Virus record (IMG/VR): IMGVR_UViG_3300030390_001258 | Origin: an uncultured virus (IMG/VR IMGVR_UViG_3300030390_001258) | Lineage: Duplodnaviria > Heunggongvirae > Uroviricota > Caudoviricetes | Direction: 5' to 3' (one strand) | Length of the DNA stretch: 64,000 bases | Shown: positions 1 through 64,000 of the stretch, piece after piece | Numbering within the stretch: the stretch's first letter is position 1 | How the letters are laid out: each line of letters opens with the position of its first letter | Notes under the pieces: model-generated | Databases searched by the model: none | Told to the model about the DNA's origin: nothing | The model's input: the letters and a program-made list of their open reading frames with translations, nothing else | Made by a program: the position numbers and the translations under genes

Positions 1-3000
1 TAGTTTTAATCTTATACTTTTATCAAACCGTACATTAAATATTTCATTGCGGGTAATTTCTGCTGTATACCCATTTTGCTCTAAATAATCTAATAGAGAT
101 TCAACTCCTACAGGGTGCACGTTTTTTAGCGCTCCTGCTTTAGATACATTATTAAGTTTAAAATTATCTATAGTATAGTTAACTTGCGCAGTAGTTGAAT
201 TAAAAGTTAATATAGAGTTTGTAGTATTAATTACGTTAACTTTTTCTGCAGTATAAGGGGTTTGTCTATTATGATTGATATTTACGTTACCTACAAGGTC
301 AGCTACTGTCTGAAATACAGTAAAACTATCCTCTAAACAATTTCCGCCATCATTAAATACCCCTAAACTATAATTAGAAGTAACGTCTGTTGGAGTAAGA
401 AGAGTTTCTAAATTTGGTAAAACAGGGAATGCCGCTTGATAAGCAGCAAAATCGCTATTATAAACATTTTCAAATATACCAGGAACTGTAGTTCCGCTAG
501 CATTTACAGTATAACTACATAAGTCATATACAGGAGGAAGATCTAAAGAATAATCACATGGATCTACTAAAGCGTTATTAGGTACTAATTCAATAAAATG
601 AATATAACATACTGCATCTGCCGCAGTTATAACGTTTATTTGTACTTGCGCATCGTTAAAAGTAACTCCTGTTTGAGTAAACGTAGTTGCTGTACCACTT
701 ACTACGCTAGTAATGTTTGTACCTGCTGGAGTTATTGTTGATCCGTTACCTAACAGAAAATCTAAACTAAAATCTTTAGATCCGCTTATATGCGTTATTT
801 TAAAACTAACTGTATATGTAGAATTTATATTTACAGGGATGCTTAAATATCTTAACTGGCCTTGCCCTACTACTTTTTCTAAACCTCCCTCAACTACGTT
901 AAAAGGAAGTGGGTTTCCACCAAATAGCCACCCATTATACCCTTGAGCAGTATCGTTAGCCCAAGTTTCGTAAGTATCTTCAGCTAATCCCGTACTGTTA
1001 TTAAAGTCTCCAGGTAATATACTACCAGTAGTAGTTTGATTAATATTTGCTAATGGATTATAGTTGTTAGCGTTTGAATCTGTACATCCAGATACTTTTA
1101 AATTTAAACATTTTGTACTATCAGTAACTGCAGTAGCACTTGAATCATACTCTGTGTAAAGAGGGTCTGTACATGCTAAATGGTAGCACCCGCCTTCTGC
1201 AACATAATCTGAAGCTGCTATAGTAGCAGAAGTTAATCCGCTAATAGAAGAAGTTACATTAGTTGCAGTATTTAATATATTATAGTTACTTTCATTAATT
1301 GTTAAGCCAGTCTCTGGGTTAGTGGTAGTTGCATCTGTACACCCAATTACTGTACAACTAAACATGCTAGAAAAATCAATCTCTGTAGCTACGCATGGAT
1401 CTAGTACTTCAACTTGATACACAGTGTACATAACATCTTTAGCTGTTCCAGAACAGGAAGCTGATGAGTTATTTAATATCTCTCCTGCTGCATTTGTGCC
1501 AGGTCTATAACCTGTTGGAATATCTGTATTAGTAGATGCAGATTGAAATGTACTTGTATTGTTTGAAGAAGGGATGTAGTATCCAGCGTGGTACGTTATT
1601 TTTGCAACATTATCACCAGGTATTAAATTTGAGATAGGGGCACCTGCAGCTGTATTTAAAATTAATCCATCTATTGGATCTTCTACCGTACTTTTTATAA
1701 CAAAGTAATAATACACAGAAGAGGTTATTGTTCCCGCCCAGTTACCTGCAGCAGCTGCCGCGGATATAGCTTCCGCAGACTCTAAAGTATAAATATCTGT
1801 TAAAGTGTTACCACCAGAAGTAGCTGTTGGAGAACCAGCCGGATCAGTTAAACCTGTCGTCTTATAAACAACTTCTCCTCTTGTGCTTGGCTGACTTAAA
1901 TATAATATAGCATTATTACAACTAATTACTTGTACCTTTACTCTTTCGCCAGTAAATTTTTTATAAGCTGTTCCAGCCCATGTTTCACTACTATACTGAG
2001 TTAAATCATCAATACATGCTTTTCCACTAACATTTGATAATTGATGTGTTCCATCAGTAAGAGCTGTAGCATTATAAATATAATTATAATCTACTTGTCC
2101 TACGCTTCTATCTAATATTACTGGTGCCACACAAGGCTCAGTTATCGCTATAGGAAAAGTACATAAATCTGAGTTGTTTACTAAGTTTGGTATTGCGTCA
2201 CCAGCTGGATCATTACCAGAAGATGATATTAACACTGGTGAGGTAGATCCTGCATATACAGGAAAAAATCCATAGCCACCATTTGCTCCTGATTTTGTAT
2301 TTGTAAAGTTAGAGACAGTTATACCTGTGCTAGTATTTGAGGCTGCAGCAATTGTACATGCCTCATAATCACAGTCTGTAATTCTGTGCATGTTAACGCC
2401 CGAAGCAACTTCTGCACTATAATTCGAAGCTGATGGATCTAAACATCCAAAATTCTTAGCAACACAAGGGTTTGAACTATCTGAAGCGCTAGTCTCGTTT
2501 ACTGTTGCATTTGAATTATAATTCCAAGCCCCAGTATCTGTACAGCCATAAACTGCAGTTTTATATTCACAACTACCATCATCAGTAGTTGCTGAAGGGT
2601 CGTAATTTAGTGCAACGGGATCTGTACATCCATTATATAGACAACAGTATCCTTCAGCTCCAGATGCGGCATCGTAACTAGTTCCGCACATTACTGTAGC
2701 GTACGCATGAGTGTTAGTTGCATTTGAATCTGTACACCCTACTACTCTGTATTGACAACTACCGTCATTATTATTAGCTGCAGAATTATAATTATCTGCT
2801 GTAGGGTCGGTACACCCATCTACACACCCTCCCACAGTAATAGTAGTGTTGCCGTGATACGAAGCATAAGATGTAACTACTACAAAAGCTATTGTAGTAG
2901 TAGTATTTGGAGAAAGTGTTACTAAAGGTCCGTTTACTCCAGACACTTCATTATTAAAACTCGATCCATCGTAAGATAAATCCCATAAAATATATTGAAA

Positions 3001-3654
3001 ATGTGGAATAATCTGAGGAGACAAGTCAATCCAGAATTGGTATGTACCGCATGCTGTTTCTTGGTAATTTATTGCAACGAAAGCTACGTCTCTATTTGAG
3101 TCATTTGTTATTCTTTGTATCTCTTGCGCAGATAGCTTTGAAAGCTCATCAAATTGGCAAAATTCAGGAGAACCTATCTCTGTGCTACCACTATAATTAA
3201 AAGCAAGTTCCTGATCACAGGCATTAGCATAAGTAAAAATTTCTGCCCCTGTGTACCCAACTGCTGTAGTAGCTGTATTAACTTTGTTTTGTGCGTCCCC
3301 AGTTGTAATACCAAGTATACCGCTATCTGCAATTAATTCTGATCCTTTTGTAAAAATAGTCCTATCAAGTTTACATTCAGATGGCCATTGTGAAAAAGTA
3401 TCAGGATAAATTATATTCACACCATATATATCTCTTCCTAATTCAGCTACAACTCTTATACGAACATTACAAATATCAGTACCAAAACACAATGTAGAAT
3501 TAAGTATTTCTTCGGTTAGAGGTTGACCTTCATTTGAAAGTGCAAACTTATAAGTTGTCCCAAGTACTGGTGCATCATAGCCTACTCTATCTGAGGGTAT
3601 AACTTGTATTGCACTTGAATTATGATCGAATTTTTTTGCTAGTATTATAGCCAT
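1..3654 (-). CDS. Large Cys-rich virion structural/fibre-like protein with GCTDxxAxNY repeats (3' end runs off the window; >=1218 aa)
   Basis: Absent from the ORF track, but ATG at 3654 (MAIILAKKFDHNSSAIQ...) opens a frame that reads without stops in the stretches I translated, down to position 1. It contains repeats GCTDPTADNY, GCTDSNATN, GCTDPVALNYDPSATTDDGSCEY, GCTDTGAWNY, GCLDPSASNY and GCTDSNANNYNP, and lies in the structural operon. Confidence 0.8.
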   Translation of the reverse strand, partial: MAIILAKKFDHNSSAIQVIPSDRVGYDAPVLGTTYKFALSNEGQPLTEEILNSTLCFGTDICNVRIRVVAELGRDIYGVNIIYPDTFSQWPSECKLDRTIFTKGSELIADSGILGITTGDAQNKVNTATTAVGYTGAEIFTYANACDQELAFNYSGSTEIGSPEFCQFDELSKLSAQEIQRITNDSNRDVAFVAINYQETACGTYQFWIDLSPQIIPHFQYILWDLSYDGSSFNNEVSGVNGPLVTLSPNTTTTIAFVVVTSYASYHGNTTITVGGCVDGCTDPTADNYNSAANNNDGSCQYRVVGCTDSNATNTHAYATVMCGTSYDAASGAEGYCCLYNGCTDPVALNYDPSATTDDGSCEYKTAVYGCTDTGAWNYNSNATVNETSASDSSNPCVAKNFGCLDPSASNYSAEVASGVNMHRITDCDYEACTIAAASNTSTGITVSNFTNTKSGANGGYGFFPVYAGSTSPVLISSSGNDPAGDAIPNLVNNSDLCTFPIAITEPCVAPVILDRSVGQVDYNYIYNATALTDGTHQLSNVSGKACIDDLTQYSSETWAGTAYKKFTGERVKVQVISCNNAILYLSQPSTRGEVVYKTTGLTDPAGSPTATSGGNTLTDIYTLESAEAISAAAAAGNWAGTITSSVYYYFVIKSTVEDPIDGLILNTAAGAPISNLIPGDNVAKITYHAGYYIPSSNNTSTFQSASTNTDIPTGYRPGTNAAGEILNNSSASCSGTAKDVMYTVYQVEVLDPCVATEIDFSSMFSCTVIGCTDATTTNPETGLTINESNYNILNTATNVTSSISGLTSATIAASDYVAEGGCYHLACTDPLYTEYDSSATAVTDSTKCLNLKVSGCTDSNANNYNPLANINQTTTGSILPGDFNNSTGLAEDTYETWANDTAQGYNGWLFGGNPLPFNVVEGGLEKVVGQGQLRYLSIPVNINSTYTVSFKITHISGSKDFSLDFLLGNGSTITPAGTNITSVVSGTATTFTQTGVTFNDAQVQINVITAADAVCYIHFIELVPNNALVDPCDYSLDLPPVYDLCSYTVNASGTTVPGIFENVYNSDFAAYQAAFPVLPNLETLLTPTDVTSNYSLGVFNDGGNCLEDSFTVFQTVADLVGNVNINHNRQTPYTAEKVNVINTTNSILTFNSTTAQVNYTIDNFKLNNVSKAGALKNVHPVGVESLLDYLEQNGYTAEITRNEIFNVRFDKSIRLKL

Positions 3655-3678
3655 CAGAAAAGATAATTTATTTAGTTA

Positions 3679-4182
3679 TTAACACCCACAATCGCAATCA
3701 TTATCGCAAAATTGAACAGCTTTTTTGTACTGTGCTTGCGCATCAGTAACTAATACATTATCCTCTTCTCGAGTAATTCGAGCAGCTGTAGCTTCAGAGG
3801 ATCTAATAAGTAATAATATTTTTTGAGCTTTTTGTAGTAAAGCGGAACACGCTGGACTTGTACAGTCACAACTTAATAATTTATCTGTTAACAAAACTAA
3901 ACATTTGTCAACAGAACATGTAGATACTACATATCGTTTCATTGTAGTAATTTCTCCCGTAGGAGAAGGCGAAGTTAAAGTAACTTCATAAACACCTCCA
4001 GTACTTAATCCACTCCAAGAAAAGGCATCAGCTGATGCGTTAACAGATCCTTGAGTAAATGTTTCCCCAGTTTCAACGTGTTTTAAATCAACTGTATATT
4101 TTACGTTTGATAGTAGCCCTTGAAAAGACACAATCATTGCTTTACAATCTCCGCTAGGAGTTGGATTCATTATAACAGCCAT
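3679..4182 (-). CDS. Putative structural protein: beta-rich (Ig/FN3-like) N-terminus and Cys-rich C-terminus
   Basis: 167 aa ORF in the capsid operon; FSWSGLSTGGVYEVTLTS resembles FN3; ends CDNDCDCGC. Confidence 0.55.
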   Translation of the reverse strand: MAVIMNPTPSGDCKAMIVSFQGLLSNVKYTVDLKHVETGETFTQGSVNASADAFSWSGLSTGGVYEVTLTSPSPTGEITTMKRYVVSTCSVDKCLVLLTDKLLSCDCTSPACSALLQKAQKILLLIRSSEATAARITREEDNVLVTDAQAQYKKAVQFCDNDCDCGC

Positions 4183-4205
4183 ATATAAAATTTAAAAAAA
4201 GAATA

Positions 4206-4226
4206 TAAGGGAAACCAGTTCCCTTA
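4206..4226 (-). terminator. Intrinsic terminator after the auxiliary capsid gene
   Basis: TAAGGGAA-ACCAG-TTCCCTTA inverted repeat, followed by a T-run on the minus strand. Confidence 0.65.
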
Positions 4227-4247
4227 CATCCTTTATGTTAATTAAGA

Positions 4248-5213
4248 TTATCCTAATTCAGCCCAGTCAATTGCACCTAAACCAATAAAGAAAGAAGCTA
4301 ATTCTTCTTCAGTACCAGTGTGTTCAGTACCATTTTCACCATCTAAATATGAACTTCCACCTTTAGGGAAATACAATTGATAGCTTCTCATGTTATCTAC
4401 ACCTCTAATTTGCCCTTGAGCCTTGTTACCAATTGTAAATGCATAAGAATGATATTCTCCACCAACTACTGCATTAAGAACTTCTTCAGCAGGTAATGCT
4501 GTGTAACGATCGTAGTTACTTACATCTCTACCAAGTTGCTCTTTTTCTTTCTTTACAACTTCGTCGTAAGTACCGTGACCAAAAGCAAAAGCTGTTCCGG
4601 CTACTGTTTCCATTGCAGCAGTTGACCCTTGAGCGTCAAATGCTACTGATGCTCTAGCTCCTGCTGCTAACGTAATGTTAACTTGAGAAGCATCAGATCC
4701 ATCTACAGCAGCTGATGCTACTTTAGGGCATCCGCCTACAAGTATTTGAGCGTTAATTGCTGCTGCTAAATTTGTTGCAGCTGTATCTACAGTTGCTCCC
4801 ATTAAGAATTGGAACCCAGAAGTATCAAATCTTTCAAACCCGGTATCACTAAAAATAAGTTTAAAAGAGCATTCGTCAGTTGCTGCAGCTGCTGCTGCAC
4901 TAAAGTTATGCTTTATAACTTGATCTACCGCGGCTACATAAGCTCTTGGGTAAAAATTATTTGATTTTACTACCTCTGATGGAAGTAACCACTCAGATTC
5001 ATTTAAAAGAGCTAAGCTTACTGAAGCTGCTTCTTTTAAAATACCAAATTTAATTTCAGTATCTGCTGCTTTTATTGTTGCTAATACACTGTTTTGAACC
5101 AATGCTGGCTCTCCATTTGCGTCTTTATAAAGCATAACTAATGCGCCTGCGGCTGCACTTGTAAATGGTCCTGCGACGTCTTTTCCTACTATTACATGTC
5201 TCATATGTGACAA
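4248..5213 (-). CDS. Putative auxiliary capsid protein (crAss-like)
   Basis: 321 aa, Ala/Gly-rich; third gene downstream of the MCP, the slot of the auxiliary capsid protein in crAss-like phages. Confidence 0.55.
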   Translation of the reverse strand: MSHMRHVIVGKDVAGPFTSAAAGALVMLYKDANGEPALVQNSVLATIKAADTEIKFGILKEAASVSLALLNESEWLLPSEVVKSNNFYPRAYVAAVDQVIKHNFSAAAAAATDECSFKLIFSDTGFERFDTSGFQFLMGATVDTAATNLAAAINAQILVGGCPKVASAAVDGSDASQVNITLAAGARASVAFDAQGSTAAMETVAGTAFAFGHGTYDEVVKKEKEQLGRDVSNYDRYTALPAEEVLNAVVGGEYHSYAFTIGNKAQGQIRGVDNMRSYQLYFPKGGSSYLDGENGTEHTGTEEELASFFIGLGAIDWAELG

Positions 5214-5242
5214 AAATTTAAATTAATATAATATAAAATGTT

Positions 5243-5971
5243 TTATTCGTTTTTACTTAACTCAGCTTGTTGAGTCTTATACCTTGGATCCGAAATACCT
5301 TCCAAAATACTGCTAATAGTCATGTCAACTACCTCTTGGTGAGTATGATCAGCTAAATCGCAATTGCTGCTCGAAGATAGCGAAACTTTAGCTGGGTTTT
5401 TAATGTACGTTAATTTTAGACTTTTTATTATAAATATATCATTAGTGTACACTTGTATGATATTGTCTTGAAAAATAAACAAAGGTTTAGATTTTTTTGT
5501 AGTATTAAAGGGATCTCCTAATGCAGAATGAATATCATCTTGCTGCGTAAACTTAAGAGAACACAGTAGTTTTTTAGAATTTTTAATAGGATCTTTACCT
5601 TTTTGCTGGCTTAAAGTCAGCGGAGTACAAGATCGTTCATAAGTTACTGCAGCTAAAGTTTTAATTAAATATCTGTAATCTTCAGGTAAGTCTGTAGATT
5701 GATATACAAACGTATTATTAGGAGATACATCATGAAAATTAAACAATAACTCTTGCTCTACTACTAACGTCCTAAGATCGTCAATACGTTTTTGAGATTC
5801 TTCAAACCCTTTTTGGTAAATATTATTTTTACCATACTTTAAATTAATAAACTTTTCTATAGATTTATTTAACTCTAAATCAATTTCTTCAGATAAAAGC
5901 GTGTCAGCTTGGAATGAATTAATCTTATCCACTCCTTGCTGAACCGCCAAATGCATTTCATTAATATCCAT
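5243..5971 (-). CDS. crAss-like ring (head-tail/tail tubular-type) protein
   Basis: Motifs FEESQKRIDDLRTLV, LTYIKNP and CDLADHTHQEVVD resemble crAss-like ring proteins; conserved position. Confidence 0.7.
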   Translation of the reverse strand: MDINEMHLAVQQGVDKINSFQADTLLSEEIDLELNKSIEKFINLKYGKNNIYQKGFEESQKRIDDLRTLVVEQELLFNFHDVSPNNTFVYQSTDLPEDYRYLIKTLAAVTYERSCTPLTLSQQKGKDPIKNSKKLLCSLKFTQQDDIHSALGDPFNTTKKSKPLFIFQDNIIQVYTNDIFIIKSLKLTYIKNPAKVSLSSSSNCDLADHTHQEVVDMTISSILEGISDPRYKTQQAELSKNE

Positions 5972-5991
5972 TAGTATATTATTACATTACA

Positions 5992-6801
5992 TTAAACTGC
6001 TACTTCTTTAAGCTTTGCTCGTAAAGTAGTTAATTTTCCTGAGTTCTTTTTGTTTTTCAAATAGATTACAGTATCATCAATAGTATCTCCTAGTATTTCA
6101 TCAATAAAAATAACTTGGTTTCCTATTTTTCTTAGCACGCCAGCTTCAATCATTTCATCTATCTCAGCTTTTGATTCTAAATGCTTGTCTTGTGCAACCT
6201 TTAAAAATTGCTTAGGATTAGCTGTTTTTAGATCGTACAACGCATTTTCTACTTGCTCATGAGACAATGTATCAGGATTGATATGTTCTCCCAGCAAACG
6301 TAAGATTCTCTTCATATTCTTTAAATCAGAAGACACTTTGATATATTCTTTATCTGCATCTTTCTTAAATTGAATTTCATTGAATCTTTTTAATTCATCT
6401 CTTGAAGTATCTTGTATATAGAATCTTCCACCTATTTCGTTCATCTTTGCTTCAGTAGTTCCTACATGAGGATGCTTAATTGCAAAGTTGTACTTGATGT
6501 AATCCATAATACTTATAGGTTCTCCATTTTCATGGGATCCTACTTCTAATTCAACTCCTGTAAATCCTACAGGAACTGTTAAGTTAGCCCAAAATTCTTT
6601 TGTATGTTTTGGCCAATCAACATGGTCTGGCGAAACATCTAAAATTCCATTTAGATATTTTTTTTCATCAGAGGGTGAAAACCCTTTAAGTGGCTGTCTG
6701 TTTACAAAAACACTACTTAGTTTAGTTACAGCTTCAGCTAACACTTCTTTTGGTAAGTGATTATTAATCTCCTTACGCCTTAAAAATACTTTTTTACTCA
6801 T
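5992..6801 (-). CDS. Conserved crAss-like capsid-block protein (gene immediately after MCP)
   Basis: 269 aa ORF directly downstream of the MCP; position conserved in crAss-like phages. Confidence 0.6.
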   Translation of the reverse strand: MSKKVFLRRKEINNHLPKEVLAEAVTKLSSVFVNRQPLKGFSPSDEKKYLNGILDVSPDHVDWPKHTKEFWANLTVPVGFTGVELEVGSHENGEPISIMDYIKYNFAIKHPHVGTTEAKMNEIGGRFYIQDTSRDELKRFNEIQFKKDADKEYIKVSSDLKNMKRILRLLGEHINPDTLSHEQVENALYDLKTANPKQFLKVAQDKHLESKAEIDEMIEAGVLRKIGNQVIFIDEILGDTIDDTVIYLKNKKNSGKLTTLRAKLKEVAV

Positions 6802-6868
6802 AATTATAGTTCTTTTTTAGTTAGGTGAGGTATAAAGAATAATTCCCCCTATTTAAAAGTTAAAAGAA

Positions 6869-6888
6869 GTGGGGGATTACTCCCCCAC
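6869..6888 (-). terminator. Intrinsic terminator downstream of the major capsid gene
   Basis: GTGGGGGA-TTAC-TCCCCCAC perfect 8-bp stem followed by TTCTTTT on the minus strand. Confidence 0.75.
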
Positions 6889-6933
6889 AACTTAACCAAA
6901 AAACCAATATATAGACACGCGATTAACGCCTTG

Positions 6934-8376
6934 TTATGATGCTACACATGTGATGTCAAGTGAAGTATCAAATCTCTTTAATACAATACCTGCTGTTTTC
7001 AACATATGTACCGATGCACCATCCACGTCAGAAGCTCTAGCAGAACCAGAGTCAAATCCACGAGGTACAACAGAACCAGCTACACACCATCTCATCATCT
7101 CACGACCTTTCTTAGAGATCATTTGTACGTTTGCTTGTCCGTCATAATTAGACTGATCAACAAATACCATACGGTAAGATTCAAGAGAATACCCTGTAAC
7201 AGGATGCTTTGCACGAGTTTGTGCGATAGGACCATGATCAAACATTGGTAATTTAACTACATTTACTGTATGACCATCAATGTGCTCATAAGAAGTAAAG
7301 TAACCAGACATACCTAAGTTACGACCAGAACCTGTAATGAAACGATTTTCACCACCTGTTTTCCACGAATTATTTGTTGCACCAAAGTGACCTTTAAGAG
7401 CTTCATCGAATTCACGAGCTCCACCAGTACCGGTGTACAAAGTAATTTGCTTATTATTAGTGTCAGACATTCCGTAGAATAAGTCACCAATAATGTTTTT
7501 AATCTTCGCCTCAGTTAGAGTCGAATATGTATCACGATTTACGATCTGCTCTAAAAGTCCAGGTCCAATAACAACCGGTTGGCCGTTTTCGTCTTTCATT
7601 TGAGTTGATCCTTTTGCGTCATACGTTTTTTGTCCGTACCAGTAATACATTTCACACTCTTCTTTGAAGTTAAGCATGTGTGTGTATTCCTCGTAATCCA
7701 TCCAAAGTTTTGTAGATCCGCCACCTTTTTTAGGAAGAGTAAATTCAGCTACAAAGTCTTTAGCATTACCAGACATGTGATATGATTTACGAATTGTACC
7801 AATCTTGTTGCGAACTCTACCTGGAGTCTCCCAGTTAGATGCGTTCCCACGAGAGAAGTCAACTCCTACTGGAGCGTACATTTGAGCCCAAAGAGCTCCA
7901 ACTACATTTCCTTTAGTAAGTTTAGCTGCCACATCAGGGTTAACTAATTTACATAAGTATTTGTACCCGTTACCTACCTGCTCTGGTTCCGCCATGATTC
8001 GTACTTGCTCACCTGCTTCGTTTACTAAAACGTAAGGGAAAACAAACCACTTATCTGGGAATGTTAAGTAAAAAGTTCCGCCACCTAATCCTAGGTTGCT
8101 TCCTGCGTTTACTGATGCGATTGGTCTAGTCTTTAAAGAATGTGTCTTAACACGATATTCGTATTCCAACCTATCAATAGACTTTACGTTACCAACACCT
8201 TCAGTTAAAAAGGACAGAGGAAAACGTTTATCTTCTTTACCCGATAAATGGGTAATGATTGGAGACAATTCAGTAGGCTTAGACAACATCGCATTAGCAA
8301 GACTGTTCATATCAGTCATTTGAGAATCGTTATAAAAATTCTTCTGTACGCTAATGTTAGTTCCGTTTATTGCCAT
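6934..8376 (-). CDS. Major capsid protein (crAss-like, HK97 fold)
   Basis: 480 aa; motifs FPLSFLTEG, GPGLLEQI, LYTGTGG, HPVTGYSLESYRMVFVD and ASDVDG are typical of crAss-like MCPs; has its own promoter and terminator. Confidence 0.88.
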   Translation of the reverse strand: MAINGTNISVQKNFYNDSQMTDMNSLANAMLSKPTELSPIITHLSGKEDKRFPLSFLTEGVGNVKSIDRLEYEYRVKTHSLKTRPIASVNAGSNLGLGGGTFYLTFPDKWFVFPYVLVNEAGEQVRIMAEPEQVGNGYKYLCKLVNPDVAAKLTKGNVVGALWAQMYAPVGVDFSRGNASNWETPGRVRNKIGTIRKSYHMSGNAKDFVAEFTLPKKGGGSTKLWMDYEEYTHMLNFKEECEMYYWYGQKTYDAKGSTQMKDENGQPVVIGPGLLEQIVNRDTYSTLTEAKIKNIIGDLFYGMSDTNNKQITLYTGTGGAREFDEALKGHFGATNNSWKTGGENRFITGSGRNLGMSGYFTSYEHIDGHTVNVVKLPMFDHGPIAQTRAKHPVTGYSLESYRMVFVDQSNYDGQANVQMISKKGREMMRWCVAGSVVPRGFDSGSARASDVDGASVHMLKTAGIVLKRFDTSLDITCVAS

Positions 8377-8394
8377 TGTTCAATAATTTATATG

Positions 8395-8402
8395 CAAAGT
8401 TA
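8395..8402 (-). promoter_or_regulatory. Bacteroidota sigma-A -7 box (TAACTTTG) upstream of the MCP
   Basis: Matches the TAnnTTTG consensus about 20 nt upstream of the start codon. Confidence 0.7.
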
Positions 8403-8415
8403 AATATTGCCGTTG

Positions 8416-9507
8416 TTAAATGTCGAGATCTAATGAATCTACATCAAATTTACCTTTTCGTCTTTGGGCTTTTCTAGCGCTCTTAAGTGACTCATCTCTA
8501 TTAGAAATTTTATCTCTTAATGATTTGACACTTTTTGTATTAGCTTTCTTATTGACAATGTCACTAAGATTAAAACCTTTATACATTAAGTAATCAATTG
8601 CTAGCTTCACTTCCATGTCGGCTTCAGTGTGATCTAGATCTCGTTGTGTAGTACCTTCATTATTCACAGGTGTCGAAATATAGTTAAAAAACTTTGATTT
8701 CTCCCTCTCTGGAATTGTTATCCCTGCAAACTCTTGAGACTCTTTAATAGTATTAGCAACTCCATTCCAAAAGTCTTGTTGTTGCTCTTCCTTTTTTACT
8801 GTCTCTTCACGTTGCGCTTCAAACATGGACTCACGTTGCTGCGATTGATACTTGCTTAAAGCATCTTTGGCCGCAGCAGCCTTTTTAAATAATTTACCAG
8901 AATCTTCATAATCTTCTAGTAACTCATTTGTAAACTCTTTATCATGACCTTTAAGCTCTAAATAGTTACTTAAAATAACTTTTTGAGAAGCTGTGTCATT
9001 TTCATTTAGTTCAAACTCTCCGTAATCCGCTCGCGGATCGTGGGCAGCCATAAACTTATTTGATTCTCCTCCTTGTAAAACATACTCTAAATGCTGTTTT
9101 ACTAATGGAAAGTTATTTAAAACTTCATCAATTCTATCATCTGCCATTTGCGATGATATATCTTTAGTCATTTGAAGAAGTCCTTCAGGAGTGTCGTCGT
9201 ATTCATCAGACGGTTCATACCCTAATTTTTCTAAAATCTCAGACACTACAGTTGGTTCCCCATCTTGTTCTGGATCCTCGTCTTCTTCTTCTTCTTCTTC
9301 TTGATCTTCTTCAGGCCTGTCTTCTACCTCGTCTTGATCTTCGTTGACCTCTTCTTCTTCTTGAGGTTCTTCTTCTATTACCTCTTCTTCTTGAGGCTCG
9401 TCATCGGGTAAATCAATTCCATCTGTAATTGAATCTACTGTTTCTGCAGAAACAACATCGTCTATAGTGATGTCGTCTAATGCAATTTCATCGTGATCTT
9501 CATTCAT
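8416..9507 (-). CDS. Acidic scaffold-like protein preceding the MCP
   Basis: Very acidic N-terminus and coiled-coil middle; conserved position before the MCP. ATG at 9507 is preferred over TTG at 9531, which overlaps a TATTTTTG promoter box. Confidence 0.65.
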   Translation of the reverse strand: MNEDHDEIALDDITIDDVVSAETVDSITDGIDLPDDEPQEEEVIEEEPQEEEEVNEDQDEVEDRPEEDQEEEEEEDEDPEQDGEPTVVSEILEKLGYEPSDEYDDTPEGLLQMTKDISSQMADDRIDEVLNNFPLVKQHLEYVLQGGESNKFMAAHDPRADYGEFELNENDTASQKVILSNYLELKGHDKEFTNELLEDYEDSGKLFKKAAAAKDALSKYQSQQRESMFEAQREETVKKEEQQQDFWNGVANTIKESQEFAGITIPEREKSKFFNYISTPVNNEGTTQRDLDHTEADMEVKLAIDYLMYKGFNLSDIVNKKANTKSVKSLRDKISNRDESLKSARKAQRRKGKFDVDSLDLDI

Positions 9508-9603
9508 ATTGGTTGGTTTTTCTGTTAACAAAAATAAATAATATACTTAATACTTTTACATATTAGTTAGTTTTCTTAGGTGTTATTATTATATAGCACT
9601 TTA

Positions 9604-10704
9604 CTACTTCTTTTTCTTTCTAAGCCCACCTTTTTCCTGGACTCTAATCATAGTATTTTTAGGTTTAGTATTACCATAATTTCTACCCACAGCTCTCATT
9701 CCTGCTTGAAAGCTTTTAGCCCCAAGAATATCTGTCCATTTTTCTGTAAATGTTCTATCTGCAGCTTCTTGGCTATCGTTAAAATCATATTCGTCACTAA
9801 CAAATCTTTGTGATGCTACTACATTACCTTCGTCATCATAATACTCTGGAGTTTCTATAATATTTGCACGTCCAATTGTAGTTTTTAAATTATACGCAGG
9901 ACTTGTAAGTGATTTTTTTGCAACATCAAAAAACTCAGATGTGTTTCCCATATCAGAATATCCAAACTCATCATATGCTTTCATATTTGAGTTATCTTTA
10001 TAACCTAATTGAGATTTATTTTCTTTTAAAGCTTCGTCTACTGTTTGTGTTAATTTAGCCCTTTGTCTTAAAGTTAAATTTTCTTCATCTAAATCACCAA
10101 GCATATTATACGCCCAGCTGGGAAGTACTGTACTTTTCAAGAATTCTTTAACATTAGTTGGGATTATATCCGTAGGAGATGGCATTTGCGCTCTTAACGT
10201 GTCAAAACTTTGTGTTTTATTATAAGCAGCTAAAGCAGCTTTAGTTTGAGGTCCAAAAGATCCTATCCCTTTTGTAATAGCTTTACCTTCTCCCGCTCCT
10301 AAGTCATACCCTTTTTTAATTAAAAAGTTTTGAAGCTGTTTAATGTTAGTACCTTTCTTTAGTTTTTTCTTAGGCCCTCCTTCCTCGTACTTTAAACCAC
10401 CATCTCTATATTCACCAGGTTGAATCATACTACCAGATTTAGATCCTATAGTTTGATTTAATCCTACACCAGAAGTGGAGGGTGTTACCATCTCACCTTT
10501 GTTGTCGTATATAGTTGTAGAAAAAGAAGGAGATGCTGGAGGCGCGGAAGGTGCAGGAGAAGCTACCGAAGATTGTTCAGAGGGTGCCGCTGTTTCAGGA
10601 GATTGTTCCTGAGCACTTATCTCTTGAATAGCTTCATATACAGGCTTACCTAATTCTCCCGCCATAGATTGGCGTATTAAATCTAATTTACTTGATGTAT
10701 CCAT
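9604..10704 (-). CDS. Peptidoglycan-binding-domain protein, probably virion-associated
   Basis: LKKGTNIKQLQNFLIKKGYDLG...GSFGPQTKAALAAY matches the PG_binding_1 pattern; xxGG motifs; C-terminal KGGLRKKKK. Confidence 0.65.
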   Translation of the reverse strand: MDTSSKLDLIRQSMAGELGKPVYEAIQEISAQEQSPETAAPSEQSSVASPAPSAPPASPSFSTTIYDNKGEMVTPSTSGVGLNQTIGSKSGSMIQPGEYRDGGLKYEEGGPKKKLKKGTNIKQLQNFLIKKGYDLGAGEGKAITKGIGSFGPQTKAALAAYNKTQSFDTLRAQMPSPTDIIPTNVKEFLKSTVLPSWAYNMLGDLDEENLTLRQRAKLTQTVDEALKENKSQLGYKDNSNMKAYDEFGYSDMGNTSEFFDVAKKSLTSPAYNLKTTIGRANIIETPEYYDDEGNVVASQRFVSDEYDFNDSQEAADRTFTEKWTDILGAKSFQAGMRAVGRNYGNTKPKNTMIRVQEKGGLRKKKK

Positions 10705-13004
10705 TATTCTTTCTTAGCTTCTTTTTTCTTAGCTGCTTTAAGCTTTTTATCTTCATTCTTGGAGTCTTCCGATATTTTAACTTGGTCATTACTTTCTTTT
10801 GCTTTGTTTGCTCTGTTTTTTTCAGAAGCATCCTGCTCTTTAATCCCAAGTTCTTTTTCTTTTATATCAAGATCTCTATCTTTAGCTAAAGCGTCATTTT
10901 CGTTTTTACCAGAAGTTAATCCTGCATGAATTTCTGCAACTTCAATCTGAGTGTCTCGATCTTTTTGCTTATTCATATTTTCATTCTCTAGCTTAGCTTC
11001 CTCCATTTGCATTTGCATTTGCGCCTGCTCTTGTTCTGCTTTTTGTTGCTGTTGCGCTAACTCTTCTTGCTGCGCTTCAGCTGCTTTTAGTTTAGACTTA
11101 ATTTGAGTAAAGTTCTTACTATCTAGCATCTCAAGTACAGCTGACGCTGGTAAACCATTTTGAATCATAGCTTGACTCATCTGTTTAGCTATATCTAATT
11201 TTTCTGTTTCTTCTCCAGAATCAGTTACCCATATTCCATATTCAGACTCCATGTGATTCATAGTTTCTAAATCAAGAAATTCTGTAGTGCCGTCAGGCAT
11301 AATAAAAGATGCTTTTTTACCTTTAAGCCAAGCTTCTTTAGAATAATCTAGTAACGCCTGCAAGTCTCTTTGTTCCATTCTGCTAAATTTACGGAATAGA
11401 TCTTCAGTAATATGGGAAGATTGTATAATAGCTTGCTGAGATGTTGACTTTCCTTCGTAGCTTCCTACTTGGCCTTGTCTTTGTCTATTTACCCCAGACA
11501 ACTTTTCCCAATCTTGCATTATAGTTTCTAATAAAGCTATGTATTGCTCAATAGTTTTAATAGACATATCAAGGACTGATTGATGTTGAGGAGATAATTG
11601 TACCCCTTCTTTATTGTAATCAACCCACGCAATACCAGTACCTTCAACATAATACATAAATTTATCCATGTCCCATTTTTTTGGAATCATGTTAATATCA
11701 AATTGAGCAATAATATCTTTTGAACGAGCGATAGCGAGTTCAAGTCGATATTTATATACGTTATAAGTTAATTGATAGGGTATTCCTAATTTAACTAAAG
11801 ATATGTTATCAGAATTTGTGTCTGAGTAGCGTCTACCATTAATTGGTAACTTACATATAGACGGATTATCTAATGATTGCCTTTGATTAGAAATAGGATT
11901 AATGTCTACGAATATTCTTCCGTCAATTTTAGTTCCTTTCCAGACTTCATTTACCCATAACCACTCTATCTTACCTCCTTGTTCTTTAAGTTCCACAGGC
12001 ATTCTAAAACCGTCTTCTACCTCTATCTCTTCTTCTTCTCCGGTATCGGGATCAACAAAAGTTAAAAATCCTATACGTTTTCTAGATTTCCAATACACAT
12101 TGATAACTTCAATTAGTCTATTGTTAAATTGATTAGCGTTAGGCCCAGTGGCTCCCACAGATAGCCAAGGTATATGAGAGTTACCCATACCGTGCGGCTC
12201 TTCTAAGCTAACTATCTCTTCATCTGATAAAAACTCATGGTAATGATCAATAATAGTTGATGCATGCACAAACTTACGCACTAAAGCCCAGTCCCCATCT
12301 TCTACAAACTCTAAATCTGGATCTAGATCGTAATCTACGTCTATAGGATTTAAAACGTCATAAAAAGGATCACCTGCGCGTACACCTCTGTGAGTATACA
12401 CTTCCCCAGATACTAAGTAATGAAACCAAGCTTTATCTAATTTATCTTTTACTTCTTCTCGAGCCATTATATAATTTAAGGCGTTCTGCCCCATAATAGC
12501 TCTATTGTCTACGTATGTATTGTTAAAAAGCTCTTCTATTTGCTCAGGAAGTTCTACTTCAGCTGGATCCATTCCAGTATCTATTCCAGCTTCACCGGCC
12601 TTGTTAGCAAAGTGCTGCTGAAGATTTCTATAGATAGCCTCATTCTTAGCTTCTTCTTTTCGTGTAACTGCGTTAGCATTAAGAACGCTTACACTAAAGT
12701 TTAGAGGTCTTTTAGCTTTCTCCCCTAAAAGTAAATCTATTATAGGCTTTATTATAGGGAAATTACGAAGTGTAGACGGAAAGTTTTTTCTTGTCTTACC
12801 GTAAGGCTTTAGCAATTGATTGTAATCACTTTCATCAATATACCCATTATACATGTCGTAAAATTTACGCAACTCGTCACGTCTTTTTGAAAAAGAAGAA
12901 GTATTTGCAGAAAGATTTATATATCCGTCAACACACTCTTCTCTCCACTTCTTATTTTTTTGCTTAATAGGAAGTTTTTGTCTTGGTAAATTATCGTAGC
13001 TCAT
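10704..13004 (-). CDS. Portal protein
   Basis: 766 aa following TerL; motifs LPRQKLP, NFPIIKPIIDLLLGE, WVNEVW and SGVNRQRQGQV; coiled-coil C-terminus as in crAss-like portals. Confidence 0.88.
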   Translation of the reverse strand: MSYDNLPRQKLPIKQKNKKWREECVDGYINLSANTSSFSKRRDELRKFYDMYNGYIDESDYNQLLKPYGKTRKNFPSTLRNFPIIKPIIDLLLGEKAKRPLNFSVSVLNANAVTRKEEAKNEAIYRNLQQHFANKAGEAGIDTGMDPAEVELPEQIEELFNNTYVDNRAIMGQNALNYIMAREEVKDKLDKAWFHYLVSGEVYTHRGVRAGDPFYDVLNPIDVDYDLDPDLEFVEDGDWALVRKFVHASTIIDHYHEFLSDEEIVSLEEPHGMGNSHIPWLSVGATGPNANQFNNRLIEVINVYWKSRKRIGFLTFVDPDTGEEEEIEVEDGFRMPVELKEQGGKIEWLWVNEVWKGTKIDGRIFVDINPISNQRQSLDNPSICKLPINGRRYSDTNSDNISLVKLGIPYQLTYNVYKYRLELAIARSKDIIAQFDINMIPKKWDMDKFMYYVEGTGIAWVDYNKEGVQLSPQHQSVLDMSIKTIEQYIALLETIMQDWEKLSGVNRQRQGQVGSYEGKSTSQQAIIQSSHITEDLFRKFSRMEQRDLQALLDYSKEAWLKGKKASFIMPDGTTEFLDLETMNHMESEYGIWVTDSGEETEKLDIAKQMSQAMIQNGLPASAVLEMLDSKNFTQIKSKLKAAEAQQEELAQQQQKAEQEQAQMQMQMEEAKLENENMNKQKDRDTQIEVAEIHAGLTSGKNENDALAKDRDLDIKEKELGIKEQDASEKNRANKAKESNDQVKISEDSKNEDKKLKAAKKKEAKKE

Positions 13005-13011
13005 AATCGAA

Positions 13012-13019
13012 CAAATTTA
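13012..13019 (-). promoter_or_regulatory. TAnnTTTG-type promoter box (TAAATTTG) upstream of the portal gene
   Basis: Consensus match in an AT-rich intergenic gap just before the ATG. Confidence 0.55.
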
Positions 13020-13081
13020 AGAAATTTTAAGGCGCTATTTAAAAATATATAAAATTTCTTTTTATATTTATAAATATGCCA

Positions 13082-15073
13082 TTAATGATAGTTAGAATCA
13101 AACCAAGAATCAGAAGATCTATCTTCCAATATGTCTTTAACCTCTGTGTTATAAAGCTCTCGCGTATGATACATGCCAATCATAAAAGCCATAACTCTAT
13201 CAAAGTTACCTTTATGGTTGAACTTAATTAGCTCTTGCAAAAACGCAAGATCATATATTTTATGTAAATTTAAAGTTTTTTTACCGTCTACATCTGTAGA
13301 TCTAGGAGTAATTAGCCAATCTCGAATATACAACTCTCCTTGACGTTTTCTTTGCTCAGTCATGTGCATACCATACTGACGTTTAACCGTTTTACTTCTA
13401 AGTTCTTTTTTGTCTAACATTTCAAACTCTTCTTGGAGTTTGTGCAACTTTCTGTACCTTTTAGCGTACGGTATTATCTCTCCACGATCATTTTCAAAAC
13501 CAATTTTACACCCATAGTAATCTGCAAGCATAAATAAATTTCTATTGTAGTCGTCTGTTGTATTAGGACGCCCAACATAACTAGCAACAATCATATCGTC
13601 AGGGCTAGACACATTATTAGGCCGTTTAATTACATAAGCCGCACCTAATGAAGTACTATCTGCTGACTGGTTTTGTCCATATGGATCATGGCAAATAACG
13701 TACAGATTTGCAGGAACTTGTTGCTTTTCATTCTTGTAAGGGGACTCATATATTACAACACCGCCTGTATTATCATCTTCTCGTCTATGCGGGTAGCGTG
13801 TAATTTGTTTTAAGTCTCCGTCCATTTTAAATTTTACAAATCCTTTTTTGTCGTGATATAAATTTCCTATTGTGCCTAAAGTTTGTAACCCTCTAGATTT
13901 TACATAGTTATACTGCTCTTGTAAAGTTGCTACGTCAAATAAGTTAGCTGTAACTTGTAGAGTAGCTTCTTGTGGCGCAAAAGGGTGCTCAGCAATGTAC
14001 TGATCTAAAGATTTAGCATCTGCTGCTCCTTTCTTTTTATTACGCATAGTTGTTTCGTGCTCAACTGCTTTGTCTCGCAAAGAGTTCCCATCTACATCTA
14101 TAAAACCGTCTAAGTTTTTATATATAGGTACAAAGTATCCACACTTAGTTCCCATAGACCCTTCATCCCAAATATTTTCGTAATCCATACAGTCATACGC
14201 AGCTGGGTTATAAAAAATCTCTTCCATAGCTTCAAAGTCTGCGCCTTCTGTACCGCCTGTACCAAATGCAATCATAAGCCCTAAAGTTTTAGCACCTTGA
14301 CGCATAGTAGGCATAGTTACCTCCCAAGCTTTAAGGAGGCCAGGGAAAGATCCTGCTTCTTCAAAGAATACAAGTTCTCCCGCCTTTCCCCTCACTTTAT
14401 CTGGGTTATCTTTTAAAGATACACCCATAATCTGGGACTTCATGCCCATCTCAATCTCAATACCATTAATTTTTTTCTTGTACCCAGACATCTTACTCAT
14501 TTCTCTATCTCTTAAACGAGGTTGAGCCCATGCAGTATTGTCATCGATAAACGATAAGAATTCCCACGCTTTAGATAAGAGTCCATCTCCAATAAGGTAT
14601 TCTTTTTGGCCTGCAAATACAAAGTTCTTTGAGTTCTTAACAAAGAAGTAATTTCTAGCAAGCATAGAGCCTGCTTTATACGAGTACCCTTTACGACGAG
14701 CTTTAAGTACTACCATGTGACGGTTTGTAGCTCGTGCTTTATCTATTTGCGTGAAGTAATCGTGATCTCCATCATAGAATGAAGGGAATGTTCTTTCACG
14801 TTTAGATTGAACAGAGCCATCTGGCATAACTTCGTCTACTGCTCGATCAATTGGGCAATAGTTTAAATAGAAGTAATGAAAACCTGTGATGTAAAGGGCA
14901 TCTTCGGTGCCCTCATCAGCAGTATAGCCATACAAGCACCTAGTTTTTTCAGTATCCCAGTAATCATAATACTCTCGAGTGCCTGGCAAAGCATTTGTAT
15001 AATAGGCATATGTTTCAAAGTGAACTGCCGCAGGACGGATCCGATTAATATTTTTAAACTTAGAACCTGCCAC
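13082..15073 (-). CDS. terL: Terminase large subunit
   Basis: Walker A-like LKARRKGYS, Walker B FFEEAG, GTGG coupling motif; nuclease domain CHDPY...FENDRG...GNFDRV. Confidence 0.93.
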   Translation of the reverse strand: MAGSKFKNINRIRPAAVHFETYAYYTNALPGTREYYDYWDTEKTRCLYGYTADEGTEDALYITGFHYFYLNYCPIDRAVDEVMPDGSVQSKRERTFPSFYDGDHDYFTQIDKARATNRHMVVLKARRKGYSYKAGSMLARNYFFVKNSKNFVFAGQKEYLIGDGLLSKAWEFLSFIDDNTAWAQPRLRDREMSKMSGYKKKINGIEIEMGMKSQIMGVSLKDNPDKVRGKAGELVFFEEAGSFPGLLKAWEVTMPTMRQGAKTLGLMIAFGTGGTEGADFEAMEEIFYNPAAYDCMDYENIWDEGSMGTKCGYFVPIYKNLDGFIDVDGNSLRDKAVEHETTMRNKKKGAADAKSLDQYIAEHPFAPQEATLQVTANLFDVATLQEQYNYVKSRGLQTLGTIGNLYHDKKGFVKFKMDGDLKQITRYPHRREDDNTGGVVIYESPYKNEKQQVPANLYVICHDPYGQNQSADSTSLGAAYVIKRPNNVSSPDDMIVASYVGRPNTTDDYNRNLFMLADYYGCKIGFENDRGEIIPYAKRYRKLHKLQEEFEMLDKKELRSKTVKRQYGMHMTEQRKRQGELYIRDWLITPRSTDVDGKKTLNLHKIYDLAFLQELIKFNHKGNFDRVMAFMIGMYHTRELYNTEVKDILEDRSSDSWFDSNYH

Positions 15074-15254
15074 CTACTGTACCATTTGCTTTTTTAATTA
15101 TAGTGCCAAAGCCTTCAAATTTTTCTTTTACAGATTTCATGTATTTATCGCAGCACACAGCCTCTTTACAAACTACATTCCCGTCTTTTACGACAATTGT
15201 TTGCATTGAAACATCTATTGTTTTATCGCATTCTGTACATTGATATTTAGCCAT
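15060..15254 (-). CDS. Small Zn-ribbon protein
   Basis: YQCTECD...VCCD Cys pairs, 64 aa. Confidence 0.55.
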   Translation of the reverse strand: MAKYQCTECDKTIDVSMQTIVVKDGNVVCKEAVCCDKYMKSVKEKFEGFGTIIKKANGTVGGRF

Positions 15255-15510
15255 TATATTTTTTTTTTATTTTTAGTAAAACTTGGCATTTTTCATACTC
15301 TTCTAAAGATTCAAAGTGCTCTATAACTAAATCCAATGTTTCAGGATCTGTCCCTGTTTCTTTTTCCGGATCAAATGGTAGCACGTAAGTATGCACACCT
15401 CCTATACTTAAATCTGCTACTAAAGTGTCTAGTGTTACTTTGCCTGTAATAAAATTATAAGCATTATCCATGGCTGTATTAAACTCTTCTATTTCTTCTT
15501 CTAAATTCAT
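15247..15510 (-). CDS. Hypothetical protein with a UVR-like C-terminal motif
   Basis: IEHFESLEEYEKCQVL resembles the UvrB/C helical hairpin motif; overlaps its neighbour in the operon. Confidence 0.45.
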   Translation of the reverse strand: MNLEEEIEEFNTAMDNAYNFITGKVTLDTLVADLSIGGVHTYVLPFDPEKETGTDPETLDLVIEHFESLEEYEKCQVLLKIKKKYNG

Positions 15511-15511
15511 A

Positions 15512-16033
15512 TTACATACTGTATTTATTAACTTCTACTCCACCTCTATTAGGATTATTAGTCTGCTCTTCTTTTTTAACTATCTCTTCTAACCTAGATA
15601 AACCATCAACAACTCTTCCCATTTTTTCTAAGTTTCCAATTAGATCTTTTGCAGTATAAATAGGCTTGCCTCGGTCATCTAACTCTGTCAAGTCTATTGT
15701 TCTAAAGTATTTTTCTAGTTTAGTTATAGACTCTGTTGCGGCTTTTAATAGTTTAACAGCTGACGTTTCAATTAGTTCTGCATACTTTTTGCAAGCAGCT
15801 AGCACTCTATTTGAAGGTTTCCATTTAGTGTCTTCTCCAAATATACTGTTTTTTACTTCAATTTCTCGTTGGCTCCATTCATAAACTGAAAAAGGGGATC
15901 TATGATCTACCATAAAGTATACAAAAGAAAGATCTTCTACGTTTAATTTTTGAAACTCTTTTATTTGTAACGCATATACACTAGGTGTAGCTATGTTATC
16001 TTTAATATGTATTAAATCATCTTTTAGTTTCAT
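15512..16033 (-). CDS. Conserved protein upstream of TerL, candidate terminase small subunit
   Basis: 173 aa, helical, ends NRGGVEVNKYSM; position near terL. Confidence 0.5.
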   Translation of the reverse strand: MKLKDDLIHIKDNIATPSVYALQIKEFQKLNVEDLSFVYFMVDHRSPFSVYEWSQREIEVKNSIFGEDTKWKPSNRVLAACKKYAELIETSAVKLLKAATESITKLEKYFRTIDLTELDDRGKPIYTAKDLIGNLEKMGRVVDGLSRLEEIVKKEEQTNNPNRGGVEVNKYSM

Positions 16034-16238
16034 CCTTCAATTTAGTTATGTGCTTAATTCTTTCTTTTTTAGCAGAAAATTTACCAAAGTACGGCAGCCT
16101 AGCAGTAGTAAAGTCTCCTTGCTGCATAACTTGTTTTACAAACTTAAACTGAAAGGTAACTATTTCTTCTATCTTACTAATAGGCAGATTATATTTAGTA
16201 GCTAAAGCGTAGATTAATTCTTGTTTATTTTTTATCAC
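16017..16238 (-). CDS. HU/IHF-like DNA-binding protein
   Basis: NKQELIYALA...RLPYFGKFS matches the HU/IHF pattern; crAss-like phages carry IHF homologues here. Confidence 0.75.
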   Translation of the reverse strand: MIKNKQELIYALATKYNLPISKIEEIVTFQFKFVKQVMQQGDFTTARLPYFGKFSAKKERIKHITKLKDETKR

Positions 16239-16683
16239 CTGAAGGAGGCTTAGGTAAATTAGATATATCTTGCGCTTTCCATTTATTGTCTGGGCATGTT
16301 GTAGTTTTCCACTTAGCTTTATGCTCTACTAAACAACCGCATTTTCCACAACGCATCATATTTCTTAGCAGGTGTGGGCATGCATCACAAGTTAACAACC
16401 TTTCTTTGTAATCTTTCTCTGAACAATTAGGTGCCCCTGCTTTTACGTAATTAGATAAATCTGACGTAAAAGATTTCATCATTTTAAAAATGTTAGGTGG
16501 CTTTGCTGGAGCGACTGCAGGCGCTTTACTCCCTACAACTTCTGCTTCAGGAATATCTTTATTGACTTGTTTTGCTGCTGCTGCTTTTTGTTGTTTATTT
16601 CGTATAGCATTAATTGCTGCAGTCTTTTTAGGTTTTCCAGGTTGGAATTTTTGGCCTAGTATTTCTTTTTTCTTTTTACTCAT
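16225..16683 (-). CDS. Cys-rich protein (DUF6171-like: RLxxCxxCP...CxxCGC...K...CPxxKW)
   Basis: ERLLTCDACPHL...RCGKCGCLVEHKAKWKTTTCPDNKW; likely ATG start at 16683. Confidence 0.6.
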   Translation of the reverse strand: MSKKKKEILGQKFQPGKPKKTAAINAIRNKQQKAAAAKQVNKDIPEAEVVGSKAPAVAPAKPPNIFKMMKSFTSDLSNYVKAGAPNCSEKDYKERLLTCDACPHLLRNMMRCGKCGCLVEHKAKWKTTTCPDNKWKAQDISNLPKPPSGDKK

Positions 16684-16801
16684 AATACTTTTCAATTTGT
16701 AATTCAACAACTTTTCCTACTGAGTCTTGCACTACTACAATTGTATAGTGGTATGACTCGTGTGTCGTGTAAATATAGTGATCATCGCCAATTACGTTCA
16801 T
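16676..16801 (-). CDS. Small hypothetical protein (41 aa, MNVIGDDHYIY...)
   Basis: Hand-translated ORF that fills the gap and overlaps both neighbours (ATGA-type coupling). Confidence 0.5.
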   Translation of the reverse strand: MNVIGDDHYIYTTHESYHYTIVVVQDSVGKVVELQIEKYYE

Positions 16802-17136
16802 TTAGTTATAAATATTTCTACACTTGCTGTAGTTGGGTCTAGAAGTTTATTAAACGCATAGTCTTTACCTTTCTTAATAATAACCCCTTTCTTTTTAAAT
16901 CGCTTTACGTAGTTATTTAAAGTATTGTAATCTACAATATTTAATTTATTTGCTACAAGCTTTTTAATTGCTACATGACACACATTAGACACTTCTAAAA
17001 CAGCTTCTTTATTAGCATCTATAAACTCGGCTAGAATTCGTAGCTCTTTAGGAGTTAGATTAAAAAGACCGTTCCACAATCTTACATACTTATAAGTTGT
17101 GTCTATCTTGACAGTTATTCTTTTTTTATTGCTCAT
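16798..17136 (-). CDS. Putative winged-helix DNA-binding protein
   Basis: LTPKELRILAEF...VANKLNI..NTLNNYVKRFKKKGVI is an HTH/wing pattern. Confidence 0.55.
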   Translation of the reverse strand: MSNKKRITVKIDTTYKYVRLWNGLFNLTPKELRILAEFIDANKEAVLEVSNVCHVAIKKLVANKLNIVDYNTLNNYVKRFKKKGVIIKKGKDYAFNKLLDPTTASVEIFITK

Positions 17137-17314
17137 AATCTTCGTCCATTTCTACTTCGATGCTAACTACAAAACCAGTAGGAGACATACTTAATGATGT
17201 GTCCCAACTTTTAACTAAGCCTACTGCATCAAGATCTGTTATTTTTTCTTCAAATTTAAGTACAGTGATTAACCACTCGTAAACAGTATCTACCTCTACG
17301 CTGCTGGTTATCAT
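17126..17314 (-). CDS. Hypothetical protein
   Basis: 62 aa ORF coupled to both neighbours. Confidence 0.45.
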   Translation of the reverse strand: MITSSVEVDTVYEWLITVLKFEEKITDLDAVGLVKSWDTSLSMSPTGFVVSIEVEMDEDYEQ

Positions 17315-17577
17315 TCTTTTCCTACTATTTGGTGCTCACTTATTAGCAAACAATCTTGACCATCAATAGGCATTTGGATTGCTTCGCTGCGAGGATCTAT
17401 AACTGCAGTGTCTCCTACTTTTACAAAAAAGCATTGAGGTCCTACAGCCAATACTTTAAGCACATTGCTTTTAGCACGAGATCTAATTGTAGTCTTATCT
17501 AGTATTATCCCTGACTCAGTTTCTGTTGAAGTTGGATCGGGTAGAACTACCCAATTACTGTTTGGTGTAAATTTCAT
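17311..17577 (-). CDS. groES: GroES/Cpn10-like co-chaperonin
   Basis: MKFTPNSNWVVL...TESGIIL...VLAVGP...VKVGD...LLISEHQI is the GroES signature; ATG at 17577. Confidence 0.85.
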   Translation of the reverse strand: MKFTPNSNWVVLPDPTSTETESGIILDKTTIRSRAKSNVLKVLAVGPQCFFVKVGDTAVIDPRSEAIQMPIDGQDCLLISEHQIVGKE

Positions 17578-17598
17578 CGTATATATTTTTAGTTTCCA

Positions 17599-17630
17599 CA
17601 AATATATAAAAGTTTCTGCTACAATACAAA
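17599..17630 (-). promoter_or_regulatory. Bacteroidota sigma-A promoter for the late operon (TTTG-N20-TATATTTG)
   Basis: Both the -33 TTTG and the -7 TAnnTTTG elements are present at consensus spacing. Confidence 0.75.
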
Positions 17631-17635
17631 GGTTT

Positions 17636-17910
17636 TTTAAAAAGGATCCAAAAAGACAGAGTTATCCCCCTTGGATTTTGGATTTCAAGTGTGATTTCAG
17701 CTGTTAGCAGTGCTCCCATTGGGGACCCAAGGATAATAATACTGGTGTTAATTCACCGCACTTACCTGTGTGCAATTTATCCTAACTAAAGCCTATACGT
17801 TACTCTTTCGAAGCTGTTGGAGAAAACTCTATTCCTTATTTAGGAACTACAATCCAACGTCTGACCCCTTTTTTGGCTACCCAGGGGTGATACTTATAAA
17901 GTGCTTCTGT
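17636..17910 (-). ncRNA. Candidate ~270-nt structured non-coding RNA
   Basis: TATATTTG box at 17912-17919, at least six nested stems, and a terminal hairpin followed by a U-run; no ORF >=60 aa on this strand. Confidence 0.55.
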
Positions 17911-17930
17911 GCAAATATAATCAATTAATA

Positions 17931-18080
17931 TTAACTTCCGCAGTTTTCACAATTTTCTTGATCTTCTATAGAACAAGCTGGTTGATCCTTCTCCGTTAAA
18001 TCTTTCATGTAGTCTTCGAAAGCATTATTATCTCTCTTTATACATTTACATTCTTCATTTTTTCCACACTTACATGCCAT
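17931..18080 (-). CDS. 49-aa Cys-rich, metallothionein-like peptide
   Basis: Hand translation MACKCGKNEECKCIKRDNNAFEDYMKDLTEKDQPACSIEDQENCENCGS; A-rich leader. Confidence 0.65.
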   Translation of the reverse strand: MACKCGKNEECKCIKRDNNAFEDYMKDLTEKDQPACSIEDQENCENCGS

Positions 18081-18098
18081 AATTTTTTTATTTAGGGG

Positions 18099-18218
18099 TT
18101 AAAAAAGACCCCGTTGATAGCGAGGTCTTAGTGTTTTTCCGTACCTGTTCGAATGTAGTGCAATGGTGAAACACAGTGTGAAGACACCTGCCCAGCCAAC
18201 CGTTACTATAAAACTCAT
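18099..18218 (-). CDS. Possible 39-aa single-TM peptide (or sRNA) with its own promoter and terminator
   Basis: MSFIVTVGWAGVFTLCFTIALHSNRYGKTLRPRYQRGLF; TATCTTTG box at 18244-18251; hairpin AGACCTCG/CGGGGTCT plus T-run at 18101-18128. Confidence 0.35.
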   Translation of the reverse strand: MSFIVTVGWAGVFTLCFTIALHSNRYGKTLRPRYQRGLF

Positions 18219-18406
18219 AGGATAGCGAAATTCCTTGTCCCTACAAAGATAAATATCCTGGTAAGACTAAAAAATTTTTGGGGGGGAAATTTTAAAAATT
18301 TGTTTTAGGTGTGAGTGCAACAACCAACTCAAACGACGACCCCCATTGTTCTCTGGCGATGAGGTACCCCCCTCGAGTATTAACGAAGTTAAATATTAAA
18401 TTTCCT

Positions 18407-18682
18407 ATGGAAGATTTAGTCTATGTAATGCAGGTCCAAGAGCCTGCACCAAACAAATCTGATGTGCTAATGCAATCAGTTCAGTTCCTTCGCTTAGGCG
18501 ATAGGAAAGTATATAGCTCAAGAGTGTTTGAGCTAAATCTTTATAAGAAAGGCCAAGTAGTTGGCTTATCTCAAAAGACTATCAAGGATAAAGAGTACGA
18601 TGTACTTCATCCTATGGTTTCCAAGACAGAGTCTCGGAAAGCAGACAAAGCCATTCAGGCTGCGTCTACTGAAGAAAACTAG
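18407..18682 (+). CDS. Early hypothetical protein
   Basis: ORF 18311-18682; ATG at 18407 (MEDLVYVM) follows an AT-rich leader and is the more plausible start. Confidence 0.55.
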   Translation: MEDLVYVMQVQEPAPNKSDVLMQSVQFLRLGDRKVYSSRVFELNLYKKGQVVGLSQKTIKDKEYDVLHPMVSKTESRKADKAIQAASTEEN

Positions 18683-18699
18683 CATAGCTAGTTTTTTTT
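18675..18699 (+). terminator. Intrinsic terminator
   Basis: AAAACTAGC-ATA-GCTAGTTTT followed by a T-run. Confidence 0.6.
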
Positions 18700-19294
18700 A
18701 ATTAAAGTTTATGTGTGTGAGTGGTCACCAACCCTCTCGCACACCATATTGACATAAATCCCAATGTATACAATCTTGTTACATTGGATAGTATAACATT
18801 AACCTAACCAGGACTATATGCTCTTGGTTGCAAACAGAAGCACCTCGTAAATATAAAAAACCATCCTACGGACAAGGGTTGAGGTGTGGAGTTTGCGTAA
18901 CATTTGGCCCTAGCTATGGGAAAAGTAAGATACCTAAACGATGAGATAGCAACTTCTATAAAAGGTGGATAAATCTTACAGATATTGGAGAACACATGAA
19001 GGGGGATAAATGACTTGTTCATTAAACCTGGTGGAACTAGTTCTTGATACGTCGGTCCAGACCCTTATCAACACCTAAGCATGTGTATAAACTGCTTATT
19101 TATAAGTGATGCGTCAACCCAAATGACTCTCGGATGAAAGAGTATTTAACCTAACGATCGGTTAGATGGTTTGTGAAATAACTGTAAAACGCATCACATT
19201 AACAAAAAGCTCTGGCAAAAGCTTCAAGAGGTAGCAAGCTAATCGCTTGTTACTCTCATTGCTTTAAATTAATTCTAACTTAATCATTAACAAA

Positions 19295-19606
19295 ATGAAA
19301 AGACTAAACTACATTGTTCTTGGATTGTTAACTGTCTCTCTTATAGTATTGACAGACAAACTGCACTTAGCAGAAATGAGTGACAAGTTAATATGTACTC
19401 TACTATGGAGTATATATGCTGTTATAACTTATGCTAGTTATTTACTACAAACACGTGAGTGGGATTTCAAACCTCAACTTACATTTGGTTGGATTGTAGG
19501 AGTTGCAATAGCAATAGAAAAAACAAAAGGATATTCATTCTCCTATCAAATAGTATTACCTTTTATGGTAATTGAATTAGCATGGTATAAACAACAAGAA
19601 AACTAA
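19295..19606 (+). CDS. Small multi-pass membrane protein
   Basis: 103 aa with 3-4 hydrophobic segments. Confidence 0.65.
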   Translation: MKRLNYIVLGLLTVSLIVLTDKLHLAEMSDKLICTLLWSIYAVITYASYLLQTREWDFKPQLTFGWIVGVAIAIEKTKGYSFSYQIVLPFMVIELAWYKQQEN

Positions 19607-19608
19607 TC

Positions 19609-19815
19609 ATGGCACATCCAAAATATAAAAAAGCAATTAGACAAGAAAATGCACAAGAACGTGCTAAACTACGTACTGACTTTCTAAATGAACATGGCCT
19701 TAAAGGCTATGTTCAAATTAGACAAGCAATACAAAGTAAGCATCCTAGTGGTGCTGTAAAAGAGAAAGCTAAATTAGATAAACTAATTAGTAGACTTAAG
19801 CATCATGCTAAATGA
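19609..19815 (+). CDS. Basic hypothetical protein
   Basis: 68 aa ORF in the early operon. Confidence 0.55.
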   Translation: MAHPKYKKAIRQENAQERAKLRTDFLNEHGLKGYVQIRQAIQSKHPSGAVKEKAKLDKLISRLKHHAK

Positions 19816-19985
19816 TAGCAACTATAAACTGTTCAGAGTGTGGCCACAATAAAGGCCATACTCTTGAACACGTTGGTCATGATACACTTGCAGAATGCAG
19901 TAATTGTGACCACGTTAACGACGTAATAACTGAATATCCAATAACTAAACAAACATTAACAGACTTTTATAACAAAAAATCATGA
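19812..19985 (+). CDS. 57-aa Zn-ribbon protein
   Basis: Hand translation MIATINCSECGHNKGHTLEHVGHDTLAECSNCDHVND...; ATGA overlaps at both ends. Confidence 0.65.
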   Translation: MIATINCSECGHNKGHTLEHVGHDTLAECSNCDHVNDVITEYPITKQTLTDFYNKKS

Positions 19986-20338
19986 AAAACAAGGAAATTT
20001 ACAACATCGTAGAAGAAATCTCTAAAAGCCAAGAATTTACACAAAAAAGCTTCGAGTCTGATGATCCAGCAAAAATTATCAATGTATTAAGACAACATGT
20101 AAGTACATTAATAAGTGTAATTTCTCGACAAAGTCAAGAACATAAAGAACTACGAGAAGTAACTAATATGCTTCAAAAGATAGAGAAAGCTAAATCAAGG
20201 TTTGTAGAAAGAGCAATAGACTCTACTACAAAAGAAGACTATCATGATGTTATGCCTTATGGTGTAAAAGATAGAGACATAGTTAAAATACAATCTATCC
20301 ATGTTAAAAAAGTAGGTAAAATAGATATAGAAGACTAA
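19982..20338 (+). CDS. Hypothetical protein
   Basis: 118 aa ORF, translationally coupled. Confidence 0.55.
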   Translation: MKNKEIYNIVEEISKSQEFTQKSFESDDPAKIINVLRQHVSTLISVISRQSQEHKELREVTNMLQKIEKAKSRFVERAIDSTTKEDYHDVMPYGVKDRDIVKIQSIHVKKVGKIDIED

Positions 20339-20478
20339 TGTTCTTTGAAGATGCACAATTTGCTTGGGATTTATATAGTATAAATCCTGAGCTAACGTGT
20401 ACTTGTGATGAGGTTCATACTTGTCAACAATGTCACGAAGAAGAAAACCAAACAAACACTAAAGACACAAAATCATGA
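20338..20478 (+). CDS. 46-aa Cys-containing peptide (CTC...CQQC)
   Basis: Hand translation MFFEDAQFAWDLYSINPELTCTCDEVHTCQQCHEEENQ...; TAATG and ATGA overlaps. Confidence 0.6.
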   Translation: MFFEDAQFAWDLYSINPELTCTCDEVHTCQQCHEEENQTNTKDTKS

Positions 20479-20771
20479 ATAACGGACTTAACACAATAAC
20501 ATATCTAATAAACCAATTAGTAGACGTAAGAGTAGCTTGCCAATTTTGGATAGATAAAGATGAGAAAACTCAAGATCATATCAATGAACTTGAAGCAAAA
20601 CTAAAAACAAGTGAAACTGAAAGTTTACAAAAAGATGCGCTTATTTATGACCTTCAAAAAACAGATGGTCATGCAACTGCTCAAATTTATCAAAAAGAAC
20701 TTGTTAAAGCTGAAAAGCGTATAAAAGAGCTTGAACAAAGTGTTGAACAGCTTGAAATAGAATTACAGTAA
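20475..20771 (+). CDS. Coiled-coil hypothetical protein
   Basis: 98 aa, heptad-rich. Confidence 0.55.
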   Translation: MNNGLNTITYLINQLVDVRVACQFWIDKDEKTQDHINELEAKLKTSETESLQKDALIYDLQKTDGHATAQIYQKELVKAEKRIKELEQSVEQLEIELQ

Positions 20772-20919
20772 AAACGTAGAAAGGTCGTGATATTCGACGT
20801 ATTCCTAAGCATGAAGACAAAAGGCTTATTTATATAATACCTATGTTGGGCTATCTCATGGCTATGAAGAGATGCGGAGACCAATGTAACACCAACCTGT
20901 TAGGTGATAGGTATTTTAA

Positions 20920-20998
20920 TGCGCAATAGAGCAGTCAGGTCAGCTCACCAAGAATATCATAACCTTGGATGTCGTAGGTTCGAATCCTACTTGCGCAA
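20920..20998 (+). tRNA. tRNA-Met(CAT)-like gene with an expanded anticodon loop and no encoded CCA
   Basis: Acceptor TGCGCAA/TTGCGCA, D arm GAGC/GCTC, anticodon stem CCAAG/CTTGG with loop AATATCATAAC, T arm GTAGG-TTCGAAT-CCTAC. Confidence 0.8.
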
Positions 20999-21059
20999 CT
21001 AAAAAGGTTGCTAGTATACCTTCGAAACTAGCATAAACATTTAAATACATGTAAACAAC

Positions 21060-21647
21060 ATGGCTAATCAATTAAATTCAGGAACAAAAGATTCCTTAGA
21101 AAAAGGTCAAACGTTATTAGTTAACGCTAGACAAATTGCAAACGGTAAAATCCAATTAGCATTTGCAGAAGTTCTTAAGTCAGATAAAGTACAAAATGTA
21201 CTATCTATGCTCAACAAATCAGATGAACGATTTAGTTCAAAAGCTCGTATGTCTTGGCAATCCGCTGAGCCAACAGATGCTCAAGAATTACTTGGTATCA
21301 ACTTTGGTGCAGATGCTCCTTGGTATGACTCTGAGCGTGGTAAAATGCTTGACTTAGATGTTCTTAACCCTACTATGTATGACAAACGTTGTCGAATTGT
21401 TGTATCAGAAACCTTAAAAGGTACTGAGTGGCAATTAGAAAACTTAGAAAAGTCTGCTAAACGTAAAGGTAAAGACGGAGAATACATCACTCATGATGGT
21501 AACTATATATTTGCTAACACAGATGTAATACTTACTAATGAGTCAACTGATGATCTCCATGTATATCTACAACCTGATTCAGCTAACTTAGCTATTACAT
21601 CAGGTAAATCTGCTGTGTTTACAGAAGAAAATATGGATATGCTTTAG
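21060..21647 (+). CDS. Hypothetical protein, possibly ssDNA/nucleic-acid binding
   Basis: 195 aa, beta-rich with an acidic tail; precedes polA; function inferred only. Confidence 0.5.
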   Translation: MANQLNSGTKDSLEKGQTLLVNARQIANGKIQLAFAEVLKSDKVQNVLSMLNKSDERFSSKARMSWQSAEPTDAQELLGINFGADAPWYDSERGKMLDLDVLNPTMYDKRCRIVVSETLKGTEWQLENLEKSAKRKGKDGEYITHDGNYIFANTDVILTNESTDDLHVYLQPDSANLAITSGKSAVFTEENMDML

Positions 21648-21657
21648 TATTAATTAT

Positions 21658-21710
21658 GTTAAGACAGTGTAAGGTTTTATTTAACGCCTTGACGCCAACA
21701 CTGTCTTAAC
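21658..21710 (+). terminator. Long hairpin (terminator or RNase III-type site)
   Basis: GTTAAGACAGTGT ... ACACTGTCTTAAC perfect 13-bp inverted repeat followed by TTAATTTTT. Confidence 0.55.
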
Positions 21711-21725
21711 TTAATTTTTCTTATT

Positions 21726-21959
21726 ATGGGATATATGAAATGGATTTATGTTATGGTTGCAAATAACAGCTATCACATATTTAAAATGATGTATCAACAA
21801 GCAGTTGATAAAAATATATCAGCATTTATGTTCGAAGGTTCAGAAATTAAGACATCTTATGCTAAATTTGTATGTCAATACGTAGACAAACATTGTATGC
21901 CTGAATATGAAGAACATATGATTCAAAATCAAACAGAACCTGATTTTCCTTTCGAATGA
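21726..21959 (+). CDS. Hypothetical protein
   Basis: 77 aa, overlaps the polA start. Confidence 0.5.
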   Translation: MGYMKWIYVMVANNSYHIFKMMYQQAVDKNISAFMFEGSEIKTSYAKFVCQYVDKHCMPEYEEHMIQNQTEPDFPFE

Positions 21960-23851
21960 TATATTTTGTAAATTACAATGAACAGATCTTTGAGAGTAAG
22001 CAGTTTTTCCCTGCTACTCTTAAAGAAGCTGTTAACTACTGCGCATCTAAAAATGTATTAGCAGTAGATACAGAAACTACAGGTTTAGATTTTACACACG
22101 ATAACATTACCATGTTTCAGATTGGTGATGATGTACATCAATATGTTATAGATGTGCGTGATCATCCTATCAGTGTGTTTAAAGATATACTTGAATCAAA
22201 AGATATTGTTAAAATATTCCATAACAGTAAATTTGATCTAAACTTTATACGTAGTAACAGTGATATAAAATGTAACAACATTTATGACACTATGCTTGTA
22301 GAGAAAGTTATAAATTGTGGTAAAGGTCTTAGTAACAGTCTAAAAAATGTAGTTAAACGCTACCTCGACATAGACTTAGAGAAAGGAACTCAATCATCAT
22401 TTATCAACAATCAATACGCTCAATTTACAACAAGTCAAATTATTTATGGTGCTAATGATGTTAAATATCTTATGGAAATAAGAGATAAACAAGAATCAGC
22501 TATCATAAAAAATAAACTAGAAAATGTTGTAGAATTAGAGAATAAATCTGTGTTAGCATTTGCTGATATAGAATATAATGGCCTTGAATTAGATAAAGAT
22601 AAGTGGGTTGCGTTAAGTAAGAAATCGCTTGTAAAAGCTGTATCACTTAAAGACACACTTAATCAGCATATAATAGAGGACCATAGAATGCAAAAGTTCA
22701 TACCTACATTTGTACAAGGAGATTTATTTGACACTGTTGACAAACAAATAGATGTCAATTGGGATTCACCTAAACAAGTGCTCGATGTATTTCAATGCAT
22801 TGTACCTAAACTAGAGAATGTAAACGGTAAAGGTCTGTATAAATACAGAAACAAATTCCCTCTTATAAATACTTACATCACATACAAGGAAAAGATGAAG
22901 ATAGCTACAAGCTATGGCGAAGCCTTCCTTAAGAATGTGCGTAAGAGTGGTAAAATACACACAAGCTTTAATCAAATACTTGACACTGGGCGTGTTAGTA
23001 GTTCTAGACCAAATATGCAGCAAATACCTGCAGACAATGCGTTTAGAAACTGCTTCATTGCACCTGATGGATGGTCGTTTGTGAGTGCTGACTATGCTTC
23101 CCAAGAACTGAATGTCATAGCTTTTGGTAGCCAAGATCCCGTGTGGATTAAAGCGTTAGAAGAAGGTCAGGACTTACACTCAACCTGTGCTGATTTAGTT
23201 TATGGTAAAGAGTGGTATGAAGCCGCTGAAGAGGACTGTGCTTATTTTGTAGGCGATGCTAAACTTAAATGTGAATGCTTTGGGCACAAGAAATTGCGTA
23301 CTAATGTAAAGACTATTAACTTTGGTCTTGCATATGGTATGGGCCCTAACAAGCTTGCTGATACATTACAAATATCTAAAGACGATGCAAAAAAACTCAT
23401 TGAAGATTACTTCAGTGCGTTCCCTAACATCAAAGGGTTCCTTGAGAAACTAGCTGACTTCGGTAAGCATTATGGTTACATCAAGACTTTCCCACCATTT
23501 AACCGCCGTCGTTGGTTTGTTACTTGGTTCCCAAAGATATGGAATGATGACTCAGCATCAATGGAGCTTAGCAGTATTGAGCGTGCATCGAAGAATACAC
23601 CAATTCAAGGTGCATCAGCAGATATGACTAAACTTGCGCTTGTGTATATTTACGAGTATTTGGCTGATAAGAATTTACCGGTCAAGATAGTGATGACTGT
23701 GCATGATCAAATAGATAGTATTTGTAGAGACGATTACATTGAGAAATGGTCAAAAACTCTTACATATCTAATGGAGAAAGCAGCAAACAAAGTAGTTACT
23801 AATGGTCTGCTTAAAGCAGATGTAAACGCAAGTAAAGTATGGGAGAAATAG
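21956..23851 (+). CDS. polA: Family A DNA polymerase with 3'-5' exonuclease
   Basis: Exo motifs DTETTGL, HNSKFD and YGANDV; polymerase motifs TGRVSSSRPNMQQIP, ADYASQE, KTINFGLAYG, NTPIQG and VHDQ. Confidence 0.95.
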   Translation: MIYFVNYNEQIFESKQFFPATLKEAVNYCASKNVLAVDTETTGLDFTHDNITMFQIGDDVHQYVIDVRDHPISVFKDILESKDIVKIFHNSKFDLNFIRSNSDIKCNNIYDTMLVEKVINCGKGLSNSLKNVVKRYLDIDLEKGTQSSFINNQYAQFTTSQIIYGANDVKYLMEIRDKQESAIIKNKLENVVELENKSVLAFADIEYNGLELDKDKWVALSKKSLVKAVSLKDTLNQHIIEDHRMQKFIPTFVQGDLFDTVDKQIDVNWDSPKQVLDVFQCIVPKLENVNGKGLYKYRNKFPLINTYITYKEKMKIATSYGEAFLKNVRKSGKIHTSFNQILDTGRVSSSRPNMQQIPADNAFRNCFIAPDGWSFVSADYASQELNVIAFGSQDPVWIKALEEGQDLHSTCADLVYGKEWYEAAEEDCAYFVGDAKLKCECFGHKKLRTNVKTINFGLAYGMGPNKLADTLQISKDDAKKLIEDYFSAFPNIKGFLEKLADFGKHYGYIKTFPPFNRRRWFVTWFPKIWNDDSASMELSSIERASKNTPIQGASADMTKLALVYIYEYLADKNLPVKIVMTVHDQIDSICRDDYIEKWSKTLTYLMEKAANKVVTNGLLKADVNASKVWEK

Positions 23852-24198
23852 TATTGACTCCATTCGAAATATTGTTCAAAGCTATACGCAAAGAGATGCG
23901 AATACAAAAGCATCAGATTTTAAGTAGAGATAGAACGCGTGATGTGTGTGAAGCAAGACAAATGTTTTGCCTTCTCGCACGCATGCATACTAAAAAGACT
24001 ACAGGAGAGATAGGTGAAGCTATTAAGCGGGACCACTCTACTGTTGTTTATGCTACTAAAAATATGCAAGGACTAGTTGCTGTAAGCAAGCGTCTAAGTA
24101 TAACTAGGAACTACATCGAATTAGATATAAAAGACAAACTAAGAGAACGTACGTATGTAAAAATATGTGAACATTGTAAACAGATAATACATGAATAA
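23839..24198 (+). CDS. DnaA C-terminal (domain IV) HTH protein
   Basis: ILSRDRTRDVCEARQMFC...GEIGEAIKRDHSTVVYA matches the DnaA domain IV signature. Confidence 0.8.
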   Translation: MGEIVLTPFEILFKAIRKEMRIQKHQILSRDRTRDVCEARQMFCLLARMHTKKTTGEIGEAIKRDHSTVVYATKNMQGLVAVSKRLSITRNYIELDIKDKLRERTYVKICEHCKQIIHE

Positions 24199-24451
24199 AG
24201 TTAGAAAAACTCAAGTAGATGCATTTGATAGTATCAAGCAAAAGCTAGGTGCTAAACAAAGAGCAGTTGCGCATGCCCTCAAAATACTGGGGGAAGCAAG
24301 CAACAAAGATCTGTCCAAAGCGTTGGGATGGCCAATCAATCGTGTAACTGGTAGGGTAACTGAACTAGTTAATCGTGGTATTGTAACCTCAAACTCAACT
24401 AAACGTGACCCTGAAACTAACAGGACGGTAACCGTATGGACACTAGCATAA
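24191..24451 (+). CDS. Winged-HTH DNA-binding protein
   Basis: SNKDLSKALGWPINRVTGRVTELVNRGIV. Confidence 0.75.
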   Translation: MNKVRKTQVDAFDSIKQKLGAKQRAVAHALKILGEASNKDLSKALGWPINRVTGRVTELVNRGIVTSNSTKRDPETNRTVTVWTLA

Positions 24452-25602
24452 AAACACACGCAGTCAAAGACACTGAACAAAGAGCCGCATTAAATGCATG
24501 GGCTTCTCACAACTTTAGAGGTAGTATAATAGCTGGTACTGGCTTTGGTAAATCTAGATGTGGCGTAGTTGCAATCAACTATGTCCTCAAACAGATACCC
24601 AAAGGTAGTGCACTCTTGCTTGTACCAACAGTACAACTGCAAGATCAGTTTAAAGAGGAGTTCATCAAGTGGGGATTTGAGCAGTGTCTCGACCGTGTGG
24701 ATATAATATGTTACCAGAGCGCATACAAATTAGTAGACAATCATTATGATATTGTAGTGTGTGATGAGGTCCATCTTGGTCTCTCACCTAAGTACCGCAA
24801 GTTCTTTAAGAACAATCAGTATGACCGTCTTCTATGTATGACTGCTACTCCACCTGAAGAAGAGGAGTACAGATTACTATTATTTAAATTAGCACCAACA
24901 GTATATAGAATAAGCATAGATGAGTGTGTAGAGCTTGGATTAGTATCACCGTACGAAATCCACTGCATACCTATTGACATGACTAATGAAGAGCAAACAG
25001 AATACAAACGCATCAATAAAAAGTTTGTTAAACATAAGTTAGCTCTTGGCCATGATGCATTCAATGCTGCACGTATTATACTAGCCTCTGCTAATAGTAG
25101 TGGGGAGATGAAAGCGCATGCTGCCGGATTCTACAGTGCTATACGTGAACGCAAGAAGATTGTAGACTGCGCAACCAACAAGGTTGAGAAGTTTAGAGAA
25201 ATTGTGTATGATAATTTAGATAACAGAATAATAACTTTTGGCGGTAAGAATTCATTTACCGATGAGCTAGCAGCAAGTGTTAGTCCACTAGCAGAAGTAT
25301 ATCACAGCAAGAGATCCGCAAAGCTTCGTAAAGAGGCATTGCGTAAGTTTAAGGAAGGGGAAGTAAATGTACTTTGCTCAACTAAAGCTCTGAATCAAGG
25401 CTTTGATGTACCTAATGCTAACGTGGGTGTAATCTGCGGCTTGACTAGTAAAGCTTTATCGATGGTCCAACGTGTTGGTAGGCTGATAAGGTTTGAAGAA
25501 GGCAAGAAAGGTCTTGTGTATGTCCTGTATGTTAAGGACAGTCAAGAAGAGAAATGGCTTAAAAACTCAGTCCAAAAGTTAAATGGAGTTAAGTGGTTGT
25601 AA
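24436..25602 (+). CDS. Superfamily 2 (DExH) helicase
   Basis: GTGFGKS, DEVH, TATP, QGFDVP, QRVGR. Confidence 0.9.
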   Translation: MDTSIKTHAVKDTEQRAALNAWASHNFRGSIIAGTGFGKSRCGVVAINYVLKQIPKGSALLLVPTVQLQDQFKEEFIKWGFEQCLDRVDIICYQSAYKLVDNHYDIVVCDEVHLGLSPKYRKFFKNNQYDRLLCMTATPPEEEEYRLLLFKLAPTVYRISIDECVELGLVSPYEIHCIPIDMTNEEQTEYKRINKKFVKHKLALGHDAFNAARIILASANSSGEMKAHAAGFYSAIRERKKIVDCATNKVEKFREIVYDNLDNRIITFGGKNSFTDELAASVSPLAEVYHSKRSAKLRKEALRKFKEGEVNVLCSTKALNQGFDVPNANVGVICGLTSKALSMVQRVGRLIRFEEGKKGLVYVLYVKDSQEEKWLKNSVQKLNGVKWL

Positions 25603-25621
25603 ATAATATTTAAACATACAT

Positions 25622-25652
25622 TTTGATATGCTAAATAATTTTATTACATTTG
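25622..25652 (+). promoter_or_regulatory. Bacteroidota sigma-A promoter (TTTG-N19-TACATTTG)
   Basis: Both consensus elements lie in the intergenic gap before the initiator/DnaB genes. Confidence 0.7.
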
Positions 25653-25694
25653 TAAATGCGTTATATGCCATTATAACAAAATCTTTTATATGCA

Positions 25695-26246
25695 ATGACT
25701 ATTGAACTAGATTTAAATATGCTTAAAGAGGTAGGTATGAGTCCTGATGACTTTACCTACCTTTATCTAGTTTATAAGAAAGGCAGTAAATATAACCCAC
25801 AGCTTAATCTTAAGCCAAACTTAGACAAATTACAAGAGAAAGGTTACGTTAAACTCGGAGATACATTCGAAGAACACGTTATTAGACACAAATTTCTTGA
25901 CTTATTCCTATCAGATTTTGGAAAAATGTTCAATGAGTTAACGTTAACCTATCCTCTTAAAGTAAACGCTGCAAACGGTGTCCGCATTCTTCATGCTAAA
26001 GATCCTAATGCTAAGTCAAATCAAAAAGCAAAAGCTCGTTACAAGAGAATTGTTGACGGCAAGCCCCATGTTCATAGAAAGATCATCGCTTGCCTGAATA
26101 CACAGCTCAAGTTGGAACGTAATAATTTAGCTTACTTGCAAAACTTAGAAACATGGATTAATAACCATACTTGGGAAAAGTATGAAAATTTAGATGAGAA
26201 TGACACACGAGACCAAACCAAACCACGCATCACAAGATCTCTTTAA
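25695..26246 (+). CDS. Putative replication initiator/helicase loader
   Basis: N-terminal wHTH-like part; C-terminal F...YP.K...YLQNLETWINN..W pattern of phage replisome organisers; directly upstream of DnaB. Confidence 0.55.
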   Translation: MTIELDLNMLKEVGMSPDDFTYLYLVYKKGSKYNPQLNLKPNLDKLQEKGYVKLGDTFEEHVIRHKFLDLFLSDFGKMFNELTLTYPLKVNAANGVRILHAKDPNAKSNQKAKARYKRIVDGKPHVHRKIIACLNTQLKLERNNLAYLQNLETWINNHTWEKYENLDENDTRDQTKPRITRSL

Positions 26247-27165
26247 AGAAAGAGGATTTCACAGCATAGCAGACTCAGTAAATACTTCACTTAGTGAAAT
26301 AAAGAAAGGTATGCTTGGCCAGCGTGTAGTTTACCCCACTAAGTGGACAAGATTAAACAGAAACCTATTAGGTGGTCTGCAACCTGGCAAAATGTATGTC
26401 ATAGCAGGTAGACCTGGTGTAGGTAAAAGCGCATTCAGTAATCAAATGATCTTCGATCTATTAGATCACAACTCAAAGAAAAACTTAATGGTATTGTACT
26501 GGTCTTTCGAGATGCCTGGTCATCAGCAGATATTACGTGCTGGTGCTAAGGATGTCAAGAAAGAGGTAATGGATTTACTATCTGTACAAACTAAGTTAAG
26601 ACAAGACGAGTATGATCTATATAAAGAGAAAGTCACAGCTTATACTGAATATCCTATTTATTTCAATAACGTACCTAAAGACATAACATTTATCAAACGT
26701 ACTAATGCTGAGATAGCAGAGCAGTACCCTGATACTTTAGTTGTAAATGTTTACGACCACTCTAGGTTAATATTGAGTAATGCTGATACAGAATTGCAAA
26801 AACTAAACGAAATATCTAAAGGTTGTATGTGGATGCAAGCTAAGTTTGGTGTTATCAATATACTGTTATCACAACTAAATAGGAATATAGAACAAGAACA
26901 CCGTGCCCGTAATCAGTACCAACCAATGCTAACAGATTTGTTTGGTGGTGACAGTATAGGCCAGGATGCTCATGTTGTTATGATGCTACAGAGACCCTTC
27001 GATCTCTATGGTATTACAGATTTGTACTGCGATGAAGAGCCAGAAGGTTTGCTAGCAGTGCACATAGAGAAGAACAGGGACGGCATGTTAGGTATGATAC
27101 CATACGAGGCTGAACTTAGTACATTTACCATAAACGAAAGAAAAAATGGTAACAAAAGTAAATAG
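26194..27165 (+). CDS. dnaB: DnaB-like (SF4) replicative helicase
   Basis: AGRPGVGKS, SFEM, LSQLNR, DSIGQDAHVV, KNRDG. Confidence 0.92.
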   Translation: MRMTHETKPNHASQDLFKERGFHSIADSVNTSLSEIKKGMLGQRVVYPTKWTRLNRNLLGGLQPGKMYVIAGRPGVGKSAFSNQMIFDLLDHNSKKNLMVLYWSFEMPGHQQILRAGAKDVKKEVMDLLSVQTKLRQDEYDLYKEKVTAYTEYPIYFNNVPKDITFIKRTNAEIAEQYPDTLVVNVYDHSRLILSNADTELQKLNEISKGCMWMQAKFGVINILLSQLNRNIEQEHRARNQYQPMLTDLFGGDSIGQDAHVVMMLQRPFDLYGITDLYCDEEPEGLLAVHIEKNRDGMLGMIPYEAELSTFTINERKNGNKSK

Positions 27166-28000
27166 ACGAGCCCTTGATATTAAGACTAGCGGCAGATCTA
27201 CAGACTTTATTACTCCTTCTTTTGGACATGGATGTTTGTACGATTGTAGTTACTGTTACATGAAACGTAACAAACCTGAAGGATTAACAATAGCTAAGAA
27301 TGTAGGAGATATACTCACAGTAGTAAATAACCACGCATTCTTTACACTTGTTAATAAACCCAATCAAACACACGCAGAGTATACTACGTATGACATCAGT
27401 TGTAACGAAGACTTTGCATTGCACCTTAGACATCACGACTGGGAGAACATCTTTGATTTCTTCAAAGATCACCCTGTTGCTATGGGGTCGTTCGCTACTA
27501 AGTACGTGAACCCTAAGCTGATTGAGTATGACCCAGAAGGTAAAATACGCATACGTTTCAGTTTGATGCCTCAACACATGTCTACGTTACATGAACCGCA
27601 CACATCTAAGATAATTGATAGAATTAAAGCTATCGATGCATTTATAGATGCAGGGTATGACGTTCATGTTAATTTCAGTCCAGTCATTGTGACGGAGACA
27701 TGGTTAGAGGATTACAAGCAGTTGTTTCAAATGTTAGACGACTATGTAGATTACAAAGAGCAAGTTCTTGCAGAGGTTATATTCCTAACCCACAACGAGA
27801 ACAAGCACAAAGCTAATCTTATAGATAAACCGAATGCAGAAGCACAACTGTGGGCACCAGATATACAGGAGGATAAAATCTCACAGTATGGAGGGAGAAA
27901 CATTAGATACGAAAGACACCGTAAACGAGAATACATTAACCAATTTATAAACCTTCATGGTCAGATTATACCATGGAATAAAATCAGATACATATTTTGA
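27146..28000 (+). CDS. splB: Spore photoproduct lyase-like radical SAM enzyme
   Basis: GCLYDCSYCY (CxxxCxxC); YDISCNED aligns by eye to the SplB SCTSD region; also FATK, RIRFSL and NFSPVI. Confidence 0.8.
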   Translation: MVTKVNRRALDIKTSGRSTDFITPSFGHGCLYDCSYCYMKRNKPEGLTIAKNVGDILTVVNNHAFFTLVNKPNQTHAEYTTYDISCNEDFALHLRHHDWENIFDFFKDHPVAMGSFATKYVNPKLIEYDPEGKIRIRFSLMPQHMSTLHEPHTSKIIDRIKAIDAFIDAGYDVHVNFSPVIVTETWLEDYKQLFQMLDDYVDYKEQVLAEVIFLTHNENKHKANLIDKPNAEAQLWAPDIQEDKISQYGGRNIRYERHRKREYINQFINLHGQIIPWNKIRYIF

Positions 28001-28254
28001 AAAAAGGATACTTAGACTACAAGCCTCTTGACGACAAACCATTTGTTTCCAAGGGAAGAGAAACTGAATACTGGAGAGAAAGACATGCTAAGAAATTAGC
28101 AGAGAAAAACAAACCAGGTTTTGTAACTACTGATATATTTGAGCTCGTGTTTGGATTTACATACCCAAAGACATACAAGAGACCATCATCAATGCCAACT
28201 TACAGAGACCCTAAATCATTAGGTTCTAACGGTAAGGCGGCAAAATTTAGATAA
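27997..28254 (+). CDS. Hypothetical protein
   Basis: 85 aa, TTG start overlapping the splB stop. Confidence 0.45.
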   Translation: MKKGYLDYKPLDDKPFVSKGRETEYWRERHAKKLAEKNKPGFVTTDIFELVFGFTYPKTYKRPSSMPTYRDPKSLGSNGKAAKFR

Positions 28255-28445
28255 CATAGCTAGTGGTAATGTCTCAACAATACCAATAAGACCCCAGGCT
28301 GTGTAAATTAGGTAAGAGAATTGAGTGCACTCTTTTAAGATCGTGATTCCAGGTAATACTGCCAAACCACATGACGCCTATTTTATATTAACGAGAGTTT
28401 CCTGTGTGAGTGGAGCATTATTTAAATTACATTTAAATTTTTATC

Positions 28446-28682
28446 ATGGTAATTAACGTACTTATTTTAATCGCCTCTATTGCGTTAGTGTATATAGTAT
28501 TTGCACTAATAATTGGAGAAAAAGAACTGCAAGAACAATATGAAAAACAAAGGGATGCTACGGAATATCCTCTGCGAGAGCAAAAGAAGAGGAAAAAGTA
28601 TAAAAGTCGTCCAAAGGCTACTAAGGTGGAAGCACCGCATAAACGTAAGCCTGGTCGTCCTAAAAAAGAGAATAAGCAATGA
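28446..28682 (+). CDS. Single-TM protein with a basic, AT-hook-like tail (KPGRPKK)
   Basis: Hydrophobic N-terminus and basic C-terminus. Confidence 0.55.
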   Translation: MVINVLILIASIALVYIVFALIIGEKELQEQYEKQRDATEYPLREQKKRKKYKSRPKATKVEAPHKRKPGRPKKENKQ

Positions 28683-29380
28683 GTAAACTACCTACAAAAA
28701 AAGTAAAAGCGAGTAGAAAATCACCAAAAAACATGATTATTTACGGTGCTCCTAAGATAGGTAAGACTACAGTATTAGCTCAGCTAGATGATTGTCTTAT
28801 CATAGACTTAGAAAAAGGCTCTGACATGTTAGATGCATTAAAAGTACAAGCAAATAGTCTAAAAGAACTAGGAGAGATAGGCAAAGAGATATTTCAGCAA
28901 GGGAAACCTTACAAGTATGTCGCAATTGATACTATCAGTAAACTAGAAGAATGGTGTGAAGAAGAAGGTAAACAGATTTACCTGAAGACTCCAATGGGTA
29001 AAAGTTTTGAAACAAAAAACCCAGGTATGTCTATCTTATCATTGCCTAACGGTGCAGGTTACCTGTATCTTAGAATGGCATATAAGAGATGGATGGACAG
29101 ATTAAATACGCTTGCCGATCATGTGATCTTAGTTGGTCACTTGAAAGACAAGATGCTTGAAAAGAAAGGGAAGGAAGTGGCTGTGAAAGACCTCGACCTA
29201 ACCGGTAAGATCAAGCAAATTACATGCGCAAACGCTGACGCAGTAGGCTATATCTATAGAGAAGATGATGTCACTATGATTTCATTTGATTCACTAGACG
29301 ATATAGTAGCCGGCAGTAGATGCGAACACTTAAAAGGCAAGACCATGCCTATGGAATGGTCAAAGATTTTTATTGATTAA
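28679..29380 (+). CDS. AAA_24/Sak4-like ATPase (recombination)
   Basis: YGAPKIGKTT, IIDLEKG, VAIDTIS, ADAVGY. Confidence 0.8.
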   Translation: MSKLPTKKVKASRKSPKNMIIYGAPKIGKTTVLAQLDDCLIIDLEKGSDMLDALKVQANSLKELGEIGKEIFQQGKPYKYVAIDTISKLEEWCEEEGKQIYLKTPMGKSFETKNPGMSILSLPNGAGYLYLRMAYKRWMDRLNTLADHVILVGHLKDKMLEKKGKEVAVKDLDLTGKIKQITCANADAVGYIYREDDVTMISFDSLDDIVAGSRCEHLKGKTMPMEWSKIFID

Positions 29381-29399
29381 CTGTTAAAAATTTAACACA

Positions 29400-29888
29400 A
29401 TGATTGAAACCAATCAACACACAGACACAAGCGTTGAGTCACAACCGACTCCGCAAACCATTACAACAACTATGATCTTAGACGATCTAGACAATGGAGT
29501 TGACCGCAAAGGGATCCAGACTAAGTATAGCTTAGAAGGATGGGAATTGACAGAAATGTTTAAACACCCGGTATTAAAAGGCAAGAAAGCTAAGAAAAAG
29601 CGTAAAATGTCTTTTAACTTTGTAGATGACACTGCTCCTAATCCTAATCAGACTACAGTGGAAGGAGTTATCAAGGAAGTTATGGGGACAGTAAACACTA
29701 TTACAGATGATTTTCATAATCGTGCAGATCTAAGATCTCAAGATGCTATTGAAAATACTGAAGAGTATACTGACGAACAACAAGAGCAAATGAAAGGACA
29801 AGCTTGGGAAGAAGAAATCCAAGGACGTCAAGAAATGGACGCTCAAGATCAATTAAATGAAATTAATAACGAAGAAGAAGAATTTTAA
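29400..29888 (+). CDS. Acidic hypothetical protein
   Basis: 162 aa in the replication operon. Confidence 0.55.
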   Translation: MIETNQHTDTSVESQPTPQTITTTMILDDLDNGVDRKGIQTKYSLEGWELTEMFKHPVLKGKKAKKKRKMSFNFVDDTAPNPNQTTVEGVIKEVMGTVNTITDDFHNRADLRSQDAIENTEEYTDEQQEQMKGQAWEEEIQGRQEMDAQDQLNEINNEEEEF

Positions 29889-29890
29889 TT

Positions 29891-30670
29891 ATGGCAATTA
29901 AATCAAACGCAAGTACGCAAGAAGTAATAGGTTCAGGGATGAAACTATACTCAGGATTAACTAACGTAAACGTTATCGCAGTTAACCCTACAATGGCTGA
30001 ATTACATGCTCTAGACATTAAAGTTAAGAGTGAGCCAAATTATCAAGTATCATTTAGCAACGAAGACTACAACAAAGTAGTTGTGTGGCTAGGTAATGAA
30101 GATACTAAAGTGAAACTAGAAGTATTGGTGCAACCAAAAGCTCGTGTATCACAAAATGGTAAAAACCAATACATCAATGCTATTGGTCAAACTACATGGT
30201 CTGAAGGTAAGCCTTCATTTGACTGGTGGAAAGCCGCTGGTGAGAGACACGCCTTTGTTGGTGAAGAAACTCTTATCAACTTTGTTAAAGCGTGGGCTAA
30301 CGTAGCTAACGGAGACGAAGTAAGCTTTGAGACAGGTAAAAAGATCTCTAACGGTGACGTAGCAGAGATTAAAGCTCTTGTTAATGTACTAAAAGACAAT
30401 CAATTACGTGTATTAGTAGGTGTTAAAGATGACAAGTACCAAACTGTGTATACTAAGCACTTTGGTCGTGTTAAGCCTCAACGTGATGATTTCTTTGTTC
30501 GTAATTTGAATGGTGATTACACATCATTTAATGCAGACTTTAATGCTGACTTGGTATGGGGAACTCACAATCCAACTATTAACTTAGTTACTCCTGACTC
30601 TAAAGAGACGGAAGATTGGACTATGCCAGACAAGCCTGTTAACAGCGAAGACGACAATTCGCCGTTCTAA
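29891..30670 (+). CDS. Putative single-stranded DNA-binding protein
   Basis: Lies between the Sak4-like ATPase and primase; acidic tail ending DDNSPF like SSBs. Confidence 0.6.
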   Translation: MAIKSNASTQEVIGSGMKLYSGLTNVNVIAVNPTMAELHALDIKVKSEPNYQVSFSNEDYNKVVVWLGNEDTKVKLEVLVQPKARVSQNGKNQYINAIGQTTWSEGKPSFDWWKAAGERHAFVGEETLINFVKAWANVANGDEVSFETGKKISNGDVAEIKALVNVLKDNQLRVLVGVKDDKYQTVYTKHFGRVKPQRDDFFVRNLNGDYTSFNADFNADLVWGTHNPTINLVTPDSKETEDWTMPDKPVNSEDDNSPF

Positions 30671-31663
30671 ATGATTGCTGCTAGAAGTAGTGATGATTAC
30701 CTGCATACAGATGTCATACTTAGTAAGATTACTGAGTATGACATTTTCAGGTATTACATCAGAGGGTTTAAAGAGCTTGATAAAAAGTTCTGCAGTGAGT
30801 TGCGTGAAGACAAGACTCCAACCTCTGCTGTGTATGTGTGGAAGAATACCTTATTGTATAAGGATCACGGACACCCAGATCATACCTTTAACTGCTTCAG
30901 ATATATCCAAGCCGCATTCAATTGTGATTGGATTACTGCTCTTCGTATGGTAGACAGTGACTTTAACCTAGGGTTATCGTACATTAAAAACGACGGAGTA
31001 TTTTCTATGGGAGCTCAGGGTGTTACAAGAAAACAACCTGAGCTCGTAGAAAAACTTACGCTTATCCGTAAGAAAGCTCGTAAGTGGAACAGTGAAGATG
31101 CTAAGTTTTGGCGTAAATATTATATAAGTAAGGAAATTTTAGTTAAATTTGGCGTTGAACCTATAGATTATTATTGGGTCAACGAACATAGATTTAGCTG
31201 TAAAACAATCACTTACGCATATAAGTTTGGTCAAAGATTTAAAATCTACGCACCAGAAGAAACAGAGCGCAAATGGACAAGCAATGTTAAAGCAGCAGAT
31301 ATTCAAGGTTGGAACCAGTTGCCTGATAAAGGCACTCTAATTATTCTGACATCTTCGTTAAAAGACATCATGACTCTATATTCGGCAGGGTACTCAGCAA
31401 TTGCAATGCAAAGTGAAATGCAAGTACCGCCAGAGAAACTTATAGAAAGCTTAAAGACAAGGTTCGATCAAGTAGTAGTTCTCTATGACAACGACTACAT
31501 GAAAGAAACAAATCCAGGGCAGATGATGGCAAATAAAATCTGTGATAAGTATGACCTAATAAATGTGTGCATACCAGATACGTATGAATCGAAAGATCCA
31601 TCAGATTTGGTAAAGGCAGCAGATATGTCTATACTAAAGCAGATTATAAATGAACAAAGATGA
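30671..31663 (+). CDS. dnaG: DNA primase (Toprim, crAss-like)
   Basis: N-terminal CSELREDKTP..YKDHG Zn-binding-like region; TSSLKD, LYDND and KDPSD Toprim motifs. Confidence 0.8.
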   Translation: MIAARSSDDYLHTDVILSKITEYDIFRYYIRGFKELDKKFCSELREDKTPTSAVYVWKNTLLYKDHGHPDHTFNCFRYIQAAFNCDWITALRMVDSDFNLGLSYIKNDGVFSMGAQGVTRKQPELVEKLTLIRKKARKWNSEDAKFWRKYYISKEILVKFGVEPIDYYWVNEHRFSCKTITYAYKFGQRFKIYAPEETERKWTSNVKAADIQGWNQLPDKGTLIILTSSLKDIMTLYSAGYSAIAMQSEMQVPPEKLIESLKTRFDQVVVLYDNDYMKETNPGQMMANKICDKYDLINVCIPDTYESKDPSDLVKAADMSILKQIINEQR

Positions 31664-32780
31664 GATAATTAATTTTTTACAAGAGCGTACAGGTTATTTG
31701 AAGAAAGGAACAGCCTGGTTAGCAGAAAAATTCGATGTATCAGAAGACATCGCACATCAAGCACGTCGAGAAGCACTAGGCATTAACTCTAATGACAATG
31801 TGCACAGCCCAAATTTTAAAGAGCACTTAGATTCAAATGGCTTGACTATGGGGGATGTAAAATCCGTCAAATTTTGGCAAGCATCTAATGGAGATCAGAG
31901 ATACTCAGTTGTAACTCAAAATCAATGGCATCAGTTTGGAAATATGAAACAAGAATTCATAGATCTAATTAAAGCAGATGTCCCTAAGTTTGAGCCGATT
32001 AAATATGATAAACGGCTCAAGGACCCAGTAATGTTAGAAATATCTTTACCAGATATACATTACGGCAAGGTAACAGGTGAGGGCCCAGAGAAGTTAGAAG
32101 ACGACTACATGCAAGTTTTACATGATCTTATATCTAAGACTGCAGGTTTAAATGTGGAGCGTATTTTACTTCCAATTGGAAACGACGGTATGAATTCAGA
32201 GGGATTACGTAAGAGCACTACAGCAGGTACGCCGCAAGATGATTACATGGGATGGCGAGAGTCTTTCCGTGGTTATTGGCAACTGATGGAGAAAGCAATT
32301 ACATATCTTTCACAATTTGCACCTATTGATGTGATTATAGTGCAAGGTAACCACGACTATGAACGTATGTTCTATGTTGGGGATTTACTAGAAGCTAGAT
32401 TTTTTAACAATCCTAATATTACAGTTGATAATAGTTTAGAAGAGCGTAAGTACTACCAGTACGGAACAAACATGATACTACACTTTCATGGTGATAAGGT
32501 TAAAGGAGACAAAATTCCTTTACTTATGGCTACGGAGCAACCTATCATGTGGAGCGAGACTACATTCCGAGAAGCACATTTAGGCCATTTCCACAAAGAA
32601 ATGCTTAATGAGTTTATGGGAACTAAAGTCCGGTTCATTCCATCTATATGCGGAAGCGATGAATGGCATAAGAATAAAGCTTATGTCGGCACCAAACGGG
32701 TGGGGCAAGTTCACATATGGAGTAAAGACAGAGGGTACGAAGGTAATTTACAAACTAATATCGTTGCAAATGGGCTATAA
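31650..32780 (+). CDS. Calcineurin-like metallophosphoesterase
   Basis: DIH, GND, GNHD, HGD and GHFH motifs. Confidence 0.85.
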   Translation: MNKDEIINFLQERTGYLKKGTAWLAEKFDVSEDIAHQARREALGINSNDNVHSPNFKEHLDSNGLTMGDVKSVKFWQASNGDQRYSVVTQNQWHQFGNMKQEFIDLIKADVPKFEPIKYDKRLKDPVMLEISLPDIHYGKVTGEGPEKLEDDYMQVLHDLISKTAGLNVERILLPIGNDGMNSEGLRKSTTAGTPQDDYMGWRESFRGYWQLMEKAITYLSQFAPIDVIIVQGNHDYERMFYVGDLLEARFFNNPNITVDNSLEERKYYQYGTNMILHFHGDKVKGDKIPLLMATEQPIMWSETTFREAHLGHFHKEMLNEFMGTKVRFIPSICGSDEWHKNKAYVGTKRVGQVHIWSKDRGYEGNLQTNIVANGL

Positions 32781-33201
32781 GAAGAAAGGTAAAGTTAAAG
32801 TAAGCGCCAAGAAAAATGTATACAAAGGAATTCAATTTCAATCTCTTTTAGAAAAGCATATGTATAAGATGCTTGATGATGATGGGATTAAAGTTGATTA
32901 CGAGAAGCATACATTCACTGTGTTCGACGGGATGGTATATCCACAAGCATGTTATGAAGGAACAAAAGCTAAGTTGTGTAATAAAGGTAGTAAAATACGA
33001 CCTATTACATACACTCCTGATTTTGTAGATCCTAACGGTAAGTGGATAATCGAGACAAAAGGATACGCTAACGAGTCATTCCCTTTGAGATGGAAGTTGT
33101 TTAAAAAACATCTGAAAGAGAATAACCTTACGTACGTTCTATTTATGCCTAGAAATAGGCAACAATGTATAGAAGTTTTAGAATTAGTACAACAATTATG
33201 A
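32770..33201 (+). CDS. PD-(D/E)xK endonuclease (T7 endonuclease I/DUF1064-like, possible resolvase)
   Basis: FQSLLE...YTPDF...IIETKG; ATG at 32770 (MGYKKKG) is the probable start. Confidence 0.75.
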   Translation: MGYKKKGKVKVSAKKNVYKGIQFQSLLEKHMYKMLDDDGIKVDYEKHTFTVFDGMVYPQACYEGTKAKLCNKGSKIRPITYTPDFVDPNGKWIIETKGYANESFPLRWKLFKKHLKENNLTYVLFMPRNRQQCIEVLELVQQL

Positions 33202-33551
33202 CAAAAAGAGAAAGAATAGATAATCTCCAACAAGGAGATATTATAGCCGTTGTTCAACACAACGGCTTTTCTTTTGCCATATTTTGGGGATGGGACGGTA
33301 ATGGGTATACAACAGAAGAAGGAATTGACCGTAAAGCTTGGTATTATACAATACCTGAGTGGGAGATAATGACAGATTCTGCGCAGAAAGAGCATTTAGA
33401 TAAGATTAAAGCAGGTAAAGTTAAATATTTTCCTGGTAATCTATGTTGGACACTTAATTATGCTGAACGAAAAGTTTTACCTATACCAGAAACCTATCTA
33501 ACAAAATATCAACAAGAGTATGTTAATTTATTAAATAACAAATTAAGATGA
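33198..33551 (+). CDS. Hypothetical protein
   Basis: ORF 33165-33551; probable start MTKRER overlapping the upstream stop. Confidence 0.5.
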   Translation: MTKRERIDNLQQGDIIAVVQHNGFSFAIFWGWDGNGYTTEEGIDRKAWYYTIPEWEIMTDSAQKEHLDKIKAGKVKYFPGNLCWTLNYAERKVLPIPETYLTKYQQEYVNLLNNKLR

Positions 33552-36355
33552 GTATAAAAACTATTGACACACAGATTAAAGGCTCTAAAGGGATCGAGAA
33601 AAAGATCAACGAGGGAGCAAAAAGAATGGTCTTTGACATTCTGCAATCAACGCAGTATTCTATGCCAATTTCGAGTACCATCCGTGAGCTCACAACTAAC
33701 GCTTGTGATTCACAGAGAGAGAAAGAGATAGCATTAGAAATACTAAGTGGAGAAAAGAAAGCAGAAGACTATTACATTACGCGCTCAGGCGCACAGTACG
33801 AAGACAGTAACTTTAATGCAGAGTACTACAATGTTTTACACTTAGACAAGCATAAGAATCAGATAGATCTGACTTATACTGAAGTAGAAGGTGTAGGCTA
33901 TTGTGATACATTTGCAATAATGGACTACGGCGTAGGTATTGGTGCACGCAGACTAGAAGGTGTCCTAGAATTAGGCTATTCTACTAAGCGTAACACATCA
34001 GAGAACTTTGGTGCGTTTGGCTTAGGTGCTAAAGCAGCATTGTCTACAGGCGTTGATTTCTATACTATAGAAACTGTCTACAACGGAATGAGATTTAAAT
34101 GTAATTGCTACAATTACAAGACTGATTTCATTATACCAGCTTTTAATATAGAAGCAGGTAAACAAAACCCATTTGTTACATTCTCAGATGGTACTAAAGT
34201 ATATTATGAAGAATCGGACTCTAAGAATTACACGGAAGTAAGCTTCAGAACCAAGAAACATAATAGACGTAAGTACAGGGAAGCTGTGGAAGAGCAACTA
34301 AATTACTTGAACAACGTTAACTTTACAATTGTAAGCGAAAGCGGCTATACAAATGAAGTTAACTTTAAGAACGATGTAATTTACAGCTCAGAGCATCTTA
34401 TTATTAGTGATGGCTATACGTATTCTAAACCGCATATACTTGTGGTAAAGAATCCACAAGCTGAAACTGGTATTAACTATGGTCACATAGATTTCCGAGA
34501 ATTAGAAATGGAGCAACTGTATGGCGCTATTGCATTTAAATGTCCTATGAGACAGGTTGTAGTAGATGACAATGGCGTAGAAACAGTTATACAAGAAGGT
34601 GTTGACGTAACTCCGTCGCGTGAGAAGGTAATATGGAACGAAGCTACTAAAGAGTATGTTCAGGGCATTATCAAGAAAGCTGCGATAGAGGCTACTAATG
34701 TAGTTCAAGATGAGCTAAACACTACAGATTTCATTGATTGGATCTCTAAGACTCGTGCTCTTGTTAGCGGTGCTCGTAGTGAAAATCGTGTTCTAAACAA
34801 ATTATCTAACATTATAGATAAAGACATGATTAGCCCTACATTCCCTGGTGAGAAACGTATACGGTACGCAGTCCCTACTAAGTTATTTGAAGGATTTAAG
34901 ATTACTAAGCTTCTATATGAAGTTGAGGGAGGTAAATTTAAATCTATAAGAGATGACAAGTTAATAGTGTGGGGTGGTATAGATCCTATGCATTTCTACT
35001 TTAAGGATACTGCACCTTTCAACAGATTGACAGATGCATACCTTATTAAAGGTGGGGAAGAAGAATGCCGCCCTTCAGTTCTTAGTCTAGAAGACTTAGA
35101 TGCTAAGTTTGATGCTAAAATTGCTATAGCTCAAGGAGAAGGTAAGCTTGCACTAATTAAAGAGAAAAGTAGAGTTTCGCGTAAACGTGCAGCTGTACTT
35201 AAGCACTTTAAAGAGTCTGAATTCTATCACTCTTATGATGATGTAGTAGTACCTGAAGACTGGACTACGGAGTTCACTACAGAAGAAGATCAAGCTATGG
35301 AAGTATCCAAGTTTGATAACATTTCTCCTGCAGAGCGCCGTGAGATAGAAAAGCGTATGGTTGCTTATTCTCTTAGATTTGATACAAAACGTAATGATAA
35401 TAAACAGTACACCCTTGACAAGATAGAGCCAAAGGCCAAAGATCTTATGAAAAGCGAGTCTCGTATTTATTATTGCACTAAAGCAGATGAAGATCTAATG
35501 CATATAGCAGCTCAAATCTTACATGTGCAAGCTCCTAGCTTTAAAGAGGTTTACCCTGATAACCAATGGTCTAGTTGGGATAGCTGTCAAAAGCAGCCAA
35601 TCTTTTATTATGAAGAGCCAGCTGTTTCTCTTAGAATAACATATGGAGACAACAAAGGTAAATTTCATGACTGGACTGCTAAAGCAGTTAAGAAATGGGA
35701 TACGCCGCAGTTGATCAGGGTAAGCGAAAATAAAGTTAAATACATCAAGAAGAATCCAAATTGTAAACACATTAGTGAGTTCTTCTTACAAGTAAATGAT
35801 AAAGGAGGATACACAATGGATGACTCAATGATTACATGGTTTACAGCTACTAAAGTAACTGAAATACAAGATCTTAAGTTCTTATCAAGCTTTAAAAGGA
35901 TTAATCCTGGGCTTCACAAGATCTACAAGAAAGTTATTAAAGCTAGAGAAAGCTCATTTGAATACTACAGACACAGAAATCTAGACGAAACTGATGTGTT
36001 TAAGCAAGCTGAAAAGCTTATGGAGTTTCAATTGTATTGTAAACAAGTAGAAAGCGAAGCTAACTCAGCTGAGCTAATTAGTAACAAAAGTAAGGAATTG
36101 TTTGTTCTATCTGATATAGGAGAATGTGTAGGCGTTAACATGGAAATACTAAATATGTATAATAACATAATAGAATTTTCAGAAGATGTTAAACATTTAC
36201 TTTCTGCTATAGCAGGTATAAACGAAGATAAATCTATGACTCTAGACTTAGAGAAAGAGATAATTTCTTACTTAGAATGTAAAGGGAAAGACAAGTGGGA
36301 CGTCAGCGACGTTTTGCCAGAAACCCCTGAATTAGAAGAAGATAGCGCACAATAG
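33548..36355 (+). CDS. rIIA: rIIA-like protein with an N-terminal GHKL/HATPase domain
   Basis: IRELTTNACDS, DYGVG, YSTKR, GAFGLGAK and VTPSRE match T4 rIIA-like motifs. Confidence 0.8.
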   Translation: MSIKTIDTQIKGSKGIEKKINEGAKRMVFDILQSTQYSMPISSTIRELTTNACDSQREKEIALEILSGEKKAEDYYITRSGAQYEDSNFNAEYYNVLHLDKHKNQIDLTYTEVEGVGYCDTFAIMDYGVGIGARRLEGVLELGYSTKRNTSENFGAFGLGAKAALSTGVDFYTIETVYNGMRFKCNCYNYKTDFIIPAFNIEAGKQNPFVTFSDGTKVYYEESDSKNYTEVSFRTKKHNRRKYREAVEEQLNYLNNVNFTIVSESGYTNEVNFKNDVIYSSEHLIISDGYTYSKPHILVVKNPQAETGINYGHIDFRELEMEQLYGAIAFKCPMRQVVVDDNGVETVIQEGVDVTPSREKVIWNEATKEYVQGIIKKAAIEATNVVQDELNTTDFIDWISKTRALVSGARSENRVLNKLSNIIDKDMISPTFPGEKRIRYAVPTKLFEGFKITKLLYEVEGGKFKSIRDDKLIVWGGIDPMHFYFKDTAPFNRLTDAYLIKGGEEECRPSVLSLEDLDAKFDAKIAIAQGEGKLALIKEKSRVSRKRAAVLKHFKESEFYHSYDDVVVPEDWTTEFTTEEDQAMEVSKFDNISPAERREIEKRMVAYSLRFDTKRNDNKQYTLDKIEPKAKDLMKSESRIYYCTKADEDLMHIAAQILHVQAPSFKEVYPDNQWSSWDSCQKQPIFYYEEPAVSLRITYGDNKGKFHDWTAKAVKKWDTPQLIRVSENKVKYIKKNPNCKHISEFFLQVNDKGGYTMDDSMITWFTATKVTEIQDLKFLSSFKRINPGLHKIYKKVIKARESSFEYYRHRNLDETDVFKQAEKLMEFQLYCKQVESEANSAELISNKSKELFVLSDIGECVGVNMEILNMYNNIIEFSEDVKHLLSAIAGINEDKSMTLDLEKEIISYLECKGKDKWDVSDVLPETPELEEDSAQ

Positions 36356-36413
36356 TTGCGCATCTTCTTAAAATTTCGTAATTTAGTAACTCAATTTAAT
36401 AAACAGAAAACAG

Positions 36414-37583
36414 ATGATTACAGTTAACGTTATCGACGACAAAATCTGCGGCTCTTACGGCGACACACCGTTTGCAGTGCAGTACACAGAAGACACCTAC
36501 GCATCAATGATGGCACTCGTAGATGAAGCAGATTCAGTAACAACCATGGACGACTACAAAACCATTATGAGTGCGTTTGCAGAGCTATGTGTTGTAGACT
36601 ATACTAAAACAGTAGAGTCTAAATGTGCGTACATCCATGTAAACAAGAATACGGGCGAGTTCTTCCTCAAGAGTGAAGGAGTTGTTTCTTCTATTCCTAT
36701 GCCTCAAGCATTGGTAGATAGAATATTCGAATCTATTGACAAGGGTGTATCATTCGAGCCATTGGTTAAAATGTGGATCAGATGGTTGCGTAACCCTGTA
36801 TTAGCAGAAAAAGCTAAATGTGATAAAGGAGTAGATTTCTCTAATCGCTTCTTTAACTTTGTTAATATGCAGTATGTACATCCTAAACTTAAGGAAGAGC
36901 TTATGGAAGAGCAAGGCCTTAGTGAGACAATTGCTGCTGACCGTGCTACTATGTACCAAATGAAAATTACTCGTGAGGGTCTTCTCAATGGTTACAAAGT
37001 ATCTAGAGAGGTTATGCATAAGTATGACACAGAAACAGGAGAGCAAGTAGATCGTTACGCTCGTACGTTCAATCCTGATACTGGTGAAATACAAGGAGAC
37101 GGCCTTCCGGAACATGTAGAAGACAGATTATTTGAACCTGCAATGATGGGTTCAGGTGGAGATGCATTCTTTTGTGAAGGAGACAATGGGTATGCATCTC
37201 CTCAACATTTCATTAAAGTTGGTTGTGTCCACAGATTAGCTTCTTGGGATCAAGTCAATACTAATGATTTTCAATCTTGCGTAAAAGGTCTTCATATCGG
37301 TGGCCTTAAGTATATCGCGTTCTATTCAGGTGAGATCCACAATATATTTGCGGACCCTATGCACATTGGTGCAGTACCTGATGATGTAGACGGTGCTATA
37401 CGTTGCAAGCAATACTTTGTTCATTCCTCTCTTGCAGGAGTAAATGGATCGATTTACCACAGTTCAACCTATGCAGCTATGACTGATGCCGAATGGCAAG
37501 AAATGCGGGCAGAAGCAGTAAAGGTAAAGTTAGAAAGCAAAGCTCAAGTTGACAGAGAAGTCGCTGAGCTTAATGCTTTGTAA
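36414..37583 (+). CDS. rIIB: rIIB-like protein
   Basis: Follows rIIA; ITREGLLNGYK, SCVKGLHIGG.KY and DP..IGAVP.D...RC are rIIB-like motifs. Confidence 0.75.
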   Translation: MITVNVIDDKICGSYGDTPFAVQYTEDTYASMMALVDEADSVTTMDDYKTIMSAFAELCVVDYTKTVESKCAYIHVNKNTGEFFLKSEGVVSSIPMPQALVDRIFESIDKGVSFEPLVKMWIRWLRNPVLAEKAKCDKGVDFSNRFFNFVNMQYVHPKLKEELMEEQGLSETIAADRATMYQMKITREGLLNGYKVSREVMHKYDTETGEQVDRYARTFNPDTGEIQGDGLPEHVEDRLFEPAMMGSGGDAFFCEGDNGYASPQHFIKVGCVHRLASWDQVNTNDFQSCVKGLHIGGLKYIAFYSGEIHNIFADPMHIGAVPDDVDGAIRCKQYFVHSSLAGVNGSIYHSSTYAAMTDAEWQEMRAEAVKVKLESKAQVDREVAELNAL

Positions 37584-37601
37584 CTGTGTGTTAAATTGGT
37601 T

Positions 37602-37631
37602 AATAGAGGGGCCTAGTGCCCCTTTATTTTT
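37602..37631 (+). terminator. Intrinsic terminator after rIIB
   Basis: AATAGAGGGGC-CTAGT-GCCCCTTTATT followed by a T-run. Confidence 0.7.
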
Positions 37632-37649
37632 ACTTTAAAAATAAGAAAG

Positions 37650-38402
37650 ATGAAGAAAACGGTTTTAATAGACGCGGATAGCTTAATTTATTTTGAGATG
37701 AATAAGCCCACGTTAGAAGAGGCAATAGCTGGTATTGATGATAGAATGACTACCATGCTAGCGGAAACTAAAGCTACTGATTTTGCTGGCTTTTTGACAG
37801 TAGGAAGGTGTTTTAGATATGACAGAGCAGAGACGAGAGACTATAAAGGAAACCGAAAAAAAACAGATCGACCAATCATATTTTACGCACTAAAAGAATA
37901 CTTACAACAAACTTGGAAATGTACTTATATAACTGAAGTGGAAGCGGATGATTTAGTATGTATGTATGCTGACACAGAAAATAGAACTACAGTTGTGTGC
38001 AGCCCTGATAAAGATGTTTTATATCAACTACCAGGGTCTCACTACAACTATAGAACCGCTGAGTGGGTTCATACTAGTAAACAGGACGCAGAGAAGTTTT
38101 TATGGAAACAGATGCTTATGGGTGATCCTACCGATGGTATACCTGGTATACCTAAAATAGGAGAAAAGACAGCGGCACTCTGGCTTGCCGATGTAACAAT
38201 AATTGATATGCCTGAATTTGTACTAAATAAATATATAGAAAAATTTGGTACACACGAAGGAATTCTTAAATTTACAGAGACATTCAGATTGGTCTACATC
38301 CTCAAAACCGAGGAGGATCTCGAAAGAGAAGCCGGGATCAAGCTACCAGAGCTAGTTAAACATGCAATTGAAACTAATCAACCTCCTGAGCTATGGCCGT
38401 AA
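37650..38402 (+). CDS. 5'-3' exonuclease/flap endonuclease (T7 gp6/RNase H-like)
   Basis: LIDAD, YKGNR, EADD, SPDKD, GDPTDGIPGIPKIGEKTA. Confidence 0.9.
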   Translation: MKKTVLIDADSLIYFEMNKPTLEEAIAGIDDRMTTMLAETKATDFAGFLTVGRCFRYDRAETRDYKGNRKKTDRPIIFYALKEYLQQTWKCTYITEVEADDLVCMYADTENRTTVVCSPDKDVLYQLPGSHYNYRTAEWVHTSKQDAEKFLWKQMLMGDPTDGIPGIPKIGEKTAALWLADVTIIDMPEFVLNKYIEKFGTHEGILKFTETFRLVYILKTEEDLEREAGIKLPELVKHAIETNQPPELWP

Positions 38403-39148
38403 AATGCAATAAACTAATTTATACACCTAACAACGCTTTATCATTGAGCGTTACAGGTGGAACAAATAATCTTATCCCCCGATTGAATGACGGAAAGATT
38501 GTTTCCCTCGAGAGCCCTACCCATAATATTAAGGTGGGGCTCACCTTGGAAGTACAAAGACAAAAGTATAAGGTAAATCTTATTGAAGCAAAGATAATAA
38601 ATGGTAAAACCATGTACGTCTTATCTACAGCTAAGAGAACTAAAGCTTCTACTTTTTTGTTACCTATGCTGTATGGCAGTAGAGTAACATTCTTTTGGGA
38701 TAAATTGTTTATGAATTGTTTTATTGCAACAGAAACGGATAGTTATTGCATTGCATTACTTTATAGATGGTCTGGTGACCCTCAGTTTATTCAGTTTGAG
38801 AAAACACTTAGTGAGTTTCCAAACTTTAGAAAAACGTACGATCCAGATACACAAACAGTTATGTTCATATTTGATATTCCACATAGACACGAAGACAATT
38901 ACAGAACTCTCTTATCAGGAGGGTACTCTAAATTATCCCAAGATTATAAAAAGGATATATTATTGTTTCACGGTCTTACGCCGCAAAGCGAAATTGGGCA
39001 AATATTGTATAAAGATGAAAAGAGGCGTCAACGTTTAAGCTTTAAGCTTGGATTGCAGCTAAATAAAGATGCAGAGTTGTTAAGTATAATTGACTATGAA
39101 CAAGAAACATTTAACTCAGAAATATACCGATGTCAAAAGAATTTGTAA
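38393..39148 (+). CDS. Hypothetical protein
   Basis: 251 aa ORF overlapping both neighbours. Confidence 0.55.
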   Translation: MAVKCNKLIYTPNNALSLSVTGGTNNLIPRLNDGKIVSLESPTHNIKVGLTLEVQRQKYKVNLIEAKIINGKTMYVLSTAKRTKASTFLLPMLYGSRVTFFWDKLFMNCFIATETDSYCIALLYRWSGDPQFIQFEKTLSEFPNFRKTYDPDTQTVMFIFDIPHRHEDNYRTLLSGGYSKLSQDYKKDILLFHGLTPQSEIGQILYKDEKRRQRLSFKLGLQLNKDAELLSIIDYEQETFNSEIYRCQKNL

Positions 39149-39552
39149 AATACAAATATGATATTGTTTCACAGAAAACAGTACCATTCAAAGATACAAC
39201 AGAAATGATAAGAAGATCTCCAGAATGGCCTGATGAAGATGAAACTAAGCCTAAGTATGCAGACAGAGACAATGGGGGGAAATTAGAATGGGATCAAGTT
39301 GATTTCGAATCTCTTGAACCCCTTGTTGAAGTCTTGATGTTTGGCGAAACTAAATATTCTAGAGATAATTGGAAAAAAGGGCAACTTATAACTGAGTTAT
39401 TAGGGAGCCTGCTTAGACATATTATCGCCTTTCAAAAAGGAGAAGATTTAGATTCTGAGAGCGGTAAATCGCACATTGGTCATGCTATGTGTAATTTAAT
39501 GTTTATTCAATATGTTTTAAAAAATCACAAACAGTTTGATAATAGAAAATAG
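39130..39552 (+). CDS. dATP/dGTP diphosphohydrolase (DUF5664-like)
   Basis: GKLEWD...VLMFGETKYSRDNWKKG...SLLRH...DSESGKSHIGHAMCNLMF. Confidence 0.8.
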   Translation: MSKEFVKYKYDIVSQKTVPFKDTTEMIRRSPEWPDEDETKPKYADRDNGGKLEWDQVDFESLEPLVEVLMFGETKYSRDNWKKGQLITELLGSLLRHIIAFQKGEDLDSESGKSHIGHAMCNLMFIQYVLKNHKQFDNRK

Positions 39553-39574
39553 GGGGCTCATTGCCCCCTTTTTT
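39551..39574. terminator. Terminator between the convergent replication and cargo modules (possibly bidirectional)
   Basis: AGGGGGC-TCATT-GCCCCCT with TTTTT downstream and AAAAT upstream. Confidence 0.75.
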
Positions 39575-39587
39575 GCTGTTGGTTGTC

Positions 39588-42500
39588 TTAGGTTTTAGAT
39601 GCTTTGTATTGTGGGTAAATTTCCATAGCTTTTGCTAATGCACCTAAACCAGGAGCTAATTTAAATGTGTAATACCCTGCTTCTATACGGTCATCAGTTT
39701 CAATACCTTGTTTTCCGGTAAGTCTATCTCCAAGCTCATCTGCACTATTATTTAAAAGCTTAATACCATCTTGAACTAACCCAAGTAAAGGTATACCTGT
39801 AGATCGTGGCCCTACAAATTCCGTTGGATCCCAAAATACAGCCGTTTCTCTGTAAACTCTATTAAGAATATTATATGTTTTTCTTCCTAGCCAGCTTTGA
39901 CGTATATCAATTTTACCATCGTCGTCCCAATCCCCGCCTAATCCCATAACAACTAGTCCTAATAAAATAACTGCTCTTAATTCTGATAAAGTACCTTTAA
40001 GATTCCCTCGTTTCATTTCTAAAAACTTTTGGAATGCAGCTTCTCTTTTTGCTGGATCTCCTTTAAAATCAAAATCTGCGTCCTCAGTTCTATCAGCTAA
40101 AAACAATTCAAACTCTTGTTGAGCTTTTCCTTCTTTTATGGAATGCGCATTAGTTAAACCAAAAGTACTAATATCTAATGCTATTTTACCTATATCAACT
40201 AAAGTAGCACCTAAGTACTCTGTCATAGCAAACTCTGCTTTAATTAAATCGCCCATATTATCAAACTCCGAGTCAGGCCCAAAATTTCCAAAGAAACCTT
40301 TCCAAGTACCTTGATCAAAATGCTCTAAAATATGGTCATACCTTGTTATACCAAACCGCTCTAACGCTAACCCTGGTAACCAAGATCTATAATGCAGGAA
40401 GAATCTATTAATAAGTTTCATTCCAGCAGTATTAATTGCTTCAGGAGAAGCAGTACCTTTAATTTTATTACTTATAATACTATGACGAGCTCTCATACTA
40501 TTAAAAGAATTGTCTGTTTCATTAGGAACTTTAACAAAATATTTATTTTGTGCCCCACTAAAAGTATACTTTTCATTATCTGTGACTTCCATTGAGTCAA
40601 AAATAGATTTAGTGCCATCTGGTAATTCAGACAATCTTTTTAAGTTTCCTTCAAGGTCTATACCATGATTTTTAGACATAGCTACAGCTAAGACAGTATC
40701 TACTTGTAAATCTGCTTGTGCTAAGAATTCAAACCAGCGATCGCCAGTCATAAACTTTGCACGGTAATTACTAGATAACATTTCTCCTTTACGTTTAGAT
40801 ACATCTAATACAGCTAGTTGGAAATGCTCCATTACAGCTCTAACTTTAGGATCTCTTTTTATGATTGCCGCTTCCGCTTCTAATACCTGCTTGTTGTTAA
40901 AATGTAAACCTTTAGATCCTTGAATATGCACACCTATAACACCGGCTATACCAGCACCTACTGCTACAGGTACTTTTAAACCAAGAGCTCCTACAGATGC
41001 GTAGTTCTTTAAAGTTAATCCAGTTTTTATTGCACTAATATCTTTACCTATAATAACATCTTTATCTTTTAAAGATCTACCATATAAAGCGTTATCTACA
41101 ACATCAGTAAAATTTTGTGCGTTAGTTTGTGCTGTATTGAATACATCGTGTACCTGCCCAAAGGCTTTTTTTACTGCCGCCCCTTTACTATCTTCTGCTA
41201 TCTCATTTATAAGACCTTCTTGCAGTATCAGCTCTATAAGTAGTAGCTCATCTTCAACTTCTCTTTTCATTTCATATTCAAAAGAAGATTGCCCTAGTAA
41301 ATACAGGGATCTGCTTAACTCGGTAGATTTTAATTGAGGAGTAACTTTATCATTACCAAACTCATCTTGTTCTGTAAGCGGAGTAGTAAATATGCGAGGG
41401 ATATGTCTAATAGGATTTCCTTTATCGTCTATCATACCAAATTGGTTTACATCATGCCCTTTAGCTTTAAACCTATCTGATATAGATGCTTTAAATGAAT
41501 CTAACTTGTTGCTAGATTCTAACACAGCGTCTATAGAAGATTTATTGACCCACGCTACATAAGTATTACCTAGATTTTTACCAAATTTATCTCCAAACTC
41601 TTTTACTTTATTAACATGGAAATCATAATAAGATTTTAATCTTGAATCACTTTGAATTTCTTTAAATTCATCTGTAACATACTCTTGAGTAGTTTCTTCA
41701 TTGATGTTTAGCCAGTATTTACCTGCGTCTAACCATGCTTGGTTACTATTTATTAAATCGTACCTCTTATTCCATTTAAGTTTTGCAGCTTTTATACCTG
41801 CTTTGTTTGTGGGACCAAAATGCTGTTCTATACGATTATATTCGCGTTTTTGCCATTCAGGAAAATCTCTGTTAAATCTTTCTAAATTTATATTGTGGTG
41901 TTTTTTCATCCACAAATGATCACCTTTATCTATACGATCGTTTTTTATATCATAAAACTCTGTTTTATATTTAGAGTATAAGTTATGGCTATCAGAATTT
42001 AATATTTTTTTCTCGTACACTTCTCGCAATGTCATGCCATTTTCTTCAGCGTACTCTTTAAGTAACTCATCTTGAGCTTCTATTTCTGCTAACAGCTTAG
42101 CTTCAAACTTAATTTTAGCCCCATTAGCTTTATTCATAACATTTGTTACATACCTACTGTAAGGATTAGATTGTTGAGATACATTTATATAAGAATTAAC
42201 TTTAGATTGAATTCTATTGTATCTAAAATTATTGATTCCTTTTTCTTTAGCTCTAATATCCATACGGTCTACCATATCTTCTTCTAGAGCTTTAATAGTT
42301 GTACCTATAACAAACGAAGCACTTTCTAACTTTTTAAGTAATTCTTTACTATTTTTAGTGTTAGATTTTTTAATTTTATTAGAAACATCGTTTAATGTTG
42401 TGTAAGCTTCAAAATGTATTAATTCTCTGTAAACCTCTCTCAGTTGTTTTTCTGACAAATATTTAGGATTTAAAACTTGCTCCCCATTTTTAGTGATAAG

Positions 42501-44564
42501 CTCTTCATGTAGCCCAATACCAGCTTCTGCTACACGAACTATTTTAAAAATATTTGTTAGTCCTACACTAATATCTTTATTGTGTTGAAGAGCTCTAATC
42601 ATAGTAAGAGATTCATTAACAACTTCATCTAATGCAGCTCTTTGTGCGAAAGGGGCGTTTTTACGTTCTACTACAAGCTTCTTATACCTGCGCATTTCTG
42701 CTTCTATAAGTTTATTAACTTGTTTGTCGTCTGTAGTTTCTTGAGCTACAGGTATAGGACGTAGCCAATCTAATGTGGTACCATCTAAAGCTTCTTCTTG
42801 ATTTTTAGCTTCTTTTGTTGATAAGATAGAAGGATCTACATACGCCTCTAAAGCGGTTAGTGAGTTAGATAACCGGCCATCTTTTGATTCGTATCGAACC
42901 GCTACTGGTACTATCCGGGATTGTCGAACTCTTGTTACACCATACTTAGATAACAGTGCATCTTTATAATGCCCAATTTGTGAATCATACCCTTCTAAAC
43001 TAGCAGCAAACATGTCGCCAGTAATAGTTAGTCTTCCTCTACTTTCTCTAGAGTACTGAGCGTTAGAGCTTTTAAATTTATAATCATAAATAGAAGCAGA
43101 GCCGTCGCTATATAATACTAACATATCAATAGTACCCCCAACCTGGTTTTTCTCATCAGCAATAAATTGCTCTTTACGTATTATATATTTACCTTTTGTA
43201 CCATTTTGTTTATTTATGTCTTTTTGTTGTTGATCAATTGTCTTTTTTAAAGACTTCATAGCTAAGCTTAACCTATTAACATGTTCAGCTTTCATCATAC
43301 TACCTACACCTTGAATAATAGCATTAATACTGCCTTTACCATCAAAATGAAAATCAATCAACTGCTCCATAATCAAGTGACCCTTAGTACCCATAGCCAT
43401 ACGAATATTTTGATTATGCATATCTAACTCTTTTTCAGAGTCATTTCTATAACCTCTAAACATTTGCTTAAATAGCTGTGAAGTTCTATCTGACCCACGG
43501 AATTTTAACTCTTTTCCTTTATATGGACCAGCAATAGCTACGTATCTATTTACTGTAGGATCATCTCCGGCTATCTTTTTCCAGTACCTTTTTAGATCAT
43601 CTTTAGTAACTTGATCTATTGTTATTTCCTTGTTCTCATAATTTTTAGAATCTTCGTCTAATTGCTCGAGTATACTTTTACTTAAATCTTCTTGATAAAA
43701 TACTCCACTTACTTCTATTCCTGCAGGATCGCTTTTCATTACATTTTGCAAACTACGATTTACAACTCCAAGCGCTGCTTCAGCAAAAGGATCTGTTTGT
43801 GTTTGTCCAAACATTTTTGATATAAATTTTAGAGCTCTTTCCCACCACCTGGCTAGTCTCGATACTTTCTCTTTACTTTCAGTTGCCACATCTCCGTTAA
43901 TAAGATGTTTTGTTATTATTTTGGCTATCGCTTCTCTTTTAAGTAAATCTATATCTCCGTTGTACTTTTTATAATAAAAGCCATTTGGATTAGCAACTTC
44001 TTTATATTCACTGTAGTCTTGCACCATATTGTACATTGACTTAAATAAAGGATTTCCGTCGGCTCTTAATACTTCTACAATAAAGTGAACTGTTTCTTCA
44101 GTTAACGTAGACATATCTGCCTTACCGGCCACTAGCTGCACTGTTCTATTAGAAAGATCGGCCAATCCTGTAGCATTCATAGCCTCACCTCTATCATTTG
44201 TTAAAGTATCAACTGTTTCTACTTTTACGCCAATTTTATCTAGAAAATAAAATAGATCGTTACTTAACTGTTGGTTAGCTTCAGAAAATTTTAGCTCTTT
44301 ACTTATATTATTCCATTTGTCAAAATTATCGTTAACATCCATTAAGACATTTTGTACAATGTTATTTATTAGAGCAGGCTCTTGTAAAATACCAATACTT
44401 GCCGCGTCGTTAGTTGCTTTAAGGTAAGCTGCATAAGCAAGATCTTCATTTCTACCATCGTTAATCAAAGAATTCATTTCTTTAAACAAAGGAGATTCTT
44501 GGCCGTACCGTGTTTTTACAGTTTCTATTTTACCTTCAGTACTTCTTTCTATTCTACACGACAT
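39588..44564 (-). CDS. Giant virion cargo protein (vRNAP partner) with a degenerate zincin-like motif and a PD-(D/E)xK nuclease-like domain
   Basis: 1658 aa next to the vRNAP; TLTEETVHF; GTKGH...EQFI...GGTIDML...SIYDYK. Confidence 0.7.
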   Translation of the reverse strand: MSCRIERSTEGKIETVKTRYGQESPLFKEMNSLINDGRNEDLAYAAYLKATNDAASIGILQEPALINNIVQNVLMDVNDNFDKWNNISKELKFSEANQQLSNDLFYFLDKIGVKVETVDTLTNDRGEAMNATGLADLSNRTVQLVAGKADMSTLTEETVHFIVEVLRADGNPLFKSMYNMVQDYSEYKEVANPNGFYYKKYNGDIDLLKREAIAKIITKHLINGDVATESKEKVSRLARWWERALKFISKMFGQTQTDPFAEAALGVVNRSLQNVMKSDPAGIEVSGVFYQEDLSKSILEQLDEDSKNYENKEITIDQVTKDDLKRYWKKIAGDDPTVNRYVAIAGPYKGKELKFRGSDRTSQLFKQMFRGYRNDSEKELDMHNQNIRMAMGTKGHLIMEQLIDFHFDGKGSINAIIQGVGSMMKAEHVNRLSLAMKSLKKTIDQQQKDINKQNGTKGKYIIRKEQFIADEKNQVGGTIDMLVLYSDGSASIYDYKFKSSNAQYSRESRGRLTITGDMFAASLEGYDSQIGHYKDALLSKYGVTRVRQSRIVPVAVRYESKDGRLSNSLTALEAYVDPSILSTKEAKNQEEALDGTTLDWLRPIPVAQETTDDKQVNKLIEAEMRRYKKLVVERKNAPFAQRAALDEVVNESLTMIRALQHNKDISVGLTNIFKIVRVAEAGIGLHEELITKNGEQVLNPKYLSEKQLREVYRELIHFEAYTTLNDVSNKIKKSNTKNSKELLKKLESASFVIGTTIKALEEDMVDRMDIRAKEKGINNFRYNRIQSKVNSYINVSQQSNPYSRYVTNVMNKANGAKIKFEAKLLAEIEAQDELLKEYAEENGMTLREVYEKKILNSDSHNLYSKYKTEFYDIKNDRIDKGDHLWMKKHHNINLERFNRDFPEWQKREYNRIEQHFGPTNKAGIKAAKLKWNKRYDLINSNQAWLDAGKYWLNINEETTQEYVTDEFKEIQSDSRLKSYYDFHVNKVKEFGDKFGKNLGNTYVAWVNKSSIDAVLESSNKLDSFKASISDRFKAKGHDVNQFGMIDDKGNPIRHIPRIFTTPLTEQDEFGNDKVTPQLKSTELSRSLYLLGQSSFEYEMKREVEDELLLIELILQEGLINEIAEDSKGAAVKKAFGQVHDVFNTAQTNAQNFTDVVDNALYGRSLKDKDVIIGKDISAIKTGLTLKNYASVGALGLKVPVAVGAGIAGVIGVHIQGSKGLHFNNKQVLEAEAAIIKRDPKVRAVMEHFQLAVLDVSKRKGEMLSSNYRAKFMTGDRWFEFLAQADLQVDTVLAVAMSKNHGIDLEGNLKRLSELPDGTKSIFDSMEVTDNEKYTFSGAQNKYFVKVPNETDNSFNSMRARHSIISNKIKGTASPEAINTAGMKLINRFFLHYRSWLPGLALERFGITRYDHILEHFDQGTWKGFFGNFGPDSEFDNMGDLIKAEFAMTEYLGATLVDIGKIALDISTFGLTNAHSIKEGKAQQEFELFLADRTEDADFDFKGDPAKREAAFQKFLEMKRGNLKGTLSELRAVILLGLVVMGLGGDWDDDGKIDIRQSWLGRKTYNILNRVYRETAVFWDPTEFVGPRSTGIPLLGLVQDGIKLLNNSADELGDRLTGKQGIETDDRIEAGYYTFKLAPGLGALAKAMEIYPQYKASKT

Positions 44565-44567
44565 AAT

Positions 44568-47500
44568 TTAACAATTTGATTCTTTTTTAATTTGGAATAA
44601 AGTATCATTTACATTTCCATCATTCTCATCTTCCCTTGGCTCAGCCTCTTTAAATGTTTCAGTTCCTACTGATATTACTTCAATCTTAGACAAATATAAC
44701 GCATTTTTACCAGATACAAAGCCTTTATATTGGGGGGAGTTTTTCATACCTGCTAAGCTTTCGTAACCTAGCATTGATGCTAACTGCTCTTTAGACAATT
44801 TAGTTTCTCCTGCCGTTTTTAAAACTTCAGGATTTTTTAGCATTTGTGTTAACGTCCCTAAACCATTATTAAATTTTGTAATTTTTAAAGTAGTACCATC
44901 GCTTAACATATAGATACCAGAAGGCCGAACGTTTCTATCTGCGCTTAAAATTTTATACCCTGCAGTAATTTTTTGTGCTTGTGCAGGCCCAGCCTTATAT
45001 TCACCTTCAACTTTAGCTATCCTATTGGTTAAGTACATACTAGCAGAATCTGTAGCTTCAATTGCTTTACCTCGTATTCCTTTTTTAGCGGAAAGCTGCC
45101 ATTCAGATTCTCTATCTGCTCGCATGTAATGAGCTGACCCAGCTGGAGATGTCAAGGTTAAAGAATTTTGTTTAATATTAGGAAATGTTTTAGCTTCAAT
45201 ACTATTTTTTCCAATAGAAGAATAATTTGTACCTGAACTTCCCGCGTAATTTATTTTAGTGATAACTCTGTTATCCCAATTAGCGTCGTAGAAGTTTTTC
45301 CACATATTATTTAATTCATTATTGTTATTGTTTCTACCTGCAAATGCAGTAAACGCAGATTTAGTTATTGGTAACACATCTTCTGCAGGTATAATGCTGT
45401 AGAATGCATTAGGATTAAAGTCTACTCCTGATTGTAACATACTAAAATAAATAAGATCTCTATAAATAGCAGGTTGAGACCTCTTAAGTTCTCTCATTTC
45501 ATCTGCTACTATATCTACATCTAAAGTGTCCATAACACTTTTACGTAATTTTAAATTATCTGATGTAAATTCTACCGCTCCTTGGACATAACTGTCCAGT
45601 ATTGGTAAAAATGCATCTAAAGCTAAATTTGTAAGTTCCCGGCTATCCTGTAAAGCTTTTATACGTCTCGGTAAGCTGTTCTCTCCTTGCATTAAAGAAT
45701 ACCTCTTATCTGCAATAGTTTCATTTCCATTAACTACTACTCCTTGGATTAAGGAAGCAGTAACAAAATTATCAAACTTATTTAGAGTGTAGATAACGTC
45801 ATCTTTACGAATACCAGCATCTATAAGACTTATAGCTTTTTGTACAAAGAACTCTCTAAGCATTGAATTGCTGTTTTTAAGATCTACTTGTCCTAGTAAC
45901 TCGTTAGACGCAAATAAAGCATCTCTATTGTATTTTAACATGCTTGTAGGAGTTGTGACTAAAAGCATTGGATTAGTGAATTTGTCTTCTACTTGCACTA
46001 CTCTTTCCATAGCTTCCATGTAAACATTTTCACTACCATTCTTTAATTTAACTTTATCGTAAGAATGAATTTCTTGCAACTTACGTAACTCGTCTGCATA
46101 TTCTTTATAGCGTAAAAAATCTGTTAATATAGCTTTTTGCCTTTTCTTATCATTAGTCTCAAGCTGCATTCCTTCTTCTTCAGATTTTAATTTCTTCCCA
46201 ACCATTGATTTAAGTTGTGCTAGAGTAAACTGGTGAGGACCTCCCGTAGGGCTTTGCATTTCGGTGTTTCCGTACTTCTTACCGTTAGATAAATCTTTTA
46301 TTATATCTTCATCACTTAAATAAGTGTTTCTACCTCTAGATGCTCGAAGAGCTACACTCTGATTTAAGCTTTTCATCCGTAAAAAATCGCTAATAATTGG
46401 CTGAGACATAAAATACAATACCTCTTCTAATGGTAATCCAGCTCTAAGTAGTACCATATGTACAGCTGCAGCATCTTTACCTGCATTTACATACATCACA
46501 AATGGGTCTTTTTCACCATCCACGTATCCTGTTACATATTGCTGCATTTCCGAATTAATTGCTCTTTTAGAATTATGAGAGTACACCTTAGATAAAGATG
46601 GTGCTCCAATTTTAGACATGTTTGCAAAGTTAAAAGTGTGATCTTTGTTAAACTCTAACCCTGTTTTTTGAACCTTAATTGCATGCGTCATACTTGTAGC
46701 TACAATACCTGTACCGCCTAATGTTTGATACATTGTACGAGTAAGCTCAATAATATTTTTAAATGATAACTCATCTAAAAGATTTTTAGGCTTTTCTTCT
46801 AATACTTCTGCATTTGGGTCTACATACTTATCTGGATTTACCAAAGCATCTATTCTGTATGCTAATGATTTTAATCCGTGCGCTCCTACTGGTGTAATTA
46901 GCTGATCAAAACTTAAAGGATGCCTAAGCACGTCTTTCATAAAAAACTGTAACTCATTTTGTAAATAAGCTTTTGTTTCTTTTTCTTGTTGTGGTAACTC
47001 TTGAAAGCCCTGCATCTCAACTTGCTCATCAATGTTAGCTAGCGCTTCATTTAGCGCAAATCTAAATCCTATAAGACCATCTCTGTTAAAATCTTGGCCT
47101 GCAAATAATCCTTCAGGAGTATTTAGTAATTGAGTATTTATATCTTTATAAATATTTTCAATTTGTTTAGAGATCTCTCTCTTATCTAATGTGCTTTCCG
47201 ACGCTTCTATATCTTCTTTAAGCTGCTCTATTTTTTCTTTTCTAGCTTTTATAACAGGATGCTTAGCAAACGTTTTTAAAAAGTCATTAGTTATTTTTTT
47301 ATTTCTATAAAGACCGTCAAGTTCTTGAATTAAACTTATTGCTTTATTTGGGTCAAACAATGTTAATATTACATTTTTGTACCCCCCAAGATCTCTAATT
47401 CTTAGATCTGAAGCTTTAGTAATACTAGGCTCTACAACTAATTTACCATCAACAAATCTTGTGTTAGGTATATATAAAGTCAATTTATCAATATCATAAT

Positions 47501-50500
47501 CGGCCCCTGACTTAGCAACCATTTCTGATGGGACAATAATAGTAGACCCTGCAGATTGTGGTAAATATCCAACTACTTCTATAAACTCCATAGAGTTGTA
47601 ACCTTCTGTAGGTATACGGAATCCTACATGCTCTCTAATCCTAGGATCGTTTAAATCAATTAACTCTGTAGGTACTTCTTCTCCTAAAAACTCTTTAAAA
47701 CTGTGCGGTAAATATACCTGCATAGCTAAAGTGCTGCTCATAGGCCCGTTTTCTTTTCTATAAAACTTAAGCTTACCCATCTCCTGTATTTCTTTAGGAG
47801 CATCTTTTTGTTTTTTAGCTTCGTTAGTTACCTCATACCCAAAATTAGATTGTAGTACTACCATATCACCGTTCATTTTACGACGAATAACTGCATTAGT
47901 TACTATAGAATTAACAATAGTTTCTAATCTTGCTTTTTCTGGTATTTGATTAAGTAAGTTTACATCCCCTTCAAAAAGATCTATAATTGTTTCTCTCATT
48001 AATCTAGAAACATCTCTACGCTCAAGCTCTTCTAAAATAGTATCTCTCATTAACTCTTTAGAAACAGCTTTACCTAAACTACTAAATTCATTAGTAATTT
48101 TGTTGTAAGCATATCCTAGTTTATTTGCTAAAATCTGTGTTTCTCTTTGTATTATAGCGCCATTTAATCTGTGAAATCTATTTGAAGCTTCTTCCCAAGT
48201 TTCAGTTTTTGAAAAATCTATTTTTTTGTATTTTTCTTGTACTTGCGCATTATCAAATACATTTGTAAGCATCATAGATAAACTCTGTGTACCAGCAGCT
48301 ACGTTACTAGAGCGTTTACCTTTAGGGTCCATTTGTATCCCAAAGAACTTTAAATCATACTCTTGGACAGCTTCATCTGTTTCTATTGGCATGTAATCGT
48401 TATCTTCGTTGACATACTGATCAAACTCTCCATCTTTACGTGTTTTAGCACCTACTTTAGTAGCAGACTCCATAACCATATAATCTAGATTATTATCTAT
48501 CATATCTTGATGAATTTGCTCCATCATTAAAGGTACTTCTTGCCCAACAACTTTAGATAAATTAGGGTGAATAGGAAAAAGTGCAAACTTGTTAAATATT
48601 CTAATATCAATATTGTCTTCTAATGCTTGTGCCAATACTTGAGGCTTAAGCGGATCTAACTTAGCTATGTCTGAAGGAGTTGCAGTGTCAGTAATAACAT
48701 TGTTATAAGCGTCTTCGTGGCTTTGAGTCCAAGAATCTGTTAATCTTCTAACAAGCCTATAAAAATCTAATGTAATAAATCCTCCCCCATCAAAGATCTC
48801 CATATCACTATATGTGTCTCTAATTAATTTTTTTAACGCTGGCTCAGCTTTAAGTGCAGACAATGTTTGAACATACTCATTTATGTACGCAGAAGTTTCT
48901 AATACTTCAGCTCTAGTAATATACCTAACAGTACCTATGTCTCTTCCTTCTTTATGTCTATTTGGATTAACTACAGAAGGGAAATTTTTATTTACGTAAT
49001 CTAAAACCTCTACGTGAGTTACAGGATATTTCTTAGGACCTATTAACCCAGATGTTCTTTTAAATAAGTCTTTGTATAATGCAGGGTGACCTAAAAATAT
49101 TTTAAATTGTTCGTGCAAAGATTCTGTGCGGATCATAAAAATATGGTCTGCAATTTTATTAACTAACGCAGGAGTTAAATATTTTACTTCTTGTCCGTTA
49201 TTAATTGCTTGCAACTGGTTACTATCTAAAGAAATGTTTGTAAATCCTTTTCCGTCTTTTTGAATTACATTATATTCTACTAAATCTTTTATCAGTTCTG
49301 TCCTTTCATTTAACATGTACAAATTAATGGCACTTATTATGATTGGATTTTTAAGCGCCTCGGCTACCTGACCTCTAGTAGTATCCGGATTATCTATTAG
49401 TTTGTTTGATATATTTTGTATGTCTTTAAATCTACCTTTACTTTTTTTACTTTCTGCAAATAATTGTAGCGTAGATCCTTTTTCTCGTAACCCTTTAATT
49501 TGAGATGCTGCTCCATGTTTAATAGCGTGCGCAGTAACAATTTCGTCTTCTAAGTATCCAATTAATTGTTTAGCAAATTCAGCTTTAGTTCTATTAAAAT
49601 TAGGATCCTCAAACTTCATAGTAGTATGAGTCTTTTTATTACCTGCTTTAATAAACGGTACATGGCCACTTAATATAGAAGACACTTCTTGTGCAGCTGT
49701 ATCTGCTAATCCCGCTTTATCTACTGACGAGCTAAACTGGTCTCCAGTGTTTACTGTACCAAGTAATGTAGCTATCTCTATTCTATTACGAGATTTTAAA
49801 TATTTAGAATTATGTGTAGTAGGCGATTTTAACATAGCCTCTTTGATGTGGCTATTTTCAAAAATAAGATCTGCCATTACATCGTTAAACCCTTTTAGAC
49901 TTACACCATATATCTTTGACCCATCAATACCTTGAAAGCTCAAAGTACCTAATTGATCTGACGTTTCTAGTTCTAACCCAACTAACTGATTAAATCTTCC
50001 TCCTAAATCTAAATCAAACACATTTATAATATCTCCCTCTTTGTCAGCTATTTGATTTAATATCATATTAGCATTTTCTACGAAAGCACTATCTGTGCCT
50101 GTTGACATACCTGACATATAGTCAATATACCCTGAATAGTTTAATAAATCTTCAACGGCTTTTTTATTAGTAAATTGTATTCCTAAAACAGCAAGAAGAT
50201 CTAGTGTGTCACCTACCCCTTTATTAGCTTTTATAGCAGAAGCTAATGTTCCATTTTTATATGGGGCATTTAAATTTAAAACTCTTTGTTTTTTAGAATT
50301 AACTTTTCCTAAACTAGATTGAACTGCATACGTAAAATTTTCTTTCCAAACGCGTTTTACTGCATTATGCTCACTTTCTTTGTTAGCATTCATTACATTT
50401 CTAGCTCCTTGGTCTGTTACTTGGACAATATGATACTTATGCCCAGCATTATTAAATGAATTTGCTAGACTTATAAACAGATTCATTTGAAATGGAGTTA

Positions 50501-51887
50501 AATTTGCTAAATCCATTCCAGCGGCAAATCCTAATCTATCTAATAATATTTGAAATGTGTAGTTTTCAGAAGCTAATTTTTCTAATGCCGCTATTTTTGC
50601 ATCTAACCCTTCTTTATTTGAAAGAGTTTTATACATAATACCTTGTATTTTACTAAAGTCTGCTAATTTAGTACCTCCTAATTTATTCTGCGTAAAAATA
50701 TATTTACCCTGCTTGGAGCTCCATTTTTGTACTTGAGGCAATGTTTGTAAAATAGCTTTTACTTCTCTACTTAATCTAGACACAGGATTAACTTCATGTG
50801 CAGGTGTAATACCTAAAGAGTCTCTTGTATTAACTTCGTTCTCATCCTGAGCTTCATCTGTAGCAATATCTTCAATTGATGCTGTATCTAAATTAAAATC
50901 ATATCTAGACATGTGCACTAAATGATTTTTTATTATAGAATCCCAACTTTGCCCTATTAAACCTAAAGACTCAACAGTATTAGTTTCTTTATTTACTGTA
51001 TCTATAAGCTCGGAAAGATTAGCATGCTCTTTACTAAGTTGTATTTGTCTAGCAGCAGATTTTTCTTTTTGGTGCGCTCTAGCTATTAAATTTAGTCTCT
51101 TTTTTAAATACTCCTGCATATTTTTATACACTGTATTTCTACCCGCTGAAGGACTGCCGTACATTTCTTTTAGCGTACTCCTATAGCCTTCTTCCTTTAA
51201 AATAACTTTAGCAAGTAACTCTGGGTCAGCATCTTCTCCTAACATTTGAAAAAGATCTGACGTCATAGACTCATTTAAGTAAGCTTTTTGACTAGTACTT
51301 AAAGATTTAACTAAGTACGGAGCTTTTTTTCCTGTCGAATCCTCTGCAGCTTTACTGTCAAACTTTACGTCAGCAGTGGCGTTACCTACTATAGTAGAAT
51401 TTAAAATATTGGCGTAATCTTCTACGTTAGCATAAAAATTATATAAAAAATCAAATGTATTTTTAAGGCCTTTAGATTTTACATCATAAGTTTTACCGTC
51501 TTGAGCTTGCTCAGCGTATAATTTAAATTGACTTGCAGCATAAGAAATAATGTCTGCAGTTGAAGCTTCTTCTATTTTAATTAAATTTTTTCCAATTAAA
51601 ATAGTTTTAGACGTTTCTTTTAAATGTTCTACAATAGTAGGTAAAGAAAAACGGATTGATCGGCTTAGCGCCATACCAAAGGTGTCTACATACTTTTGGC
51701 TAAAAGCTATATTTGGATTTAATAAAATGTCTTTTCTTTTTACTTGTTCGCTAAAAGAAGTTCCATATAAAAAAGTTTTAAATTCACTTAAACTAACTAA
51801 ATTTTTACCTTCTGCATTAGACGGGATTATAGCTTCTACTTGAGCAGAAGTTTGTTCAAATAAATTTGTATTTCTACATATACTCAT
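44568..51887 (-). CDS. Virion-packaged single-chain RNA polymerase (crAss-like, phi14:2 gp66 type)
   Basis: 2439 aa; GFRIPTEGYNSM...VPSEMVAKSGADYDIDKL carries the catalytic DxDxD (47487-47501); also KDLFKR, DGGGFI, LKPQ and YVDGEKDP. Confidence 0.9.
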   Translation of the reverse strand: MSICRNTNLFEQTSAQVEAIIPSNAEGKNLVSLSEFKTFLYGTSFSEQVKRKDILLNPNIAFSQKYVDTFGMALSRSIRFSLPTIVEHLKETSKTILIGKNLIKIEEASTADIISYAASQFKLYAEQAQDGKTYDVKSKGLKNTFDFLYNFYANVEDYANILNSTIVGNATADVKFDSKAAEDSTGKKAPYLVKSLSTSQKAYLNESMTSDLFQMLGEDADPELLAKVILKEEGYRSTLKEMYGSPSAGRNTVYKNMQEYLKKRLNLIARAHQKEKSAARQIQLSKEHANLSELIDTVNKETNTVESLGLIGQSWDSIIKNHLVHMSRYDFNLDTASIEDIATDEAQDENEVNTRDSLGITPAHEVNPVSRLSREVKAILQTLPQVQKWSSKQGKYIFTQNKLGGTKLADFSKIQGIMYKTLSNKEGLDAKIAALEKLASENYTFQILLDRLGFAAGMDLANLTPFQMNLFISLANSFNNAGHKYHIVQVTDQGARNVMNANKESEHNAVKRVWKENFTYAVQSSLGKVNSKKQRVLNLNAPYKNGTLASAIKANKGVGDTLDLLAVLGIQFTNKKAVEDLLNYSGYIDYMSGMSTGTDSAFVENANMILNQIADKEGDIINVFDLDLGGRFNQLVGLELETSDQLGTLSFQGIDGSKIYGVSLKGFNDVMADLIFENSHIKEAMLKSPTTHNSKYLKSRNRIEIATLLGTVNTGDQFSSSVDKAGLADTAAQEVSSILSGHVPFIKAGNKKTHTTMKFEDPNFNRTKAEFAKQLIGYLEDEIVTAHAIKHGAASQIKGLREKGSTLQLFAESKKSKGRFKDIQNISNKLIDNPDTTRGQVAEALKNPIIISAINLYMLNERTELIKDLVEYNVIQKDGKGFTNISLDSNQLQAINNGQEVKYLTPALVNKIADHIFMIRTESLHEQFKIFLGHPALYKDLFKRTSGLIGPKKYPVTHVEVLDYVNKNFPSVVNPNRHKEGRDIGTVRYITRAEVLETSAYINEYVQTLSALKAEPALKKLIRDTYSDMEIFDGGGFITLDFYRLVRRLTDSWTQSHEDAYNNVITDTATPSDIAKLDPLKPQVLAQALEDNIDIRIFNKFALFPIHPNLSKVVGQEVPLMMEQIHQDMIDNNLDYMVMESATKVGAKTRKDGEFDQYVNEDNDYMPIETDEAVQEYDLKFFGIQMDPKGKRSSNVAAGTQSLSMMLTNVFDNAQVQEKYKKIDFSKTETWEEASNRFHRLNGAIIQRETQILANKLGYAYNKITNEFSSLGKAVSKELMRDTILEELERRDVSRLMRETIIDLFEGDVNLLNQIPEKARLETIVNSIVTNAVIRRKMNGDMVVLQSNFGYEVTNEAKKQKDAPKEIQEMGKLKFYRKENGPMSSTLAMQVYLPHSFKEFLGEEVPTELIDLNDPRIREHVGFRIPTEGYNSMEFIEVVGYLPQSAGSTIIVPSEMVAKSGADYDIDKLTLYIPNTRFVDGKLVVEPSITKASDLRIRDLGGYKNVILTLFDPNKAISLIQELDGLYRNKKITNDFLKTFAKHPVIKARKEKIEQLKEDIEASESTLDKREISKQIENIYKDINTQLLNTPEGLFAGQDFNRDGLIGFRFALNEALANIDEQVEMQGFQELPQQEKETKAYLQNELQFFMKDVLRHPLSFDQLITPVGAHGLKSLAYRIDALVNPDKYVDPNAEVLEEKPKNLLDELSFKNIIELTRTMYQTLGGTGIVATSMTHAIKVQKTGLEFNKDHTFNFANMSKIGAPSLSKVYSHNSKRAINSEMQQYVTGYVDGEKDPFVMYVNAGKDAAAVHMVLLRAGLPLEEVLYFMSQPIISDFLRMKSLNQSVALRASRGRNTYLSDEDIIKDLSNGKKYGNTEMQSPTGGPHQFTLAQLKSMVGKKLKSEEEGMQLETNDKKRQKAILTDFLRYKEYADELRKLQEIHSYDKVKLKNGSENVYMEAMERVVQVEDKFTNPMLLVTTPTSMLKYNRDALFASNELLGQVDLKNSNSMLREFFVQKAISLIDAGIRKDDVIYTLNKFDNFVTASLIQGVVVNGNETIADKRYSLMQGENSLPRRIKALQDSRELTNLALDAFLPILDSYVQGAVEFTSDNLKLRKSVMDTLDVDIVADEMRELKRSQPAIYRDLIYFSMLQSGVDFNPNAFYSIIPAEDVLPITKSAFTAFAGRNNNNNELNNMWKNFYDANWDNRVITKINYAGSSGTNYSSIGKNSIEAKTFPNIKQNSLTLTSPAGSAHYMRADRESEWQLSAKKGIRGKAIEATDSASMYLTNRIAKVEGEYKAGPAQAQKITAGYKILSADRNVRPSGIYMLSDGTTLKITKFNNGLGTLTQMLKNPEVLKTAGETKLSKEQLASMLGYESLAGMKNSPQYKGFVSGKNALYLSKIEVISVGTETFKEAEPREDENDGNVNDTLFQIKKESNC

Positions 51888-51897
51888 AGTCTATTTT

Positions 51898-54800
51898 TTA
51901 AAAAGGATTGCATAATTCGTCATCTTCATCTTGGTCATCTTCTACGTCATTTTCCATTGTTGGTAAAACTTCATCTTGTCCTGAAGGATTATTAGTAAAT
52001 GGAGTAGCTTCAACATCAGTAGCCTCTAAGCCTACTTTATTTGGATCTAAATAACTAAAAGACATAGGGGTTATATCATATGCATTGTTAGTTATTTCAT
52101 TTGCAATATTATCAACTTCTGATTTAGTTGCTGCTAACATACGAGAAGCCACATCTGTAGCCCCTCCAAACTCGTTAACATACCACTCTAACCCTGAAGT
52201 ATCTTCTATTGGCTTACCATCTTTGTCTGTGTAATTAGATATTGTACCAAAATCAGACAAATAAACTTCATCTCCAAGTCTTTTAAAAGGAAACGTTATT
52301 ATAAATGTATCCCCTGTCTCTTCATTTGTACCTTGATAAGACTCAGGATTTATAGAATTTTTGTTATTTACTATAGTACTATTGACAGCAACTGGAGGTT
52401 TAACTGCTTGCTGCTTTTTAACTTTAGGAGCTAAAGGGGTAGTAGTAGTTTTTGTTTTTTTAGGATTTAAAAAAGAAGACAATGTTTCCATTTTTTGAGT
52501 CCCAACAAGCAAATAAGTGTTTTGAAATTGAGCACCTTTATAGAAGTTTTTATCTCCTTCTTTAATTTCGTCGCGCATTAAAGTATATAAAGGTATTTCA
52601 TTTATACTTCTTGGCTTATCTCTCATGCCTGTAGTATCTCCTAGTAAATACTGAGTATAATTACTCCATTGTATTTTTGATACATTTCCATTTTTATCTA
52701 CTGTATATTCTGTAAATGGAGCATACTGTGCTTCTTCTTCTTTAGGTTTAGGGTTTGCGTCTTTCCATGCTTTTAAAGCTTTTCTAGGGTCTGCTACTTT
52801 AACTGGACCTTCCTTAGAGAACAATCTATCTGTTTCGTTTAGAAGTGCCTCATTATAATCTTTAAGCGCTTTTCCGCCTGCACGTTGCTCAACATCTTTA
52901 CCTAAAGTATAATAATTTACATTGTATTTTTTGTTTTTAATAAACTCTTCTAGCTGTTCGTGTAAACTTGTGTTTTCACTTCTATTAAGAAGTTGCTGCA
53001 TTTGTATTTCTCCAAACTCTCCAAAATACAGACTAAATCCGTTTTTAGTAGGCTTAATTTCAAAACGTTTAGATTTTACATTTGCTATATCTGTTTTTTG
53101 TTTAGCAGTGTTAGGCCCAAAATAAACTAAATCTTTAATAACTTGTAAAATATTTTTACTACTAGTATCACTAGAGTCAATGCTTTCAGCTGCTTCTGGC
53201 ATCAGCTCTTTATTTATTTTTCTAGTTTGCTGGTCAGCATACTTAATAAATAAATTGTACAATGTTTCTTGATCTATCTCAGTTAAAGATTGCTCACTAA
53301 CAGGTATTAATTTACCTTGCTTTTCAATAAATAACATGTTATTTTTAAGAGTCATAGTTCGACCCCCAATAGTTACTTTATTGCTTAATGATGTATTAGG
53401 CCGTAAATTTATGTTTTGCACATCACGTTGTATCGATCTGGAAGGGCGGTTTAAAGTTTCCCCTTCTTTTTTTAATACATGTGGCGTACTGTGACCTAAA
53501 ATTGACATAATCAAAGGTTCAGATGAATCTAAAATATTTTGGCGTCTAGCCTTATGTCTCTCTATAATATCTAAAGCATTTTCAGTAAGACTACCAGTAA
53601 CAGTAGGTTTTTTTCCTTTTGGAGGCGAATCTTCAATAGAGTACCTTGTTACACCATCTAGATCTGTAAACTCTTGCCTGCCTTTTACATTTAAATCCAT
53701 TTTACCATAACGATACCCAACTCTAGGTCCCCCTTTCGTATTGTAATTTTCAAACAATTCGTCATTAGGCATTGAAGTATAAACAAGTTTATCGTTTATA
53801 AGAACAGGCTTTCCTTTTTTGTCAGTTACAACAAAAAGAATGTTTTCTTTGTCTTGTTTTTTTAATTTTGTTTTATTGTCCGCAGTTCTAAACCATTTAT
53901 TTTTTCGTGTTTCATCGTAAAAAACTACTTGATCTGCTAAATCTGCGGGCAAACTTTTTCTACTTACAGCTATAACTTTATATTTAGCAGAATCTTTGCT
54001 TTTTTCGCTAAAATTTTTAGAAGAGGTGAATGCAAAAAATTGCAGCTGACTTTCAAGTTGCTCTTTTTCTAACAAATCAATTGTATCACGGAGCTTTTCT
54101 GATACTGTAGCATTACGAGCTATCGTATCTTCTATCTCCTTAAGTCTTTTTATTGCATACACATGCGACCCTGCAGTTTTACCTAAATAATGTTTAGAAA
54201 TTGCAGGAGCAAACCTTTCGTTACTTGATTTAGGGTTATTTATAGTATTTATTAAATCTTCAACAGACATTTGCCCTTCGCTAGAGTCTGTATATACGTC
54301 GTCCCCTTTTTCTTTTACAGCAGGAGGCGCCATAAAGTACTCTAACTTTCTTTGTAACGCTATCATTTGATTATTCAACGATATAGCTACGTTTGTAGCT
54401 TGAGTAGCATTAGCAATTAAAGCATCTACATCTTGAATAAACGCTTTCTCTAACCGTTCTAAATCAAACATAGAGTTTTGTAAACGCTGAGCCATCTTTT
54501 CGTATTCAGCAGCTTCAGGCTTAGTTTGATCTTTTTTATACGCTTTACCAAACGGGTCAGTAGCGGTAGGCTTAGTAACCTTAATAATCTTTTTAAGCTC
54601 TTCTAAACGTTTTTCTAGATCTTCTATTTTAGTGTAAAGAGGCTTAACGCTGTCATCGTACTGTAAAAGCAGCTCTTTAATTTGCTTTGTACCATCATTA
54701 ATAACGTTTTTAAATCCGTTTAGCTTTTCACTGTCAATAATAGTTCTACCATCTTTTTGAGTTTTAGCCATTTGGAATACTGGATTATCTAGCATCTCTT

Positions 54801-57800
54801 TATAAATAGATGCATAATCCTTCATTGTATATGACGCTTCAAATAAGTTTTCAATAGCAGCGTTTACTTGCTCTTGAGTTTTAAGTGATTTAGACTCTGT
54901 TGCAAAGTTCTGTAACACATTCAGATCTGTTTCCACAGAAGCTATTTCTTTTCTTGTGTTAGCTATATCATTACGTAATACTCTAAGATCAGCTTCAAGC
55001 TCAAATTGTTTTCTAAATATACTTTCTAACTCATCTTCAGATAACTCACTTTTTTGCTCTAACATCGTCTTGTAATTTCTTAAAGATGTTATAGTCTCAT
55101 TAAACTTAGTTTTAAATATATCTAAAGAGTTAGTAAAAAGAGTTAATCTATTTTTAAGCTTACTTTCAGTTTTAGACAGTGTAGCATTTAATAGTTCTTG
55201 AGCTATTTGAGTTTGATCTATTATACTGATAGGGCCATTAGCTTTTAGTAAAGCCTCAGCTGCCCATGGAGCTGTGTTATCTGCTTTAGACCCTAATTGA
55301 TCTTCAAGAAGTTTGATAGCCTCTTGTTTAAGTAAAATGTCTTGGCCTACAATTTCGTTACTTTCTTCTTCTTCTAACGTTTTTAACTCCCCTCTCAGAA
55401 CATCAAGATCCTCAAGAATAGCTAAAGTTTCAAATGAAGGTATTGGGCGTAATATTTGATCTTTTTCAGACTCAACTTTTGTGTCTTCAACTAAAAACCG
55501 TTTAATACTTACGTCACCTTTTTCATTCTTATACTCAAATTCAATAATTTTACCCTGGTATCTTGTAATAAGTTTAGCTAGCTTTGGGTCATCCAACTCT
55601 ACGTTAGGACCTTTACCTGACTGTATTGCTTGTTGGTAAAGAACTTCTGGCGGAGGTACTATATTTCCGTGCTTAGACCACGTTCCTTCTTCTCTTAGAG
55701 CTAGCATTTGATTATACATTGAGATTGCTTTGTGGCGTCTCGCTCTAAGTTTTCGAGAATCTTTTAATAGCTGAGTGGCCTCATCTTTACCTACTGCAAA
55801 CCCTGAAGGATCTGCTTTCTCCCATGCGTCTAGCATCTGTTGCTCTGAAGCGCTGATATAAGGATCTAATCCTTTGTCAATTGCTTTAGATAAATCTGCA
55901 AATCTGTCTAGTACAATATCTATTTTCTTTTGTACTACCTCTGCTTGTGCTTCTTTTTCTTTTTTACTAAGGTTAGAGCTTTCGATCTTATCTAACTCTG
56001 CTTGTAAAGTTGTTTTTTCTTGTAGTATAATGTTGTAAAGCTCTTCTAAATGTACAGGGTCAGTTAATTCTTTTATGTTTAACTTTCGTTTAACTTTTTC
56101 TACAGCCCCAGGATTATCTGCTTTTATTTGTTCTTTTTTAGAAGAAGAAATACGGTTCCAAATATTCTTTAAACGTAGTTTTTCTTCATTAGCTTCTCTT
56201 TCATCTGCTTTTGCTTTATCTTCTTCAACCTCTATATCTAGAGTCAAACCCATATCAGATAAAGTTTTGTTAATATTTTCTTCTCTCTTTATACTGTCTT
56301 CAGTAATAGAAAGTGCGTGAGCCATAGAATTTCTCTGGTCTTCACCCCAGGTAGTAAAACTCTGGTCTATTTTGTTAAAAGCAGATTTTACCGCTGTTAT
56401 TTTCTTTTCAAAAGCAGTCGCTATATCTTCTCTTCTAGTAGCTAATTCTGTATCGTTTAAGTCTGATATACCTTTATAGTCAAAGGCTTCTCTAAACTGG
56501 TCTAAAGACATGTTACGTATGTGCTTTACATCTTCAAGTAGCTCTGATTCAAACCCCGCACGTATTCTAGAAGAGATATAGTTAAATACCCCATCTTCCT
56601 CAGCGTTATAAAACGCAAAAGGACTATCAATAATAGCAGCAAAATCTTTTGCATCTTGTATAACACCATCTCTAACCATAGCATTGAAATTTCTTTCAAA
56701 TGCTTTCATTGCGTCAGGATCATTTTCTAACCGTGTTTTAAGCGCATTTACAGAATCATTCTGCAATTTAATGTCTTGCAAACTCTCCCAGATACCTCCA
56801 TTCCAAGTACCTTCTTTTTTAGTTTTACCGTCTTTTCCTTTAACGCTTGTACGACCTGGTAAACCCATAGCAGCTAACAAAAACCCTATACCTATCTCTT
56901 TTTGGCCTTCTTTAGATCCGTAAACTTCGCCAAACTTGTCTGCTGTATTTTCTAACATCTCAGCAGCCATTTTAATAAACCCTGGATCACCTTTAGATAC
57001 GTAGTAGTTAGTTGCTGCAGCTTGTCCCGCCACATCTAATAACTTTTGTCCACCTTCTTCTACAAACCCTTCATATAACGGGGTCTTAAGTACACGCCAA
57101 GCATTTCGAGCTAAAACTTCTTTTTTACCAATCTCTTTTGCTAACTGGTGATAAGCTCTTCCTTTGCCAACTACTTCGTTTCTTAACGCATTAGCATAAG
57201 CAGCTTTAGTAGACTTTAATCCTTTCCCAAATATTTTTGGAAACATCATATAGTTACCGTACCCTACCAAAGCTAGATTTCCTGCAAATACAGCGTTAGC
57301 GCTTTTAGTTGCAAGATCTGCTAAAGCAGCATACTCTTGTTTAGACGGACCTCTTCCGTGTGTTTCTTTAAATGCTTCTTGTAATCCTTTAAAACTTTCA
57401 TCGTAATGATGTCTAGCTTCTACTCCTGATTCGTACATAGCACCAGTACCTAGCTGCCGTAAAGTACGCAGCCCTGTATTCATTCTATTAGAATCTACTG
57501 TGCTATTAAACTTTTTTAGTATGTCGTCAGTTGCCTTGGTGCCCATGTATTTAGCAGATTTTGCCCCAACTGCTCCTTTTAATATCTTAGTAGCTTTTGC
57601 TACTTGAGCACTTGATGCTAACCCTGCAGTAAGCCCTTCTGATAATACAGCTCCAGCAATAAAAGATAACCCTTGAGTAAAATCATTAGCCCAAAAGTTA
57701 GCAGTCCCCATACTTTGTAATATGTTGTAATCTTGCTCTTCTTTAGTGTAATAATTTGGAAGCTTGTCGTCCATCCAATCATTTATACCATCTAGGCCTC

Positions 57801-58299
57801 TTTGAAAATCATTGTCAAAAAATGATTTTGTTGCGCTTTCTTCTGCAAATAAATTCATAGCAAAAGAACCTGCGCCGTACAGTAACCCTACGGTAGATCC
57901 TAATATATTAGTACCTGTTTTACCTATCAATTTTGGTATACCATGAGCCCACTTTTCACCACTACTTTGTCCATATGCTCTAAGGTCATCTGCATCATCC
58001 GATATAAATGAAAATGGGCGATCGATATAATCATCGTACGCCTCATAATCTACATTTTTAAGAGTAGTTCCGTATCGAGGGTTTGTAGTCATACCCACAT
58101 CTGGCTCATCAGCAGTCTCTGCTTCTACGTCGGCTACAAGGCTTGATATAAGATCTCTATCTTCTAGTGTGTGTGTAGCTTTTTCTTCTTCTACAACTTG
58201 CTCAGGAGTTACAAGCGCGTTACCTTCAGTGTCTACTTCAACTAAATTTTCTGGAGCTAATGTTTTGTCTAATCCTGTTAAAAAAGTATTTTCTTCCAT
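51898..58299 (-). CDS. Giant virion cargo/ejection protein with hydrophobic segments and coiled coils
   Basis: 2133 aa immediately upstream of the vRNAP; Gly/Ala-rich hydrophobic helices in the N-terminal part. Confidence 0.65.
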   Translation of the reverse strand: MEENTFLTGLDKTLAPENLVEVDTEGNALVTPEQVVEEEKATHTLEDRDLISSLVADVEAETADEPDVGMTTNPRYGTTLKNVDYEAYDDYIDRPFSFISDDADDLRAYGQSSGEKWAHGIPKLIGKTGTNILGSTVGLLYGAGSFAMNLFAEESATKSFFDNDFQRGLDGINDWMDDKLPNYYTKEEQDYNILQSMGTANFWANDFTQGLSFIAGAVLSEGLTAGLASSAQVAKATKILKGAVGAKSAKYMGTKATDDILKKFNSTVDSNRMNTGLRTLRQLGTGAMYESGVEARHHYDESFKGLQEAFKETHGRGPSKQEYAALADLATKSANAVFAGNLALVGYGNYMMFPKIFGKGLKSTKAAYANALRNEVVGKGRAYHQLAKEIGKKEVLARNAWRVLKTPLYEGFVEEGGQKLLDVAGQAAATNYYVSKGDPGFIKMAAEMLENTADKFGEVYGSKEGQKEIGIGFLLAAMGLPGRTSVKGKDGKTKKEGTWNGGIWESLQDIKLQNDSVNALKTRLENDPDAMKAFERNFNAMVRDGVIQDAKDFAAIIDSPFAFYNAEEDGVFNYISSRIRAGFESELLEDVKHIRNMSLDQFREAFDYKGISDLNDTELATRREDIATAFEKKITAVKSAFNKIDQSFTTWGEDQRNSMAHALSITEDSIKREENINKTLSDMGLTLDIEVEEDKAKADEREANEEKLRLKNIWNRISSSKKEQIKADNPGAVEKVKRKLNIKELTDPVHLEELYNIILQEKTTLQAELDKIESSNLSKKEKEAQAEVVQKKIDIVLDRFADLSKAIDKGLDPYISASEQQMLDAWEKADPSGFAVGKDEATQLLKDSRKLRARRHKAISMYNQMLALREEGTWSKHGNIVPPPEVLYQQAIQSGKGPNVELDDPKLAKLITRYQGKIIEFEYKNEKGDVSIKRFLVEDTKVESEKDQILRPIPSFETLAILEDLDVLRGELKTLEEEESNEIVGQDILLKQEAIKLLEDQLGSKADNTAPWAAEALLKANGPISIIDQTQIAQELLNATLSKTESKLKNRLTLFTNSLDIFKTKFNETITSLRNYKTMLEQKSELSEDELESIFRKQFELEADLRVLRNDIANTRKEIASVETDLNVLQNFATESKSLKTQEQVNAAIENLFEASYTMKDYASIYKEMLDNPVFQMAKTQKDGRTIIDSEKLNGFKNVINDGTKQIKELLLQYDDSVKPLYTKIEDLEKRLEELKKIIKVTKPTATDPFGKAYKKDQTKPEAAEYEKMAQRLQNSMFDLERLEKAFIQDVDALIANATQATNVAISLNNQMIALQRKLEYFMAPPAVKEKGDDVYTDSSEGQMSVEDLINTINNPKSSNERFAPAISKHYLGKTAGSHVYAIKRLKEIEDTIARNATVSEKLRDTIDLLEKEQLESQLQFFAFTSSKNFSEKSKDSAKYKVIAVSRKSLPADLADQVVFYDETRKNKWFRTADNKTKLKKQDKENILFVVTDKKGKPVLINDKLVYTSMPNDELFENYNTKGGPRVGYRYGKMDLNVKGRQEFTDLDGVTRYSIEDSPPKGKKPTVTGSLTENALDIIERHKARRQNILDSSEPLIMSILGHSTPHVLKKEGETLNRPSRSIQRDVQNINLRPNTSLSNKVTIGGRTMTLKNNMLFIEKQGKLIPVSEQSLTEIDQETLYNLFIKYADQQTRKINKELMPEAAESIDSSDTSSKNILQVIKDLVYFGPNTAKQKTDIANVKSKRFEIKPTKNGFSLYFGEFGEIQMQQLLNRSENTSLHEQLEEFIKNKKYNVNYYTLGKDVEQRAGGKALKDYNEALLNETDRLFSKEGPVKVADPRKALKAWKDANPKPKEEEAQYAPFTEYTVDKNGNVSKIQWSNYTQYLLGDTTGMRDKPRSINEIPLYTLMRDEIKEGDKNFYKGAQFQNTYLLVGTQKMETLSSFLNPKKTKTTTTPLAPKVKKQQAVKPPVAVNSTIVNNKNSINPESYQGTNEETGDTFIITFPFKRLGDEVYLSDFGTISNYTDKDGKPIEDTSGLEWYVNEFGGATDVASRMLAATKSEVDNIANEITNNAYDITPMSFSYLDPNKVGLEATDVEATPFTNNPSGQDEVLPTMENDVEDDQDEDDELCNPF

Positions 58300-60637
58300 T
58301 ACCTTAGTCTAATTTTAGTGGCAATTAAAGGTTCTGCCGTTTTAGTGCCCTCAGAATTAAACGTACCTTCAAATACATAGCGTTCAATAGCACTTGCAAT
58401 AAATTCAGCTGGGTAACCAGCATTAACTAGTCCTGCTTTAAGTTTATTAATTTTAGACATAGCCAAAGGTATAGTTTTTATGTGGTTATACATAACAGTT
58501 TTGTATATCTCTTCAGGATTCCCACCTAAACTCCCCATATCGTTAATTAAACTTTGCAATTGATTCTTAGTTGATATAGCAAGATCTGCAAGCATAGGAT
58601 TGTCTACGTTTTCTAAATCTTTTCTAGTTTCTTCCGCTATCAGCGCATCAAGTCTTCCCATAGCCATAGCTATTTGGCCAGTTGTAGTTTTTAAACCTCT
58701 TGATGTTTGATCTTTCATTTCTACTCTTACTTTCTCTCCGCTTGCAGTTTCAAGAATCATTTGTAGAGGAATATTATTTGATATGTCTGGGAAAATAACT
58801 CCGTGCATTTCTAAATCAGTAGTTTTTACTTTAGACCCGTCTGATGTCTTAAAAAACTTATCATACCCTTTACTACCTTCTTTCATACCTACAACTCTAA
58901 AATCATCTAAAGACATGCTCTTTTTTAGCATATTGTTAAGACGAGTTCTTAATTGATCTCCTTCTTTGTCTGGGCTAGGTATCCAAGTATTACCTTCATA
59001 TACGTCTCCGTCATAATTATTAACTGCGTCATGAATTTCTTCTCCACCATTTACAGTGTAATCATAATATTCTAGAGCTTTCTTCTTTAAAAACGGTACA
59101 TCTTCTTCAGTAAATTGTGTGCCTAACGCATTATTTACTTTAGTTAAGTTAGCCATATTTTGTGCTAATTGAGTACGCTCTGAGTCCATAAACCCTAAAT
59201 CTGTGTTTTCCGCTCGGAACATATCTTTTACATTGCCCCATCCGTCAGCAGCTTGCCCTAGCATTGTAGCCCCTATGTCTCCTATAGTTGCTGCTGTAGC
59301 AGCTAAAAGCCCTGCTCCAAGTCCAATTNNNNNNNNNNTGCTCCACCAAAAAGAGTTCCTGCTCCAGGCGCTACGATTGTTCCTGCGCCCGCACCCGCTA
59401 GTGTAGTTGCTCCAACTCCTGAATAATAATCACCTATTCTATCAAACATTCTATCTCTACCTCCGCCTTGTAATGTAAAATCAGGAAGCCATCTATCTTC
59501 AGTCATGTATTTAACAAGCCCGCCTACTTTTTCTAAATCATCTGAAGACATTGTTGTTTTATCATTCTCAGTTGTTCTCCAATGATCTACTTCAAATTTT
59601 TGATAAGCTGCCCCTTGCTCAGGAGTTAAAGATCCATCTGAAACCATGTTGCGGCCCATACTTTTTATAGACTGCCGTATATCTCTTGCAGCTTTCTTGT
59701 CTCCACTTTTTTCTAGCTCAATCATTTTAGATGTAAGTGCAAGCATGTTACCATCAAAAACACCTTTGTCTGAAATATCTGCAATATCAATAGCGGTCAT
59801 ACCTTTAGATGATACTATCATACTATCTCCTAATATACTAGCCTGTAAGGCATTTGCAGCGGCTTGCGCTTTTTCTCCTCCTGTAGGTACTTTAGTGTGT
59901 ACATACTGGTCAGTTTGAATTTTAACTCTTTTTAGAATATCTTGCCTAGCCATTTCTTGGCGTTTTTCTAATGGTATGTTTTTATCATACTCAAGTTCTA
60001 CTAATCGTTTGTAGTCTTGTAGACCCTCATTAGAGCGTATATACCCGCCCATAATCCGCATTGCATGTTGGTCCATTTTAGATTTAGATAATCCAGTAGG
60101 ATCCGATTTAATAGTACCTAGAAATTTCTTTATACCTGTATTATAATCAAGCATAATCTCTGAAGCATTTTGATATATATTAGCTTCATGTTTTCCTGTC
60201 TTTTCATTATACTGCCAAGAACTGTGTTGTTTAGCCGCATTCTCTCCCCAGTCTAATATTTGCTTACCTTCTGCAGCAGCTTTACGTTGCCATTTAAGTT
60301 CTTCTTGTCTATTGGCGTATGATTTTTCTGCAGCTAATAAAGCTTCGTTTGTTTTAACATTATTTAACGCTTCATCTATAACAAGATTTGCGTCTTCATA
60401 ATTACCGCCTGCTACAACTCCTTGAAGTTGTTCTTTTATTTCAGCTTTTTGTGCGTCTAAGTGATGAGAGTCTCCCCCCATAACATTAAACTGTGCTAAA
60501 GCCTGATCTATTAGATCTTTTTTTTCTTTATTCTTTTCAAACCTTTCTCTATAAATTTCTGAAACTTTAACCGCTCCTGGATCAACGTATTGACTTGCAA
60601 ACGGTTTTAACTCAAATTTACTATATTTATTAGCCAT
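58299..60637 (-). CDS. Virion cargo protein with a glycine-zipper segment; a single gene split by an assembly gap
   Basis: ORFs 59303-60637 and 58299-59264 join across the N10 at 59329-59338, reading ...GTLFGGA|IGLGAGLLAATAAT... Confidence 0.65.
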
Positions 60638-60643
60638 TAGTTT

Positions 60644-63376
60644 TTATTTTTTTTTTCTTACACCACCATACGAAGCTCTGCTAAACATTTGGTCTATAGC
60701 TTTTCTATCATAAACAGTTTTACCGTCAGGTCCTACTGTTCCTGCTAAATTAGCTTTAGCTACATTTTTATCTGCTTCATATCGCAACTCATCACCCCTT
60801 AAAGTTCCAAGGTTAGTTGCCATAGTTTGAATTGCGTTTAGTTTTCTATCGTTTGTGGCAGCATCAGCTCCTCTATTAAACTCGTCAACAGCCATTTTGT
60901 TTTTAGAATTTATTTGATCTGCTGATAACTGATTTGATGCATTTGTTGTACTTGCTTGCATACGTCTAGACTTATTAGCTGCATCAATCTGCATATTAGC
61001 TGAAGCCTCTCTATTACCTATTTCGTTGTTTGCATTTGTTTCGCTAGACGAGATCTTAGAAGTACCTTCGTTAAATTTAGAAAGCATCATTGCTTTTTCA
61101 GATGTACTCATTTGACGATTAGGATTGTATGTCATTGCATTCATTTGATTTTGCAATCTACTCTTTTCGTCTGTGTAATCTACTCTATCTAAATTAATTT
61201 TAGCTGCATCCGAAGCTACTACAGCATTTGCTGCAACAGGATCTGCTTGAGCCATATAATCAGGTTTATCACCTAATGCCATCATTGATGGTAAAAATTG
61301 TGCAGCTGTTGTTAAATCCATACCTTTTTTACCTGACTCACTTGACTCACTTGCCTTACCTGGCTTATTAGGATCTCCTTTATCCGCAGTTGGAGTATCA
61401 GTAGGATCTAATGTAACTTTTTCTACTTCAAAGTCGTCTTCTACATCAGCATCAACATCTTCTGCTGCAGGATCATTCATAAAGTCTTCAGATGTTCTAC
61501 TATAAGAATATTCTCCAAACAAACCATCTTGAGCGCTAGCCGTTCCTTTCTCCCCACTAAACCCAGTAGACATATAATCTTCTTTAGAAACGCCTTTATT
61601 TTCCATTTCAGTTCGAAACTGCTCATCGTTATCCCACCTATCTGTTAATTTGGAATTAAATGTATTTTGAAACTCACCTGCCATCTCTTTAGGATTCCAT
61701 TCTTCCCAAGAGTTAACACCCATTTCTCCTAGCATAGTTTTATTTCTATCAAAGAAATCTTTTCGTCCTGCTTCTGTATTCATAGAAGCTTCTCCATATA
61801 CGCCAGAATCTCCTAATTGATTTTGTCTGCCTGCAATTCCTTTTTTTCCTTGATCTTCAGCTCGTTTACCTGCTTTATATCCAGAGTCAGTCATAGCTCC
61901 TTCTACTTTGTCATAAGTTTTTCCATAAGCTTCGTAGTTTTTAAGATCTTGCTTGCTAACTGATGCTTTAGGTTGTTCTGTAGAGTTTTTATTACCTTGT
62001 ATTTTAGCTAAAGCTAATCCTTGGTCGTTTAAATTTCTATACTCAGGATCTGAAAAATTAGGAAGTCCGTCACCATCATGATCATCGTACATCGTTGGGT
62101 CTTCTTGTGGTCCTTGGTATCTTTCACCTTGATTTTCAAGTAATTTAAAATACTCTTGTTGTAAAGGATTTAATTGAGGTACATCTTTAAAACCTGCTTC
62201 ATCATATCTACGCATTCCTCCATACGCTGCTTTAATGTCGCCGGGGTTACGCCCTGCTACAGCCTCTTGCATTTTAGCTAAATAATTAACTTGCTCTTGC
62301 CCGGCACCACTACTTACCATTTCTTTATGCTTGTCAGCAAAAGTCATCCCACCAGATTTCAGCTTATTAGAAAAGAAATAATCTTTCATTCCGCCTTGAG
62401 CTGCAACCTGAGTCATTGTTTCTCCATCTTCCACTTCTGTTTGAGGATCTAACAATATACCGCTTTCTGAGCCCATACCTGCCTCATCATGCTCATTACC
62501 TACAAACTCTACAGCTCCTTCGCCAATTGGTTGCATTACACCTCCTGGAAGTTGCTGCGGACTATCTTGCATTCCGCCTTGCATATACTGCTGAGCTTTA
62601 GAATACATTCCACCGTCTTCTTCAACCATAACTTTTTGGCCGTTTATTATTTTATACTTACCCCCAAATTCATCGTTGTAATAAGTACTTTTCTCTTTCA
62701 TGTCAGAGCGATCTTCATTTCCTGAACTTCCACTAAGAAGAGCATTAGCTCCCCCTCCTATTAAAGCAGCGCCTTTCATTCTGTTCATGTTAGTAGCTAT
62801 CTGCTCAGGAGAAAACCCCATACTAGATAATCTTTTAGTAACTCCGGCAGGTACATACTCATAAGCTCCTTTAACAGCTTTTCCTACCTTACTATTTGTT
62901 ATTTTATCTAGCATGCTAAATGTTTTTGTAGTAGCCTCTTGCCCTTTAACAACTGCAGGAAGCATTTTACTTTTAATTTTGCTTACGCCTTTAGGTAAAG
63001 ACATTTCAGGAAAGTGTTGTAAAGGTTCTTTTAAAATAGTTTTATTAGGAGAGATTTTCTTTTTTATAGCTTTACCTGCGTCCATTGTTCTATCCGCAAC
63101 TTTCATTATTTTTTTACCGTACTTAGTAGCATTTAATGCTGTTCTAGCACCTGTTCCTATTGAACCAATAAACGGTATCATAGCAGCCATACTTATACCT
63201 GCATTTTTCCAATCTCCTTGAGCAGCATATAACCCTGCATTAGTAAGATCTGCAAATTCGCCAATACCAGGAACCATACCAGCACCATCCAGACTCATTT
63301 GAATCTTCTGCATTGTAGACATTACCTCTTCTTTATCTGAAGCCTCTTTTTTATTATTTTTATTAGGTTGTTTCAT
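60644..63376 (-). CDS. Virion cargo protein with an N-terminal pre-toxin-TG-like segment and repeated xxGG motifs
   Basis: LDGAGMVPGIGEFADLTNAGLYAAQGDWKNAGISMAAMIPFIG; GNEH...EVEDGE...FFSNKL; C-terminal YGGVRKKK. Confidence 0.6.
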   Translation of the reverse strand: MKQPNKNNKKEASDKEEVMSTMQKIQMSLDGAGMVPGIGEFADLTNAGLYAAQGDWKNAGISMAAMIPFIGSIGTGARTALNATKYGKKIMKVADRTMDAGKAIKKKISPNKTILKEPLQHFPEMSLPKGVSKIKSKMLPAVVKGQEATTKTFSMLDKITNSKVGKAVKGAYEYVPAGVTKRLSSMGFSPEQIATNMNRMKGAALIGGGANALLSGSSGNEDRSDMKEKSTYYNDEFGGKYKIINGQKVMVEEDGGMYSKAQQYMQGGMQDSPQQLPGGVMQPIGEGAVEFVGNEHDEAGMGSESGILLDPQTEVEDGETMTQVAAQGGMKDYFFSNKLKSGGMTFADKHKEMVSSGAGQEQVNYLAKMQEAVAGRNPGDIKAAYGGMRRYDEAGFKDVPQLNPLQQEYFKLLENQGERYQGPQEDPTMYDDHDGDGLPNFSDPEYRNLNDQGLALAKIQGNKNSTEQPKASVSKQDLKNYEAYGKTYDKVEGAMTDSGYKAGKRAEDQGKKGIAGRQNQLGDSGVYGEASMNTEAGRKDFFDRNKTMLGEMGVNSWEEWNPKEMAGEFQNTFNSKLTDRWDNDEQFRTEMENKGVSKEDYMSTGFSGEKGTASAQDGLFGEYSYSRTSEDFMNDPAAEDVDADVEDDFEVEKVTLDPTDTPTADKGDPNKPGKASESSESGKKGMDLTTAAQFLPSMMALGDKPDYMAQADPVAANAVVASDAAKINLDRVDYTDEKSRLQNQMNAMTYNPNRQMSTSEKAMMLSKFNEGTSKISSSETNANNEIGNREASANMQIDAANKSRRMQASTTNASNQLSADQINSKNKMAVDEFNRGADAATNDRKLNAIQTMATNLGTLRGDELRYEADKNVAKANLAGTVGPDGKTVYDRKAIDQMFSRASYGGVRKKK

Positions 63377-63386
63377 TGTATGTTTT

Positions 63387-64000
63387 TTATCCTATTCCAG
63401 GTAATTTTCTGCCTATATCTGAGCCAGAGTACGTTTTAGATTTATGTCTTCCTGCTGCTGCTGCAGCCCATGAAGATTTGAATTTATCTGATGCTTTAGC
63501 ATTATAATTAAATAGTCTGCTTTTTTTCTCACTTTCTTGATTGGCTTTTTCTGTTCTAGCTTTTTTACGACTAAACAATCCTTTTCCTAGTCCGTATAAA
63601 CCACCTGCAATACCTCCAATTGCAGTCCCAATACCAGGTAACAACATAGAACCAATTTGAGCACCAGTACCTGCTGAAGAAGCTACGTCTCCTACAACTT
63701 CACCTGCGTTCCATTTAGTAGCATCTTTATCATCAGAAAGCATTGAGAGCCCTTTTCCCGCTATAGAGGCTACCGCGTAAGGATTTATTTTAGCAGCTGT
63801 AGAAGCTACTTTAGCGGCAGTTGCTCCGACTTGTCCAGCTCCTTCTGTTACAATCCCTTTTGCAGCTTGTTTTGTAGCTTGTTTTGCTAATTGCTTTTTA
63901 GCAAACTCAGTTCCAAGAAATTTAGTACCAATTTTACTTCCTGCAAATTTAGTTCCTTCAGAAAGCATGTTTTTACCAGCAGTAAACCCTAGCTCTTTTG
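63387..64000 (-). CDS. Glycine-zipper membrane-active virion protein (5' end off the window)
   Basis: GTGAQIGSMLLPGIGTAIGGIAGGLYGLGKG; the frame stays open to the window edge. Confidence 0.6.
   Translation of the reverse strand, partial: KELGFTAGKNMLSEGTKFAGSKIGTKFLGTEFAKKQLAKQATKQAAKGIVTEGAGQVGATAAKVASTAAKINPYAVASIAGKGLSMLSDDKDATKWNAGEVVGDVASSAGTGAQIGSMLLPGIGTAIGGIAGGLYGLGKGLFSRKKARTEKANQESEKKSRLFNYNAKASDKFKSSWAAAAAGRHKSKTYSGSDIGRKLPGIG

What the first reader, a model, noticed from the sequence alone, without database searches (positions are those of the whole stretch)
17636..17919. Stand-alone ~270-nt structured ncRNA at the head of the late/packaging operon
Seen on the minus strand: a TATATTTG host-type promoter box (17912-17919), then stems ACCCCT/AGGGGT, GTTGGA/TCCAAC enclosing TTCCT/AGGAA, and GTTAG/CTAAC enclosing AGGATAA/TTATCCT (with inner GCAC/GTGC and GGTG/CACC) plus a CCCA/TGGG-type hairpin. 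It ends in ATCCAAGGG..TTTTTGGAT followed by CCTTTTT. The next gene (groES) has its own promoter, so this looks like a discrete transcript. It shows no tRNA, tmRNA or RNase P hallmarks that I can recognise. Inference: a novel phage ncRNA, for example a 6S-like RNAP decoy, an anti-defence sponge or a packaging-associated RNA.
Basis: partly seen in the sequence, partly recalled or inferred. Interest (0 to 1): 0.78.

Follow-up and report, generated by a model that had tools for sequence, protein, structure and literature searches.

The report
Folded RNA of crAss-like phages
This gene-free stretch is a real, intricately folded RNA of about 240 bases shared by aquatic crAss-like phages and by mobile DNA islands in their kind of bacterial host; it fits no catalogued RNA family and probably works as a stand-alone RNA that binds a host factor, but its job is untested.

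Summary
Real. The minus-strand element at 17892-17655 of a marine crAss-like phage is a conserved structured RNA: in 73 relatives 96.3% of cells pair and 22 of 43 pairs change on both sides, although the single sequence folds no better than shuffles (z -0.23). All 37 terminase-related loci with at least 3.1 kb upstream carry it. A shared core links a second phage type, shorter and longer forms, and copies in five Bacteroidota genomes, inside integrase/RadC islands, three with no same-strand gene behind them. No Rfam match; not found in 12 cultured or gut crAss-like records. Best reading (0.35): a stand-alone RNA whose invariant core binds a host factor; rivals are a replication primer, a ribozyme and an antitermination leader. 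The scan noted the second type before on other DNA (e1-6226822). A neighbouring 140-base RNA is antisense to 23S rRNA.

The parts
17912..17919 (-). Bacteroidota-type -7 promoter box TAnnTTTG of the RNA (consensus recalled)
   Evidence: present within 25-110 nt upstream in 119 of 140 homologs against 39 of 483 control windows
17655..17905 (-). Structured RNA; conserved part 17892-17655, start near 17905 inferred from the promoter, optional small leader hairpin 17902-17892
   Evidence: single copy in the window, 253.7 bits; next best 14 bits
17864..17888 (-). P1 hairpin (ACCCC/GGGGT); loop variable, longer forms add an inner GNRA hairpin
   Evidence: helix 1: 3 of 5 pairs change on both sides
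17816..17862 (-). Core: invariant AGA, helix P2 (17858-53/17821-16), invariant UU, variable P3 hairpin (17846-32; expands to about 85-100 nt in long forms) and conserved 6-nt bulge (17827-22)
   Evidence: P2 100% paired in 140 rows against 91% shuffled; A-U/G-U/G-C series 92/3/55 and one G-U kept at either of two neighbouring positions in 145 of 150 rows
17687..17805 (-). Long irregular rod with a conserved UAUA/GAAAU internal loop (17797-94 opposite 17698-94), capped by a three-way junction carrying P6, P7, P8 and P9; the cap differs between types and is nearly absent in the shortest forms
   Evidence: (helices 4-10); the outer rod pairs GAGT/ACTT were read by eye, with one column pair supported
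17655..17672 (-). 3' tail: A, G-run (three invariant G), five bases, invariant U, then R-U-R-U-Y; its partner is not established
   Evidence: also in all 5 cellular copies
17599..17606 (-). Second TAnnTTTG box, before groES
   Evidence: a box lies between RNA and next ORF in 64 of 128 homologs
17311..17577 (-). groES-like gene, first of the run regulator, HU/IHF-like, terminase (15073-13082), portal (13004-10704), major capsid (8376-6934)
   Evidence: groES-like gene follows the RNA in 66 of 135 homologs by a rough motif test
17949..18080 (-). 43-aa acidic peptide ending in CxxCGS, a neighbour in part of the family
   Evidence: 18 of 117 homologs; no Pfam or PHROG hit
18101..18251 (-). Second small RNA: TATCTTTG box (18251-44), 5' segment antisense to 23S rRNA helices 69-71 (17 nt exact, 18239-18223), terminator hairpin with T-run (18129-18101)

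Best explanation
A stand-alone, compactly folded RNA made by host RNA polymerase from a host-type promoter. Its invariant unpaired bases (AGA, the P2 bulge, the UAUA/GAAAU loop, the G-run tail) pack into one tertiary core, while P3 and the junction cap are exchangeable arms. The core binds a factor of the Bacteroidota host as a decoy or scaffold, most plausibly a defence protein or part of the gene-expression machinery, to the benefit of the phage or island that carries it. Its 3' end is made by processing or factor-dependent termination, not by an intrinsic terminator. Shown: fold, promoter, strand, spread, independence from the downstream gene. Inferred: trans action, tertiary core, host partner. 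Not identified: the partner.
For: Covariation. Many G-U pairs on the promoter strand, which would be mismatches on the other strand. More conserved than groES, the regulator and terL in 5 of 5 pairwise comparisons (238 of 238 nt against 83-94% for those genes in the closest). Downstream gene differs freely: groES, amidase, membrane and tail-like ORFs read by eye, type I restriction subunit, HNH nuclease. No same-strand ORF follows closely in G144, G246, G447 and L503. No element-encoded gene is shared by all contexts seen, which points to a host partner. Invariant positions sit outside helices.
Against: No discrete transcript or high level shown: contigs of 3 of 4 RNA runs cover it and bridge to neighbours, and the fourth has no contig on it. 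In 56 of 128 homologs an ORF starts within 40 nt with no promoter between, as for a leader. No binding partner identified; no similarity to a known decoy. The invariant G-run is not explained by covariation.
Confidence: 0.35

Rival explanations
1. Cis-acting replication primer, working like ColE1 RNA II (recalled): the folded transcript stays hybridised to its template through the 3' G-run, is cut and primes DNA synthesis.
For: Promoter without terminator; invariant G-run near the 3' end with no covarying RNA partner, able to pair with the P2 3' strand only by opening P2; single copy; lies where cumulative GC skew turns, 16-20 kb; found on mobile elements only; phage has a family A polymerase and a 5'-3' exonuclease.
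Against: The skew turn coincides with the change in gene direction, so it does not show an origin; the phage has its own DnaB-like helicase; some copies sit mid-operon (L413, L496, L524); integrated islands need no origin.
Confidence: 0.2
2. A ribozyme: a new self-processing class that makes its own 3' end, or a circularly permuted relative of the RNase P catalytic helix P4.
For: Size, multi-junction fold and invariant non-helical core; no terminator; P2 and its flanks resemble P4 in permuted order (by eye 12 of 18 bases between L501 and the 3' conserved region of a fetched Bacteroidota RNase P RNA, 10 of 18 for the window; an invariant U at the place of the bulged U).
Against: Positions that are universal A in RNase P (recalled) are A in only 33% and 9% here; bulge of 6 rather than 1; no P2, P15 or specificity-domain motifs seen; Rfam silent; the comparison was chosen after looking and has no formal control; no joints within the element in near-identical contigs.
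Confidence: 0.17
3. Cis-acting leader of the late operon, working like HK022 put or the lambda late leader (recalled): the nascent RNA binds RNA polymerase to read through a long operon, or stabilises and aids translation of the mRNA.
For: In the window it heads about 17 kb of same-strand genes; no terminator; ORF within 40 nt and no second promoter in 56 of 128; contigs run into groES.
Against: Copies with no same-strand gene behind them; second promoter bypasses it in 64 of 128; only 1 of 150 tails holds GGAGG, so the G-run is not a Shine-Dalgarno signal.
Confidence: 0.17
4. Packaging RNA like phi29 pRNA, bridging portal and terminase.
For: Always a few kb upstream of terL in this clade (37 of 37); beside a different terminase-like gene in L432 (read by eye).
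Against: No covarying loop-loop pairing found; copies in islands with no head genes seen nearby; not found in 12 crAss-like records with homologous terminase or portal.
Confidence: 0.05

Closest known systems
Large ornate orphan RNAs of bacteria and phages (GOLLD, ROOL, OLE; PMC12286853, search listing and start of abstract only; raiA motif, recalled)
   Same: Large for a bacterial ncRNA, many junctions, strong covariation, phage or mobile context, job unknown
   Different: No Rfam match; smaller (about 190-330 nt); own architecture; host range seen is Bacteroidota
Bacterial RNase P RNA, helix P4 region (RF00010; sequences fetched)
   Same: An 8-bp helix with two U-A pairs, a bulge led by U and G-C pairs, flanked by similar short sequences
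   Different: Order permuted, bulge of 6, universal adenines missing, no other RNase P domains
ColE1 RNA II primer (recalled)
   Same: Promoter, no terminator, folded RNA with a G-run, on a mobile element
   Different: No sequence or fold likeness tested; origin not shown; G-run at the 3' end
HK022 put RNA and lambda late leader (recalled)
   Same: Structured RNA right behind the promoter of a long phage operon
   Different: Three times larger than put; occurs without a downstream operon
Candidate viral structured RNAs of PMC10690425
   Same: Same source collection type (IMG/VR) and method class; 14 candidates are said to lie upstream of a large terminase (passage seen)
   Different: Could not be compared: the sequence-bearing archives were not searchable, so a fragment of this RNA may be among them

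Membership tests
Any Rfam 15 family | Match at gathering score, or at least a low E-value | tested here: not met
   window; nothing over the element at E up to 10; 17 homolog loci; tRNAs only
RNase P RNA | P4 helix with single bulged U between the 5' and 3' conserved regions | tested here: inconclusive
   Similar helix and flanks in permuted order, bulge of 6; by eye
RNase P RNA | Universal adenines of the 3' conserved region (recalled) | tested here: not met
   A in 33% and 9% at two of the equivalent positions
RNase P RNA | P2 pseudoknot closing the catalytic domain | tested here: not met
   Tail pairings with bulge, P3 loop, rod loop and AGA segment no better than shuffles
RNase P RNA | Pre-tRNA cleavage | not testable with these tools
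   needs an assay
6S RNA | Single rod closed by 5'-3' pairing with a central bubble | tested here: not met
   Three domains in series, no 5'-3' closing stem
phi29-type pRNA | Two complementary loops that covary | tested here: not met
   none in the helix scan; P8 loop is absent in type II
phi29-type pRNA | Bound to proheads | not testable with these tools
   no cultured carrier found
Group I intron | P3/P7 pseudoknot and position inside a gene | tested here: not met
   AGA-bulge pairing 0.63 against 0.68 shuffled; element is intergenic
HEARO / omega RNA | Adjacent IscB or HNH gene | tested here: not met
   none beside the window copy; a NUMOD4-HNH gene follows 1 of 5 cellular copies
put-type antiterminator | Lies in the leader of a same-strand operon | tested here: inconclusive
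   true in the window; not in G144, G246, G447, L503
ColE1-type primer RNA | Origin at the 3' end with persistent RNA-DNA hybrid | tested here: inconclusive
   skew turn confounded by gene direction; hybrid not testable
rRNA-antisense or rRNA-mimic RNA (main RNA) | Consistent match to 16S or 23S above shuffles | tested here: not met
   mean z 0.08 (16S) and 0.23 (23S) over 28 comparisons each, one above 3 in each, at unrelated places; likewise

The most novel reading that the evidence does not exclude
A new class of large ribozyme carried by crAss-like phages and Bacteroidota islands, possibly a naturally permuted descendant of the RNase P catalytic core, which processes its own transcript or host RNAs.
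Probability: 0.15. Interest if true: 0.92.

Novelty: new variant of a known kind. Interest (0 to 1): 0.68.

Why it matters
Large, covarying RNAs with an invariant non-helical core are rare and are the usual source of new ribozymes and RNA machines. This one is kept by every close relative examined and crosses from lytic aquatic crAss-like phages into chromosomal islands, so it does something selfish elements of Bacteroidota need regardless of lifestyle. The cellular copies make it testable without culturing the phage, and natural short forms (about 190 nt) define a minimal core for structure work. The neighbouring anti-23S RNA suggests these phages use more than one RNA on the host.

Tried and rejected
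Single-sequence folding gave no signal. blastn of three family members against the annotated phage collection and one against plasmids found no homolog. The type I pattern in one-genome-per-species contigs gave 37 matches, 0 of 37 confirmed by the type I profile; that pattern could not see the cellular forms found later. Model R1 found nothing in 5 cultured or gut records (no positive control); model R2 nothing in 12, with a positive control ringing and one more partial virus record silent. The P8 hairpin pattern rang in 58 of 301 genomes but 0 of the 30 loci checked held the RNA; those read were mostly coding or unrelated sequence. Six long-range pairings for the tail or AGA segment and a seventh with the P3 loop were no better than shuffles. 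rRNA mimicry, suggested by short look-alike motifs, did not survive shuffling. The 115-aa island gene has only unnamed Bacteroidota look-alikes and no BLAST similarity to window ORF 21060-21647. Lack of contig cover in run X2 and depth differences between genes were not used. No whole genome is held for the window, so the rest of the phage was not searched. A model search outside Bacteroidota was not done.

Full report
Setting. The window is part of a crAss-like phage: major capsid (Pfam Crass_capsid), portal and large terminase, with the closest annotated terminases at about 42% identity in gut Crassvirales. Structural genes run leftward from about 17.6 kb, replication genes rightward from about 18.3 kb. 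The finding lies on the minus strand at the head of the leftward block. The RNA runs that hold the stretch are labelled marine.

The observation. The promoter box, seven of the eight named stems and the second promoter are there. The single sequence folds no better than chance (z -0.23) and its minimum-energy fold is largely not the conserved one. Rfam has no match at gathering score or at E up to 10. The evidence comes from relatives. On 73 representatives chosen from 88 (long forms and four close copies left out), the hand-drawn 43-pair structure has 96.3% of cells paired, 22 pairs with changes on both sides, and beats 500 of 500 shuffles and all slid controls; relatedness inflates such counts, but several columns show three or four pair types. 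Of 80 terminase-related loci, all 37 with at least 3.1 kb upstream carry the RNA, as do 5 of the 43 shorter ones. It is more conserved than groES, the regulator and terL in 5 of 5 pairwise comparisons, 238 of 238 bases in the closest, where groES is 83% identical.

The family is wider. Model R1 run on 64 of the loci held (58 from a wider terminase search, 6 annotated phages) gave 33 strong hits and 7 at 53-59 bits in phages with 65-70% terminase identity. These define a second type. A pattern for it hit 70 viral and 120 metagenome stretches, some by chance; 97 of the 120 passed a stricter test. In all 150 distinct core sets were collected. What all share is P1, invariant AGA, helix P2 with UU and a 6-base bulge, a rod with a UAUA/GAAAU loop, and a tail with a G-run. 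After dropping 10 rows whose tail could not be anchored, P2 pairs in 100% of 140 rows against 91% shuffled. It keeps one G-U pair that moves between two neighbouring positions (74 and 71 of 150 rows), a sign of a shape under selection. P3 and the junction cap vary from nearly nothing to about 100 bases. No pairing of the tail was supported: its G-run could pair with the P2 3' strand only by opening P2, so it is either part of a tertiary core, a switch, or a partner of something outside the RNA.

Transcription unit. A strict TAnnTTTG box lies upstream in 119 of 140 homologs against 39 of 483 control windows; a terminator-like hairpin follows in 3 of 138; a second box lies before the next ORF in 64 of 128, and in 56 of 128 an ORF starts within 40 bases without one (rows are related). 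Contigs of 3 of 4 laid RNA runs from four studies cover the element; one spans 17412-17882 into groES, another 17592-18050 into the upstream ORF. They show presence in RNA libraries, not ends, strand or level, and DNA carry-over is not excluded.

Beyond phages. Model R2 (5' core, 48 sequences) found nothing in 12 cultured or gut crAss-like records, with a positive control ringing. In samples of 151 Bacteroidota genomes each it found 1, 3, 1, 1 and 1, five distinct genomes. These copies have the full core and tail. Four lie within 6.5 kb of a tyrosine integrase and the fifth among RadC, DUF3871, AAA_24 and type I restriction genes; two are on contigs of 524 and 265 kb, so they are islands rather than stray phage contigs. 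In three no same-strand gene follows closely, as in phage-like contig L503. This is the main ground for reading the RNA as stand-alone and against a gene-specific leader or a packaging RNA. The searches score only 22 candidates a genome, so the true frequency may be higher.

Mechanism. I favour a folded RNA whose invariant core binds a host factor as decoy or scaffold (0.35), because the downstream gene is free to change, no element-encoded gene is shared by all contexts seen, and conservation concentrates on unpaired bases. A ColE1-like primer (0.2) would explain promoter without terminator, the orphan G-run and the mobile contexts, but the skew turn is confounded by gene direction. A ribozyme (0.17) fits size and core; P2 resembles RNase P P4 in permuted order, yet universal residues fail, so it is not filed as RNase P. 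A put-like leader (0.17) fits the window but not the island copies. Packaging RNA is unlikely (0.05). rRNA mimicry or antisense action by the main RNA was tested and rejected.

The neighbour. blastn of the region hit only 23S rRNA, on the antisense strand. A separate 140-base RNA at 18243-18101 has a promoter box, a terminator and a 5' end complementary to helices 69-71. It is present in 15 viral contigs, far fewer than the main RNA, so the two are not an obligate pair. Earlier scan notes report such RNAs in other phages; I did not check those notes' own sequences.

What is known. Eight literature searches gave no description of this RNA; I saw listings and abstract starts. For PMC10690425 I saw passages, the supplement list and part 1 of one table; its alignment archives could not be searched, so a fragment may be among its candidates. 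For 10.64898/2026.09.22.753630 I saw passages for six terms, none on this RNA; its supplements are closed. Subscription papers are not covered. The scan noted the second type before in another genome (e1-6226822) and judged a similar-placed stretch a plain leader in a third (e1-6114699; family membership untested). Names of ColE1 RNA II, put, pRNA, 6S, raiA and the RNase P universal residues are recalled.

Verdict. Novelty: a new family within the known kind of large orphan structured RNAs. Interest 0.68; 0.92 if it proves catalytic (probability 0.15).

Noticed in passing
window 18251-18101 (-): Second small RNA with its own promoter box and terminator; its first 40 nt are antisense to 23S rRNA helices 69-71 (17 nt exact; alignment score 45 against a shuffle maximum of 34 for Salmonella and 27 for a Bacteroidota 23S; duplex -54.3 kcal/mol). 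15 viral contigs hold promoter plus core; 8 variants seen. Earlier scan notes describe anti-23S RNAs in other phages. One paper search found no description.
   Followed up: partly
window 18080-17949 (-): 43-aa acidic peptide ending in CxxCGS, upstream of the RNA in 18 of 117 homologs of both types; it recalls the redox-active C-terminal tail of ribonucleotide reductases (from memory, untested).
   Followed up: partly
window 20920-20998 (+): tRNA-like element (Rfam 51.6 bits) with an 11-nt anticodon loop; ARAGORN does not call it.
   Followed up: no
G246:C18, G543:C44, G447:C25 (L612, L616, L617): A 115-125-aa gene of no known family lies divergent from the RNA in 3 of 5 islands, followed by an AAA_24 ATPase (2 of 5), RadC-like gene (3 of 5) and DUF3871 (1 of 5).
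   Followed up: partly
L613 9116-9661 (G278): NUMOD4-HNH endonuclease gene directly behind the RNA in one cellular copy.
   Followed up: no
L024, L084, L221 and others: Long forms (310-335 nt, 11 of 88 representatives) replace P3 by a branched domain; L494 and L571 lack most of the junction cap.
   Followed up: partly
L016 (behind the RNA): A PAS-like membrane gene and a response-regulator-like gene follow the RNA in one phage (read by eye).
   Followed up: no
window 27146-28000 (+): Spore photoproduct lyase family gene between helicase and AAA_24 genes.
   Followed up: no
L102 against window: Second RNA and peptide gene 99-100% identical while main RNA and groES are 91% and 70%: a recombination break just upstream of the main RNA.
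   Followed up: no
G148:C13 (L627): Tandem array with a 447-nt period, 16 matches of the search pattern, in what reads as a coding repeat; unrelated to this RNA.
   Followed up: no

Follow-up and report, generated by a model that had tools for sequence, protein, structure and literature searches.

Two copies of a small H-type RNA pseudoknot lie in the genome of a marine crAss-like phage, and each, judged by its sequence, is a member of a widespread and apparently uncatalogued family of phage RNA pseudoknots of ~34 nt. The two helices of the knot, S1 and S2, covary across many unrelated phages, and the knot is a conserved RNA module. Below, the window is the whole stretch of phage DNA that was analysed, 64,000 nt of IMG/VR record IMGVR_UViG_3300030390_001258.

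Two pseudoknot copies in a marine crAss-like phage

An earlier note, made from the letters of the window, had described two equally spaced copies of CCTAAGCATG-N10-GCTTATTTATA with S1 and S2 pairings in each. Our scan of the window found exact matches at 19074-19104 and 20804-20834 on the + strand, whereas 100 dinucleotide shuffles gave none even when up to 3 mismatches were allowed, and the described pairings are present in both copies. Around the knots we distinguish the following features.

19071..19104, + strand: pseudoknot copy 1 (sequence reading, exact repeat, R1 covariance-model score, family covariation)
19071-19074 ACAC / 19083-19086 GTGT, + strand: S1 of copy 1, with C19075 as loop L1 (sequence reading)
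19076-19081 TAAGCA / 19093-19098 TGCTTA, + strand: S2 of copy 1 (sequence reading)
19087-92 and 19099-104, + strand: A-rich linker and U-rich tail of copy 1 (sequence reading)
20801..20834, + strand: pseudoknot copy 2 (sequence reading, exact repeat, R1 covariance-model score)
20802-20804 TTC / 20813-20815 GAA, + strand: S1 of copy 2, 3 bp, with A.G at the fourth position
20806-20810 TAAGC / 20824-20828 GCTTA, + strand: S2 of copy 2, with C20805 as L1
20817-23 and 20829-34, + strand: linker and tail of copy 2
18806..19104, + strand: non-coding block of ~298 nt ending in copy 1 (comparison with relatives L004 and L005; fold z -2.94)
19295..20771, + strand: six small ORFs between the copies, of 103, 68, 57, 118, 46 and 98 aa (ORF list)

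Covariance model R1, which was built with both window copies included, scores copy 1 at 51.0 bits and copy 2 at 48.8 bits, and by these scores and direct reading of the sequence both copies have the features that define the proposed family. The nested fold of copy 2 has an energy of -2.6 kcal/mol (z 0.05). The window ORF list holds no + strand ORF upstream of copy 1. The relatives L004 and L005 lack the ~298-nt block and carry homologues of the ORFs between the knots; none of the six ORFs has a PHROG family. The first 100 nt of the block (18805-18903) form a separately conserved two-hairpin module, which recurs with 95% identity in G003 and G004 in other contexts. An 11-bp direct repeat flanking the L004 variant, ATTCGACGTAT, was considered as a target duplication and dropped because the window copy lacks the second repeat. 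Megablast of positions 18000-22000 against GenBank phages gave no match, and an exact-motif scan of phage contigs retrieved only two fragments of the window phage itself (L001 and L002).

Both helices covary across the family

Searches of phage, prophage and metagenome DNA yielded 107 distinct instances with 31 types of S1 and 17 types of S2. The family fold begins with S1, a hairpin of 4 bp, and continues with a 1-nt C loop, S2, an A-rich linker and a U-rich tail. S1 is free to vary in sequence and closes on an invariant C-G pair, while S2 consists of 4-6 bp in which the hairpin loop pairs with the strand 3' of the linker. The linker, L3, has 6-7 nt and contains AAA, and the junction loop L2 has 1-2 nt and is variable (A, U, C or two bases). 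The tail, UUUAU..., directly follows the 3' strand of S2 in all instances collected with search patterns that required TTTAT. The loop, linker and tail bases are constant across phyla, and because parts of the motif were fixed in the searches, the tail and linker may look more invariant than they are.

Among 37 pattern-selected instances, double-sided changes occur at 3 of the 4 pairs of S1, giving 38 double-change cells compared with 12.4 in shuffles, a number reached by 0/500 shuffles. When S2 was left free, the search returned 70 phage loci with 16 combinations of S2 strands; TAGAC/GTCTN accounts for 47 of the 70 loci, and TAAGC/GCTTA, TGAGC/GCTCA and CGAGC/GCTCA also occur. Pairing holds in 86.4% of the cells of 100 model matches (75 of them distinct), compared with at most 57.7% when the partner strand is slid, and double changes are found at 3/4 pairs of S1 and 3/6 pairs of S2. 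These amount to 120 double-change cells versus 36.4 +/- 4.1 after shuffling, and 0/500 shuffles reach 120. The earlier note had proposed a covariance-model search for homologues with compensatory changes; such relatives exist, and since they make up a large family in which both S1 and S2 covary, the pseudoknot is confirmed far beyond chance. G.U pairs, as in TGTC/GACG and TGAGC/GCTTT, fit the sense strand only and therefore place the RNA on the gene-sense strand; the knot RNA is probably made from this strand within longer transcripts. RNA-library contigs from two studies span the window copies (18902-19155, 18936-19445, 18993-19197, 19673-20916 and 20539-20879) and fit a knot inside a longer RNA; these contigs carry no strand, ends or levels, may include DNA and leave 18716-18900 outside their cover, a gap that has no bearing on whether this stretch is transcribed.

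The knot lies between genes in phages of several phyla

To judge by the instances collected, the knot is common to phages of several bacterial phyla. Among species genomes, 11/48 pattern matches were true members, located in Bacillaceae genera and in metagenome-assembled genomes of Patescibacteria, Ignavibacteria and Rubrivivax; in one Bacillaceae-level family, 10/151 genomes had a match. At least 61 of the 97 distinct metagenome matches listed have at least three S1 pairs. A blastn search of GenBank phages with a 50-nt knot gave 11 weak records, including three real carriers, all Latilactobacillus phages, and the scaffold protein of Oceanobacillus as a route to relatives led to two loci only. 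The knot is intergenic and present in one or two copies per genome. By model search, the complete relative G005 has one copy and G003, SPP1, A118 and phi14:2 have none, the best match in all 100,418 bp of phi14:2 scoring 15.9 bits (E 0.38) inside g065. A second copy is present in L113, L034, L039, L152, L236 and L258/L259.

A co-oriented ORF starts within 330 nt downstream of the knot in 44 of 47 loci checked, a list that includes one probable chance match and two fragments of the window phage. Of 29 downstream ORFs tested, 8 encode Phage_scaffold proteins, 2 DUF4355 scaffold proteins and 3 tail tube proteins. The knot of Bacillota prophages is usually just upstream of scaffold or tail-tube genes, and that of Latilactobacillus phage TMW 1.591 P1 lies between the minor capsid and scaffold genes. 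On the upstream side, the distance from the stop codon ranges from 0 to 195 nt, with many knots 0-12 nt past it. In several Bacillota instances a canonical terminator hairpin lies immediately upstream, between stop codon and knot; under a strict rule a terminator-like hairpin just upstream was found in only 7/107 instances, and a fixed layout of terminator and then knot is hence not general. Among the 79 instances not selected for this feature, 26 have a start codon 7 nt past S2 (ATG in 19, TTG in 6 and GTG in 1), and it is missing from the other 53 and from both window copies. The real gene start, with a strong ribosome-binding site of its own, is 30-280 nt from the knot. In other phages the equivalent place is taken by a different stable structure that precedes a U-rich tract, in Javan633 a plain hairpin that shares the UUUUUAUUAUG tail and in SPP1 a tRNA-like T-arm helix followed by U5.

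The neighbouring 9-bp domains are separate modules

The earlier note had joined each knot to a covarying multibranch domain with a 9-bp closing stem, taking the two together as one repeated unit whose second copy ended just before a tRNA.

19106..19197, + strand: domain 1, three hairpins inside a 9-bp closing stem (fold; conservation in L004/L005)
19106-19114 / 19189-19197, + strand: closing stem of domain 1
20836..20915, + strand: domain 2, an inner fold inside a 9-bp closing stem (fold; presence in L016/L330)
20836-20844 / 20907-20915, + strand: closing stem of domain 2
20920..20998, + strand: tRNA with an 11-nt anticodon loop containing CAU (Rfam tRNA, 51.6 bits)

Both stems are indeed there, as are the CTC..ATGAA..GAG hairpins and TGTAA words noted within them, and the tRNA begins 4 nt past domain 2 and 85 nt past knot copy 2. 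Domain 1 folds at -25.8 kcal/mol (z -3.13), with 0/200 shuffles equally good, and is 92-93% conserved in L004 and L005, which have no knot in front of it; the middle hairpin in L004 has a paired deletion from AACC/GGTT to ACC/GGT. The fold of domain 2 is unremarkable (z -1.17, 26/200 shuffles as good). This domain is found in L016 and L330, where the knot is missing, and across its relatives the inner hairpin changes from CACC/GGTG to CATC/GGTG to CATC/GATG and the closing pair from T-A to T.G. The best closing helix that begins no more than 15 nt past the knot has a mean of 7.01 bp over 71 family members, compared with 6.89 bp in shuffled sequence, and a closing stem after the knot is no feature of the family. 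Because both domains stand without a knot elsewhere and closing stems are at shuffle level, the proposed unit of knot and domain is not confirmed. What survives of the functional RNA module proposed earlier is the conserved, functional-looking H-type knot with its covarying S1 and S2, and not its architectural tie to the 9-bp domain. On sequence comparison each of the two domains is an independent RNA module that has relatives of its own, outside the knot family, and both are beside the knot here by happenstance.

ARAGORN did not call the tRNA at 20920..20998, and its homologue at L016:535-610 is a normal tRNA-Met(CAT). Association with tRNA genes as a general feature of the knot was rejected because ARAGORN finds a tRNA in the flanks of only 1/107 instances.

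Comparison with known RNA elements

As the earlier note had been unable to assign the element to a named family, so our Rfam searches gave no match on the knot. Rfam 15 had no match to either window copy at the gathering score or at E <=10, and none to the knot in three more sets of 20, 14 and 10 loci at E <=1, 0.1 and 1, respectively. Specifically, the window region and 20 loci gave no match to preQ1-I (RF00522) or another riboswitch, the window region and further loci none to the pistol, twister, twister-sister, hatchet, hammerhead and HDV-like ribozyme models, and the further loci none to GP20-a or GP20-b that covers the knot. A full-text literature search with the motif letters returned only unrelated primer matches among the matches listed, and the motif was not found in the supplementary files of PMC10690425 that were searched.

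The closest likeness in architecture is to two kinds of well-known knots, the luteovirid -1 frameshift knots and preQ1-I, which as generally known have the same order of S1 5' strand, short L1, S2 5' strand, short L2, S1 3' strand, A-rich L3 and S2 3' strand, a similar size of ~30-35 nt, a single C in L1 and the A-rich L3. In the phage knot S1 covaries and the loops stay fixed. Knots that stimulate frameshifting or readthrough lie 5-9 nt past a slippery heptamer or leaky stop codon, with the ORF continuing in another frame. Unlike the luteovirid knots, the phage knot has no slippery site and no ORF running into it, as is evident from copy 1 with no + strand ORF upstream and from the knot-stop distances of 0-195 nt, and a fixed U-rich tail follows it. 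The hallmarks of preQ1-I are an L2 with a conserved C that pairs with the ligand and, downstream, que or transporter genes, whereas the phage knot has a variable L2, no que-gene context and no PreQ1 match in Rfam.

With the GP20-a (RF02991) and GP20-b (RF03003) motifs the knot of Bacillota prophages shares its place in Phage_scaffold gene leaders. PMC10690425, a study with 10,006 candidate RNAs, describes the two motifs along with six other leaders of GP20 genes. In L118, a GP20-b-like match (L118:1548-1609; 34.4 bits, below the cut-off of 36.2) begins 2 nt past the knot at L118:1501-1546. Unlike the GP20 motifs, the knot also precedes tail-tube genes and small genes of no known function and occurs in a crAss-like phage. 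The T4 gene 32 translational operator, in which an A/U-rich single strand runs from a 5' pseudoknot to the start codon (PMC10690425), resembles the phage knot as a small 5' knot with an adjoining A/U-rich stretch, and the start codon 7 nt past the knot in a third of instances recalls it too. However, that operator serves one autoregulating protein and one gene, whereas the phage knot is found with many unrelated genes in phages of several host phyla.

Possible functions of the knot

Arguing from its position and by analogy with known knots, we tentatively favour, at somewhat short of even odds, a role for the knot in shaping how RNA is processed and how stable it is, as a structural boundary independent of the host. 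Classical knots with a 1-nt C loop over the deep groove of S2 and an A-rich loop in the minor groove of S1 are very stable, as in the luteovirid frameshift knots and preQ1-I. A compact knot of this triple-helix type could act without a phage-specific partner inside a polycistronic or leader RNA, where it would present a stable block adjoining an A/U-rich single strand, mark an RNA cut site or exonuclease stop and thereby set the stability of the neighbouring RNA. The RNA so controlled would be the scaffold/capsid and tail-tube mRNA in Bacillota prophages and the early small-gene operon, folded RNA modules and tRNA in the window phage, whose 9-bp domains may be separate cargo modules. The invariant loop bases and tail would suit a bound factor or catalysis just as well, and a stable structure with a U-rich tract directly after it is also what marks intrinsic terminators.

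The knot is unlikely to be a factor-independent terminator, attenuator or pause signal that insulates downstream genes from the upstream unit. Here, exit of the S2 3' strand would set a ~10-bp stacked helix against the U-rich tract and release or pause RNA polymerase, and since this enzyme is universal, use across phyla would be possible. The S2 3' strand abutting UUUAU in all instances collected with patterns requiring TTTAT, the many knots just past a stop codon, the apparently convergent next genes in L067 and the plain hairpin with the same tail in Javan633 all speak for this idea. Yet an intrinsic terminator is a stable G+C-rich hairpin, with the RNA 3' end 7-9 nt further on in a U tract, needs no invariant loops or linker and occurs many times per genome, whereas the knot is no G+C-rich hairpin, has short A/U-rich helices (see the nested fold of copy 2) and invariant loops, and is present once or twice per genome and absent from G003, SPP1, A118 and phi14:2. 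In addition, a canonical terminator is already present immediately upstream in several Bacillota instances, the knot precedes genes whose products are needed most abundantly, and as weak evidence, 0/5 of the RNA-library contigs that cross the copies stop at the tail. On the side of termination, the SPP1 element at the equivalent place is a predicted terminator of -5.5 kcal/mol (PMC6316719, Table 2).

Rather improbable is a docking site for a conserved host factor, either the ribosome or protein S1, as a translational operator or enhancer of a start codon 7 nt downstream, or a tRNA-processing enzyme, for which stacked S1 and S2 would mimic an acceptor arm, as plant-virus tRNA-like ends do. The start codon 7 nt past S2 by itself hints at a translational role in Bacillota phages and is not used by the boundary proposal. 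A docking site would account for the constancy of loop, linker and tail bases across phyla, for the ATG, TTG or GTG in 26/79 unselected instances, with AAAAGG 10 nt upstream of the start, and for the ATG of TMW 1.591 P1 at this place, from which the scaffold gene starts by annotation; in SPP1, L113 and relatives of the window phage, tRNA-like helices flank the knot or take its place, and a tRNA lies 85 nt past copy 2. Against this, the start codon is missing from 53/79 unselected instances and both window copies, the small ORFs that follow differ in length by eye, only 1/107 instances is flanked by an ARAGORN tRNA and the knot has no T-loop.

With still less confidence we consider a host-independent RNA device, a portable cassette that would punctuate long transcripts either as a new class of self-cleaving ribozyme or as an acceptor-arm mimic for universal tRNA-processing enzymes. 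If this were true, the device would free stable mRNAs, small RNAs and tRNAs from these transcripts in phages from at least three or four bacterial phyla. The more specific version, in which knot, tail and adjoining hairpin form a small ribozyme core that cuts the transcript and separates RNA modules, seems doubtful to us. In its favour are the small size of the element, the invariant unpaired bases that its covarying stems surround, its distribution over several phyla, for the most part in phages, and the frequent presence of two copies close together. The pistol ribozyme has in its 5' half a hairpin, an A-rich linker and a loop-pairing strand, an order that the knot may recall. However, the pistol, twister, hatchet, hammerhead and HDV models match neither the window (E <=10) nor the 20, 14 and 10 loci (E <=1, 0.1 and 1), no second strand or active site is conserved beyond the tail, and RNA-library contigs cross the element.

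A riboswitch like preQ1-I, which senses a ligand and as a small H-type knot hides or exposes the following sequence by folding, is very unlikely: its order of short P1, loop, A-rich tail and P2 is that of the knot, and the Bacillota linker-S2 junction AAAAGG resembles a ribosome-binding site, but L2 is so variable that no conserved pocket is apparent, no riboswitch model matches, the downstream genes are structural or of no known function rather than metabolic, and the real gene start has its own strong ribosome-binding site 30-280 nt off. We give equally little credence to a DNA-level signal, be it a protein operator or a promoter such as the crAss-like middle promoter motif. The intergenic place upstream of genes and the many tails reading TATTAT or TATAAT-like would suit it, and the tripartite middle-promoter motif of phi14:2 is often upstream of tRNA genes (bioRxiv 10.1101/2020.03.07.982082). 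But interleaved compensatory changes in two helices and strand-specific G.U pairs are not expected of a site in duplex DNA. A sigma-70-type promoter was rejected because no acceptable -35/-10 spacing was seen by eye, the words resembling these elements being at least 19 bp apart in our own reading. Drobysheva et al. place the middle/late promoter motif upstream of phi14:2 g070, g075, g108 and g110 (bioRxiv 10.1101/2020.03.07.982082), and as this phage has at least four mapped middle promoters but no R1 match, knot and promoter motif differ.

To our knowledge, it is rare for a small RNA knot with fixed loops to recur in marine crAss-like phages and in prophages of Bacillus, Lactobacillus and candidate phyla, and conservation across such hosts speaks for a partner or physical property that all bacteria share. 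Absent from Rfam 15, the knot is a well-supported candidate for RNA family catalogues. Short and portable, it might lend itself to RNA engineering as a compact part, and it is amenable to study in cultured carriers such as Latilactobacillus phage TMW 1.591 P1 and Lactobacillus phages phig1e and KC5a. The genes at whose start it stands in Bacillota phages are the structural genes with the heaviest expression. For SPP1 a late-promoter consensus could not be found (PMC6316719). The knot could explain part of the control of scaffold, capsid and tail-tube genes within long late transcripts.

Two copies of an RNA pseudoknot in a crAss-like phage

Judged by its large ORFs, its family-B DNA polymerase and its terminase (~42% identical to crAss-like phage terminases), the window comes from a crAss-like phage; the runs containing it are marine metagenomes. 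At the junction of the leftward structural genes with the rightward early and replication genes, the ORF list shows a region rich in non-coding sequence. It has a parallel in phi14:2, whose early region is reported to have abundant early non-coding RNAs at its start (bioRxiv 10.1101/2020.03.07.982082). The repeat lies at this junction; the earlier note had read it as a repeated unit, an H-type pseudoknot (hereafter knot) followed by a covarying 9-bp multibranch domain. Its two copies of CCTAAGCATG-N10-GCTTATTTATA are both in place (two exact matches in the window, none with up to three mismatches in 100 shuffles). On reading the sequence we found the S1 and S2 pairings of both knots, both 9-bp stems, the TGTAA words and the CTC..ATGAA..GAG hairpins as the note described them, and Rfam confirms the tRNA that follows copy 2.

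Elements of the repeat region in the window
19071-19104, + strand, knot copy 1
19106-19197, domain 1
20801-20834, + strand, knot copy 2
20836-20915, domain 2
20920-20998, + strand, tRNA with an 11-nt anticodon loop (AAUAUCAUAAC), Rfam 51.6 bits

The knot is a conserved RNA-level module

A first search pattern, which kept CCTAAGCA and GCTT(N)ATTTAT, gave 37 phage-contig loci, to which the whole motif is common except for two window-phage fragments, one close relative and one probable chance match. The 4 nt 5' of CTAAGCA pair with the 4 nt 3' of it, forming S1 (for example TGAC/GTCA, CAAC/GTTG, TGTC/GACA, ATTC/GAAT, CGTC/GACG, AATC/GATT, AGTC/GACT, CGAC/GTCG, CGCC/GGCG and ACAC/GTGT). When these 37 pattern-selected instances were aligned, three of the four S1 pairs had changes on both sides, and the observed covariation was reached in none of 500 shuffles. 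Because this pattern fixed S2, a second one left S2 free and gave 70 loci with the S2 types TAGAC/GTCT(T/C/A) (47), TAAGC/GCTTA (6), TGAGC/GCTTT (4), CGAGC/GCTCA (3), TGAGC/GCTCA (1) and others. A covariance model carrying S1 only aligned 100 matches, 75 of them distinct. On this alignment, which favours S1 by its fit to an S1-bearing model, S2 being absent from that model, the full knot paired 86.4% of cells (at most 57.7% with slid partners), and double changes occurred in three of four S1 pairs and three of six S2 pairs. Double-change cells numbered 120, compared with 36.4 ± 4.1 in shuffles.

Pairing is weak at the outermost S2 positions (U-A in 42 of 74 cells, A-U in 15 of 70), which leaves S2 with a 4-bp core. 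A large part of the S2 signal is the split between the two major types, possibly a single event; rarer types add independent events, namely TGAGC/GCTCA, TAAAC/GTTTA (locus L039), TGAGT/GCTCA (phig1e) and, by eye, AGCC/GGCT (BCJA1c). In total, 107 distinct instances, many closely related to each other, comprise 31 S1 and 17 S2 types; since each collection search held some of the motif constant, it is uncertain where the family ends and how invariant its linker and tail are. G.U pairs are compatible only with the strand shown, the sense strand of the flanking genes. With double changes in both stems across phages, the H-type structure very probably exists at the RNA level. Rfam 15 gave no match on either window copy or on the knot in further loci, in keeping with the absence of a family name in the earlier note; together with a literature search that covered the PMC10690425 supplements in part, this suggests that the motif is undescribed.

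The flanking domains belong to a mosaic of modules

The claim that knot and 9-bp domain form one repeated unit did not hold. Two relatives (L004 and L005), found via the downstream 195-aa protein (79% identity), carry domain 1 at 92-93% identity directly 3' of a promoter-like region and without the knot, the window having an extra block of ~298 nt (18806-19104) with knot copy 1 at its end. The complete 88.5-kb relative G005 and locus L330 each have domain 2 behind other sequences; in G005 the only knot lies 380 nt beyond it, directly 5' of an ORF. In 71 family members with 120 nt or more of downstream sequence, the best closing helix that starts no more than 15 nt past the knot averaged 7.01 bp, against 6.89 bp in shuffles. 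Each domain is nevertheless likely to be a genuine RNA module. Compared with shuffles, domain 1 folds much better (z -3.13), and in L004 its middle hairpin shows a paired deletion; among three phages, an inner-hairpin pair of domain 2 goes from C-G through U.G to U-A, and its closing pair from U-A to U.G. RNA modules form a mosaic in this region, and at the copy 2 site relatives have either a variant knot, a plain hairpin or just tRNA-like helices of acceptor plus T arm. One RNA-library contig departs from the window right after domain 2 (20916) and continues like L330; the sampled community thus also contains a recombinant variant that lacks the tRNA.

A promoter-like stretch (TTGACAT, an inverted repeat, then TATAAC) lies directly 5' of the first RNA module or tRNA (window 18743-18800; L016:489-534, in G005); the inverted repeat differs between the phages with complementarity kept (CCAATGTA..TACATTGG versus CAATAGA..TCTATTG). 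At 18805-18903 is a 100-nt two-hairpin module (fold z -2.94), which recurs at 95% identity in two other phage contigs (L014, L015), after a different ORF and before different sequence. The hairpin GCTAGT-N11-ACTAGC (21006-21032) and its flanks are identical in six phage-contig loci from five phages, one locus being a window-phage fragment; it precedes the gene for the 195-aa protein, and all sequence upstream of it varies.

tRNA and tRNA-like elements

ARAGORN made no call on the window tRNA (20920-20998). In the complete relative its homologue (L016:535-610) is an ordinary tRNA-Met(CAT) whose loop has 7 nt, and the window tRNA therefore has a 4-nt loop expansion around CAU. Its anticodon arm (20952-20966) is complementary to the 15 nt just 5' of knot copy 2 (20781-20795), 160 nt upstream, with 13 Watson-Crick pairs and one G.U; L004 keeps the upstream words unchanged, though without that arm. 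At the tRNA position relatives have only minihelices of ~40 nt, an acceptor stem and T arm without D or anticodon arm, whose T stem covaries (GTAGG/CCTAC versus GCAGG/CCTGC). Elements resembling tRNA-Leu, in which a closing stem accompanies a D-arm-like GGCGGAATAGGTAGACGC and a T-arm-like GGTGCAAATCC, lie in the scaffold-gene leader of SPP1 and between two knot copies in an Oceanobacillus prophage; neither ARAGORN nor Rfam called a tRNA on them.

tRNA-like elements in phage loci
L004:3897-3945, minihelix
L005:2447-2487, minihelix
L006:2540-2580, - strand, minihelix
L008:2452-2495, minihelix
L195:530-690, tRNA-Leu-like element (SPP1, upstream of gene 11)
L113:1375-1512, - strand, tRNA-Leu-like element (Oceanobacillus prophage)

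Distribution and gene context of the knot

The first pattern, run on one genome per species, matched 48 loci, of which 11 were judged real by a paired S1 and an A-rich linker: Gracilibacillus, Tuberibacillus, Oceanobacillus (2), Cytobacillus, Siminovitchia (2), Virgibacillus, and Patescibacteria, Ignavibacteria and Rubrivivax MAGs. Chance matches are illustrated by the remaining 37, with 0-3 S1 pairs (3 in three loci) and no A-rich linker. Of 151 genomes sampled from the family to which the Oceanobacillus genome belongs, 10 had model matches, and a metagenome scan gave at least 121 loci, at least 97 of them distinct; among the 97 distinct matches listed, 61 had at least three S1 pairs and 36 at most two. 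Several phages have a second copy 165-760 nt away. The model found no knot in phage genome G003, SPP1, A118 or phi14:2. In phi14:2, middle promoters with a tripartite motif have been mapped (bioRxiv 10.1101/2020.03.07.982082), so the knot and that motif are not the same and this identification was rejected.

The knot is intergenic and oriented like its neighbour genes, often starting 0-12 nt after the upstream stop codon, with the next start codon 20-280 nt downstream. Compared with Pfam, 29 downstream ORFs gave Phage_scaffold (8), DUF4355 scaffold (2), tail tube (3) and DUF6948 (1); one more ORF matched below threshold only, and the last 14 matched nothing, or just coiled-coil models weakly. 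The knot separates the minor capsid gene from the scaffold gene in Latilactobacillus phage TMW 1.591 P1. Model matches are weak in Lactobacillus phages KC5a (20.8 bits) and phig1e (15.3 bits), although both keep S1 and S2 intact; in Streptococcus phage Javan633 a plain hairpin, bearing the same UUUUUAUUAUG tail, occupies that place. In one Bacillota subfamily (L126, L134, L155, L178, L140), a stretch ~55-70 nt after the knot and ~10 nt before the ribosome-binding site (e.g. GTCTAAAGGACG) is complementary to the S1 and S2 5' strands and may form an alternative pairing.

Possible functions

The knot combines fixed loops and a fixed tail with cross-phylum spread and low copy number, and in Bacillota phages it precedes genes whose products are needed in abundance. 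That it is a terminator or pause signal is unlikely, if the best of the alternatives. The SPP1 leader, homologous to the Oceanobacillus leader, is preceded by the tRNA-like elements and a T-arm helix plus U5, and this helix, at the same place as the knot, is listed as a predicted terminator in the genome paper, which reports no late-promoter consensus (PMC6316719, Table 2 for the helix). Against termination, several Bacillota instances already have a canonical terminator just 5' of the knot (by a strict rule only 7 of 107). The region is also covered by contigs from four metatranscriptome runs, belonging to two studies, that run across both copies; showing neither strand nor ends, and from libraries of a kind that can contain DNA, they are a weak sign that the knot lies inside a longer RNA and is not an efficient terminator.

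RNA-library contigs
18902-19155 (deepest)
18936-19445
18993-19197
19673-20916
20539-20879

Somewhat less probable still is that the knot is a site for a conserved host factor, which in Bacillota could include a translational role; of 79 instances not chosen for this feature, 26 have a start codon 7 nt 3' of S2, and neither window copy has one. We consider a ribozyme improbable, and a DNA signal or a riboswitch highly improbable, the variable L2 arguing in the latter case against a ligand pocket. The knot's build, with a 1-nt C in L1 and an A-rich L3, appears by analogy to be that of very stable triple-helix knots, and we infer that other phages have at the same place a different stable structure plus a U-rich tract. 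Because of this build, these substitutes and the variable L2, we favour, tentatively, a structural boundary: the knot would act independently of any partner and shape the processing and stability of the neighbouring RNA.
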